A stretch of DNA of 64,000 nt, taken from Cyanophora paradoxa CCMP329 (Eukaryota > Plantae > Glaucophyta). Positions within the stretch are counted from its first letter, which is position 1; every line of letters starts with the position of its first letter. The notes below the pieces were generated by a model, which ran no database searches, had not been told where the DNA came from, and saw only the letters and a program-made list of their open reading frames with translations. Positions 1-64,000 of the stretch are shown here, one piece after another. Location of the stretch: the NCBI GenBank assembly GCA_004431415.1, contig QPMI01000494.1:186001-250000 (forward strand), given 5' to 3'. Both the position numbers and the translations under genes were made by a program.

Positions 1-154
1 AGCCTTATTCAGGGAAGTGCGCTGAATACGAGCAGATCTCTGGCAAGACATTTTGAGAGTGCGCAATCGAGTTGTTTGATCAGCCATAGCTTGCGACCAG
101 CGCTAGCTGTTCGAGCGCACGCGGTCTGCGCGTTCGAATTCGTTATTCTGAACT

Positions 155-3100
155 TTGCGGACACAATCGGGCAGGACTGTACGGGCTAGCGTTGTTTCCC
201 TGCCGAGAGGCAGCAAGCCTGTATCTGCTTCATCCGAACTCCATCGGATTGGTGGACGACAGGGAGGTGTACCCATCAGGTCTTCACCTGCACTCAACTC
301 TGACCCCACACCTCCTCGACTCAATCGCAAATTATAATTAAATTCCGCAGGCGTCGCGCTCAAGTTGGCCGTTGTTATGCGAGACGCAGAAAGCAAAGAG
401 ATCTACGGGGTACCGTCCGCGGCTTGGCGGTGCACGCCGCTCATTTTAGGACTAGAATTTTAGCACTATTTCGGCTTCTCGGCAAACCCTTTGCGCGGTT
501 TCGGAATGCAGGCTTCTGTATGGACAGACTTTGGATCACAGCCTCATGGCCGATGTGCCGGTCGTGTGGGAAGGATGCGGAGTTATAGCAAACAAACTGT
601 CCGTGTCCGTTCCACCACTGCAACCCGGTGCGATTTTATATCCTGATTCTAGATCGCGAAATCGACTCGACGGGTGTCTAACGAGTCACACGGGCATGGA
701 TAATATATTGCAGGCACTTGGTACTTCGACGCACCCAGTGCAATCGAGAACTCAAATGCAATCCCGCTGTCTGAGGACCAACCGGGTCTCGGACCGCCTA
801 CAATCGTTGTGCTCGGTGCGTTCCGAAACTTAATCAAGCGAGCTCAGTTGCAAGCCACGCGAGCTGAGTCGCATGTCGTTCTCAGTGGCTCCAACATACC
901 TTTCGATCGAGAAGATCACTGACGGGGACCCGGTGTACCTAATGGTGACGATCTTGAAACTTAAATAGCTAAATAGCGTTCAATAATCGAACTTCGTTCG
1001 CCATCAGGGGCCTGCAGTCTTCTTGCGCGTCACGGCGTTGAATGCGTACCGCGCGCCTTTAACAGTGTCGGGGTCCATGATTACGCTGGAGGGAAACGGC
1101 ACAGGGGATGCCCCGTTCAAGTGCCCGGTGCTTCCTCTTCAAAATATCCAGAAGCTTGCATCGAGCTGGGTGGTGCGCATTTTGCGCTGCGGGCTGGGTA
1201 TCGAGCTGCGTTTGCGTATGCAGATTGCGATCGGCAGGTTCCGTTCTTCTGCGAAAAGCCTTACACCGGCCGAGTGGAAGTCGTCTCCAATATTCCGCTC
1301 GTCTCGCCTTTCGTGTTCTACGTGAAATGTAAGCGGTCGTTTTTTAAGAGCATGCATCTCGTGTGTGGACACGCAAATAATTTTCGGCCTTTCCCTCGCG
1401 CTTCCAGTTTTCCCTCGCATCATTGAGATCGAAGCTTTGGGAGCCCTACAGGACCCCGTTTCGAAAGTGTGGGTCCTGGAATCCGGCAAGTGCGTCATCG
1501 CAAGGTTTCTTGTAAACTTCAGCAATTCGCGCCGGTCCTTATGGGAGTTTTCAGGACCTACGAGCTCAAATTCAAGCTTCAGACGACGTCCGGGCTGCCC
1601 GTGCTAGCTCTTGCGTCAGACCTGAAGCTGATCCACTTTGGACCCCTCATTCCCCTCCCTCCCGGGAGCCGCCTACAGCCGTCGACGCCGGCGGGCAAGG
1701 AGTTCGGCCTATCGGACTTTTTCACCATGACCGTGACGTGCGTGGCGCGGTGTTCGGCTCGAGCTCTCGAGTGACCGGAACGCGCTAATATTAATTTCTG
1801 GCGCAGTCCCACCGTGTATGGTGAGGGGAGCATCATGGGCTATAGTCGACAGAAAGTTAAAGGTGCGCCCAGCAATATATATATAAATATCCTTTGTGGC
1901 ATAGACGAGCATCCCGTGCGAAATTTATAAATATATGTTTCGCTCACGCTCGTTCCTCCGCCCGCGGCCGCAGGCGGTCGCTGGCGGTACCAGCTCTACG
2001 GCAAGTAGAAATTAAAGTAATCTTGCAATTTTGTTGCGCGGCTCATTACTCGCCCTCGGCCGGTAGGATCGATTGAACAATGGCGACTGTATTTCGCGGA
2101 AACGGGAGATGCAAACGTCGTGCTACCTCCCGGTAAGGGGCTCATGTCTCTTTTCCTTTTCGCGCCCAAAAGAATGCATGACTTTTGCCGCAAACAGGTT
2201 CTACTGCAAATCTGGTGGCGGTTCCCTATCAATTTGGCGCACCCACACTTGCCAGCCTTCGGCCGGGTGACGGCCTTTTGGTGGACTCGAGCTCCTTTCT
2301 AGGCAATACGTCTTTCGCGCTGTACCCGCTCGCCGGACTGCAATGGACGATATCCTTCGCGGTACCCGTTTCGTCGATCGGCGTCGCGACGATTACGAGC
2401 TCGCCCGCGCCTTTCGGCGACGCCCGCGTTTACATAACTGGTACGCGCGACCGGTGCTTTGCATTCCTTGTTCTCGATTACTTGGACCCACAATCCCTGC
2501 GGCAGAGTGGCCGCAGTCAGCCGAAATCGTCCCCGACGAAGGTCTGCTGATGGGCTCACAGACTGGCATCTACGCATACTACGCCCGGTCTGCCGTGCCG
2601 GTCTCCGTTGTGCCGCGCGCCCGCGGGCACCCCACCTATAACGTGCCATCGTCCTTGTCGTGCGTTGCTTTTTCTCTGCTCATGTGCCTGGTCGCTCCGT
2701 AAAATGAAAATCCGTGTTCGTCGTAGACTTCGAGGTTCTGGCGTGCTCGATCCTTATGCCATCTCGCCCCTGTACTCGCTTTGGAACGTCCACGGATACT
2801 CCAATCTCTTCGTGGGCAGCATGTCCATGCCAAACGTGACCGGGCGCGGCTCCGTCCTGTGCCTGCCGCGGCTCATCCGCCCGTACACATTCACCGTCGT
2901 CGGTGCGCATAGATTTCTGCGCGGCAGTGCATTTTCCGCTTCCTTTGATTTAGATTGCATTCGTTGCGTTTACGAACGATGCCGCTCAGAGTACCCTGAG
3001 GAAATTCCCATCGCGACGCCGGTCGGCCTGCTGGGAGAGTACTCGTTCCGGGTCAACTCGTCGATCAAAATCACAATCACGCCCCGCAAGTGGGGCGCCA

Positions 3101-6100
3101 AAGCCCTCACGGCCAGCTCGACCGTACTGCTCACCGCAGGCGGCGCCCAGCCGGCGTCCCTCCTGCCCGTTCTCCCCATCTCGATCGCCATCTCTTGGAC
3201 GCTGGACCTGGAATTCCCGCCGGTGGGCGGCCTCGGAAGCCTCCTCGCCCGCCCCGGAACCTCTCCGCCCTTCTCCTTCGCGATTGTCGGTGCGTGTTGT
3301 ATATTTTGCACTTGACAGTCATCATTTAGTTAGCTTTAGTTTTCAACTTCAAACCGTGTGCGCAGAGAGTCCGGACGAGGTGGAGCTGGTGCTGTCTGCG
3401 ATTGTGGAACACGTACGCGCCGGCGTCGGCGCCTTCGGCATCGACTCCGCTCCGGCCTTCGTGTATTCGTGGGCCCGGTCTGCCTCCGGGGAGCCCCTCA
3501 AGATGACGTGCACGCTCGTGCCGAGGCTGCTCGGCCGCGTCGTTTGGGCGCACCGTTCCGACCTGAGCTGGTTCGCCTCCGGCGTGCTCTCGAATGCGGA
3601 CTTGGGCCCGATTGGAAGCGCGACCTTCGGAGCCTCTTCGGGCTTCGCCGTCGAAATTTCGTTGCCGGGGAAAACCGGATTCGCGCACATCGGGTCGGAC
3701 CCGCCCCCTGCGCGCTCGGGCCCTGCAAATGCAACCGTTGCCATCGCGGGTACGAGCGCGAGCGAGCGAGCGAGCGCTAGCTAGCGCCTCGCGAACCCGT
3801 CGTGTTTCTCTCAGATGTGGCAACGAGAATCGAGCTGAACTCATCTGAGCCGTCCTTTGCTGGCCCCGTCTTCTGGCGAGGGTCGGTCATCGCGGTACGC
3901 ACAGTACCCCTCTAGATCGATATTTGCTTTCTATCTGTGATTGGCAATGAGGCTTTGACTGAGCGGCGCGCCTTCTCGGTAGTTTACTCTCGTGCCGTAC
4001 CGGAGCTCAGAGCGGATCTACACGCTCAGCAGCATTCTAAGGTGCCCAAGAATGGCTTCGCTGTTTTGCGCCCGGGCTCGCTCTTCTCTGAAGGCAGCTC
4101 ACACCGGCACCCTTCACCACGCAGCGTCTCTCTCGTCGGGGTTCAAGGCTCGGTGTCTGCCAGATTTCCGGATTTCGCGGACGTTTTCTCCTTCTCGGTC
4201 GAAACCAACGGCGGAAGCGGGCCCTCCTCTGTGGTGTACGAGCCGGCGCCTCCGGTGGCCACCGGCCCGCAGCACGCGTTCACGTTCACCGTCATAGGTG
4301 AGACGAGCATCTTGCGCTTGCATCCGGCATTTCAAAAGGACACGTGAGAAATTCTCATGCGCTTGCAGACACTCCGTCGGCGGGGAAGTTGGAGTGCCCT
4401 CCAACGCTCATCTGGGCGGGCTCGCCGCCTTTGGAGTGCACCGTAACTCTCCTGGTGAACGGCAGCGAATTCGAAGCGTCCCCAAGGCCGGTCTGGGTTC
4501 TCCCGTCGCACGTCTCCCTCAACGTCTCCGAGAGCGCCGAGAACGCCACCCTAGCCCTCCCGAGTTCCGGGTCCTCCTCGCACGCCGGCACCGCCTCAAC
4601 GTTCGTCGCTCTCGTCGGCGCCCTCGCAGACCCTCACCCGACCAGCGGCGAGGTGCGCATTTATATTCTCGCGATCAGATCAATGCCGATCCGTGTCGTG
4701 CTTCGCGCTCATTCGATGTCATATTAGGTGGCTTACGGTACTCTTCACGCATTCGCTTGGGGCCGCCCTGCCCGGAAATTCTCCCCTGTCATGGAGGAGA
4801 GACCACCATCCTTTATCGTCAACTGCACAGGCTTCGCCGGCAATGGAACTGCCGGAAACGCAACTATCGGAAATGCGACGTATAGTGGTGGAAACGCGAC
4901 GTACAGTGGTGGAAACGCGACGTATAGTGGCGGAAACGCGACCATCGGAAATGCAACGTTCGGAGCTGGGAACGCGACTGCGGGGAATGCAACCGTCGGA
5001 AATTCGACCGTCGGAAATTCGACCGTCGGAAACTGTTGGGTACAGGAGATTCCAGCTCCACCGCCAGATCCGCTCGCTAGCTCCCGCTTCATTCTAACTT
5101 CTGGAAACACGACTATGCAAATAAACGCGAATGACACCGTACTTATCAACGGGACACGCTTCAGCCAACCGTTCTCACTAATGTGTGACCATTTGGTCGA
5201 GTATAACAGTTCGAGCTCGAGGACGCTTTCTCGGACGAACAGCAGCCGAAACGCCTTCGAACTCTTTTCTTCGTGGAGCACGACTCTTCGCGCGAGAATA
5301 CTCGAACAATGCACTGCGCTTGTCGGGCCAAAGTCGTGGGTTCCTATCGCCCCCGTGAACATCTCCATCGCATTCGTGCCCGACGAAACGAGCTCGCTCT
5401 CGTGTTGGCCTCTGGAATTCGACACGGTCGGCTTCTCCACGTGCACGCTTGTCGTCCGGCGAAAGTCCATTCCAGTCCAAACGTCTCTTCCTTTGCGGGC
5501 GATACCCAGCGCCGCTCTCTACGTGGCTTCAAGCGACACGGCTCCCGTCGGAAATTCAACTTTCATTTTCCAAGTGAAGCCTATGCCTCTTGGCGGCCCG
5601 GGAACCGTCCGAGTGGCCTTACAAATGGACGATGGCTCGGTCGTGAACATTGCCCAAGCTTTATTGACGGGGGCAGGTCTGTCACTTTGTAAATAGAAAA
5701 TATGAGCCGCAGCTCGTTTTTATCTCTAACGCTCTGCGGCAGATATTCCCAGTGAAGTGGATGTGCAGATGCTGAACGCGCTCTATGAGGGCCCCGTCTT
5801 CAGATCGAACTCTAGCATACTCGTGCGCGGGGAGTTTTTATCGATCTAGCCTCTCATCTTTGGAAATAGTAATGTAAATGATCTCGTCCATCAGATAAGC
5901 GTTACGCCTCGGAAGGACGGCTCGCCCTGCTGGGCGCTGAACACATCGATCAGGTCCTCGCGTGCTTTTGATTTTAAATCCGGTCGCCCTTCTTGACTTT
6001 TTTCCGCTCGCAATCGTTCCCGCAGCTTCAACATCACCGACTCTCTGCTGCGCGGCACTTTCGGAACGCTTGCAGAGAGGGCTGCGCCATCTTGGTTGCT

Positions 6101-9100
6101 GCCCTTCTCGCTGTCCGAAGACACGGGTCCGGGCTGGATTGACTTCGTACCCCCTGCCGTCTCGCCTGTGCGGTACTGGGCGGATGGTGAGCCGACGATC
6201 CGCGCGTGCACTGTAAAATCAGGATTTGAGTGGGGCGTATTTGTGCAGGAATTCCGGACCAGGCGCGCGTCACTTGTCCTGCAACCCCTCAGCCCTCCGG
6301 CGTCTGGTTTGACTGCACCGTGGACTTGCTCCGCGCTGGGGATCCCGTCCACGCCCTTTCATCGGTCGTGCGGGGTATTCCTTCGGTGTCGCTGTCCACG
6401 ACCGCGCCGGCCGTTGCGCCATGGCCCTACGTTGCGACTTCGTTCGCACTCCCGTTTGTCGTCGGATCCTTTCCTGTGGCGCCAGACCCAGCCCTGCCCG
6501 CGTACGGCACGGCAGCTGCGCTGATTGAAGGAGCGAGCGGCGTGCAGTTCGAATCGCCGCCAACGAACGTCTCCGTCGCTTTCCAGCCGGACACCAGCAG
6601 CACGCTAGCGTGCTTTCCAAAGCAGTTCGATACCGCCTCGCAGTCCTTCTGCACGTACACTGCGCGGCGTCGATCGATGCGAGTACTTACCGCCGCGGAG
6701 CTCGAGATAAGGGTGTCTGGGCCCATTGTTTTGGCCGGCGTGCTTGGCGGGGGAACCGGCTTCGGAAACTCGACGCTCGAGTTCGCTGTGCGCGTCGCCG
6801 ACGGCACCGGCACCGGGCCGAGTGTGGTGTCGGTCGCCATTCAAGGAGCATCCAGCCCCGTGGCTAGCTTCTCGGTGACGGCGTGCGGTCCGCAATCTTT
6901 TTTTTGCTTCGTTGAAGCCCCCCAATCTATATATATCTCGCTCGTACAGTTGATTAAACGGGCCCCCGCATGCGAATGCGCAGGCATACCGGATGCTGTG
7001 GAGGTGATACTCCCGCCCGCACCATTCCCGGGCGTGCGGCCGGTTTATGAAGCCGACACTGCCTTGACGGTGAGCTAATCATATATAATACGCCGACAGT
7101 CTCCAGTATACATAAGACATCGATTCCTCTGACGTCCGACGTTACTTTTCATCGCAGATTACGGCGAGGCCCCTGCGGGGCGGAGTGCACATTTACGCTT
7201 TGAACTCATCCATAACGTGCGTCTGTCATCCAGCTCAATTCCGGCCATGAGAAGAGCCGCGGTTTTCGCCATAACGAGCTAACGCTGTCTTTCCGCTAAA
7301 TTGCAGGGCCTCTATTGGCGGGGTGCAAGGCTCAATCGGCAATCTCCTTCCCGTCGCCACGAATGCTTGGAGCTGGGTGTTTTCTCTGGGCCACGACAGC
7401 GGACCTGGAGATATATCGTTCAACCCCCCGTCGACGCAGCCGATCATCTTTATCGTCTCCGGTGAATGAACTTCTGGATTCTGATCAAAGATCAAATCCC
7501 TATGATCAGCTAACACACGTATTCTCGTCGACCTTGGCAGGGATTCCGGACTCTGGGAATGTATCATGTCCTCCAGCGATCGTGGCGGCTAACAGCACCG
7601 TGACCTGCACCGTTGCGGTGGGACGAGACGGCGCTCCGCTTCGCGTGCACGTTATGACGCTCTCCAGCACCTTCAAGCGCAGCATAGCTTCGGTCGAGCC
7701 GCCCGCCACGCTGTCCGCCGACAGCACTGACTCGGAGTTCACTATGGAGGTCCAGGCGGCCGCCGAGCCACTTGCGTTGCCTTTGGACCCGCAGACCCGG
7801 CCCGCCTACGGCACCGTCGGCGCCCTCTTTGGAGGAGCACTCGCACTAATTCCCACTGAAATCGAGATTGCATTCGAGCCGGACCTGACGAGCGGTGCGC
7901 CGGCCACGGCTCCTTTAATTTGTGCAAAATGCTCGCTATTCGTGACACGGGCATACCGCGTGCGCTCCAGGTGTGATATGTGCTTCCCGGACATTCGACA
8001 TCGCCGCCCAGCTGAGGTGTACGTTCATCTCGCGGCGGCGCGGGGTTCCGGTCCGGTCGCTGTACTCTTTCGAGCCCAGTGCTTCCGGTGCCATTTCTAT
8101 TTCGAGCACGCGGCCCGCGTCGCCCATCGGCGAAGGGAACTGGACGTTCGAGTTCACGCTGATCTCTGCGGCGCCTTTGGGCGGCCCCGGCTGGGTCGAC
8201 ATGAACATGGCCCAGCCGAACGGCTCAACGATCATTGCAACATCCGTGATCGTCGCTACGGGCGTTCCGGATGCAACGTCGGCTTTTGTGAGCAGCATTA
8301 TGCATATGTATTCATATATATACTCAAGAGCTTGAATAGGAAAGAGGGTGTATAAATCTAGAGCTCGTCGCGAAGCTGATTGTGCCCTCTGATTTTCGGC
8401 AGAATTGCTCAACTAACGTCACTTGGATTGGATCTGCGTTCACGTGCGAGCTGGCCCCTGCGCTGGTGCGTTCGGCTGCTGGCCATGGAGTTCAAGCGGA
8501 CTTAGCTTGGAATTTGGTCGAGTGACGTTCGCGCGTCACGCAGAGCCATGTGAACGTCTACACGGTCCCCGGCACGCTTGAGCTCGCCTGGCCCTTCATG
8601 CCCCGCGACGCGCTTCTCGCCGCGTTCGGCGACGAAGCGTCGATCCGGATCTCGTTCGCCGTCTATGTGGGGGAGATGCAGCTCCCCGAGAGCGTCAGCT
8701 GCACGGGCCTCTGCGGGCTGAGCCTCGCCGCCCCCGGACGCGGCGTCATAGCCTCCCGAAGCATCCTTGTCTTAGGTGCGGGGCAGCGCCTACACGCAAA
8801 TATATTTCTCGCTCGCGCGTCTCTAAACCAACGGGATCGTAGCGCGGCCGGCCCGAGACGCCTCCACCCTGACGTGTCCGACCCTGGAGGCGTCCGCGAA
8901 CACGACGATCACGTGCACGCTCGAGCCGAGAGTCCTCGTCGACGGCCCCGCAGTCGTGAGCGACGCGCGCATGTTCCGCGCGATCGCGACACCGTCGTCG
9001 CTCGCGGACGCGTGGGTCGAGCCGCTGCCGACGCGGCTGGCCACCGGATCCCGCGACGCGAACCACACCGACTTGTTCTCTGTCGTGATCCGGTTTCGGC

Positions 9101-12100
9101 CCGACGCCACTGGAACGCTGCGGCTGTCGGTGCACCCTCTGCTCGACACGGGCTCGCCGCTGGCGGCAACCGTGCGGACGTCATTCTTCGTGTCTGGCAT
9201 GTCGGTTCAGGCCGCCCGGCCGCAGTGGGGAACGACGCGGGGCGGCGTCCCGCTGACCATCGTAGGGAGTGCCTTCCCGCTGGCGCCCGAACCCCTGTCG
9301 GTCGCCGTCTGCGGCGCCCAGGCGCCGCTCGTGGCCCGATCGACCACGTATCTCTTCGTGCGGCTGCCACCCCTCGCGGCCGAGCTCCTCGATGCGGGCA
9401 CGCGCGTCTGCGATGTCGCCGTCTCGCTCCCCGACCGGCCCGGCGTCCCGCCCGCCGTGCTGGCCGCCGGCTACGAGTACAACGTGCCGCCAGTGGCTGT
9501 TTTCGAGCCGTTTTCCGACGACGTGGTCTACCTCCCGGGGTACATCACCCTCAACGCTTCCCGCAGCTATGGTGAGAACAACCCCTTTTCAAAGACTGGC
9601 TCTCGTTCAATTGCCGTCCGTTCGACCCGATATTGATGCGCCCGGCCCGCAGACCCTGACACGGCGGGCGCGGCGGAGTCTGTCCTCCGGTTCTCGTGGC
9701 GGGTCGTCGAAGCTCCCGAGGGAGCCGAGTCCGTCTCTCTCGCGAGCGGCAGCGCCTCCGTTGCCTTTGCGGGGCCGCTCTACGCCTCGGGCCTCTACGC
9801 CTTCGAGCTGACAGTGACGGACAACGGCGGCGACTCCGTCGCCGCTACCCTCAACGTGTCGGCCGACTACCTTCCGAGTGCGCCGTATTCCATCCACTCC
9901 CCATTCCATTTCTGTTATCTGAAATCAAATCACGCGCTTTGATTCCCAGGCCTCGACGTCACGATTCGCATCGACACGGAGTACGACCCGTTCAAGCAGC
10001 GGTACAGGGCGGAAGCGGCGTTCCGCGAGGTGCGAGATTTTACAGTCATCCGTAGTCTCGTTTCCAGCTATTAGCTCAAAGTAATCGGCCGCAGGACGTA
10101 TGGAACGCAACGGCCGAGTCGCTGGACGTCCGGCCAGACCAGCTCGCAGTACGCGCCGTTTTCGCTTTTGCTGTCTATTAGAATATTGGTATGAGCTGAG
10201 CGTGCGTGCGTTGCGATTGTGGTAGGGCATTCGTCTCGAGAGAGGTAGCGTCCTGCTTTCGGTTCGTCTGCCAAGTCACTGAGTGTCAGGCCGCCACGTG
10301 GGCTAGGATTCGGCCAAATTCTAATGTCTTGTGCCTGTCATAGTATCAGGCCGCTAAGAAGGCAATTCCAAATTCTGCTTTCGGTTCGTCTGTCATAGTA
10401 TCAGGCCGCTAAGAAGGCTAAACCGGCCTAATGATGTCTGTACTATACTTTGACGATTCTAATTAATGTCGTGTGCCGCAGACGACGGTCATCGCGAAAA
10501 CGGCGACGGACGCCGCTCTGCTCGCGACCGTGCCCCGCCGCTACACGGGTGCGTCTCGCAGACTGCCTGCGCTTGAGCCCAGTGGCTGAAAAAGCTAAGG
10601 CTTCGCTTTCGATCATCATATATAGCTGATGCTAGAAAGCTTAGAAAGCTAATCAATAATGTAAGGCTTCGCTTTCGATCATAGCTGATGCTGCTCGGCG
10701 TGCGCAGGAGCCGGTCTCGCTCGCGTGACCGGGCCCGGCGTGTCGAGCGCGCTGATCTCCTCCCGGCTCAACAAGCGGACGACGAACCTCCCGCCCGTCC
10801 CGCTGATCGAGGTCGTCTGCAAGTCGGCGCTCGTCGCGCCGGGGCGCTACGAGGTGATGGCCACGGCGTGCACGCTCGATGGCGCCGTCAGCTCCGATCC
10901 CGACGGGTTCGTCACGACGTACACGTGGGCGCTCATTCCGACCCTGGAGAGCAACTGTCCCGTCTACCGAGGCTCGCGTGGCTGGATCGACCGCGGCGCC
11001 GACGGCACGCTGCTGCTCCTCTTCCCGGCCGACCAGCTCGGGTGGGACAGCATCTGCGTCGTGGGCCTCACCGTCGGCGACAACGACGTGCGGCCGATCC
11101 CGAAATATATATATATCGATCAATCCCGACCGACCGCGCCGCAGGGTCTGAGAGGCCGCACGCGGGCGAACGTGACGCTGATCCTCACGGGCCGAGGCGA
11201 GAACGAGCCGCCATCGATCGAGGCGGAAGACCTGGTCGTCGAGGTGCTCCTCTAATTGCAATTGTAGTACCACTGCAGCTGTCGCTTTCCCATCGTTTCC
11301 GTCCAAATTGAATGTCTGCCGGCTCGCCGCGGCGCGCCGCAGATCGATCAGGAGGACGGCTCGTACGACAACACGACCACCGTCGACGTCGCCGCCATTG
11401 CCGCCGATCCCGACGGGCTCCTGGCCCGGTCTTGGTTGGACTACGTGGGAGGGGACGGCTCCGCCCTCGTGTCCGTCGTCGCGAACGTCTCGGCCGGCGG
11501 CGGTCCCGTGCAGCGCGCCTCCATCGTGAGCCAGGCTACAGTGTACGGGCTGGGCACCTGGAGATTTACAGCGTATGCGGTGGATGGCAGCGGTGCGATG
11601 GAATCTTAAGCCTGCTTCCGGTATCTTCTATCTTAATATATATGTCTCTGCAGATGCCAGCGCGAGCAGAAACATTTCTCTCACCGTTCGAATGGGCCCA
11701 CCGCCCCCGATGACGGATTCCGTCTCCCCCGACGCCGCCCGACGCGTCGCCATCGCGGTGAGTACGAATCGGATCTCTAATCATAATCAAGAACTCGTGC
11801 GTAGCTCACAAACAGCTGTCCGCGACAGCTGTCCGCCGTCTGCGCCGCCCTTGCGCTCTACGGCGCCGCCCTCCGCCTGGTCGGCCTCAAGTTCGGGTGC
11901 CCCGACGCCGACTGCGAGCTGGCTCTCATGTCCTCGCACCCCTCCGTCGGCTCCGTCCGGGCTGCCCTGCCCCAGTCCGCCGCCGCCGGCGCTTTCTTCG
12001 CCATCTTCCACCTCCAGACGCTGGCGAGGTCCGTTTTCAGTGTACTATTCTATATCACGCGGATCTGTATCTTAAAACTAAGTAAAATCGGCAGCTTTGG

Positions 12101-15100
12101 CTTCCTCACGAACTCCGTCCTGGTGAAACGCTTATAATTACCGTTTTACTTCGTGCTTATATTATTACCGTTTCGTTTCATGTGCTTATGTAATTACCGT
12201 TTTCCTTCGATTTGCAGCCCCAGTCCTTCAAGGCGTTCTGCGAGGCCCTGAGCCCCTTCCTCCTCCTCGCCCCCGGCATATGTGCGCCATTCTATCGTAC
12301 CCCGAATTCGAATTGCGCGATCGCGAGCTGAACGCACATGCAGCCGGGGACCCCCTCCCCCGAAACGTCCGCGCCTCTCCCAAGGCGTACCCCCCGCCCC
12401 TGCCGTCCCGGCGCGCCCTCCTGTACTCCCCCGAGCGTGACGTCGCCGCGGGCCTCAAGGTCCGGAGCGAGCGAAGCTCAAGATCATTTTTCGAATAGAA
12501 CCTGAAATGGAAACGCGCGCAGTCGGTGCTGGTCATTACGGGGTCGGCGCTCGGGCTCCTCTCCGTCGTGCGACTGGCCGCCCAGTGGTGCCTGCACCTT
12601 TGTTACCGTTCTATCCGACCTCGCGGCGTTTCCGACTGCCTCCCGACTTATATATCCGACAGCGCGCTGTGCTGCATCCGCCTTCGGGACCGCGAGCGGG
12701 GCGGGCCGGCGTGGCCGGGCCCGCTGGCGTCCCTCCTCGCGTGGCCGGCGCTCGAGCTGCTCCTCCTGCTCGCCTGCGTCGTCCGCGCTCTTCTTTTCCT
12801 CTTCTCTCTTCCACCCGCGAAATTGAAGGGCGTCGCTCACCGTATTCTTATCCGCGCAGAAACCTCTGACGATGACGGCCGTGGGCGTCATCAAAGCCGG
12901 CGTGGGCGCCCCGTGGTCCGGCGTCGCCTGGGCATGCGTGGTGAGATCCCAAATCCCAAAACTGTCAAAATATGAACGTCTGAAGCTTAAGCTTTCGCGA
13001 GACTGAAAGTTTACGTACGTTTCAGATCGCGGCGGCGGCCTTCGCTGCCCTGATCGCGCCGCTGCTTGCCTCGTACGTCGTGCACTCCCGCCGATACATT
13101 GTCTTCGAGCGCAACATTTGCACTCGGTGCGTTCCGCGCATGTCATTTTCTTTCGAATCGCGCTGAACGTGCGGTTTCTTTAGGCTTGTCTGGGACAAGT
13201 TGCAGCGCCCCAAGTTTGTCCAGTCGCGGAAAGAGAGGGAGCTCGCTCGCCAGAAGAGGAGAGAAGCGCGCTCGAGCTCGAAGGGTGCGGTCCACAAGTG
13301 CATCGGCCCCGCGCCCCCTGGCAGCGGCAGCGGAGCCGACAGCGGCAGCGGCGTCGTTCCCGGCAAGGGCGCCGACCCGCCCCATCTGGCTATGGCCGCT
13401 CAGACGCGCTCGGTTGTCGGTTCATCGCAGTCGGGCTCGGTGCACCTGCCGTCGATGTCGGCGTCGGCCGCGGCCGCCGCCGCCAACGCCAATTTCGAGA
13501 GGAAATGGTGGCGCCCGGACCACGTGCACGTGCACGAGATCCGCCAGCACAGGGCGGATCCGGACATCGACGTCGACAGCGTCAGCGTGACGGCGTTCAG
13601 CTCGAGCGACCTGAATGTTAACGAGCCCGCGGCCGACCGCGCCAAGCCCGCGCCTCGCAGCAGTGCCGTCCTGGGATCCGACGTCGCGCCCGTGCCCGCG
13701 GCCGCAACGCTGTATTCGGTGGGGGACGCGCCGGCGTGGCACTACAGGCTGCTCCGGCGGCTGCGGGGCGCCCTCTCGTGCGGCTGGTGGGTCGTCCCGG
13801 TCGAGCCCCGTACCCCTTCCAAGGGCGACGACGGCGCCGACCATCCCGACGTCAAGGGCGGGTACAACGATGCGGCGGACCCTGGCCCCTATCGTTTCGC
13901 CATCGGACTCCACTCGCTCCTCGGAGACTTCAGGAGTGCGTGCTTTACTCTAGGATCTCGTTCAATTTCATTGTCCGCAAGCGTCGAATTCGATTCGAAT
14001 TCGAATTCGAATTCGGCGCAGAAACGCATGCGATGTTTCGGGGATTCGAGGTCGCCAAGGCCATCGCGTGGGGCGCCGCCATCGGCGCCTTCGCGCGAAA
14101 CGACGGCACCGCCCTCGCGGACCCCGCCCAATACAACGTCACGTCCAAAGCCGCCTTCACTCAGGTGCCAATGATCTACAAGTAGTTAGAAACCGCCACA
14201 CACGTAGAGCTTCGAACCGCGCAAGCCAGCATTCTCACCCGAACGTTTCGACCAGCTCTACTTCTGCCTCGGCGTCGAGGGGTTCGATCTCATGTGCGCT
14301 AATGATAAATCAAACCGACCCGCCCCACCCCGCCCGGATTCGACCCCTTCGTCTTCTTCGCAGCGCGCAGAACATCTACCGCCCCCGCGTCTCGGCGTGG
14401 GCCTGCGGCGTGGCGGCCCTCTCGCCCCTCGTCCACATGGCCATGCTCGCCGCCCTCTCCAGCGCCGCCCTGAAGTACAACTGGTGCGCCGCTCACATTA
14501 CGAAGTTAAATATCATTGGCGATAGCTTCACAAGCTCTAAATTATGATCGGCGATGAGGGATCGCATCATCTTGAATACTGTCTCTTTCACTCTCTAGCA
14601 TAAATGAGAATACAGGAGATGAATGAGCAGGAGAGATTCGACCAGCGCACCTGCGCATGCGTTTCTTTCTGACGGTCACGCGCACTGCGCAGGCCCTTCG
14701 ACGTTGGGTTGGTCCTCTTCGTCTGCTCGCTCCTCTCCTTCGCCCTCCCCATCGCCGACCTCCTCCTCGCCGCCGCCGAGCGCACCGCGGTGCGTTCTCG
14801 CTCGCTGTTTAGTTCGCTGTCTGTTGTCGTAAGCTTAAGTTGTAACCTCCCAAGGAACGAAAAGATCTAGACTCCCTACAAAATATATCGCCATGTATTT
14901 AGAAACGTTTGATAATGAAACATGTTTGCATGTTCCACACGTTGGATATCGATAATGCATGAGGATCCTTTAGAAACGCTTGGAGCAGGCTTAGCTTGAT
15001 GAAACGCGCGCTAACTAATCACAAACGTTGACTTCAGATGCTGGCCATGGCGATCGACATGCGGCGGAGGTCGCGGCCTGCGCATGCCGGCGCCGCGGCC

Positions 15101-15485
15101 GCGCGCGGGGCGCCGCGGCCGGCGCCGAAGAGGGGGGAGGAAGAGGGCCCCTCCGACGACGACGCGTACGACGACGGCGGAATCGACGGCGACGGCGGCG
15201 CCGGCCGCGATCGATCGCTTCCGGATCGATCGCGATCGCCGGCGCGGCCGGGGAGCCCGTGGAGCTACCGGAACGAGCCGGAGGAGGAAGAAGGGGCGCC
15301 GGCCTCCCGCGATCGCGAGGCGCGGCGGGTCGTGCAGCCGATCCCGCCGTCCGTGCAGCCGTCCGTGCAGCCGTCCATGCAGCCGTCCATGTCGCCCCTA
15401 CGCACGCGGCCGCGGCCGTCTTCCGCCTCGACATCGACCTCGCCGCCGCCGAGCTCGGGCGGGCCGCGATCGGCGGCACGCGCAC

Positions 15486-15516
<31 letters not shown>

Positions 15517-16150
15517 CGACGTCAACGTCCGCTGGGTCGGATCCGGAGGCGGTGCGGGCGGGACCGGCAGCGCCGGCGCCGGCGCCGGCGCCCGGTCGGA
15601 CGCCTCGGGATCCGTCCGTGGGTCCCGGTCGTCGGTTCACGTACCCGGGCCCCCCCGTCAGCATCTCTCCCTCCTCTCCGACTTCCTGCTGAGGAGCGGC
15701 GCCGCGGCGAACGAAGCCGACGGCGTACCCCTCGCGGGCCGGGGCCTCGACCTCGCGCCCGTACCCCGCCGCCCGGCCTCTGTCGCCTCGTTCCCAGTCC
15801 GATCGCCCCGCCCATCCGATTTCGAAGTCACCGCCGGGGCTGGCGCCGGCGCCGGCTCCGCCAAGACCGAGCGGTACCCATTCCACTCCTCCGCCGCCAC
15901 CACCGGTACCCCCGGCCCCCTCCTCAATCCTTTCCTGCACTCCGCCGTTACCGCACCGGGCTCGTTCACCAATTCCCCATGGACGATGCGGCACACGAAT
16001 CCTCGCGGATTCGGTACCCCCCGCCCGGCTGCTAGCAGCTCCTCCCCCTCTGTTGTCGCCCGTGACGTCAACGTCGACGCTTCGGGGGCCCGCACGGCCC
16101 GGAGCGAGCGAGCGGCGCCTCAGCATAGTAATGATTCTTGGTCAGTGTAG
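155..16150 (+). CDS. Giant multi-exon cell-surface protein (start lies upstream of window): tandem Ig/Big-like modules, N-glycosylation repeat, IPT/TIG domain, about 3 PKD/cadherin-like domains, multi-pass membrane region, Ser/Pro/Ala-rich cytoplasmic tail
   Basis: Chain of + strand exons separated by GT(GCG)...(GC)AG introns. Repeated ~100-aa modules: VPDETSSLSCWPLEFDTVGFSTCTLVVRR, QPDTSSTLACFPKQFDTASQSFCTYTARR, GIPDSGNVSCPPAIVAANSTVTCTVAVGRDG. IPT/TIG-like PQWGTTRGGVPLTIVGSAF (~9220). PKD-like NVPPVAV..ITLNASRSY|DPD..FSW..GLYAFELTVTDNGG (~9480-9860) and NLPPVP..LDGAVSSDPDGFVTTYTW (~10780-10930). Hydrophobic helices at ~12520-13100 and ~14380-14790. Terminal exon 15038-16150 ends in TAG. Not every junction was checked; could be more than one gene. 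Confidence 0.7.
4838..5033 (+). repeat. Coding tandem repeat G-N-(A/S)-T-x, a dense array of N-glycosylation sequons
   Basis: Translation GNGTAGNATIGNATYSGGNATYSGGNATYSGGNATIGNATFGAGNATAGNATVGNSTVGNSTVGN; DNA unit ggaaa(c/t)gcgac repeated. Confidence 0.9.
10250..10420. repeat. Intronic short direct repeats
   Basis: tgtcatagtatcaggccgctaagaaggc at 10336 and 10391; ctgctttcggttcgtctg at ~10254 and ~10375. Confidence 0.85.
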
Positions 16151-18452
16151 AATGCGGTTCTACATCTCTAGTCCTATTTAGATGGGTAGTGTAAGACGCA
16201 GCTGCAGGTTTCATTCGCTCTCTAGCCATGCTTCGTTTTCACCGTATACGTATCTGTGAGCACGTGCGTTATCGTGGAATCCGCCTCTAGCTTGCCTAAA
16301 TTAGACTCAAGACTGAGACTAAGATAGCAGTGTGTATATTTACACACATTTAGTCAGTGATTTATTGATGCTGTCAATTTATTGTGTTTTATGATCAGTG
16401 AATCAAAATATTAATTGAATTATCAACGTGCCCAGTGAATCATTGAATGTCCCTCAGCCCCTTAGCCGGCCGGCGGGCACGTGAATGTCCCAATGAATAT
16501 TAAATCATATCATGTCCCCAGATCTAGAGAGGCCGGAGTGGGCACGGGGAAGCAGGCGGAGACGGCGTGCGCTGAGTCCTGCAACGAGAAGCCTCGCCCC
16601 TGGGGGAGAGGGGAGAGGGGAGAAGGGGCGGGAGGGGGCGGGAGGGGCGCGTACCCCGCGCTTCAGCCGGACGCCAACGGCTGCTAGTCCCCCGCGTTCG
16701 TAAGGCTCTAGATCTAAAGGGCGGGGGTTAGCTATAGGGGGGTGGGGGTAGGGTGGAAGGGGGGTACCGTCTCGTCGAAGTAGCGTCTGGCGGGGTCTGG
16801 CGGGGTCGGAGGAGGGTGGGGTGGGGGTGGGGGGTGGGGGGGGGTGGTTTCGGCGATGGCCCCGGGCGAATTGGCGCCCCGGGGTACAAGCCGGGCCCCG
16901 GGGTGAGGGGTTGCGGGCACTCGGGGGCGGGCGAGAGGTTGGGGATGAGGAAGGGGGTACTGGGGGCCTCGGGGAGGGGACGGAGGGGGGCCGGTACCTG
17001 ACGGGCGAAGTGCGGGGGCGGGACGGGTACGTATACGTCGAAGACGCCGGGGGCGCTGGGGCTGGAAACGGCCCACTGGTGGGAAATTAAAAGAGGGAGA
17101 CGGGGCGCCCGCCCTCGGTCCGGCAGGGGGCGCGCTCGGGCCCCGGGAGCGAGTTGGAGAGCCTAGGCCTAGCGGGGCGCACGGCCCCGAGCCTCGCGTC
17201 GTACTACGGTAGGGCGGGGGCGTCGCGTGCGGGTCGGCGGCGGGCGGCGCGCGCGGCGGGGGAGACGGGGATCCCGGAGCTTCCAGGGCGCGCCCCGCCT
17301 CGGCTCCTCGGGCGCGTCGTAGGCGCCCCGGGCCAGCGTGACGCGGCGGGGCGGGGCGGCGCGTCCGGGAACCGCGGCTCCGATCGTGAGACGTCGATCG
17401 CGCGACGAAGGTCGACGTCGCGGCCGGCGAGCGCGCGCGGGCGCACGTGCACGGCGGCGCCGGCGTCGGCCGCGGGGCTGAGGAAGCTTTCGCGTAAGGG
17501 GATCCGATGATCCCGGACGGGCACGTCGGGGCGCGGCGCCGCGGGCTGTGCGGGCGCGGGCGAGTTCGAATTCTGGGTGAGCGCGCGATATCGATGGCCG
17601 CGCGCGCGAACTTGATCATGATGGCGAACTTGATGGCGCGCGCGCGCGCCGTCGACTCCCGCGCCACCTCCAGCTAGCGCTCGTACGCGTGCCGGAAGAG
17701 CACCACGCGCGCGAGAGATGCGCGTGCATGCAAGCGCTCAGCGGCAAGCGCAGGAGGGGCTCTGAGCATGCATATGAGCTCGCCGCGGCTGCACGGAGAT
17801 CCACGCTCGCGATCGTGGATCAACCGCTGTAGAGCCGCCGCCGCTACGGCGCCGGCGGCTCTCCGAGGCTCAACGATCGACCACGAAGACGTGGGTTCGG
17901 CTCTCCGAAGTCCGGCATTCGGTGTCTCGAGCTCGAGACTCGAGACTCGAGGCAGTTCGGCTCAGAGCTCGGAGGAGTCGGAGCTCTGGGCTGGGAGCCT
18001 GGGATTCCGGCCCAATTTCGCGAAGTTCCGGGTGAATCCGGGAATGATCATCGGGAATGATCATCGGATCCGCGGCCGCGCCGATTCCGCGGTCGGCCGC
18101 GGCCCGCGGGGACTAGTACTCGGGCCCAGCGGCCCCAGCCTCGGGGGCCGGCCCCCGGGCCCCGGGCCCCGGCCGGGCCCGGGGATCCCGGGCTTTCGAA
18201 TTCCCGGCCCGGTCTCGATTTCCGAAGTTCCGATGTTCCGGACTCGGACTCCGGGATCTGCCAGCTAGCGCTGCCACTGCAGGCTGCAGCTGGGCCAGCT
18301 GCCAGCCTGCCACACTGTACTGACAGCTGCAGCCTGCCAGCTGTTTGCAGCTGCATGCTGTGTATGCATCCACGGCGATTCCACGCTCGTTCGCACAAGC
18401 CCCAGTATACGTAGCGAGAAGCGCGCCGAGAAGAGAGCGCTCTAGATCTGCC

Positions 18453-21400
18453 ATGACCGGTCCGCGCGGCATCGGTGCGCCTCCTCTTTTCCTTGGCCAT
18501 CATGATCAGGGCCTGCAGCTGGCCATGCATGTGCATGAGCGATTTTCAAGTTTTCTTGCCGCTGACATGTACGTATACGTATACAGCGCCGTCCCACGCA
18601 GCGGGCTGGCTTCTGCTCCTCGCTTTCGTCGCCCTCCACGCCGTCGGCGGAGCCGCGCTCAAGGGCCGTGGCCCCATCCAGCTCACTGGGCGCGCGAACT
18701 ACGCCGCCGCCGCGCGGTGCGCGGCAGTGCCGGCGGGCGAGGCCGCGCGCGCGTGCGGCGCGAAGGAGGCCGGCGGGGCCTGCCCCGCCTCGGTCGGCCT
18801 GTCCCTCTCCCGGCCGCCCTTCCTGGACGCGGCGGGGCTCGAGGAGCTCAAGGCGGCTTCAGAGGAGGAGCTGGCGGCGCTCGGGTACCCGCCCGTCGTC
18901 GTCGCGCTCGTCCCTGGCACGCGCGAGCCGGCCGCCCGCCTCTACCTCCAAATCAAAAAGGTGCGCGCCGGATCCCGGAGTCCGGATCCGGATCCGGATA
19001 AAAATAATCGATCGCGAAGTTTCTGACCGGCTTCTCAGGGCGCGCTGTACGTCAGCGGGGACGCCGTCGGCGCGGAGAAGTTCCTCGACGCGCCCCTCCA
19101 GTGTGCGTGCACTCTTAAAAAGCTTCGAGTTCCGGGGCCCTGCGCTTCTCGCTTCTCGATTTTTGTACACCGTGGCACGTGGCTTGAAGCCTCAAGGCTT
19201 GATGCTCGTTCATCAGCCGGCTTGTTTATCAGCCGTCGAGATTTTAATTTCGTGCACGTAGCTTGGAACTTATAATTGAGCGCTAGCTTGACGCTCGTTC
19301 ACAATCGATCAGCCGGCGAGATCCTGCCCGGCGTGAAGGAGCTTCGGGACCCTGTCCTGCTGTCCCTGGCGCCCGCCCCCGCCGAGCCCGTGCCCGTCAA
19401 GCTGCCGGCCAGCTCGGGCCTCGCCTCCTCCGCCCTGCTCCTCTTCGCGGCCCCTTCCTGCCCGAAGGGGGCGGCCCTGGAGCCCGCCGCCCTCTCGGGG
19501 GGCCCCTTCGCCGCCGCCGCCTGCCGCGCCTCGCCCGCCGCCGCCGTGCGCGTCACCGCCGACGTCGTACCCGTCCTGAGGGACCCGACCGCCCCCCTCT
19601 CCCTCAAGCTCGCGTGCGCCCGTACAAGTACCCCGGCCCCCTTGTACCCCTCCCCGTCCACTCACCCTCGGGCGGGCATGCAGGGCCGTGTACGCGTCGG
19701 GGGCGCCCCCCGCGCCTGGGGCGGCCCGCGCCTTCGTTCGCCTCGAGGTCGTCCTCGCCCGGCCCGGCGCGCCCCCGAACTCGACCGCCGCCGCCTGCCG
19801 CGCCTCGGTCCGAGCTCCGGCCCCAGCGCGCCCTTAATTATGAGCTTGGAGCGGCCCGTCTCTGATCATCATGAGGCCCGGGGCACGCAGGCCCTCCTTC
19901 CGTACGGGGCTGCAGAGACAAAGGCAGGCCCTCGCGATCGACCCGGCCCCCCGCCCACTCTCTAAAGCCGTGCGGGGGGGCGGCAGGACTGGACGGCGGG
20001 GCAGCGGGAGCTGGCGGCCGCCGGCTGCGCGACCCCTGGGCCCGAGGGGGCCGGCCTCGCGACCGACGCCCACCTCTTCTTCTCCCAGCGGGTGCAATCT
20101 CTTAAGCTTGAAGCTTTGCTTCGTGTTCGCCGAGTCTCTTAAATCTCTGCTCTGCTCCAAAGGACGACGGGAGCGTGGCGGACCAATTCTACGAGGCGGC
20201 CCTGCGCTGCGGCGCGCAGCCGTGCATGTACCCCTGCTTCTCCAGCGTCCGGGTGCATATGCGCTCCGCCGGGCCGGTCCGCGCCTGCGCTTGCGCTCGC
20301 GCTCGCTGATCATGAGCGCGGTCCCGCAGGCGGGCGGGGACGAGGAGGGCGTCCGGGGGCACTGGACCGCGGAGACGTGCCTGGCCCCCCGGGTATCATG
20401 CCGGTCTTGCTCTCGTTTTAATTTATAATTAGAAAGAATAGACAACATTTCACATATATATCATCTCCCGCCCCGCCCCGCCCCGCCCCGCCCCGCCCCG
20501 CCCCGTCCCGCCCCGCCCCGCCCCGTCCCATGTCCCCCAGGTCGGGTCCGGCAGGCGCCTGCGCCTTTAAATTTAGAGGGAGATCTAGAGCCGGGCCGAC
20601 CCTCGCCCCGCGCGCACAGGCGGGCTCGAAGGACGGCTCCTCCCTGCAGCGCGTCACGGAGCGCGTGCGCCTGTACCCCTGTTTCCCCCCCCCCCCCGAA
20701 GTTTAAGCGTCGCCTCCCCCCCCCTTCGTTCGCAGGACGAGTACGGCCGCATCACCTCGCGCCTCTACACGAAACGGGTACGTATACCGCGCCCCGGGCC
20801 CGGCCCCGGACGCCGGCTCTGCGTACCCGTCCCCAACGGCCCCCCCCTCCCCCCCCACCCCCTCAGGACAAGGACGGGAACGTCCTCGACATGCGCTACT
20901 ACCCCGCTCAGGTTCGATTCCGCGCGCGTACCCCCCTCCATGTCTCGATTCGAATTCGAATTCGAATTCGTCGCCATCTGAAAACGTGTCGGCCCTCGCT
21001 CGTGATCAGCGCCCTGGGAACGAGACCTGCTCCGCCCTCCACTACGCAGCCGGTGGCGTCTGCGCCCCCTCGGTGCCTCACCTCCTTTGATTTTGATCTT
21101 CGATTCGCCGGCCCCGGCCTAACTAAGTTATGCTGTAATTAAGCTTGACACTCTGATATAATATTTTTTTAAATTATAAGCTTGACGCTCTGATATAATT
21201 AGGCTTGACGCTTTGATATAATTAGGCTTGACGTTTTGACATAATCAAGCTTGACGCGCGCCGCAGACCGTGCTCCGCCCCATCTCCTTCGAGAGCACCT
21301 GCGACCTGTACCTGGTGCGCCCCTTTAAATTCCGGCTTCTCCCCCCTAACTTTTCCTCAGAACGCGGAGACGGGGGCGACGGCGGAGGTCTGCGCGGCGG

Positions 21401-24400
21401 GCGAGGCGGCGGCGAAGGGGTCGGGGTCGGCTCCGGGCGGGGGATTCGCGGAGGAGGCGGGGGGCGGGGCGAGCGTCCTCCGCGCCTCCGTCCGCGTGCG
21501 GCCCGGCCCCGCCTGCCCGCCCGCCCGCGCCCAGGCCCCCTTTGGTCGATCCCGGCGCTTCTAGCATGAGCTTGAGCCTAAGTTTAAGCTTGGGCTGAAG
21601 CCTAATTATATAAGCTTACAAGCTTAAGCCTTGAAGCCTCGATGTCGGGCATATATACCGGCCCTCAATCATAGCCTGCCCGAGCTCGAGCGTGCGTGCC
21701 CGACCAGCCCCTGACCGGTACCCCCCGTCCCCTCCCCCCCCTCCCCCCCGGTCCCCCGCAGGAGAAGGGCGGCGCCGTCTCGACGGTCTACCGGACCCGC
21801 GGCGGCTGGCCCGCCGCCTCCGCCCCGGTCCGAAATAATTCGCCCCCCCCCCAGCGCCCCGCCCCGCCCAGCCCTCAAGCTTGACCCTGGATCCGCTTCA
21901 GGCGGTGGGAAAGGGCCTCCGCGACGATATCGATGCCGGCGGCTCGGCGGCCGGGAGCGCCCCGGAGCCCTTCCTGGACGTGCGCCCCTCGGCCCGGCCC
22001 TCGAGATCTGACGCCCGCCCGCCCGCCCGCCCGCCTCAGGCCGCTGCTCTCGTTTCAATTTATAGTTAGAAAGTATAGACAACATTTCACATAGCATCTC
22101 CCATAACGCCTAGATCTAGATCTAGATCTAGGTACCGGCGGCTCGGCGGCTGGGATCGCCCCGGAGCCCTAGGCCTTCCTCGTCAACCCGGCCCCCTAGA
22201 TCTAGATCTGACGCCCGCCCGCCTCAGGCCGCGAACCGCCCCGTGATCGACGCCCAGAGCCGCCTCGAGGCCCGCCCTCCCGCCCCCCCCCTCCTTTGTA
22301 GTACCCCTTCGATTCCCCTCCTTCATCCCTTAGCAGAGCCCCGAGGACGCTGACCTCGCGGAGGCGTTCGCGGCGCTCCCGAGGCCGGGGCGCGCCCTGC
22401 GGACGAGCACGTGCGCCCTGTCCCCTTCGGCCCCGTGCGGGGCTGAGGCGAGGGGTACCCGGTCGCCCGCAGGCTCGTCCCGGCGGGCTTCGCATACCGC
22501 TTCTCTTTCGGCTGCAACACGACGACGGTGCGGGCCGAGCGAGCGCTTCTTCCCCCCCCCTCCCCCTCCCCCCCCCTCCCCCCCCCCCTCTCCCATTCCC
22601 GTGCACGTGGCTCACGGCCGCCCCGCCCCGGCCCGCATGCAGCTGGCCGACGGCTCGAGCGAGGAGTGGTGCTTCTCGGTCCCCGAGGCGCGCCGGTCCC
22701 CTCTCCCCCCGCACGGCCCCTGAAGCTAAAGCCGAGGCCGCACTGCGTGCAGGACGAGGCCGCGGACTGCGTCGTCCGCGTCACGACGCAGCTCGCCGCC
22801 TCCGCCCGCCCCGGCCCAGCCTCCTACGCCAGGGTGCGCCGGGCCCGATCCTGTTCCCGGCCCTGTCAGCGCTGGCCAGCGCTGACGTCAGGGTATACGC
22901 AGGCCCGGCGGGAACGCGTCGGAGCGAAGTCAGCGGCGGCGGCGTGCGGACCCCTGCGCGAGGCCCCGAGGAGGCCCCCCAAGGGCGCCCAGCCGGTGCG
23001 CACCGTCTTCAGATTAATACTAGTACTCGAGCTTCCACCGGACTCAAACCCGCGACCGGACTCAAACCCGCGCGCGCAGACGAACGAGGCGGCCGCTTAC
23101 TACTACCGCCCGATGACCGACTCGGCCCAGGAGGCGGTGCGCGCGTTCGATTCTTGAATGGCGCACTAGCGCTGGCCATGTGCTCTAGGCCTTGGGCCCG
23201 GCCCTGACTCCACCGGGTACCCGATTCGAAGGGCGAGACCGTGCGCTGGTGCCGGGCCCAGCGCGACGGCGACGGAGCCATCCGCGAGGCCTGCGGCGGC
23301 GTCGAGGTGCGCTTCGTCCGCGTACCCTAGCCCCCCCCCCCCCCCCCCCCCCCCCCGGCCTCGAGCTTCCCTTGCTCTGAACCCCGCTGGGCCATGCCAG
23401 CTCGTCACGCTCGGAGGCGCCGAGGTGTACACGCACGTCGAGCGCCTCTCCTTCCGGGTACCCCCTCCAGCTTTCCCCCCTCGTACCCCCCCCTTCGCTC
23501 ACGTACGCGGGGCTCGCCCCAGTCGCCGGCGGAGACGGTGGTCGAGCGCTACGCGATTGTGCGATGTACCCCCGCCCGGATTCGAACCCGGGTCCCTGGG
23601 TATATACGCACCCGATCGCGACGCCCCCGGCCTGCAGCGCCGCTCGGGCGGGGCGGACCCCAAGCTGCGCCGGGGGCTGAGGCAGGGGGGGTACACCATC
23701 GCCGACGGGGACCTTCTCTCGAGCTCCTTCCACGCGGGGGACCCCTGGGCCTCCTGCGTGCGCCCCCGCCCCCCCATGCCTAGGCCTCCCGCCCCTCCGC
23801 GCCCCTCCCGGCCCGATCTATTCGTGCCGCGCCGCAGCCTGCGCCCCCGCCCCCTTAGCCTCCCGCCCCTCCGCGCCCCTCCCGATCCATTCGCGCCGCG
23901 GCGCAGCCGGGCGGCGTGTGCGTGCGGCCCTTCGCCTCGCACTCGTGCTCCGTCGACGCGAAGGGCTCGCCCCGCTCCTGGTGGGCCGTCTTACCCCCCC
24001 TTTTCTTCCGCCCCCCCCCCCCCCCCCCCCCCCCTGCCCCGGATTTTGACTGTGATTGCGACCGCGACCGCGCAGCGGCCCCCTGACAAAGGCGAACGTT
24101 TACGGTTGGAACGCCTACGACGGGACGTGCGTACATAATCATAATTACAAGCAGCCGCGCATGCCCCGCCGATCGCGACCCGCGCCCGCGCAACCCGGCC
24201 CTGCCCCGCCCCGCCCCGCAGGTGCCAGGAGGCCTCCGGAGCGAACGGGAAGGCGGCCAAAGCCTCCTGCGAGTCGCTGCGGGGCGCGGTGCGGGCGCCC
24301 TCGCCCTATACAAAGGGATTCGATCCGACGTCGAAGTCGACCGCAGAAGGAGCCCGGGGCGCCCCTGGCGTCCCTCGCCCTCCTCGCCTCCCTGGCCCTC

Positions 24401-26986
24401 GGGGTACGCTATTAAAGTACAGCGAGGGTCGGGGCCGGGGGCGCCCCGAGGGGATCCGGAGGGGCCGACGCACGCGCAGGACCAGTCGGCCGCCCTCCGC
24501 TTCGCGTACAGCTCCGGGGGCGGCGGGCCGTACTGTCCCAAGGCGAGCCCGAGCCCGAGCCGGGGACCACCCCTCCGTGTTCCATGTATATCCTCTCATG
24601 CGCGGCGATCGCGAGCAGAACTGCACCGGCCACGGCGGCATGGCGTACTCGATCCGGGTCCGGGGCGCCGAGGGCCCGGCGCCCGCCGGACAGCCCCTCG
24701 CCTCCGCCAGACTCAAGGCCCGCCGCCCCTACCCCCCCAATCCGATCGGCATCCGCCTAATCATCATCAGGTCGCCCCGCGTCCGGAGGGGTACTACTAC
24801 CTCGCGAACGGCGAGCTCGCGGCCAGTCCGGTGCGCTCGTACACATATATATCATCCCCTTAAGCTTCCGCGCGGGGTCGAATCCGAAGCGGGCCGGCCG
24901 GTCGGCTGCGGGGCCGGCGCGGGCCGCAGGCGGGCGGCGGCGCCTTCGATGAGGCCCTCTCCGGCCTCGACAAAGTGCGCGCCCCGCGGCCGGCCCCTGC
25001 GCTTCGATTTCCCGCGGTCCAAAATTCCTCACATCGGCACGAAATTTAATTCCCTGCAGCTCGCTCTCGACGAGGGCTCGCGGCGCCGGCGCCGCGCGGC
25101 CCTGGCGACCAAGGTGCGCGCGCCGCGCCGCGCAGGCCCCCAGATCTAGAGCTCGCAATTGTGCGTTCTAGCCCCTGCAGCTGATCGCGAGCCTCGGGCC
25201 TGGCCGGGGCGCAGGTTGGCTCGTACACCTTCGACGACTCGCACGGGGTCGACTCCTCGCGGGGACACCTCCACGGACCCGTCCCCGCCACCCAGGTCCC
25301 CCCCCCCCCCCCCCCCTCCCTCTCCCCGACCCCGGCCCTGATCCGCCTCCGAACTCGCCCCGAACCGCCCCTCGCGATCTCAGCTCGGCGTGGGGGCGGT
25401 CCCGGCGCGCTTCGGGGCCGCCCTCGACCCCTCGGACACCGCCCCCGTCTTCCTGCCCTCGGGGGTACGTGCACTTCCGCTTTCGATTCGAAGAGACGGG
25501 TCCAGGGGCCGAAGCGTAAGCGTTCGTAGGCTGTGCTGCAGCGCGTCAACGTCGGGGTCCTAACAGACGCAACCCTCTACCCCTCGCCGGCTCGCCCCTC
25601 CCCTCCCCCTCCCCCCTCCCACCTCCGATTCGTCTGCGAGCCGCCTGCGCCTGCGCAGCCCGTTCACCGCGTGCTGGAGGCCTCGGTCGACCTCCCCGGC
25701 GCCCGTCTCCCGCTCTCCGTCGACGCCTCCGGGCAGGCGCGCCGAAGCCTTCGAAGCCCCCCCCCTCCCCGCCCCGCTGTCAGCGCTCATAGCTCCTTAA
25801 TAGATCGACATCTCAGTCGACGTCGATCTCGTTTATAGCTATAGCTAACCCGTACCGCGCTTTCTCCGACCCTCCATTCTAGATCGATATCCCCGTCTGT
25901 CTCGCGCTGGTTTACTTATGATCACGCCGGCCCAGGGCCCCGCGGGGAACGAGAAGGACCTGCGAAAGAGCCCCCACGGCACCGTCTTCCTCACCAGGTG
26001 CCCCCTACCCCCATCCGTTATTAATATTGCGGTACCCCCGTGAGATAGACCTCCCCCCCAACCCCAGGTCCGGGTACAACGCCACGACTCGCGACTGGGT
26101 GTACGCCGCCAGCGTTGTCCTGAACACGTGCACACACAAATAGATCTTTCTAAGTATACATCGAGCGTCAATTCGAGCAAGGGCCGACTTCGTGAATTCA
26201 TTGACAGGGCGGCAATTAAGTGGCCCTCGGGCGATACGAACCTCTTCCGCCTGCGCTTCCTCCTCGGGACGAAAACGTACCCCCGGGAGGACTCGTACTC
26301 GGGCGATTTCAAGGTATCCGTACCCTCCGACGGTCCCGCGCGCGTACCCCCGACGGGGCCGCGCAGGGGGCGGGGTGGACCGACCCGTACGAGGGGGCCG
26401 ACACCGTCCCCTGGTCCGCCCGCCCGCCCGCGCCCCTTGCCCGTACACCGCGGCCGGGCGGGGTACAATTCGAGCTGACCATGGACGGGCGGGGTACAAG
26501 GGAGTGGACGTCATCGGCCTCGGCGGCGTTCTCGGCCAAGCCGGCGGACAAGAAGAAGCCGGGCGACAAGGAGCTCCACTACGTCATCGGCACCTTCTAC
26601 ATCGTGCCCGCAGGCGCGGGCGGCGCCCCGCCGCCCCCCGCCGACGCCGCTTTCGATCGCGAGCTAGCGCTCCGGAGCGCGCTCGCGCCCGCGGCCGACG
26701 CGGGCCCCGCCGGCGCCGCCCCGCATCCGCGTCCTCCTCCACCACCACCCGCGTCGCCACGGCCTCGGCCGGGGCGCCGCCGCCGGTGCGCCATATGCAT
26801 CCTCCCGGCCCCCTCCCGCTCTAATTTTCTCCGTAACGCGCCGGCGCGGCAGTGGCCTCTGTGGCGGCGCTGGCCGCGGCGGTTGTGTACCGCCGGCGCC
26901 GCCGGGGCGCGCAGGCGCTGGCCGGGGAGGGCGGGCCCGGCGCCGCCAGGGTCCACAACGAGGCCACGCTCGCCGTCGCGGTCTAA
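18453..26986 (+). CDS. Large multi-exon Cys-rich type I membrane protein of unknown function
   Basis: Spliced start MTGPRGI|APSHAAGWLLLLAFVALHAVGGA (signal peptide). Many short exons with GT..CAG introns and Cys-containing extracellular-type sequence. C-terminal hydrophobic VASVAALAAAVVY followed by RRRRR stop-transfer, and tail ending NEATLAVAV* (TAA 26984-26986). No family recognised; internal continuity not fully verified. Confidence 0.6.
21136..21256. repeat. Intronic minisatellite, about 5 copies of a ~25-bp unit taatta(a/g)gcttgacgct(c/t)tgata
   Basis: aagcttgacactctgatata / aagcttgacgctctgatata / aggcttgacgctttgatata / aggcttgacgttttgacata / aagcttgacg. Confidence 0.85.
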
Positions 26987-27839
26987 GGGGGCGGGCGGGC
27001 GGGCGGCCCGCGGCAGCGGCGAGCCGGCCAGACCGCCGCCGGTGCACCTGTCACTGTCCCGCGCCGTCTAGGGAGGCCGGGCAGCCGGCGGCCGGCCCCC
27101 GCGGGCAGCCCTGGCCCGCCACCAGCTCCCTTGTGTCGCGTTGAGATCACGTCAGGTGTAGAAAGCGGGCCGTCTATCTGTGGCTTTACTAAGTTATTAG
27201 TTTTTCTTCTTTATCTATTTTTGCCCTAGGCCTTGCGCTGGTTTGTCACAAGCCGACGATTGCGCAGTGAAGCGTGTTATTGCCCCCTGTAAATAGAGAA
27301 ACTAATATATATTTACGTCGACGCCGGCCGGCCGCGCCCCGCGGCAGCAATTTATTTTGTTTTATGATGTGAATCGAAGTATTGAATGAACTATCAATCG
27401 GATTCAGATCGGATTCGCCGATCGCGAGTCGGGTGCGGGCAAACCTTTCATCATGATCATGATGGACGTCGACAGTTGCAATCGCAAGCTTATGGCCTCC
27501 GAGCGGCTCAATTTCATGTCCAATAGTAATGGCCGCCGCGGCGCGGGGCCCTCACATGATCAGAGGTCCCAGCCTGGCAGCTGCAGGGATGCGAAGGTCA
27601 AGGGGTACCGGCCCCGGCCCCCCGTCCCGTCCCGCCCCCCTTCCCCCCCTCCCGCCCCCCCCTCCTCCCCCCCGCCCCCCTTCACGGGCTCTCCCGGACG
27701 CACTCGAGCGGGCCTCGCCCCCTTCTAAGCTCGTGCCTGTAGCTAAATATAGCTGTCTGCTGCTGTCTGCGCTACCAGCTACTGTACACTGTCCGCCGTT
27801 TGCTGGTGGGTGGGCGACGGGTTGTAGGAGCTCGCCGGG

Positions 27840-29732
<1,893 letters not shown>

Positions 29733-29903
29733 CCACGGTCTCTGCAATCGACGCTTTTCCCCGTACCCGTCCCGAAGCAGCTCGTCTCTCGGCCGTTTTT
29801 GCTCAAACCCCGGTCCTGGGCGCTTCCGTGCACGAAGCTAGGACCAACTGGTTGAATCTCGGGCCTCCGCTACTTGCACCGACGAGGGCGGCGGACTTCC
29901 GCG

Positions 29904-31993
29904 ATGGGGCAGGCAGCCGCGAAGCCCGTCAATGCAGACGGCAAGCCGCTGGCTCAGGTAACCGGTACACACAAACCACTACTCAAGTGAGGCCCCCAGC
30001 GTGCATGTCGGGCCGTGACGCGGGCCGTCCCTGATGCGTACGCTTTTGTGCGCCCCGAGCAGCTACAGCCACCTGGTCAACGCATTCGCCAAGTCAGCAG
30101 TGGCAGCAGTAAAAAACGATGGCTCCATCCTCGTGCGTCCGCCCGCCTTTCGCCGCGGCGGAAGCGCTCTCCGGCCCCATACAATCGCTTGCAGCAAGTT
30201 GCGGCTTAGCGGTTGCGCTCCAGCCGTGGACTGAGTTGGCAATGCGCAGGCATGCAACACGGCGTGCGCACAGATGTTCGCCGGCGACATCGAGGGGCAG
30301 TCGCTCTGGTTTGTATAGAGCGGCTCGCGAGCTCGCCCCGTTCCTTTTCGCGTGAGCGCTGATCGCCGCGCGGACGCAGGGAAGTCCTAGCTAGCCTTCA
30401 CTACGCGAAAGAAAACAAAAAGGTCCGCCCGATTACTTCGAACTCGGCAACGCAGGCGGCCGTCGAACGGACCCCGTCCGCAGACGTTCGTCGAGGAGTC
30501 GACGCCCATAACGACGCTGGTGGGGACGAAGCTGCAGGGCTACGCGAGGCGAAAGGTGAGAGACAAAGAAGCGGGTGCGGCGAGGCGCGCCGGGCGGGCG
30601 TCCCACGCGGCCGGCCGCGCAGGTTGGCGACCGGTCCCTGTTCAGCCTCGAGATCGAATTCAACAATCTTGCTGGCGATCCAGAGGTGGGATTGGCGCAG
30701 TTTTCTTTGATTTGGTCGAATGAGCCCGCCGATTTCTTCTTCCTTGTACCCCCAGAACCCGGTCTTCCTAACCAACTTCCGCGAACTGGACGGCGACACG
30801 GACGAGCTCGCCAAGCTCCAGAAGCTCCTCGAGGAGGTGCGGGGGGTACATGCAGATCGCGGGGGTACGCCCCTCTCACCGCTGCGGGGGGTACCGTCCG
30901 CAGAGCGAGGTGAAGAGGAACGCCGTCATCGACACGGCATCGGATGGCGTCATCGTCATCGATCAGGTGCGGCGTACCCCGAAAGGGACCATCTAGGCGG
31001 AACTGATCTGATCTTATCTGATCCGATCCGATCCGATCCGGTGCGATCAGGACGGCATCGTGCGCTCGTTCAACAAGGCTGCCAGCAAGATGTGGGGCTT
31101 GAAGCCCTCAGAGGTGCGACCCACCCCGTACCCCCGTTCCCTTCGCCCCGCAGGAAAAGCTCACGGCGCTGTACCCCGCAGGTCGTGGGCAACAACGTTA
31201 AGATTCTTATGCCCGAACAGTTCGCCAAGTGAGCGGCCAAACGAGAGAGGGAAAGCCGCCCCGCCGGGGTTCGACCCGCCGTCCCGCACGCAGGAACCAC
31301 GACCAGTACCTTGCGAACTACCACGCCACGGGAAAGGCGAAGGTTATCGGGACGGGCCGGTGAGCCCCGCCGCCGCGCTCGGGGGGAGGGCCAGGCGGCA
31401 CGGCACGCTCACGCGGGCTCGCCCGCCTGCGCAGCGAGGTGCCCGCTTGCCGGCCAGACGGATCCCTGTTCCCCATCGGCCTCTCCGTCAGGTGCGCCCC
31501 CCTCAGCCTTCGCCGCGCGCCGCGCGCCCGTTGCCCCCCGAGCCTTGCGTACCCCCCGCAGCCCGCCGGTGGAGATCTCGGGTACGTCCTATTTCGTGGG
31601 CATCGCGCGCGATCGCACGAAGCGGAAGCTGGCGGAGAAGGTGCGATCGTACCCCGCGCGCCGCAGCCGCCGCTCCGGCCTCAAATGGATCCGGCCCGGA
31701 CCGAACCCGCCCGGCACCCCCGCAGATGCTCACTTCCAACGTCGCGTGGGTCGAGAACATGTGCTACGGTACTCCCCCCCCCCCCCCCCCGCACAAGAAA
31801 CCGCGAGTACCCCGCCGCGGGCCGTGAACCGAACCGTGTACCCCCCGCAGGCTCCGGGGCCCAGGACCTGCTCATCGACGAGGACGGGAATATCCACTAC
31901 AAGACGAAGGCGCGTACCCCCGTCTCGATCCTGGCGTGTTTATAATTAGCCGCGCCTCGCTGATCCCCTCCGCAGAAGGCGATGGGCGAATGA
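29904..31993 (+). CDS. Tandem PAS-domain protein, second PAS of FixL heme-binding type; N-terminal MG myristoylation-like motif; no output domain
   Basis: Spliced: MGQAAAKPVNADGKPLAQVTGTHKPLLN|YSHLVNAFAKSAVAAVKNDGSIL|ACNTACAQMF...; [120 protein letters not shown]. Ends KTK|KAMGE* via a GC-AG intron at 31910-31975. Confidence 0.85.
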
Positions 31994-32446
31994 GGCGCCC
32001 TCTTTGGATCCGCAGCCCCCGCTCTCTCTAGATAATAATACTTTTCCTCCATTCGCTCGTTTCAAAATGTACGCTTTGTTCGTACGTCCCGGCTTAGGCG
32101 GAGCCCTCGGCCCTCCGCCTTCTCCCGTGTGCGTGCGAGTGAAGCGCTTGCGAGGATAGTCGTTTGTACAGCTCGCCATAGACGTAGCGCTAACCGCGTA
32201 GTGCCAGTTGCTTGTTCCGCGTGAATACGTAGTTGCTCACTGTCAACACCATGTACCATATGCCAAGGCCACAGCGGCGCAGCGCATGGCTCCCGAGTCC
32301 CGAGCTCGACGGATGTATACGTAGATATAGCGGCGCAGCTGCAGCGCATGCGCATTCTGACTCGTGACATACTGCATCCGGGTCGAATTCGCCGCGTGGC
32401 AGAAGCCAGCTGCAGCGGTCCGGTCCGGCGGCGGCCGAATTTAAAG

Positions 32447-32668
32447 TCAGGTTTCGCCTGTACCCCTACCCCAATAGTGCGGGCTAGCTAGCGCTTGTAG
32501 CGCGCGCAGAAAGGAGGCCTCGTCCGCGCTCCCCTCGATGATGGCAAGCGCGCCGCGGGCATAGTGGAAACTAGCGTAGTTCGCCGCAGCCCAATAACTA
32601 GGATTCTGCAGCACCAGCTCGCCGCCGGGGCGCTCAGCAGCAAGCGAAATCGGCTCCGGAAGAAGCAT
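32447..32668 (-). CDS. Possible small protein (~73 aa), head-to-head with the J-domain gene
   Basis: ATG-initiated ORF MLLPEPISLAAERPGGELVLQNPSYWAAANYASFHYARGALAIIEGSADEASFLRALQALASPHYWG with protein-like composition, unlike the Arg/Pro-rich shadow ORFs. Only ~30 bp from the divergent ATG, which casts doubt on it. Confidence 0.25.
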   Translation of the reverse strand: MLLPEPISLAAERPGGELVLQNPSYWAAANYASFHYARGALAIIEGSADEASFLRALQALASPHYWGRGTGET

Positions 32669-32701
32669 TAGCACATCTCGAAGCCCGCGCGCAGCGCTCC
32701 G

Positions 32702-33558
32702 ATGTCTGGACTCAAGCCGCTCAGTGTTGCGGCCGGACTGCTCGGCACGGCGGTCGGCACGGGCATTGCGTTTCTGGGCGGAGGGCTGCGGATAGCGACG
32801 GCGGTTTCAGCCGCCGCCGCGACGGTCGCCGCGGCGATCTCCCCTTCGGAGGACCCCGCGCCCGAGGTCGTGCAGCCGGCCAGCTCCGGCGCGACGGGCT
32901 ACAGCCGGGGCGCCCGCGCATTCATCCTACTTTACTTTGCATACGTTGTGTGCGGCCCGATTCGAAGGAGGCAAGGAGCCCGCGCGGAGAGGCCGCGGGC
33001 GCGGTCAGCGGCAGCGACAGGACGGACCGCCGGCACCGGCGACGCGCCGGTGCGAGGGCCGGGCCCGCCCCCGCGTGCATAGCTTACGCTTGTACCGCCT
33101 CGTGAACAGGACGCCGCCCGCGCGCAGCTTCAGGAGCGGATCTCGCGGCGCGTGCAGACGTGGGCGGCGGCCAACAACCACAGCCTGCCCTGCATGCTCA
33201 ACGACATCATACTGCGGCTCTCTGTCAACGGTCTCACCACGCTCCCGCCGGGCGCGTCCCCCGAGGATATCAAGCGCACGTACAAGTGCGTCCGTGCTTG
33301 CTTGCTTCGAGACGCGCGCGGTGCGCCGGGCCGGGGCGGCGGCTGACACCGACTGGACGCAGGCGCCTGCTCATCAAGATCCATCCCGACAAGGTTGGCC
33401 AGGCGAGCGAAGCGGAGTACCTGGAAGCGACGGAAACCTTTAAGGTGCGCCGGATCGAATTCGAATTCGAATCGAACTTCTGACCGATCAAATCTCGGAT
33501 CGAATCCGCGCCGCAGGTCCTGCTCGCGGCCTACCGAACGTCTTTCGCAGAAGTATAG
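32702..33558 (+). CDS. Auxilin-like C-terminal J-domain (DnaJ/Hsp40 co-chaperone) protein with hydrophobic N-terminus
   Basis: RVQTWAAANNHSLPCMLNDII..PEDIKRTYK|RLLIKIHPDKVGQASEAEYLEATETFK|VLLAAYRTSFAEV*. HPD motif lies at the extreme C-terminus, as in auxilin-type J proteins. Confidence 0.8.
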
Positions 33559-33906
33559 CGTGGGAGATAGTTTGGGAGCCTCGGAGCGATCACCGCGGCA
33601 AAGACTGTCCGCCGGGCGCCGCAAAAGCGACGCGGCGCCGGCGCCGGCGCTAGCACCAGGGCCCGGCCCGCCTGCAGAGCCCGAGGCCCCCATTTAAATT
33701 TCTTTGAAGCGTATGCTTTCTTTCGTTTTGTACTGTGCAATCTGCTTTCCTGTATTCTAGCTTCGATCCGCAGCCCAGAGAATGCGCCAGGTAGTAAGAT
33801 ACGATACGATAGTTTTGCTTAGCGAATACGACTAGCGACGCCTGCAGACCTAGGCCCGGGTACTGGATTCCGGACCGGGGGGGCACTGGAACTGGATCCA
33901 GGGGGG

Positions 33907-36806
33907 CTACAAGAAGCTAAGGAGGTTGGAAGCGTACTGCATGGGCTTAACAGCGGGGTGGGGGACCTGCGCGCGGGCCCGGGCCCCGCGTGAGCCCAGG
34001 AGCCTCGAAAGCAAAACGGGAGTAAGGGGGAACGGTCAGCTGACCTCCTTGAACTGGACGAACTGCGGCTTGAGGTCCTCCTTCAGCTTTATGAGAGCTC
34101 CCTTGTTCTTCATCTGAGGCGGGCGGCCTCATATGAGCGGGACGCGGGGGCGAGCGATGCGTGGGGGAGCGAGCGGCCCGCTCCGTTCGCTATCTCGCAG
34201 TTCGCCGGGGAAGGGGGGGGGAGGGAGGGGGGTACGCGAACCTGGTCGCAGTAGTTGGGGGCCGAGAAGATGGTGATCAGGCGCCCGCCCGCCTCCACCT
34301 CGTACCCCTCGTCCTTGCACTCGTGCGACCGGATCACCAGGTCTGCGGGGGGTACGGCGTTCAGAGGAGGGTGCGGGTCGCGCGGGACGGCGCGCGGAGT
34401 TCGCTCGCGTACCCAGGCCGTTGTCGTCCAGGAACCTGGAGGAGGGGGTACGCGGGTCAGCTCCTCGGCTCCCCCCTCGCCCAGGGGGATACACCGCACC
34501 GCTTCGTGACGTCAGGTCCGAACGCGACGCCGACGCCGCGCTTGCTGGGGCCCCAGCCCGGCGCAGGCTGCGGATCGCTCCACAGCATCTCGCTCATGTA
34601 CCCTGGCGCCGCGCGCCCGTCAGGCCGTACCCCCCTCAGGTCGTCAGGAAACGGCGTACCCTCCTCCGGAGGCTCACGGAAGCGGTCTATCGCGCGGAGG
34701 TCGTCGAGCTTGACGCCGTCCTGCGCGGCGCGGGCGGGGCGGGGCGGGGCGGGGCGGGGCGGGCGTGAAAAAGGCAGAAGGCGACGCGAGCGCAGGCAGA
34801 GAGGGAGGAGAAGGCCCGGCCCCTTCCCCTCTCTTCCCGCTTCCAGCCCCTTCCTTCTTCTTCTTCTCACCTTGGAGAAGAGGCCACCGTGGACGACGAA
34901 GACTCGCTTCTCGATGACGCACGCCAGCGGCTGCGGCGGCGGCGGCGGCGGCAAGGTCAGCTTGAAGGCGGGGCAAGCCGGGCGGCCGGGCGGGCGCGGG
35001 TTCGAGTCCGCACGAGGGCGCAGAACATCTCGCTGAAGAGCTCGTAGATCAGGTCGCCGGGGTACTTCGCCCTGCACTCCCCCTCGAACCCGTACATCTG
35101 AAAGGGGGGGTACGTGAGTTTCCGGGCTGCCCAGAGGGGGGGGGTGTGGGGGAGGGGGTACCTTGTTCATGTTCCTGGACTCGTGGTTGCCGCGGGTCAT
35201 GTTGATGCAGTCGGGGTCGGCGACCTGCCGCGGGGTACGGCGGGCTCGGAAACGGAATCGATGTACCCGGCACGACGGGCGGGGGAGGAGCCGACCTTGT
35301 AGGCCGTCATCGCGAGGATAACCTCAAGCGAGAAGCTGCCGCGGTCGACCATGTCGCCTGTACCCCGACCCGCCGCGGCTCAGGGGTGGGGAGGGTACGA
35401 GGGCGCTGGAGGAAGGAAGGCCAAGGGGGGCGGGGGTACCGTTGAAGAGGTAGGGGTTGTCGGCGGAGGGCAGCCCGTTGATCTCGAAGATGTTAAGGAG
35501 GTCATAGTACTGGCCGTGCTGCGCGCGAGAGAAAGAGTACCCCCGTGAGGCGCCGCGAAGCAATGCGGTGCGGTGCGATGCGGTGCGATGCGATGCGGAG
35601 CGGCGGGGCGGAGTGGCCAAGAGGTCTGAGAAGGGGGGTACAGGGGCGACGGACCGTGTCGCCGCAGACTGTGATCTGGCGCGTGTTGGCGGCGAGCTTC
35701 AGGTCGACCACGGTCGGCATGGAGCTCAGGATCTCGATGGCTCGCAGCAGGATCTGCACGAGGTACCTGCGCGCGGCGCGGCCTCAGCAGCGAGCGCGGC
35801 GCGCACGCCCGTTCGGCCGCCCGCCCGGCCGCCCGCCCGCCCGCACCGCTTGTGGAGCCGCTTCTGGGCCTTCATGTGGTCCAGCAGCGCCTTGCAGAAC
35901 TCCACGGAGACGGACCCGTCGTCGGGCAGCCGCGGGCCGTCGTAATCCGACTCGACCGAGATGCTCTGGAGGTCGCGCAGGGCTCTGGCGGACCACTGCG
36001 CGCGCGCGGAGCGGGGCGGCGTAAGGCGCGCGCTGCGGGCGGGCGGGCGGGCGCGCGGGCGGGCGGGTGGGCGGGTCGCTCGCTCGCTCGCTCGCCTTCT
36101 CCTTGGCCTTCTCGTCGACGGCGATGGCCTTCGCGAACGCGATCTGCTGGATCACCTTGCGGCACTCCTTCAGCTTCGCCTGGGCGTCCGGGTCCGCGGG
36201 AACGATCTTGACGACCTGGTGGCGGAGGCGGTGAGACAACGGCGGAGGCGGCGGCGGCGGCGGCGGAGCGGGCGCACCGCTTCAAAGTCCCGCTGCGCGT
36301 CCTTGTACTTGCCCATTAGCATGTAGGCCGAGCCGCGCCTGCGCGGGGGAGGCTCGCCGCCGCGCATGGAGGCGCTCGAATGCGCCGTCAATGCACCTGT
36401 AGTACGCCTTGATGAAGTTCCGGTCAAGTTTGATGGCCTGGGCGGATGGGCGATCAGACGCCCCGCAGGCGTTGAGCGGTGGCCTCGGCGGCCTCGCTCA
36501 GACGGTCAAGGCCGCGCATATGCGTCGCACCTGCGTGGCATCCTCGACCGCGCTGCCGTACTCCTCGATTTTAATGTGCGCAAAGGCACGGTTCGAGTAG
36601 AGCACGGCGCTCGGTGCCAGGTCGATAGCCTGCATGCCGCACGAGTCGGCGCGGCATTAGACGCCGTAATCGGGCGGCGCGGATCGCACGGGCGGCCCCC
36701 GCGAGAGGCGCACCTTGCTGTACAAATCCACGGCCTTCGCGAACGACGCGCTCTGGAACAGCGCGTTGCCCGCCGCCTTGAGGCGATCAGCCTCCTCTGT
36801 GGCCAT
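33907..36806 (-). CDS. PP5: Serine/threonine protein phosphatase 5 (TPR + PPP catalytic domain)
   Basis: [31 protein letters not shown] (TPR); QITVCGDT|[26 protein letters not shown]|[79 protein letters not shown]; PP5-specific C-terminus [19 protein letters not shown]. Confidence 0.97.
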
Positions 36807-36906
36807 GGCGGCGGAACGATGCACGATGAGTCGATGACTTCTTGAGGGGTACAGGTGACGGGCAATAAGATGGGTGCCTCCGGTTTTTGACTGCCTCTTC
36901 TTGCTC

Positions 36907-38851
36907 ATGATCGGGGGAGACGCTGATAGCATTCCAGATCACGGGCGTACGCGCGAGGCACCGCCCGGGCTCGACGCGCTGGACGACCCGTTGCTGACCA
37001 AGATCCTGTCGTTCCTGGGCTTCTGGGAGCGGTTGCGCTCCGCCGGCGTATGCAGGCGATGGCGTACGGCGTCCTTCGAGCGACCGCTGCCGACGGACCT
37101 TTCGCTGACGTGCCCTTGCGCTGCGCTGTTGAAAAATTAAGTACGAGGCGCATTTCTGATATCTAGAGCTTCCGCAGGGTTGCCGCTGACGTGCGCAACA
37201 CCTGCGGTCGCCCGCCGTGCGCCGCACCTCGCTTCCATGCCGGGGGCCTGCACCTCAGCGCCCCCGCCCGCAGGACCGTGGAGCGGCTCGTCTCCGCGGA
37301 CCACCTGCGGGACGTGCCGCCCGATGACCGCGGCGCGCCGGCGCTGCCGACTTGCGACGCGGCCGCACTCCTGCGCCTACCGCTCTGCGCTTCCCTCGAG
37401 GAGGCTCGTATCCCGCAGGCTGTGCGTTAGCGAGATTTGATCCGAGCCGGGGCCGGCCGCGCAGATCGAGTTGTCCGTCTACTGTGCGGCAGACGTAGGC
37501 CGGCTCGACCGCCCCGCCGTGCGCGATCGAATTGGTTTCCGATCAAATTCGATCCGCCGCGACTCAGATTTTATCGCAGGTGCACCTAGCCGACGTGGCA
37601 GCCGCTTTCCCGCCGACCCTCCGCCGCCTCCGCCTTCGCGCCCCGTGCCACTACCCCTTCGTCCTCGGCGACCTCTTCCTCGCCGTCGGCGTACCCCTCT
37701 CCGAATCCGCCCCGGCCCTGGAGCACCTCAGCCTCGAGGGGGTAGACGGAGAGCCCGGGTTCGTCCCCGCCGGCCGCTCCCACGAGGCGCGCGCGTACCC
37801 CCTCCCGCGCGCCCCCGCCCTGCGCACGACCGCTTACCCCCGTCCCCGCAGCTGCCTCCGCTGCTCTCGCTGCGGGTACTGGATGCGACCCTTGCCGAGC
37901 CCGACGTACCCCTCCTTTCCTCCGCCCTCCCCAGCCTCCAGCTCGTACGGCGGGTAGCGTACTACGACGGGGCCGCCTGCGGCGCCCTGCCGGCAATGGC
38001 CTCCGCCGGGATTCGAGCCCGGGACCTCCAGCTCCTCTCTACGGACCTGCGGTGCCCGCGGGCGGCCGCGGCCCTCTGCGCCGTCCTAAAAATAGATCCG
38101 GGGGATCCGGGCGTCGGCCCCGCGCGCCTGGCCCTGGCCCGCAGCGTGCTGCCCGACTCCTGGCCCGACCAAGCCCTCGCCGGCCTTGAGAGGTGCGCTG
38201 TTAGAAACCTGAAACATTGGCTGTACCCCTCGGGTCCAGAACCCCATTTACCCCCGCAGGCTCTCCCTCACCTCCTGCGTCGCCCGCCCCGCCTCCCTCC
38301 GCCTTCCCGCCGGTACCCCCCTCCAACTCCCTCCCTCAGCCTGCCTATAAAACGCGGTTCCCACCCATCGCAGCCGCCCCCAGCCTCCGCCACGTACGTC
38401 TCGTGGACCTTCGCCTACCCCACGACGACCTGCGCGCCGGTACTCCCCCCGCGAATCGCGTACCCCTCTTCTTCCGAATCGCGTCCCCCCTCAGGGGAGC
38501 TGGACCTGCTCGCGGCGCTGGAGGCCCTGGGGGATACCGTTCAGATCGAGGCGCGGCTGGGCACTGTACCCCCCATCCGAGCTCGCGCCTGATCATGACG
38601 TTCCGAGTTCCCTCAGGTTTGCCTCTCGGACCTGGCCTGGCCCCCCGCCGCCCTCCGCGGATTCCTCCGCGGCCTCCGCTCATCGCCCGCCCTCCTCCGG
38701 TTCGCGTACCCCCCCACACCCACTCAGCTGAGCTGACGCCCGGCCCGGCTCGCCCCATGCCAGGCGCGTGGAGGCGTTCGTGGGGTCTGAGGAGCCATCG
38801 GTCGCGGCTGAGGCGGGGGCTTACCTCTCCGCCCGCGCCGCCCTCCGCTAG
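36907..38851 (+). CDS. F-box protein with downstream Leu-rich (LRR-like) region
   Basis: GLDALDDPLLTKILSFLGFWERLRSAGVCRRWR is an F-box consensus; later exons LRRLRL, LEHLSL, LRVLDA, LRHVRL; last exon RVEAFVGSEEPSVAAEAGAYLSARAALR*. Confidence 0.8.
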
Positions 38852-39554
38852 ATAGCTATAGCTTTCCGCTGACCGCCCGCCGGCGACGGCGACGGCGACG
38901 TTCGAAGTCACTGAGTCTTTAAATTTAAATTCGATGGTCCGGGATCCGTACCCGTGCATGCCATGCACGTGCCGCAGTGCCCGGCGCCGCTGGTCGATGG
39001 TGCGCGCAGCATAACTACTTATATCCTTTGTTGATGTACAACACTAGTGTACGATAGCTTGCATTACTCGAATACTTCCGGGCCTGGTGTGCAGGAGACG
39101 TCGACTTGAATTCGAAAGGGCGAGAGCCGGGCTCGGGGCAAAGAAAGGAAAGATATCCATCTACGAGAGGGAAATGAAGACGGAATTTACGCGGGGCCGG
39201 GGGCCCGGGGAGAAGGAAGCCTTGAAGCTCGAGAGGGGCCCGGGGAGAGGGAAGCCTTGCCAGGCTTGAAGCTCGAGAGACGCGTACGGAAATCGATCCG
39301 ATCACGAATCGAACTCAGAATTCGAAGGAGACAAGAAGACAGATCTAGAGAATGCGTGCGGCAGCAGGCCAGCTGGCGATGCGGGCGGGCGCCCGCGGGC
39401 AGCGTCTCTCCACTCCACTCAGATCCGCGGGTGTGCGTTCCGCTCACAAGCCAAATTAAGGATCCGCGGCTGTTCTTGAAACCGCGCGTGACGCGAAACA
39501 GCAGACTCGCAGGGCGCGGTGCGGCGGGCGCTCTCGGGCCTATACATTATTCGC

Positions 39555-39821
39555 ATGGGGGTCGACTCGCACGAGAGCTCGCTCCCGACCTCGGGCCCCG
39601 GCGCCAAGCCGAAGGAGGACGAGGCGGCGCGCCAGGGCGAGGAGGAGGCGCGAAGCGGGCGCGCTGCCGTGTCGAGGGACGAGCGCGGGCCGCACGTGGA
39701 CGACTACGGCCCGGACGCCGCGACGGGCGGCGACGGCCGCGGCGAGTCTGCGACCATCCGCCCGCCCCGGGAGAACGAGCGGCACGACATGGGCCTCCCG
39801 CACCCGCCCCGCGGCAACTAA
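39555..39821 (+). CDS. Small hydrophilic, likely disordered protein (88 aa)
   Basis: MGVDSHESSLPTSGPGAKPKEDEAARQGEEEARSGRAAVSRDERGPHVDDYGPDAATGGDG...PPRGN*; third codon positions strongly G/C as in neighbouring real exons; AT-richer flanks. Confidence 0.5.
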   Translation: MGVDSHESSLPTSGPGAKPKEDEAARQGEEEARSGRAAVSRDERGPHVDDYGPDAATGGDGRGESATIRPPRENERHDMGLPHPPRGN

Positions 39822-39989
39822 CAATGCTTCGATCGAGCTCGGTCCACGAAATTATAATTAAGCTGTGAACAGTGAAAGCTGTACTACGGTACATGTACAC
39901 CTCGCAAATAACATGAGCTATAAATTAAAGAATCCTGCGATAAGCTGTAGCTAGCCTGGAAGGACCCGCCGCGACCCCTACGATATCGA

Positions 39990-40051
39990 TCACGATCTCG
40001 AGCTGGCACCGCTGCGATTTGCGATCGACGAGCTCGAGTGGGAGCGCGCAG

Positions 40052-40082
<31 letters not shown>

Positions 40083-43000
40083 GCCGCCGCCCCCCGCGGA
40101 TCGCTCCGCCGGCCGGGCCGGGGGCGAGCTCGAGCTCGCGGCGTCCGAGGGGGCGCGGGCCTCGAGCTCCTCCTCCTCCGCCTCGGGGGGCGCCAGCAGC
40201 GGCGCGGAGAGCCGTACCCCCGGGGGGCCGGCTTCCTCGAGGCGGACGTCACGGGGGTCCACGGTCCGCGCCGGCGCCGGCGCAGCGAGGCCGAGCTGGT
40301 AGGCCCCCGCCGGCGCCAGGGAAGAGGCGGCGTCGGAGAAGGACGAGGCGACCGACGGCGCCGGCGATTTGAAGGGCGGGGCGGGGGCGGGGGGCGGGAA
40401 GAGGGCGGCGCGGGCGGCGGCGGCGGAGGGGTAGCGGTCGGCGACGTCGCGGCGGAGCATGCGGGCGAGGGCGGCGCCCAGATCGCCCCCGAAGTCGGCC
40501 TCGGGCGCTGCGGCGCGGGAGTGTGAAGAGGAGAACGAGGCGGGAAACAGGGCGGGGCGGGGCGGGGCGGGGCGGGGCGGACAGCGGGCCGGGGTCCAGT
40601 CGACGAAGAACTCGAGCGCCGGCCGCCGCTTCGTCATCATCTCCACGCAGGTCGCCGCCAGGCTGCGCGCGGCCGGCCCCGAACCTCTCAGCCGCGCCCC
40701 GCAGCGCCCAGGGGCGCCCCGGCGCTAGCGCTCGCCTGTAGAGGTCGGAGGAGGGCGTGGGGCGCCCGGCGCGCTGCTCGGGGTCGGCGTAGGCGTAGGT
40801 CCCGATCTCGGTCGCCTGGTCCAGATCCGGCCGCCGCGTCGTCGAGAGCCCGAAGTCCACCAGGTAGTAGCGCCCGTCCTCCCCCGCGATCAAATTCGAC
40901 GGCTTCACCTGAGCCGCCGGTGACGGGGTACGGGGTGCCGGAGGGGGTACGTAAACGCACGTCCCTGTGGATGACGCCGCGCTCGTGCACGTACGCGAGG
41001 GCTCCTAGGAGGTCGTCCAGGAGCCGCAGCACCTTACCCGGGGGGTAAGGGAGGGGGAAGAGGAGGGGGTAGCGGTCGCACCTCGCTGCGGGGGTACGGG
41101 TGCACGCGGGCGCGGAGGGCGCGCTGCAGGTCCTGCCCCTTCACCTCCGCCATCGCGTGGTACCTGGGGGGTACCGCGTCGGCGGGCGCAGGGGGGTAAG
41201 CGGACGGCGGGCGGGGGCGCACATGTCCTGCATCCACACGAAGGAGCCAAGGAGCTGCCGGGAGGGAGGGAGGGGGGTAAGCGCCGAAACATGGGGGGGG
41301 GGAAGAAGGGGGGGTAGAAGGGGGCGGGGTGGCGTGCCTTCGGAATCCGTGGGTGGTCCAGGAGCTCGAGGGTTCGGCCCTGAGGGGGGTACCGGTCTCG
41401 GTCGGGGCGGGGGGTACGCGGACGGGCCAGTTCGCACCTCGTCGAGGAAGAGGCGCGCGGCCTTCTCCACGTGCGACTCGTTCGAGGAGCGGTCCAGGAA
41501 CGTGAACTGGGGTACGGGGTTGGCCGGGGGGTACGGGGGTACGTGGGTACGGGAGCGGGGGCGGGCCTTCTTGAGGATGCATGGGCGCTTGGAGAGGAAG
41601 TGCAGATCGACGGCGCGGAACGCCGTGCCGAATTCGCCGCCGCCGACGCGGGCGGCGGGGAAGAAGCGGCGGCTGACGGCGAGCGGGAGGCGGCAGTAGA
41701 CGCACGCCGCCTCCGCCGCCTCGTCCTCCGACCCGCACCCGGGGTTCACCCGCAGACACTTCGTGCAGACGGCCCTGCCGGCGGGCTCCGTGAGGGGAGG
41801 GGTACGGGCGAATCGGGAGGGTGGGTACCGGGCGAAGAGCTCAGGGCAGTCGCGCCGCTGCGTGGCGGCGAGGCTCGCGGCGATGCGAAGCGCGGCGCCG
41901 GCTGCGCCGGCGTGAGCCGGACCCGGGCCGGGCCGGGCCGGGCTGGGCTAGCCTAGCACACGCACCGGGGGCGGGCCGGGGCGCGTCGCCGGGCGCGAGG
42001 GGCTGGGGGGCGCCGCAGGCGGAGCCCGAAGCGGAGGCGGCGGGGGAGGAGGCGGAGAGGGAGGGCGAGGGCGGGGCCTCGCCGCCGCTCCCGCCGGCCG
42101 CGCTGCAGGCGGGCGAGGCGGACTTGCCCTCGGCCTCGGCCAGGGCCCCTGGGCCCAGGGCCCCAGCCGGCAAAGTCCCCCGCAGCGTGTTGCCGTCCGG
42201 GCGCCGGATCGTGATCACTGCGCCGCCGCCCGCCCGCTCGAAAGGGCGGGGGGAGCTCGAGGGGGGAAGGCGGCGGGGGTACCGACCTTCGCGCCCCTCT
42301 GGATCGGTGGCGACGGTGACCTGCGGGGCGCCGGCGCCATGAGAACGAGGCAGCGAAGTCGAAGTCAAAGCGTAAGGCGCGCCTGCAGGCCGCAGTCGCG
42401 CCGGGCGCGGCGGCGGCGCCAGAGGCAGAAGGCGGCGACGGCCAAGGCGGCGATGACCGCCCCGCCCGCCACGCCCCCGGCCGCGAAGATCGCGATCTGG
42501 CGCCCTTCGGGTCGGGCAAAGCAAAGCGAACCGAAGCGAAGCAAAGCAAAGCGAACAGGGCGGGCGCACGCTGGTCCCCGCGCCGGCGGGCGCCTCGACG
42601 ACCACGGGGCGGGCCTCGGAGCCGGCGGCGAAGGTAGGGTCCAGGGCGGCGGGGCCCTCGCGCCCCGCCTGGCCCAGCACCAGGTCGGTCGCCGGCGCCG
42701 CCGCCGCCGGCAGCTCCTCCCCAAGCGCCCCCGTCGTCGCCGCTGGCGCCCCGGCCCGCCGTCAGTCGGGCCCGGGCCGGGGGGCGGGCGCCGAGGGGGT
42801 AGAGGGGCGCGGCGGCGCACCGATGACGATGCGGGGGCCCTTTATGTACTCGATACCCCCCGGGACATTCGTCGCGTACATCTGGGGCGCGGGTCGCGCC
42901 GGGGGACGCGGGGGGGGATACGTATGTATACGGGGGGCGGGGCGGGCCTCGTAGATGCCGGGAGAGGTGGCGGCGGGGGTGAAGTGGATGCGGACGCGGC

Positions 43001-43410
43001 CCTTGGAGCCGTCGACCTGGAAGGGCTTCCCGCAGGCGGCGTCGAGGACGGCTGGAGTGGGCGCAGCGATGCTCCCCAGCGGGGCCGGGCTGCCCCACTT
43101 CTCTGGCGAGGCGGCCGCCCCCGCCGGCGCCCGCAGCAGCTGGCAGATCCGCGCAACCATCCCCGGCACCGCCACCGGCTTCCAGGTCACCTGCGCCGCG
43201 CGATTTGATCCGGGGTTCAGTTTGGCGCCAGCCGGCCCCGCGGACCTGAAAGTAAAGCGAAGAAGCTGTGGAGAGGTCGACTTCGACAGGCGCCCCCGCC
43301 TCGACGGGGCTCGCTGCCGCCCCGCCGGCCAGAGCGCCCGCGGCCGCCGCGAGGACCCACACGCACGCCGCGAGCAGGGCGCGCGCGCCCGAGGCCCGAG
43401 CGAGCGCCAT
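39990..43410 (-). CDS. Receptor-like Ser/Thr kinase: signal peptide, ectodomain, TM helix, CxxC..CxxC zinc ribbon, Pkn2/Spk (cyanobacterial-type) kinase domain, low-complexity tail
   Basis: MALARASGARALLAACVWVLAAAAGALA; TM IAIFAAGGVAGGAVIAALAVAAFCLW-RRRR; in-frame splices to AVCTKCLRVNPGCGSEDEAAEAACVYCRLPL; kinase VGGGEFGTAFRAVDLHFLSKRPCILKK|FTFLD..EKAARLFLDE..LDHPRIPK|LLGSF..IHRD|VKPSNLI..LVDFG..IGTYAYADPEQ..SDLYS|LAAT..ADRYPSA. Confidence 0.88.
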
Positions 43411-44318
43411 CGCCGCTGCTGCGTCGACGTCTCTTCTAGGAACTGCTCGCCTCAGAGAAGCGCAGGGCAGAGCCCGGCGGCAGCTGGGGAATGCGCGTTG
43501 CGCATTGTCAGGTCCGGTTCGTCACACCCGCGAGCTGGGCTCCGCCAACTCCTTACGGGTGCAATGAAGCTTTGTTGGACGGGAGCTCGAGCCGCTGCCG
43601 GCGCCAAGCGGCGGGCTGTGCTTAGAGCTCCGCGCTCGTGCGATCGACCTGCTGCCGTTGCCGCTAGCTATAGCCTAGGCCTGCATCGCTGTCACTGTTG
43701 CCGCAAGCGCGATGAGAAAGGAGATGCGATCCTGCGAACCGAAAGCGCGGCGAGCAGACACGCGTGTCCTTAAGCTTCAGTCTGATTTCACTTCCGCGTT
43801 CGTCCCTTCTTCCCCCCTCCCAGTTCCACTTCTTCCCCCCTCCGGTCCTGAGGCGCGCGTCTGCTGGACGCCCAAATCGCATCTTCTGGGACTCTGGATC
43901 TTGCCGTGCGCGCCCGGCGTGGCCCAGATGCTGCTTTGCCGAGCAGCAGTCCTAGGCCTTGTACCCAGACTGCCAAAAAAAAGCAAGTCTTCCCACGTAC
44001 CCAGCTAGCAAGTGCCCACGCGCGTGTCCAAGATCGAAGATCCCCGGCGTGCCGCGACCTCCTTCGCGCAGCAGCAGCGAGCGACAGTCGGTGGCGAACC
44101 CGATCCGGCGTTAGTCGTCATCAACCCGCAGCGCTAGCCTTGCGCACTCCCCAAAAAGTTTTCCGGGCGCGGTCCGGGCGAGCATCCAAAGTCGTTGGGC
44201 AGATCTATCTGAGAGTCCTTCGCTTCCGTTGGTCCGCGCCCGCCCCGTGCACCGAACCGAAGCTTGCCTCTCGGCCTTACCTTCGTCGCGCAGGAACGTC
44301 GCAGAACTCGCACGAAGG

Positions 44319-46633
44319 ATGCTTTCCGAGCAAAAGGATGGTATTCAAGACGCAAAGGACGCGAGTTCGAACGCGGAGAAGAGCGCGGATGAGCCTTCGA
44401 ACTTGGCGGCAGCGCCCGTGCGCCTCCAGCTCGCGAGCGAGCAGCCGGATCTGTGGGGCTGGGCGCTCGGCGTTCCCTTCGGTGTGAAGAGCGAATCCGT
44501 AGAGAACGAGACCGGCCCGCCGCTCGCCCCTCCGCACGCCGCCGGGCCGGGCCCGCCCCAACCTCCCTTCCCGCCGTGGGCGGCCACGCTGGCGCAGGCC
44601 CAGGCGCTGCAGTTTCCCCTCCTGGCGCCCGGCGGCGCGTCCGACGCGGATCCGATGGCCGCGGTTGCCGCGGCCGCGGCGGCGGCTGTGATGGCGGCCG
44701 GGGCGAGCATCGCGCGTCGCGCCAGCTCCGACCCGACCTCCCCAATGCCGGCGGCGCTCCCGGCGGTGCCGTCCCGCGGGAACCTCGCCGAGCGCTCCCC
44801 TTCCTTCTCGTCCTCCTCCTCCTCGTCCCGCCCCTCGGCCGTCCTCGGGCCCTCCCCGGCGCCCCTCGCCGCCGCCTCCTCGGCCGACGAGGCTGCGGGC
44901 GCCGCGGCGGTCGCCCCGTGGCTCGTCGCGGACGGCGGTTCCATCGCGGCCGCCGCCCTTCGCCTCGCGGCGCGCCTCTCCGCCCAATCCACGATCGGCG
45001 TGCCCGCCTCCTCGTCCGCCCCGCTTCCCGTCCCCTTCGACTTCTCCTCCTTCCCGCCCGGGAGCCTCCCCGCGGCGGCCGCGCCGCGGGCGAGCCGCGA
45101 GCTGCCCCGCCCCTCGCAATCCGCCTCCGCCTCCGCCTCGGGGCCGCCGCACGGCGGCCTCAGCGGCAGCGGCGGCTCGGGAAGCGACCCCGACACGCGC
45201 GGCGCGCCGCTCGCGGCAGGAGGCAGTGGTGGCGGCCTCCGCCTCCGCCGGCCCCGGTCCGCTCCTAGCCTTCCCTTCGCCTTGTTTGTTTCGCCTCTGC
45301 TGACGCCTAGGCCTACGCCTACGCCTTTGCCTTCTTCGCATCCGCGCAGCAATGCCTTCATGATCTTCAGCAACGAGGTACTTGCACCCGTACCCCCCGC
45401 CTCGCCCCCGCCCCCGCCCCGCTCGGCTCAGCTGACCGGGGCCGGGGCGCCCCCGCTCCGCCTTTCTTCGTTCGCAGCACCGGCGGCGCCTTGCGGACGA
45501 GCACCCGGGTATGCTGAACGTGCACGTCTCCAAGATCCTTGGCCAGGTGCCGGCAGGGAGGGCGGGCCGGCCGGCGGGCGCCCGCGCGCTCGCGCCCGCG
45601 CCCCGCCCGCCCCGCCCCGCCCCGCCCCGGCCCGGCCCGCTCTCTTCGGTGCCGGCCGTCCGGCCCCGCCCTGCCCCGCCCCACCCGCCTCGCCCCGCCC
45701 CGCCCCGCCCGCCCCGCCCCGCTCTCTTCGGTGCCGGCCGTCCGGCCCCGCCAATTCTCGACCGGCTCTGCTTCGACCCGGCCGGCTCGGCCCGATGGCT
45801 GGCGCGCCCAAGGGGCGAGCCGCCAGTGGCCATGCGCCGGGGGGCGCAGCCAAGCCCCCTCGGGCCAAACCCCCTCGGGCCCCCTCGGGCCCCCTTTCCT
45901 GGGGGGCGGCCGCCCCCCCGGCGCCGCCCCTCCTTTCTACCGCCCATTCAAATTCGGCTTTCCCCCCTCAATCCCCACCCACCCCCCCATCCCCATATTT
46001 CCGCCGATCGCGTACCCCCCTTTCTCAGATGTGGAAATCTCTACCCGAGGCTGAGCGGGGGCGGTACCGCGCCCTCGAGATGGTAGAGAAGGACGCGTTC
46101 AGGCGCCTGTACCCCAACTACAAATGCGAGCCGTACCCCTTCCCCCCCTGCTCTCCGCTGGTGGTTCGGCCGCGCTGACGCCGTACTTGTACCCCGCAGT
46201 CAAGAACCAGAAGCGCAACAAGAAGAAGCGCAAGGCAAAGGACGCGGGGGACTCGGACGGAGGCGGGGACGCCGAGGGCGCGTCCTCCCCCTCCCCCGAT
46301 CCGGGCTCCAGCGCCGGCAGGCAGGGGGGTACGGGTACCGCCCTCCAGCCGATCGCGAAGGCCGCCCCTCCCCCGGCGCCGGCCCCCCCGGCGGCCCCTT
46401 CGGCGGCCCCCGAGGCCCCACTGAACCTTCCGAGCCTGGTGGGATTGATCCCGCTCTCCGATTACCCCGGCGCCCACCCGTCCGACGGCCACCCCCCCGG
46501 CTGGCCCTACCTGCCCGTACCCCCCCTTCCCAGCCCGTTCCCCAGCCTACCCTCTCTGGGGCTCCTGGACCCCTCCTTCGCCTCCGAGGAGCCCAACCTT
46601 CCGGAGTACCCCCCTCGCGACCGGCAGGAGTAA
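44319..46633 (+). CDS. Sequence-specific HMG-box transcription factor (MATA_HMG/ROX1/SOX-like)
   Basis: Spliced RRPR|NAFMIFSNE|HRRRLADEHPGMLNVHVSKILGQ|MWKSLPEAERGRYRALEMVEKDAFRRLYPNYKF|KNQKRNKKKRK (basic tail/NLS); flanked by Ala/Ser/Pro-rich regions. Confidence 0.9.
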
Positions 46634-47639
46634 GGCTGCACGCGGGCTCGGCACCCCCCCCCCCCTCTCCCCCCCTTCCGATCTTCCCCCGGGCCCCCCG
46701 CTCTTGGAATTCCCATCCGATCTCCCCCGTCCGACCTTCGACCCGGACACCAATTTTCGGGCCAGCCGTAGTTCCAGACGAGTTGGACCCTCTTGAGTTT
46801 TGACAAGAACTTTTTTCTTGTATTTTTGCTGTTTCTGTACAGCTTTCGCTTCCGAGAAGAGCGTAGATAGCTTTCAAGAAGAACGTAGAACTCAGAACGT
46901 AGCTACAGACAGATATCACAGAACTAGTATAGTGCTTTAAGCCGGACTACAGTTGCTCATTTGCGTTCCCCGTAGCTAATCGCATCGCGATCGTATTGGC
47001 GCTGTTCGACAGATTCAGTTTTGTTGTGCAATACCTGTACGTATACCTTCTCTCTTGCTGAAAGCAGTTCATTATTTCCGAATCCGGATTTAGTTTTGGA
47101 GTTAGCTGGAAAGAACGATGCCACATGAGTTGTGTTTTAATTTGTAGATTCTTTTCGCTGAGAAATGTATGCAGGCTGCATACGCAGATGATGCTTGACA
47201 TAGAATTAAAAGTGAATGCTAACAGGATAGTACTCAAGCGCTCATTTATTTCAATATTGCAGCTGCAGTTAATGTGGTGATCACAGTGTATACGTACGTC
47301 ATGATCATGATCATGCATATATCGCTTCGTTGCCCGCGGGCGCCCGCCCGCATTGCCAAGTTGCCATGCCCGCGGCCCCCGGGCCCTCGAGCTCTCAAGA
47401 GTTCCGAAGTTCCCCCCCCCCCCCCCCCCCCCCCCCCCCACTCGCCCTGTCAAGACTCCTGCCGGCGCCACCCCTGGGGTGGGTTGTTATATACTTAACA
47501 TAAGTTGCTGCTGCTGCTTTACTGCATGCTTCTGCTTTACTGCTGCAGCTGGCAAAGGAATTTTCGAAATCCGCTTTCTAGATCTAGAACTGCTCGGAAT
47601 CGAATTTACTGTACATCTCCGGCGCGTCGGTGGCAGGCT

Positions 47640-47694
47640 GCAGCTTGTCAGGGGCGCTAGCCGTGGGTCGCAGTAGGAGCCGCTCCGGGCCCCC

Positions 47695-47729
<35 letters not shown>

Positions 47730-50700
47730 TGGGGCCGGCACGGGCGCCCCGCGCCGCCTGCCTCGCCTTCCGCCCCGCGTTCCCGACTGCGTGCGGCGCG
47801 CTCAGATCAGATCAGATCAGATCTGATCTGATCTGAGGGACGGGGTACGCACGGAGGCCGTGGTCCCGGCGGATGTGGTGCGGGGCGACGTCCTCCGCCC
47901 CCTCCGCCCGCGTCGCCTCCCCCTGCCCCCACCTCAGATCAGATCTGATCTGGTCTGATCTGAGGTTTCTGATCCGGGGTACGGGCACCTCCCAGGCCAC
48001 CTCGGGGCCGAGGGCCTGACCGGCGAAGCCCTCCTCCAGCAGTAGCTCAAGCCTCACCTGATCATGACGCGGACGCATTGAATCAGAAATTAAATCAGAA
48101 CGAGGGGGAAGAGGGGGGGTATGAATGCCTGGCCGCTGTCGACGCCCTTGAGAGGGTACCAGCGCGCGTCGGCTTTCCCCACGCGCAGCTCCGCCAGGTC
48201 GATCTGACATTTTTCGGTGCCTCAGTTTAGTACGCCGGATCCGGAGGGGCCGGGGGTACGGGGCGGACGTGGCAGTCGCCGAGCGAGCGGTTGGGGCCGA
48301 ATCGGTTGAAGTCGAAGACCTGCGGGGGCGCAGGGCATGCCGGGTCATGATCGATATCAGGCGCCAAATAAAGCAGCGGCAATAGCGGAACGGAGAAGCT
48401 CTTTCTCTAAACTCTGAAAAGGCCAGGCCTAGGGGACCGTGGCGGAGGGGCCGAATAAATAGAATCCATTAGATAAATAGAATGCATTTACCTCGGGCTT
48501 CAGCTTCTTAACCTCTTACATTATATTTCTCATAGTTATGTGAGAGAAACGCACCCGGACCATGAGATCCACGGGCCAGCCGGTCGTCTCGTCGATCCGG
48601 AACCTGCGCATGCGCCCGCGCACGCTCGGGCCCTTGAATCGCCGAAGCTCAAGGGGCGAGTTCGACGGCCCCCTTAAGTCACCCCTCGCGCGCGGCGAGT
48701 TCGACGAAGCTTGAGGCCTAGGAAGCTTACGCAGACTACGGGCCGTGCCCGGGCTTCTTAGGAGACGAGCTGAGGGAAGCTTAAGCGGGAGAGGGACGCG
48801 CGGCCGGCTACGCCCAAATAAATTGGAAATACACCTCAGGCTTCGAGGTCTTGATGCTTCTTAACCTCTTATAAAGATTTCCTAGGCCTTCTGTGTTTCG
48901 GGATCCTTATAATCAACATCCGTCTCGTTCACGTCGTTCGGCGGCGCCGCGTACCGGACGCGCTCGTCCCATGCGGGGTCCCGGGTCCAGGAGGCCAAAC
49001 AGGAACTTTAATTATTTACCCCGGGCTTCGAATTCTTGAAGCTTCTTGACCTCTTACATATCTTGAGCTTATAGAAATCCAGATTTCTCAACCTTTTCTC
49101 ATCTCGGGCTCCTTTAAATCAAGACCCGCGGGGCCGCCGGGCTCGTTGTTCGGCGGGCGGGGCGCGGCGCACCGCACGCGCTCGTCCCAGGCGGGGCTGC
49201 AGTCCGCCGCCACCGCCGCCGTCCGGTGCCGCTGCTGCCCCAGCTGCGCGCCCCCCAGCTGCGTTAGCCTGCTCCCCGCAAAAACGTTGAACGATCGCGA
49301 GGCGTGAAATGTGAAATTCGAGCTCAGAAGCCGCTTGCAGAGAGGTCAAGCCCCTTCTTGGGAGGGCGGCGCCGGCACCTTCAGGACGCAGTATATAATT
49401 AGGCAGGAGGCAGAAACCGCATTCAATTTGAGCTTATGTAATTAGAAGCCGCCTGCAAATCAAAGCTTAAGAAGCCGCTTTCTGGGAGGGCGGCACCTTC
49501 AGTAGGCAGAAGGCATCACTCTCGCCTGCGCGCGAGAATGTTAATTAAGCAAGCTCAAGGGCGGCGTAGGGCGCTCTGGACTGGAGCGGCCCGCCTGGAC
49601 GAGCTCGCGCTATATAAGCTTAACTGAAGCTTATATAATTAGAAGCTAACCGCTTAATATGAGCTTGTATAATCAGAGGCCGCCTGCAAATCAAAACGAA
49701 CTTGGACTATATAAGCTTAACTGAAGCTTATGTAATTAAAAGCCGCTCATTATAATAAGAATCAAATCAGAACCGGACTGAACTGAAGCGGTCCGCCTGG
49801 ACGAGGTCGCGGCCGGCGGCGACGCGGACGTGCAGCACGCCCCGCAGCTGCCGCGCCCCCGCCGCGGGGTCCCCTGAGACCCGCCGGCGTGCGAATAAGC
49901 TCGAGTATAACCTTGTAGATGCTCCAAGACGCCCCTATAACCTTGTAATTTATAATTAAGCTTCTAGATGCGCAGCTGCCGCGCCCCCGCCGCGGAGTCG
50001 CCTGCCCGTCCAGAGGGCGACGCGATCAGACCCGTCGACGTGCAAATTTGTTAAAGGATATGATCATGAAAGCAAGCTTAAGCTTCAAAAGACTCGATCT
50101 ATATAATTGAACAGCGAATGCTAGCCGTCAAAGAAAATTAAATCGCAGTTGAAGTTGGGAGGCTTCTAGATGCTTGTAGATCTGGTGCAAATCAGGTCCG
50201 CCGACGTGCGAGTTTCAGAGGATATGATCATGAGAGCAAGCTTCGAAAGACTCGAATTAAACAGCGAACTCGAAATATTGTTTTCCCGAAGGCCAGCCGC
50301 AAGGAAATTGAATCGAAGTTGAAGTTGGAAGGCAGAGAACGTAGAATGATGATAGTAATAGAACTCGAAGCGGGCGCACGGATGCTGGGGCCGTAGAGGG
50401 CGATCTCTTTGGGGGAGACGCACGCCCCCCGCGCCGCGTCTGCCACCGCCCCCCGCACCTGAATCGAGGGAAATGCGGAAATTCGGAAATTCGCAGGCGC
50501 GGCGCCGGTGGGGCGGGCGCCGGCGGGGTCCTTATAATTATATAAATTAGCCTTGTACAAATTAGCGCGCTCACCCAGGCGCCCACGGCGGGCAGATCCA
50601 TGAGGTCCAGGTGTCCTGCGGGATTCCGGGGGGAAGGGGGGTACGGTTCAAGAGAGGCGCGGGGGGTACGTGCGCGGCGCGGGGCCGGGGTACGGGCGCG

Positions 50701-52367
50701 CGGAGGGGCCGGATCTCGAGGTCGACGTCGGGTGCCTCCGCGAGGGAGAACCAGAGGGGACCCTTCGCCCAGTCCCTGGGGGGGTACGCGGTTCGTATGG
50801 CGTCCGAAAGGGCGGGGGGGAGGGGGGGGGCGGAGAAGGGGGGAGCACTCGAGGTCGAATCGGAATTTGATCCGCGCGACGGCGCGCAGCGACGTGAGCG
50901 CCGCCTGCGGCGCGGCCGCGGGCCGCGGAAAATTAAATCCTCGAAATTCGAAACGAAGCGCTGGGTGGGGGTACGGCATCTGAGGAGCAGTTCGGGTACC
51001 TCGACGGGTACGCGGACGGAGGAAGCGGGGTCTCGGCCCGGGGGGCCCGCCACGACCTCCAGGCAGACCCGCATCTGGGGTACGTATACAGACCCGCACT
51101 CAGGCCAGGACGGGGGTACGCCATTTTTCCGAGGCGGGGGTACGACGGCGCACGTGGCCGGCGTACAGGAGCTCGGCCTCGATCATGAGGTTCGGCGTGA
51201 AGCTGTCGTGCGCGCGTACCCCCCGCAGCTTCGGCGCCGTCTCCCCCACCTCCACGCTGCGCGCGAGACTTAAGCTTGGTACATAAAAAGTCGACTACGC
51301 ATCGTCTCTTCTAAAGCCAAATTCCCGGGGGGCTTGCGATGGCACTCTTTGATCGTGATGGCTCGCTGGTTCCCCGCACGTGAGATCAAATTTCACTTGC
51401 GCACGTGAGATCAAATTTCAGAGGCGCACGATCCACTCGGGGCGCGAGGAGTCGAGGGCCGGCTGCAGTGCCTCGCGGATCATCGCGTTCAGCTTCGGCC
51501 GGTATCGGTCCCTGCCGCGCGCGCGAGCGGCCCCCGCGCCGGGAGTCATGGAAAGAGAAAGCGAGGCAGGCGCGCGCTCTCCATTTAATATTAATCTGAT
51601 GAGCGGCCGCCTAGTGCTCGGCTCAAGCTTAGAAACCGCACCAGAAGCGCTCGCACGCGACGTTCACAAAGTGCGCCGTCTCTTTCGCTTCCCACTCCTC
51701 CTGCGAAAGTCGAGTTCGAAATTCGCAGACAGCAATAGCGCAAAAATGGCTTTTTCGCGGACCGTCGTGCTCGGCCCAGGGGCGCGGTAGGCGGCGAGGC
51801 GGCTGAACTCGATTTCGCGGCGGCGGTGACGGAAGCGCCGGCGGCGCGCGAAGAGCACTGCGAGCCGGGCCGGGGCGTCCGCAAAAATATCGTTGAAGTC
51901 GCGAAAAACTCATGCGCAGCACGGACCGGCGCCCAGCAGAAGAACTACGGATGTTGCGCTGCCCGGGGCAAAAGCGTCAAAATCAATTAAAGAGCTCGAG
52001 GCAGAACCCTCTGATGTCAATGCATTAAATTGGTCTTCGAATTCGTACCTCGCATCGAAGACGTAACCCAACAAGTAGCAACTGAAGGCGAGCTGCCGCG
52101 CGCGCCTCCGCAGGTCACTCCAGCGCGCGCGGGCGGGATAGAGATCGCATGCAGAGAGCTAAATAGATTACATATGGCGCGTACGGCTGCGGCGCCCCAC
52201 ACGAGGAGGTCCTCATGCTCGGCCGCGTTGAGGGCGTTGATGAGGCGCTGCGCGCGGGGGAGAAGCGCGAGGAGCGCGCGCCGACGCCAGTCCGCCTCGG
52301 CGTGAGGATGCGTCTCCGGAGGCGCGGCGGTGCGCGCTGAGGCTTGGTTTTGCATCGATATGGCCAT
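47640..52367 (-). pseudogene. Degenerate or hypothetical multi-exon gene with internally duplicated exon fragments
   Basis: Exon-like GC-rich patches with splice signals (MAISMQNQ..LVWGAAAVRAI; MRVCLEVVAGPP..; FRIDETTGWPVDLMVR; VRLELLLEEGFAGQALGPEVAWE). A PAWDERVR(Y/C)AAP peptide occurs twice (~48940-48980, ~49160-49195). No continuous frame could be assembled. Confidence 0.3.
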
Positions 52368-52875
52368 GGAGCGCTGCCTTGATCGACGCCCCCCTTATTT
52401 ATTTTGCACGCGAGTAATTTGCAATTCGCCCCCCTTATAATTGACGCACGCGAGATTTCCGCGGCCGAGCCTCGAAGTTCTCTCGAGTATAATTATAACG
52501 CCGGCGCCTCGATCCGGGCGAGCTGCAGCTATATATAGATCTAGAGCTCCTGGTGTTTTGCAAGTTTAACGGCGCGGCATGCGGCCAACCCGGTCCCGCG
52601 GCCAGCGCCGGCGAGCGCGAGGGCTGTGGTGCCGACTCGGCGAGCCGCGGCCGGTGATCATGAGCGGAGCGGTGCCGCGGTTTGGGGCGTCTGACGACCG
52701 GCAGGGCCCGGGGGGCTACAGAACACCAAACGCGACGAGAGGGGACTATTTTTTCATAGCTATATAGGGAAGTACAGTTTCACACAGTGACAGCGATTCA
52801 CGGGCGCGATGGCTGCCTCGGGGCAGAAGAATCGACTCCTGGATCCTGGCTGCGGTCGTACAACCACCCCCGAAA

Positions 52876-55800
52876 TCGTCGCGGGACCGGGCGGGACCGG
52901 GTCCCACTTTTTGGGGTTTCGCGATCGAACCGGGGTATAAATACCGGAATTGATTCTGGAGAGAAATTCGATTTTCGGTCGACGCCCACGGGAGAGCGGT
53001 CGTCTTAGGGGAGCCAGGGTCGAAATTGATTCATGACAGTTCTCGAGATTGCAGCGTACAAGTTCGAGATTCGATCCACGAGAGAGAGTGGATGGAAAGT
53101 CGCGTGATGTCATCGTCGAGGTGAGTGCGTGAATTGATTCAGGACGGGTACTGGGCGAACATGCGGGACGGACATTACAGGGAGAGAACAGGGGGGCAAA
53201 GCCTCAGCGGCCCCTTACATGCCCCTGCGGGTCCCAAACATCGGGCGAAGCCTCAGCGGCCCTCTTCGCGCGCCCCTTTTTCATCGCGACCCGTCGTGGC
53301 TGTCGGTGGCCTGGCGGGGCAGGGAGAGGGGAGGGGAGGGCTGCTGAGAGGGAATATAATTATGGGGGGAGTTGTCCTGAGTGGAGTTGTCCTGAGAGAA
53401 TATAATTTTGGAATTAGGGGAATTGGTGAGAATATAATGAGGGGAGGAGTGGTGCTGCCAATCAGCTAGCTAGGTGTAGTTGAGCTCGAGGCCCTGAGGA
53501 AATTGAGAGGAGAGCGTTGAGGGGAGGGGCGAGATTCTCGCGGCCAGGGGCATGCGCAGGGTTTATGAATCGCTTAAATAGATCCTCAGATGCATACAGG
53601 ATCGATGTCCAGGGCTGAGGAGGCGAGGGCGCGCGGAAATATGTGCAGGCCTGTCCAGGATCGAAAATTTGGCGTCGGCTGGGTTCTCGTGCTCTTTCGC
53701 GCCCAGAGAGCTTGCGAAAAGGTTTAAAAAGCTCTCAAATGAATATTGTAGCGATGGGCACGAGTGGAGATGCGAGGATGCGCGGAAAGATGCACAGGTC
53801 CGTCCAGGATCGAATTTTTGGGGTCGGCTGAGTCCTCGCGGCCCGGCGCATTTAGAGACCGTGCGGAAGGCTTCGTCTACATCTCAGATTCTTATACTAT
53901 CGATTCGCGCATGCGCCGCGGCGTCTGTGCGCCGAAAGATGCCCAGGGCTGTGCAGGATCGAATTTTTGATGTCGGGCACCTTCCTGCACTGTTCCGGCT
54001 CCGGAAAGCGGATGTCTGGAGTGCGCAGGCCCTGCTATGTCTATGCGCGCCAGTACGCATCGATTGCGTGCGCCGGTGGACCGGGCGGGACCGGCAGGAT
54101 CAAAATTTCGGCCGAGTCTTCCGACTGGAGCGTCCGCCGCGGCCGAAATCGAGCTTGCCGCGATGCGCGCGCTCTCGGCTGTTATTCTGACCGCTCTGGG
54201 GCGTCTCTGGCGTGCTTTCGTCGCGGGACCGGGCGGGACCGGGTCCCACTTTTTGGGGTTTCGCGATCGAGCCGGGGTATAAATACCGGAATCGATCCTG
54301 GAGGGAAGTTCGATTTCGCGCGACGCCCACGGGAGAGCGGTCGTCTTGGGTAAATTCTAGGGGAGCTATGAGTGCGAAAATAGATCAATGGAGCCGTGTA
54401 ACTCTGTGTGACGTCGGAGATCGTTCGCCTTCATTGCGGAGGTTGCGAATCTGGACGCTCGGACCAATCGGACTCGAGTGGAAAAAAAATAGATGGGGAC
54501 GTTCACCATCGACCAACGGACAAGCCCTGGGCCCCTGCGGGTCCCAAACATCGGGCGAAGCCTCAGCGGCCCTCCTCGCGCCCCCCTTGTTCATCGCGAC
54601 CCGTCGCGGTTGTCGGTGGGGTGTCGGGGCAGGGAGAGGGGAGGGGAGGGCTGGTGAGAGGGAATATAATTATGGGAGTAGTTGTCCTAGCTGGGAGGAG
54701 CTGTCCTGAGAGAATATAAGTATTAAATTACGGGAATTGGTGCAGCTGAGAGCGAATTAATATAATGAGTGGAGGAGTGGTGCTGCCATATGCATGCAAT
54801 TAGCTAGGGAATATAATTATGGGAGGAGTTGTCCTGAGAGGAGCTGTCCTGAGAGAATATACTTATGTAATAAGGGGAATTGCTGCAGCTGAGGGAGAAT
54901 ATAATGAGAGGATGAGTGGCCATGGTGCTGCCAATCAGCTAGCCGTAGTTGAGCTCGAGGTCCTGATCATGGGGAAATTGAGAGGAGATTGTCAAGGGGA
55001 GGGGCGAGGTTCTCGCAGCCAGGCGCATGCGCAGAGCTTGCGAAACGCTTAAACAGAGTCTCGAATGCATACAGGATCGATGTCCAGGGCTGCGGAGGCG
55101 AGGGCGCGCGGAAATATGTGAAGGCATGTCCAGGATCGAAATTTTGGCGTCGGCTGGGTTCTCGTGCTCTGTCGCGGCCGCAGAGCTTGCGAAAGGCTTC
55201 GTTTAGATCTCAAATGATTACTGTAGCGATGGGCATGGGTGAGGACGCGAGGGCGCGCGGAAAGATGCACAGGTCCGTCCAGGATCGAATTTTCGGGGAC
55301 GGCTGGGTCCTCGCGGCCCGGCGCATTTAGAGACCGTGCGGAAAGCTTCTTCTACATCTCAAATGCTTATACTATTGCTCTGCGCATGCGCCGCGGCGTG
55401 GGCGCGCGGAAAGTTGCCCGGGGCTGTGCAGGATCGAGTTTTTGACGTCGGGCACCTTCGTGTGCTGTTCCGGCTCCGAAAAGCGGATATCTGGAGTGCG
55501 CAGGCCCTGCTATGTCTATGCGCGCCAGTACGCATCGAATGCGCGCGATGTTGGACCGGGAGGGACCGGCAGGATCAAATTTTGGGCCGACTCTCTGGAC
55601 TGGAGCTTCGAGGGCGGCCGAAATCGAGCTTGTCGCGATGCGCGCGCTCTTGGCTGTCATTCTGACCGCTCTGGGGCGTCCCTGGCGCGCTTTCGTCGCG
55701 GGACCGGGTCCCACTTTTTGGAGTTTCGCGATCGAACCGGGGTATAAATACCGGAATCGATCCTGGAGGGAAATTCGATTTTCGCGCGACGCTGATGGGA

Positions 55801-55942
55801 GAGCGGTTCGCTGGGTACCAGTCACGTCTATGTCACGTCGGAGACCGGTCGCCTTCAGTGCGGAGGTTGCGAACCTGGACGCTCGGACCAATCGGACTCG
55901 AGTGGAAAAAAATAATTTCGCCCGTTCACCATCGACCTACGG
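52876..55942. repeat. Tandem higher-order repeat: about 2.2 copies of a 1.34-1.47 kb unit containing diverged ~149-bp monomers
   Basis: Marker gtcccactttttgg.gtttcgcgatcga.ccggggtataaataccggaat at 52901, 54243, 55708; inner marker caggatc(g/a)a at 53656, 53805, 53954, 54095 and 55131, 55280, 55429, 55570. Confidence 0.92.
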
Positions 55943-56013
55943 AAGAGGCTTCGCCCGAAGAGGCTTCGCCCGAAATTGGCAGGGCTAACTTAGAAGTTTT
56001 TTTGCGTTTTCAT

Positions 56014-57921
56014 TAACATTATTACGTATTTTTTTGCAAAAGCCCAACCGGGCAATCATTGAATGTTCGTATTAAGGACAACAACAGCCGCCCCGTCGCT
56101 TTCATCGACTGGGGGGGCGCCTAGGCTAGCTCTGAGGCTCTGCGGCATAGAGGGAAGACGTCCTGCTATCCTATCCTAGCTGTGAGCTATCGATCTGAGC
56201 TATCCTGATGCGTTGGTGTCCTTGGCCCTGTGGAGAAGGGGGGGAGGGGGGAGGCGAGGCGCACGGGGTGCTGGAGGTCGGCGGGGGGCGAGGCGTAGGG
56301 AGGGAAAGAAGGGCAGGGAGTGGGGTACACGGAGCGCAGGAGGGTGGCGGGGGTGAGGCGCTGGAATCGGGGAGCTCGGGGGCGGGCGGGGCGGGGCGCT
56401 GGGGGCGGCGGGGAAGGGCGCAAGGGAGCGGCGGGGCACTAGGGCGGCGGGGCGCTGAGAGGGGTGGCGGGGAAGGGCGCTGGGGGCGGCGGGGCGCTGG
56501 GGGCGACGGGGAAGGGCGCGGGAGAGCGGCGGGGCACTAGGGCGGCGGGGCGCTGAGAGGGGTGGCGGGGGCGGGACGCTAGAGGGCGGCCGGGCGCTGG
56601 GGGGCGACGGGGAAGGGCGCAAGGGAGCGGCGGGGCACTAGGGCGGCGGGGCGCTGAGAGGGGTGGCGGGGAAGGGCGCTAGAGGGCGGCGGGGCGCTGG
56701 GGGCGACGGGGGAAGGGCGCGGGAGAGCGGCGGGGCACTAGTGCAGCGGGGCGCTGAGAGGGGTGACGGAGGCGGGACGCTAGAGGGCGGCGGGGCGCTG
56801 GGGGCGACGGGGGAAGGGCACGAGAGAGCGGCGGGGCACTAGGGCGGCGGGGCGCTGATAGGGGTGGCGGGGGCGGGGCGCTAGAGGGCGGCGGGGCGCT
56901 GGGGGGCGACGGGGGAAGGGCGCGAGGGAGCGGCGGGGCACTGGGGCGGCGGGGCGCTGAGAGGGGTGACGGGGGCGGGGCGCTAGAGGGCGGCGGGGCG
57001 CGGGGGGGCGACGGGGGCGAGGTGGGCGAGTAGGAGTGTGGCGCACCGAGGGGCGGCTGGGGGCGGAGGCAGCAAGCGCCGGGGCGCTGCGGCTGGGTTC
57101 AGGCGGAGAGCCGGCTCGGGGGTCGGTTCCGGGTGAGCCTCGTCTGGCTCGGGGGAGTCCGGGCGTGCTCGCTTCAGCACCGTCCCCGGGGGAGAGTCCG
57201 GGTGGGCGCCCTTGGGCCCAGTCCGCGGAGGAGAAGGGGCGGGGGCATGGGCCCGCGGGGCCTGGGCTGAGGAGAGGAGGGAGCTGGCGCGGCGGCTCCG
57301 GTGTTCGTCTGCGGGCGGCGCAGTGCGCGGTCAGCTTCTGCGAGGCGCGTTCGAGGCGCGGCAGCGGCGGCGTGCGACGGCGGGCGCGTCGTCCACAAGG
57401 GAGCTGGTGTCTGGCGTTGGGCGTTTGATGTTTGCTGCGTGGCGGGCAGTTGGCGTTGGGCGCGAGTAAGTGTCCGGGTCGGGGCGCAGTGCGCGGGCGT
57501 GTTGGGAACCCGGGCGAAGGCTAGGCGGCAGTTCATGCGCTTTAGAGTTCATATCTTCTATCGGGCGAGGCAGTGCGCTGGCCGTGTGCTCCGCGCGGGG
57601 CGCGGGTGGGGTCCATGGAATTCAAAAAATGGCACGGCGAGGTCTGTGGCGCGTCTTGTCGCTCCGGGGGCGGGCTGTCGGCTCCGGCGGTTGCGCTAGG
57701 TGATGCTATGATTGTGTCGGCTGTCTGCGCGTGCTCGGCTGGCCTGGCTAGCGCTATCGGGCTACAGGGGTCGGGCGGAGCTGGCGCGCGACTTTCCGGG
57801 CAGCTAGACATGCAGCGTTATCAGGCACCCACGGGTGGGAAGGCCTGGCCCGCCGCGCCGCCGTAGTCGTCGCGCTACCGCAAGTTTTCCGTACCCCTTC
57901 ACCCCTAACATTATTACGTAT
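56014..57921 (-). mobile_element. ~1.9-kb retroposed-type insertion flanked by a 15-16 bp target-site duplication, with a short poly(A) on the minus strand
   Basis: taacattattacgta(t) at 56014 and 57906; T7 run (56029-56035) immediately inside the left copy; no RT or transposase motif seen. Confidence 0.6.
56390..57015. repeat. G-rich ~100-bp minisatellite, about 6 copies
   Basis: Marker ggggcact(a/g)g at 56433, 56531, 56632, 56732, 56833, 56935 (period 98-102); unit built of gggcggcggggcgctg subrepeats. Confidence 0.92.
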
Positions 57922-57929
57922 ATATATAT

Positions 57930-58430
57930 ACGTTTAGTCCAATCACAATTGATCAATCGCCAACCAATTCGATAAAAGGATCTGCAGCTGTGTCCGCGGC
58001 CCATCGATATCAATGGTCCATCGATATCCGATGATCATGGGCCATATGAATGATGGACCGCGTTGGACAGGCTGGGAGTCCTCCGACTCGGGAGTCGGGA
58101 GTGGGGACATGTACAGGGCCTACTACTACAGGCTCCCGGACAGCGGCTGACGTGACAGTACCAGTGACGTCGCGAGTCTCGCGACGCGCTGGCGCGGCGT
58201 CGCCTGGCGAAGGAAATTGTTTTATGACAAGTTTTTTTTTATGGTTTTTCATTAGATAAGGTTGCAACCGGCCGACCGGCCGGCCGCGGGCGCCGGCGGC
58301 CGCGGCCACTTGACGGAAAGTAACTTAGTAATATTGTTTTCTTTGAAGTTTTTTTACGTTCGGAAATTCTTCATTGAAAGTTTTTTACGTTTAGTCCAAT
58401 CAAAATCAATCAATCGCCTGCCAATCCGAT
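57930..58430 (+). repeat. Duplicated ~45-bp CCAAT/TCAAT-rich block
   Basis: acgtttagtccaatcacaattgatcaatcgccaaccaattcgat (57930) vs acgtttagtccaatcaaaatcaatcaatcgcctgccaatccgat (58387). Confidence 0.8.
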
Positions 58431-59315
58431 ATCGATGAAAGATGGATATCGATCGATCGGCTGCCAATCAAAACATCGGTATTTTCGAAAATCAGTTCCG
58501 CTACAGGCTAGTACTAGTAAGTGTTCGTATACGCTAGCGCTTACTACTGCCGCTTAGAGCCTTACACCAGTACACTGTACACCGTACACGTACTACCGTG
58601 TAAGACTGTGTAACACAATATTAATTCGCACGATATGAGTTCGGAATTCGTTTTCGAACCCGGCCCGGGCGGGCCGGGCCGGCCGGACCCCGACCATAGT
58701 AATTAGTTTGGTCTCAAATAACAGCGTGACAGCGTGCGGCGTGCCACCATCATGGCATGGCCAGTGGCCACACTGCCACGGTCACGGACCGAACGGAGTC
58801 GACATGACTCGGTGAGTCGACGTCGACGGTGACACGACGTTGAGACTCTGAGACGCCTACCGTAGACTGCCGTAGTACGAGCCTCGCCAGGCTCGATCGG
58901 CGGCCGCGCGGCCCCGGGCGGCGGGCCGGCGGTGGGGCCGGCCCATCGAGGCGCCGAGGCTCCCGGGTCCGAGACTCCGAGATCCGAGCTTCATAAATCA
59001 TGATCGAGATTCGAGATACTGTAGAACGGAAAATATAGGCGAGCAGGCGCGGGGGGCGGGGGCCTCCGCTGGCGCCCGCTAAGGGAGGGTTCGGCCGGCA
59101 CCCGCAAATAATAACAGTACCGTAAAACAGCTATTTTCACAAATCCGCAAATATTTCTGTACCGCTAATATTACCCGAAGTCCAGTATATCAGGCCCCAA
59201 TGCCGGCGTTATGCCGCCCCATAGACTGGGCCATAGTCAGGGGATTCAGGGCCTCCGACAATGGCCTCCGGCATGATTCGGCAGTGAAATCGAGTGAATC
59301 CCGGAGTCCAGCGCT

Positions 59316-59859
59316 CACTTGATTACCACGATACCAAATTACCGCACCGAAATCTTGACATAACTCGGAAATTTGGTACCGCGCTAGCGCTTATTCTTGA
59401 TCTCCGCTGGGAAGTTGTCTCATCATGGCATATGCATACAGTACCCTCCGAATTACCGCCCCATAACGTGGAAATTTGGTACCGCGGTATTTTGCTCAAT
59501 AGAGGGCAGGGTTTTATAACGCGGTTATTCAAACCTCGGTAATTTAGTGCCCGACGGTTTAGTACCGTACTACCGTAGCCAGGTCCGTAAGGCACTAATT
59601 ATAAATTACTGCGGCGTAAATTAACGCGGGGTCAAACCTGGCCCTCCGTTGAGCGAATTCGAAATACGTGTATACCGCGGTACCAAAGTGGCGCGGTGTA
59701 AAACTTGAAAGTTTGAGGCTTGTATGCGGCGGTAATTGCGGGGGATATATACTGTATGGGGCACCTCAGCAGCACTGCGGCAGAGAAATAACGCGATACC
59801 GAATTAACGCGGTGAGCCCGGATTTCGGCGCGTTAATTTGGTACCGCGTTAGTTAAGTG
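59316..59859. mobile_element. Foldback/MITE-like element with long imperfect inverted repeats
   Basis: Left cacttgattaccacgataccaaattaccgcaccgaaatc matches the reverse complement of 59821-59859 (cacttaactaacgcggtaccaaattaacgcgccgaaatc) at 32/39 positions; similarity continues inward; non-coding and rich in (g)taccgcg motifs. Confidence 0.7.
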
Positions 59860-60753
59860 CCCGCGGTACTGAAGTGCCCGCGGTATTTCCGGATCCTGAT
59901 ATCGATAGCCTAGTGAATACTGGAGTCGGGAAATAGTGAATAATGAAAATTTCAGGATTGTATGGGGCAGTAATTCAGGAGGGTACTATACGAGGCCGCT
60001 TCCCATAAGGGAATCTTAGTGATGCCTTTCGGTCCACTAATTTCGAGCTCCACTAATTTTCAGCGTCCAGTACTAATTGTCAGCTGCAGCTATCATCGCC
60101 GATTTATCGGGCCTTCTCGTTACCAGTATGGTAGCTATAGAGGTCCACACTGACTCCACAGTGACTCCACGTGCACGTGCACGTGCACAGTGACAGCTGC
60201 AGGCCGGCCCGGCGGGCATCATCATGATCATGGCCATGCATGGATCATCATATCGGAATCATGCATGCTATATATATATGTATGTATATATTATATATAG
60301 TATGATATGGCCTCATTGGCCCGGTGCGCGCGGCATGCGTCCGCCGTGCGTGTACAGTGTATACGTACATGCCGTAGGCACAGCCGCGTAGGCAGTGCTA
60401 GGCACAGCCACGGCCCACTGCAGCAAAGTTACTTAATTATACCAGTGCCCCAAGGCACTGCGGCAACGTTACTGGTGTAAAACCGTGTAATTAACGTTGC
60501 CTCACTGAGTCAGTTGAGCAGCTGCAGCTTTCCGGAGTCAAGGCTTCCCATCGCGGCGTCGCGGCGTCGGCCAGTAAAGCGCCGCCAGCTGCAGCGGCCA
60601 GCGACGGCCCGCCGACGGGCGCCGACGGCCAAGCGTCCTGTGGTGACTTTGGTGGCTGGCAGCATCTGGGCGTGTTAACGTTTGGGCGTGGTTTGAGAAC
60701 CTAGGGGTGGCCCTCAGTGTTTGCGTCTGATCGCTGTCCAGCTGCAGCGAAGC

Positions 60754-63299
60754 ATGGCGCCGCGCGGCAACTTTTCGCGATCCGCCTGGAGTTCGCGCCT
60801 CCTAGCGGCGGCAGCGCTAGCGGGCGCCGTCATCCTTGTGATGGTTGCTGCCCTAGGCCTCGCGACACTCGTCGCGGCGGCGTCGGAGCCTTCGACGATA
60901 TCGATCCCGATTTCCGGCGTGGCGCATGCGCGCGCGGAGCAGCGCGGCCATGCCACCCTTAGAAGGCGCCTCCTCGCGATCGCAGAAAACACGACCGTCA
61001 GCCTGGGCAGTGCTACGCCAAAAACCGGCCCCGAAAAGCTGGCCAAAGACATGGGTTCGCACCTTCACTCGTTTATCGCTAGTACTTCGGATTGCGATCA
61101 GTTGTTCGGCTTGTCGCTACATGGTTGATATGCTGTGCGACTGATTCGCCATTGCGCCGGCCGCATGCGCAGGGCGCAGCGGCGCTTCGGGCAGACCCGA
61201 CAAAATGCACTCAAATGGCCAGCCAGGAACTAAAGGCAAGCGGTCCCGAGAATCGCCGTACAATTTTGACCAAAATGACCGATTCGACTTTCCCAGCTAT
61301 TCTGTCAACGTATACACTATCAACTGGGTGAGCAATTTCAAATACGACGCCCGGCGCCCTCTTGGGCCTATAGCTAGGCCTAGGCCTGGGACTCTTGTCT
61401 AAACATGCGATCGGCAGAACGACCGGAACAGACGGCGATGGAACAGACTCCGCGGCGCTCACCGATGCAAACGGGAAAGGCTACATTGGTGAGAATATGC
61501 AAATTTCACGGTGTTTATTCAATGCGCACATACTTATATTTACACTTCGGATTCTTCTTTATATTTCAGGATCCTGGGCCGTTGAGACCTGTAGATACGT
61601 GAATAATGGAAATTCAAGAAGATGCACGCAAGTGGTCAAAGACAATGCTATCAAGCAGTACGATGGGGTCGACGGCTTTACAGGCGATTACACTCAGTGG
61701 GTGCGGGGTCCTCAGCGTGACTGGTGCAATCACGATTTGTTTGCGTAAACGATCGAATGGATATCTTTAAATTTACGATCGTCTGCAGGTATTGGTGGGC
61801 ATTTCAAATTCGTAATGATCATGATCAGATCTCTAGGCTCCATATGCATGCAGCAGACTCATTGAATCAGCAGCCACTCTGAAAAGCCCTGCGCAGGTGC
61901 CAGACATACACGAACATCCCCGTTAACGCAAGTAGCGTGCGTTCTTGTGAATACGTACATCTCTAGCCTGCGATCTGTTCGTGGTGGAAGAGCATTTGTA
62001 AACGCTTCATGATCAGTCGTATTCTTGCGATGGCGCAGGTCTACTGGACCATGTATTTTCCGGATACCAAGCGCAGCTTCAACCACGCAACTCGTACGTT
62101 CAGCGCAGACGAGGAATCGGGCATCGAATTCCAGGTGATCCCTCTAGATCTCGATGCCCGACTTATCGTTTCAATGCTGAATCCGAGCGCGCGTCAATAA
62201 TCCCATCGGAAATACGATCTGTTCTGATTGCATTTTGAGAGCAGCGGCCACAAACCTTCTGCGCACGCTGTCATTATATTCAGAATGCTTTTTGCAGGTG
62301 TCATTCGTCCGCTACACAAGAACACAATCATACGATGACTTCGCGAAATCGTGGCCTGTTCCACTTACGGTGCCCGAAAAATGCCATAAAAATCCATCGC
62401 AGCTTCTTGCGATAAATACTGATCGTCATGGCGTTTTTTTATCTTGCGCAGGTCAGCCCTAGGAGCTATCCGCTGATTCGTGACTGCGGTAACAACATCA
62501 GTATTATTCGACGCTTGCTTTTGCCTCGCTCTTATCGTGCGCGCTCGGATTCTGCGAACCTCCACAGCTCGTGTCACTGTCAACACGGCCGACCGTTGGT
62601 CGACCACCAATACCCTGGACGTATACGCAGAATGTTCGGTTCGCGGATATATTCGTCTCGTGCATAGATCGACGAGCTTACATCTTATAATTACCTTCAA
62701 CAGGCTCCCATCACGCTGAATGAAGGGGTGCGCTTCTTACGAACAGATTACATAATTATGCGATCCCACAACTACTCATCACCGACAAAACTCTAGTGGT
62801 GCCTTCGGATCAATCGTACCGACGGCGGCCTGTTCTCCGTAAGTTGCGAATTGCTGTGTATTTGAAAGCTGCATATCCTGAGTTTCAGCCAGATGGCGAT
62901 GAATTCGTTTGGGATCGACAATAACAACAATAATGGTGGGCCCGTGCCCCCCTTCCCTGAACACAATCGCAACTCGAGTAACGCGAGGTCCGCGCAGCAA
63001 TGCAGACGCACGCTGTCACCGCGACGACCAATTGGATGAGCGGCTCCGGGGCTGTGAGCGACCACATGGCAGCGCAAATGGGTTGGTTGGGGAAGAGGAG
63101 CCTCAGACTTCGGCCGAAGGCCGGATGCGATGGACTATCAGGGTCCTATCCATGCGGCAATGGGAATGAAAATCCCAGCTCCTACAAACCGCTCGTGGGC
63201 GGATCGCAATTTCCAAGGCACGCATTTTTAGACTTCGAATTCTGTTTTTGTTTCTAGACTTCTGATATCTGCGACGTGACGGCTTCAACAGATGGTTAG
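60754..63299 (+). CDS. Multi-exon secreted (pre-pro) protein of unknown function, in lower-GC DNA
   Basis: MAPRGNFSRSAWSSRLLAAAALAGAVILVMVAALGLATLVAAA (signal/anchor), RRRLL processing-like motif; exons GSWAVETCRYVNNGNSRRCTQ.., VYWTMYFPDTKRSF.., GCDGLSGSYPCGNGNENPSSYKPL|TSDICDVTASTDG*. Some junctions near 61700-61900 could not be resolved. Confidence 0.55.
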
Positions 63300-64000
63300 G
63301 CCACGGCATCGGCGAGGTCATGTTTTCGGTGATCCGTCCCCGCATGGAACTCTGCAGTGTTCGTAAATTAAAGCTGCAACTTACTCGAGCGTTAATCAGC
63401 ATCCCATGAGAGATAGAATTGCGAGCTCCCGCGAAACAGCCGAGTTTCCTTGGGTAACGACGGAGGAATATGTTGTTCGTGCGTGAAAACAGCCCTTGCA
63501 CTGCAATTGCAAGCTTGCGTCGCTTCTGCGCGACGAGTTTTAATTTGGAAAACAGGTCAAACTTTCATGGATTTCAGGTTCGAATTGTTTCTGGTCGCGT
63601 GAATGGGTCTTCTGTCTACTGTCACAGTGTGTCACGGATGACGAGAATCGCACAGGCCCCTCTTCGAAATTCGGGGAAACCTCGCTGTGTCTCTTCCCGA
63701 GCCTGGAGCATACGACGCGAGGGTTATGTCGGTTGATGGAAAGTCAAATGATACGTACATTGTGCGGCCGTTCCGATCTGCGACCTCAACAGAGGCTCTC
63801 TAGTTACAACTCTCATGCTCAGGTCACTCGGTACATCTTGACGGCAATCCACGACAAAGAAGGCACAATAGGCAGTCTAAGTCTTGCACCTGATTCCTGG
63901 TGGGCGTTTAAATACTTAATCATACTTAATGCGGGCTAACGCTGCTATAGGCCGCATGCCTACACGCATCCTCGTAAGAGCGCAATTGGACTAATGGTGG

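Follow-up and report, generated by a model that had tools for sequence, protein, structure and literature searches.

We describe an expressed and spliced gene of Cyanophora paradoxa, located on the minus strand of a 64,000-nucleotide window (the window being the whole stretch of DNA that was analysed, to which all positions refer), whose product we read, with a probability of roughly 0.7, as a single-pass type I receptor-like Ser/Thr kinase of cyanobacterial type that belongs to a family of at least five paralogues. This reading leaves the donor of the kinase aside. The architecture found is that of type I receptor kinases, with a signal peptide, an ectodomain, one transmembrane (TM) segment with a positive-inside flank and a predicted cytosolic kinase, all encoded on one transcript.

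The coding sequence of the gene, tig00020902_g14986, extends over 39990-43410 and was defined by the splice model, RNA contigs and a public gene model. The spliced model has 17 exons and an open reading frame of 2391 nt without internal stop, which runs from the start ATG at 43410 to the stop codon at 39992-39990 and encodes 796 aa. Exons 1 to 6 lie at 43410-43246, 43190-42948, 42881-42821, 42742-42570, 42496-42383 and 42320-42287, exons 7 to 12 at 42217-41966, 41901-41829, 41774-41567, 41506-41438, 41379-41338 and 41254-41223, and exons 13 to 17 at 41163-41082, 41032-40961, 40908-40736, 40662-40583 and 40507-39990. The 16 introns are short (49-83 nt) and have GT-AG or GC-AG borders throughout (GC-AG in five), in a setting of GC-rich eukaryotic DNA with short introns. 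All 796 residues are identical to those of the public model tig00020902_g14986.t1; the gene model was therefore public beforehand, and we found no description of the gene in the literature.

Both the signal peptide and the TM helix were assigned with hydropathy as the sole criterion, which marks hydrophobic segments at about residues 6-34 and 211-241. The predicted signal peptide (residues 1 to about 30; 43321-43410) has a basic start, a hydrophobic core and an Ala-rich end. Import into cyanelles requires an N-terminal Phe in the transit peptide (PMC2222254), and a plastid transit peptide was ruled out here because the N-terminus is hydrophobic and without Phe. The ectodomain (42570-43320) comprises a beta-rich domain at about residues 40-157 and an Ala/Gly/Pro stalk up to residue 214, and is followed by a single TM helix with GxxxG motifs (residues 215-240) and the stretch RRRR (residues 241-244; together 42407-42496). 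A low-complexity juxtamembrane linker rich in Ser, Ala, Pro and Gly (residues 245-374; 41768-42406) leads to a 4-Cys prefix, C375-x2-C378-x17-C396-x2-C399, which is a putative metal-binding knuckle (41693-41767). An intron lies three codons before the first of these cysteines; it was considered as a sign of exon shuffling and rejected as such, since at about one intron per 50 codons this placement is common by chance. The prefix precedes a Hanks-type RD Ser/Thr kinase domain of the cyanobacterial Pkn2/Spk type (residues 409-661; 40398-41665), in which the catalytic residues are complete (Lys, helix C Glu, HRD, Asn and DFG), the motifs being G416-x-G-x-F-G421, K440, E464, HRDVKPSN at 538-545, DFG at 558-560 and DPE at 582-584. 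The protein ends in a disordered Ser/Pro/Ala-rich tail of 135 aa (residues 662-796; 39990-40397 with the stop codon; RNA contigs 9, 12 and 16), of which Ser and Thr make up 25%. The original prediction had proposed an in-frame splicable gene with a signal peptide, ectodomain, TM segment with RRRR, linker, Cys prefix and kinase in type I order, as well as intact GxGxFG, Lys, HRDVKPSN and DFG motifs. These features are all found in the model, and the order also in the transcript; the ectodomain, too, is present, but its size of about 220 aa was overestimated, as the N-terminal part of 214 aa includes the signal peptide and leaves a mature ectodomain of about 180 aa, some 120 of them beta-rich.

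The affinity of the kinase was analysed with single exons and with the paralogues as queries (the query 41438-41773 reads through the in-frame intron 9). A profile of four paralogues gave about 70 top matches at 150-191 bits in which every named organism is a cyanobacterium, and kinases outside the cyanobacterial-type clade reached a single-domain score of at most about 140. The best PDB matches were bacterial StkP with 91 bits and a eukaryotic kinase with 87 bits, the cyanobacterial scores being about twice the latter, and RLK or IRAK chains were absent from the best 60 PDB matches in two such lists. In a plasmid search all matches to exons 9-10 were cyanobacterial, and for the kinase of a paralogue the scores among the matches listed rose to 138 bits with cyanobacteria and to 88 with others. 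Similarly, the matches to exons 9-10 among 1.84 billion representatives were, after the paralogues, mostly 4-Cys cyanobacterial-type kinases, and the ten Atlas neighbours listed were bacterial clusters. A metagenome scan with the family returned distant kinases only, and viral contigs gave nothing informative for it. The kinase shares only 33-39% of its residues with cyanobacterial kinases. The stretches in common with them extend beyond the universal motifs and include CxxC-x2-L-x5-RF/Y-x-P, AxD after strand 2, C-V/I-x-K, HPxIPxL, EQ after subdomain VIII and a short C-lobe. Fold predictions were made on paralogues, g4585 serving for prefix and kinase (pLDDT 90.8; 93-97 for the prefix alone) and g12847 for the ectodomain. 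Since the top match of the g4585 model, PknB (Z 27.1), is tied with Myt1, the fold does not discriminate between origins of the kinase.

The Cys prefix deviates from its cyanobacterial counterparts in one respect. The first pair is spaced C-x2-C in Cyanophora versus C-x4-C in 55 of 55 matched cyanobacterial-type prefixes, so that the prefix agrees with the cyanobacterial one in its four cysteines and departs from it in this spacing. An HMM built exclusively from cyanobacterial-type prefixes scored each of the five Cyanophora prefixes above its 500 shuffles, with the signal coming mostly from the second pair of cysteines and the residues leading into strand 1; a CxxC zinc-ribbon kinase of an unclassified bacterium also outscored its shuffles. 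In every 4-Cys relative checked, the prefix begins at residue 4-5 and TM segments come after the kinase, as is likewise the case in cbSTKI-TM, where the Cys prefix is first and the TM follows the kinase (PMC2176072). The TM segment precedes the kinase in all five Cyanophora proteins and in none of the listed relatives. The reversal of domain order that had been proposed is therefore real, because the relatives start with the Cys prefix and carry any TM segment after the kinase.

Kinase-only maximum-likelihood trees were built from the five Cyanophora sequences, cyanobacterial sequences and GTDB representatives of seven other phyla, all sequences besides those of Cyanophora being bacterial and none from Gloeomargarita or Gloeobacter. 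Near-duplicates and five long-branch Myxococcota/Acidobacteriota sequences were left out of the careful trees. Some of the sequences counted as cyanobacterial come from metagenomes and were classed so by their prefix; for one of these, the contig carries CHAT/CHASE2 and DUF1822 neighbours, which we take to be typical of cyanobacteria. In the careful trees, the five Cyanophora kinases are monophyletic (100/100) and nested in a clade with cyanobacterial kinases (100/99, among bacterial sequences), and a quick tree of 95 sequences agrees with this (support 99). A grouping of Cyanophora with the nearest Chloroflexota-type clade was rejected (p-AU 0.0009). Both lines of evidence, namely scores of 150-191 bits versus 87 bits for the best eukaryotic structure and the 100/99 clade among bacterial sequences, support the predicted Pkn2/Spk type and suggest that the kinase is probably of cyanobacterial origin. 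Within the clade, support for the branching point of Cyanophora is low (40/28 for cyanobacterial monophyly); the unclassified bacterium with the CxxC zinc-ribbon kinase falls in the same clade, and the five Cyanophora sequences sit on a long stem of 1.1 changes per site.

The route by which the kinase arrived is a separate question that concerns its origin only. As the family was seen in no other eukaryote, we give about equal odds to endosymbiotic transfer from the plastid ancestor, as the original prediction had it, and to a horizontal acquisition at a later time, with a free-living cyanobacterium or some other bearer of the clade as the donor. No homologue in another eukaryote was among the matches of three large searches or of the metagenome scan; moreover, such kinases sit on cyanobacterial plasmids, some of them conjugative, and the unclassified bacterium sits in the clade, all of which would suit a later acquisition. 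However, the long stem, the deep unresolved branching and the full intron load fit an old transfer, and the blank searches weigh little because sampling of other glaucophytes is poor and the word-index search fails to detect even an ectodomain with 48% identity.

When exons 9-10 were compared with the 1.84 billion representatives, four proteins, g4585, g17581, g17554 and g12847, scored far above all others, and all of them are from C. paradoxa, where the family thus comprises at least five genes. The order ectodomain, TM, 4-Cys prefix and kinase is common to all four, each with one TM segment, although the gene model of g4585 lacks the signal peptide exon. While the kinases are 60-82% identical among paralogues and the four prefix cysteines are invariant across all five, ectodomain identity is only about 25-48% (for tig00020902_g14986, 48% to g4585 and about 25% to g12847) and the paralogue ectodomains are related to each other only weakly. 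The g12847 ectodomain is modelled with seven strands (mean pLDDT 52, with 60-80 over most of residues 1-93), which suggests, at low confidence, a small beta-sandwich. Its best fold matches are CBM, FlgD and GOLD sandwiches with Z at most 6.6, which is below the meaningful level, and an assignment as carbohydrate-binding was rejected for this reason. Pfam and NCBIfam gave no informative match for the ectodomain and prefix exons. An outside homologue of the ectodomain was not found by Atlas features or homologue search, a blank which proves nothing because the search missed even the 48%-identical paralogue. The host origin first proposed for the ectodomain is thus conjectural.

From this topology, the ectodomain would face the outside or a lumen and the kinase the cytosol. 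The protein might be placed elsewhere than at the cell surface, as a membrane-anchored kinase of the ER, the Golgi, the vacuole or the outer plastid-facing membranes whose luminal domain serves sorting or senses the luminal state without being gated by a ligand. We regard this as rather unlikely. The GOLD domains of p24 sorting proteins do occur besides CBMs among the fold matches of a paralogue ectodomain, and the small ectodomain without any N-glycosylation sequon in its sequence, together with the floppy linker of 130 aa between TM helix and kinase, would suit such a role; but the fold matches are all weak and no ER-retention motif is evident at the C-terminus. Furthermore, fast divergence of the ectodomain next to a conserved kinase would be typical of ligand-binding receptor families, which argues for the receptor reading.

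Far less probable is a highly diverged eukaryotic receptor kinase of TKL or RLK/Pelle descent whose likeness to cyanobacterial kinases stems from convergence or long-branch attraction. The DPE motif of subdomain VIII is reminiscent of RLK/Pelle kinases, and the trees contain no eukaryotic sequences, so that the exclusion from eukaryotic families rests on the scores. C. paradoxa has been reported to have 7 RLKs (PMC10868138), among which the five genes are perhaps counted. Against this stand the twofold difference between cyanobacterial and best eukaryotic PDB scores, the absence of RLK and IRAK chains from the best-60 lists and the family-specific stretches that match cyanobacterial kinases outside the universal motifs. 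Moreover, Pkinase scores above PK_Tyr_Ser-Thr in all four paralogues scanned. Judged from the score rankings, the kinase is thus probably outside RLK/Pelle.

That the gene is real, expressed and spliced as a single unit follows from public RNA data. About half of the words of the region are present in public runs, and those runs proved to be spliced. In the RNA-type run X15, one contig of 2024 nt (contig 11) contains exons 1 to 15 in one piece and equals the model to the base, from the 5' untranslated region through the signal peptide, ectodomain, TM helix and Cys prefix to the DFG exon; eight of eight predicted positions in it were exact (1506, 1266, 1204, 1032, 883, 632, 557 and 351), and its last base corresponds to 40856. 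The TM part and the kinase part hence lie on one transcript, as the original prediction required. Run X17, from a different study, covers exons 1-7 and exons 8-15 as two contigs with an 18-nt gap within exon 7, which leaves X15 as the run that bridges the whole span, and X19 covers exons 15-17. Intron joints were seen in X15, X17 and partly X19, and none in the DNA run X1. The transcribed 5' untranslated part of exon 1 covers at least 43411-43761 (X15 contig 11 and X17 contig 15), and a probable 3' untranslated region lies at 39844-39989 (X15 contig 8, an RNA contig of 39844-40044). An annotation artefact, in which prediction or assembly would have joined two adjacent genes or a cyanobacterial contaminant, is already largely refuted: although the RNA support consists of assembled contigs and not of single molecules, with a single run spanning everything, the spliced contig matches exactly at the base level with canonical in-frame junctions, there are 16 spliceosomal introns, the DNA contig is unbroken across 40856-43900 and four paralogues have the same domain order.

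In the scenario that we propose, a cyanobacterial-type unit of 4-Cys prefix and Pkn2 kinase was taken up into the nuclear genome, where it was stripped of the partner domains that follow the kinase in bacteria and acquired introns. A signal peptide, a small beta-sandwich ectodomain and a single TM helix would have been joined in front of it, and the family would then have been duplicated, with the ectodomain diverging much faster than the kinase. The protein would pass into the secretory pathway, its ectodomain coming to lie outside the cell or in a lumen and its kinase in the cytosol. An extracellular ligand, for which a glycan is a weak lead, might shift a GxxxG-mediated dimer, whereupon the RD kinase could trans-autophosphorylate its activation loop (candidate sites T573 and T577) and the Ser-rich tail, and then phosphorylate cytosolic targets. 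The 4-Cys knuckle may coordinate a metal ion at the N-lobe and, by analogy with the rubredoxin domain of PknG, serve as a structural or redox-sensitive brake. The most far-reaching version, in which the host rewired a Hanks-type kinase of the plastid ancestor into a family of ligand-gated plasma-membrane receptors beside the Pelle-type RLKs, with a ligand outside and a metal or redox switch in the cytosol, is speculative, and we hold it to be less likely than not.

In the literature, whose subscription part, including two RLK surveys, was thinly covered, we found no description of a receptor kinase built from a cyanobacterial-type kinase; such kinases are not treated in the C. paradoxa genome paper, and nothing was found on the function of the 4-Cys prefix. 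The family described here was apparently assembled from a bacterial kinase of probably cyanobacterial origin. It suggests that a signalling enzyme acquired by transfer can have its membrane orientation reversed and be put to use in host sensing instead of returning to the plastid, and, if the endosymbiotic version is true, it would represent a receptor-kinase class founded on a signalling enzyme of the endosymbiont. Moreover, architecture-based counts of "RLKs" in early-branching Archaeplastida may mix unrelated kinases. The gene also provides an expressed eukaryotic example of the uncharacterised 4-Cys prefix.

Among known systems, the cyanobacterial 4-Cys Pkn2/Spk kinases (cbSTKI-TM and cbSTKII; PMC2176072) share the sequence affinity and tree position of the kinase, the four cysteines just before strand 1 and the distance that separates the second pair and the G-loop; closest by score is a long-loop subgroup of Phormidesmis, Synechococcus PCC 7335, Leptolyngbya and Oscillatoria. 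They carry TM segments, GUN4, WD40 or solute-binding domains after the kinase, whereas the Cyanophora protein has a disordered tail only; the Cyanophora gene, in turn, places a signal peptide, an ectodomain and one TM helix first and has a CxxC first pair and 16 introns. We class the Cyanophora proteins as a derivative and not as regular members of this group.

The original view that cyanobacterial kinases are built kinase-first holds for every 4-Cys relative checked but not for the CHASE2-3TM-Ser/Thr kinases, which have an N-terminal sensor and three TM segments (PMC2176072), so that the sensor-first order is not foreign to cyanobacteria. These proteins resemble those of Cyanophora in their N-terminal sensor and C-terminal kinase of cyanobacterial type and differ in being multi-pass with a CHASE2 sensor, as opposed to single-pass; no CHASE2 protein was among the kinase matches listed, and a Pfam scan of the Cyanophora proteins gave no CHASE2 domain.

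Mycobacterial PknG likewise carries a bacterial Hanks kinase that is immediately preceded by two CxxC pairs; they form a rubredoxin domain, lower the activity and respond to redox change (PMC8546545). PknG (7q52) is found among the fold matches (TMq 0.72, rmsd 8.5 over 309 aligned columns). However, it is soluble, with a TPR domain and a separate membrane sensor, and it is not the nearest kinase by sequence. In addition, Pfam detects neither PknG_rubred nor TPR in the paralogues or exons, and the Cyanophora Cys pairs are without the following Gly (not CxxCG). We consider the likeness to be one of analogy and not of kinship.

Finally, LRR-type receptor kinases have at least four independent origins from eukaryotic kinase groups (PMC3268121). 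The plant RLK/Pelle family and the receptor kinases of brown algae, oomycetes, Chlorella and Monosiga (PMC3268121) evolved separately with eukaryotic kinases of the receptor-kinase group, and they share with the Cyanophora family a signal peptide, an ectodomain, one TM helix with a basic stop-transfer and a cytosolic kinase, as well as paralogues with diverged ectodomains. In contrast to them, the Cyanophora family has a bacterial-type kinase, keeps a Cys knuckle in front of it and carries an ectodomain of no assigned class. Receptor kinases have thus been reinvented several times, and the bacterial catalytic core is the new part.

Five of the 16 introns of the kinase gene (39990-43410, minus strand) carry GC donors, a larger proportion than most eukaryotes show, and for three of these five the joints are recorded in RNA-type runs. 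Contig depth from the RNA-type run X15 was also observed at 39500-39650, past the 3′ end of the kinase gene, and may come from the terminus of a convergently oriented gene or from matches that arose by chance.

The kinase gene forms a divergent, head-to-head pair with a plus-strand gene at 44229-46178, whose product carries an HMG box at its C-terminus (PF00505, matched by one exon at E 6e-5). On its other side, at a distance of 3 kb, lies an intron-split minus-strand gene (about 35500-36850) that, judging from its domain matches to TPR and PPP5, probably encodes protein phosphatase 5. This PP5-like gene is itself arranged head-to-head with a gene for an F-box protein (36874-38800, plus strand; PF00646, E 1e-6).

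Among the paralogues in C. paradoxa, g17554 and g17581 share one contig and have nearly identical kinases with different ectodomains. Beside g4585 (P0001), the 177-aa model P0206 (tig00000826_g4584.t2) shows 93% identity to the g4585 C-lobe and is either a partial tandem duplicate of that gene or an assembly duplication.

In an unclassified metagenome bacterium (contig L090, 2447-7128), an operon comprises vWA, DZR-FHA, DZR-PP2C and zinc-ribbon kinase genes, and the kinase tree places this zinc-ribbon kinase within the cyanobacterial-type clade, which also holds the five Cyanophora genes. In two cyanobacterial plasmid records, L082 (1-2826) and L084 (1-2119), a related kinase gene adjoins psbA.
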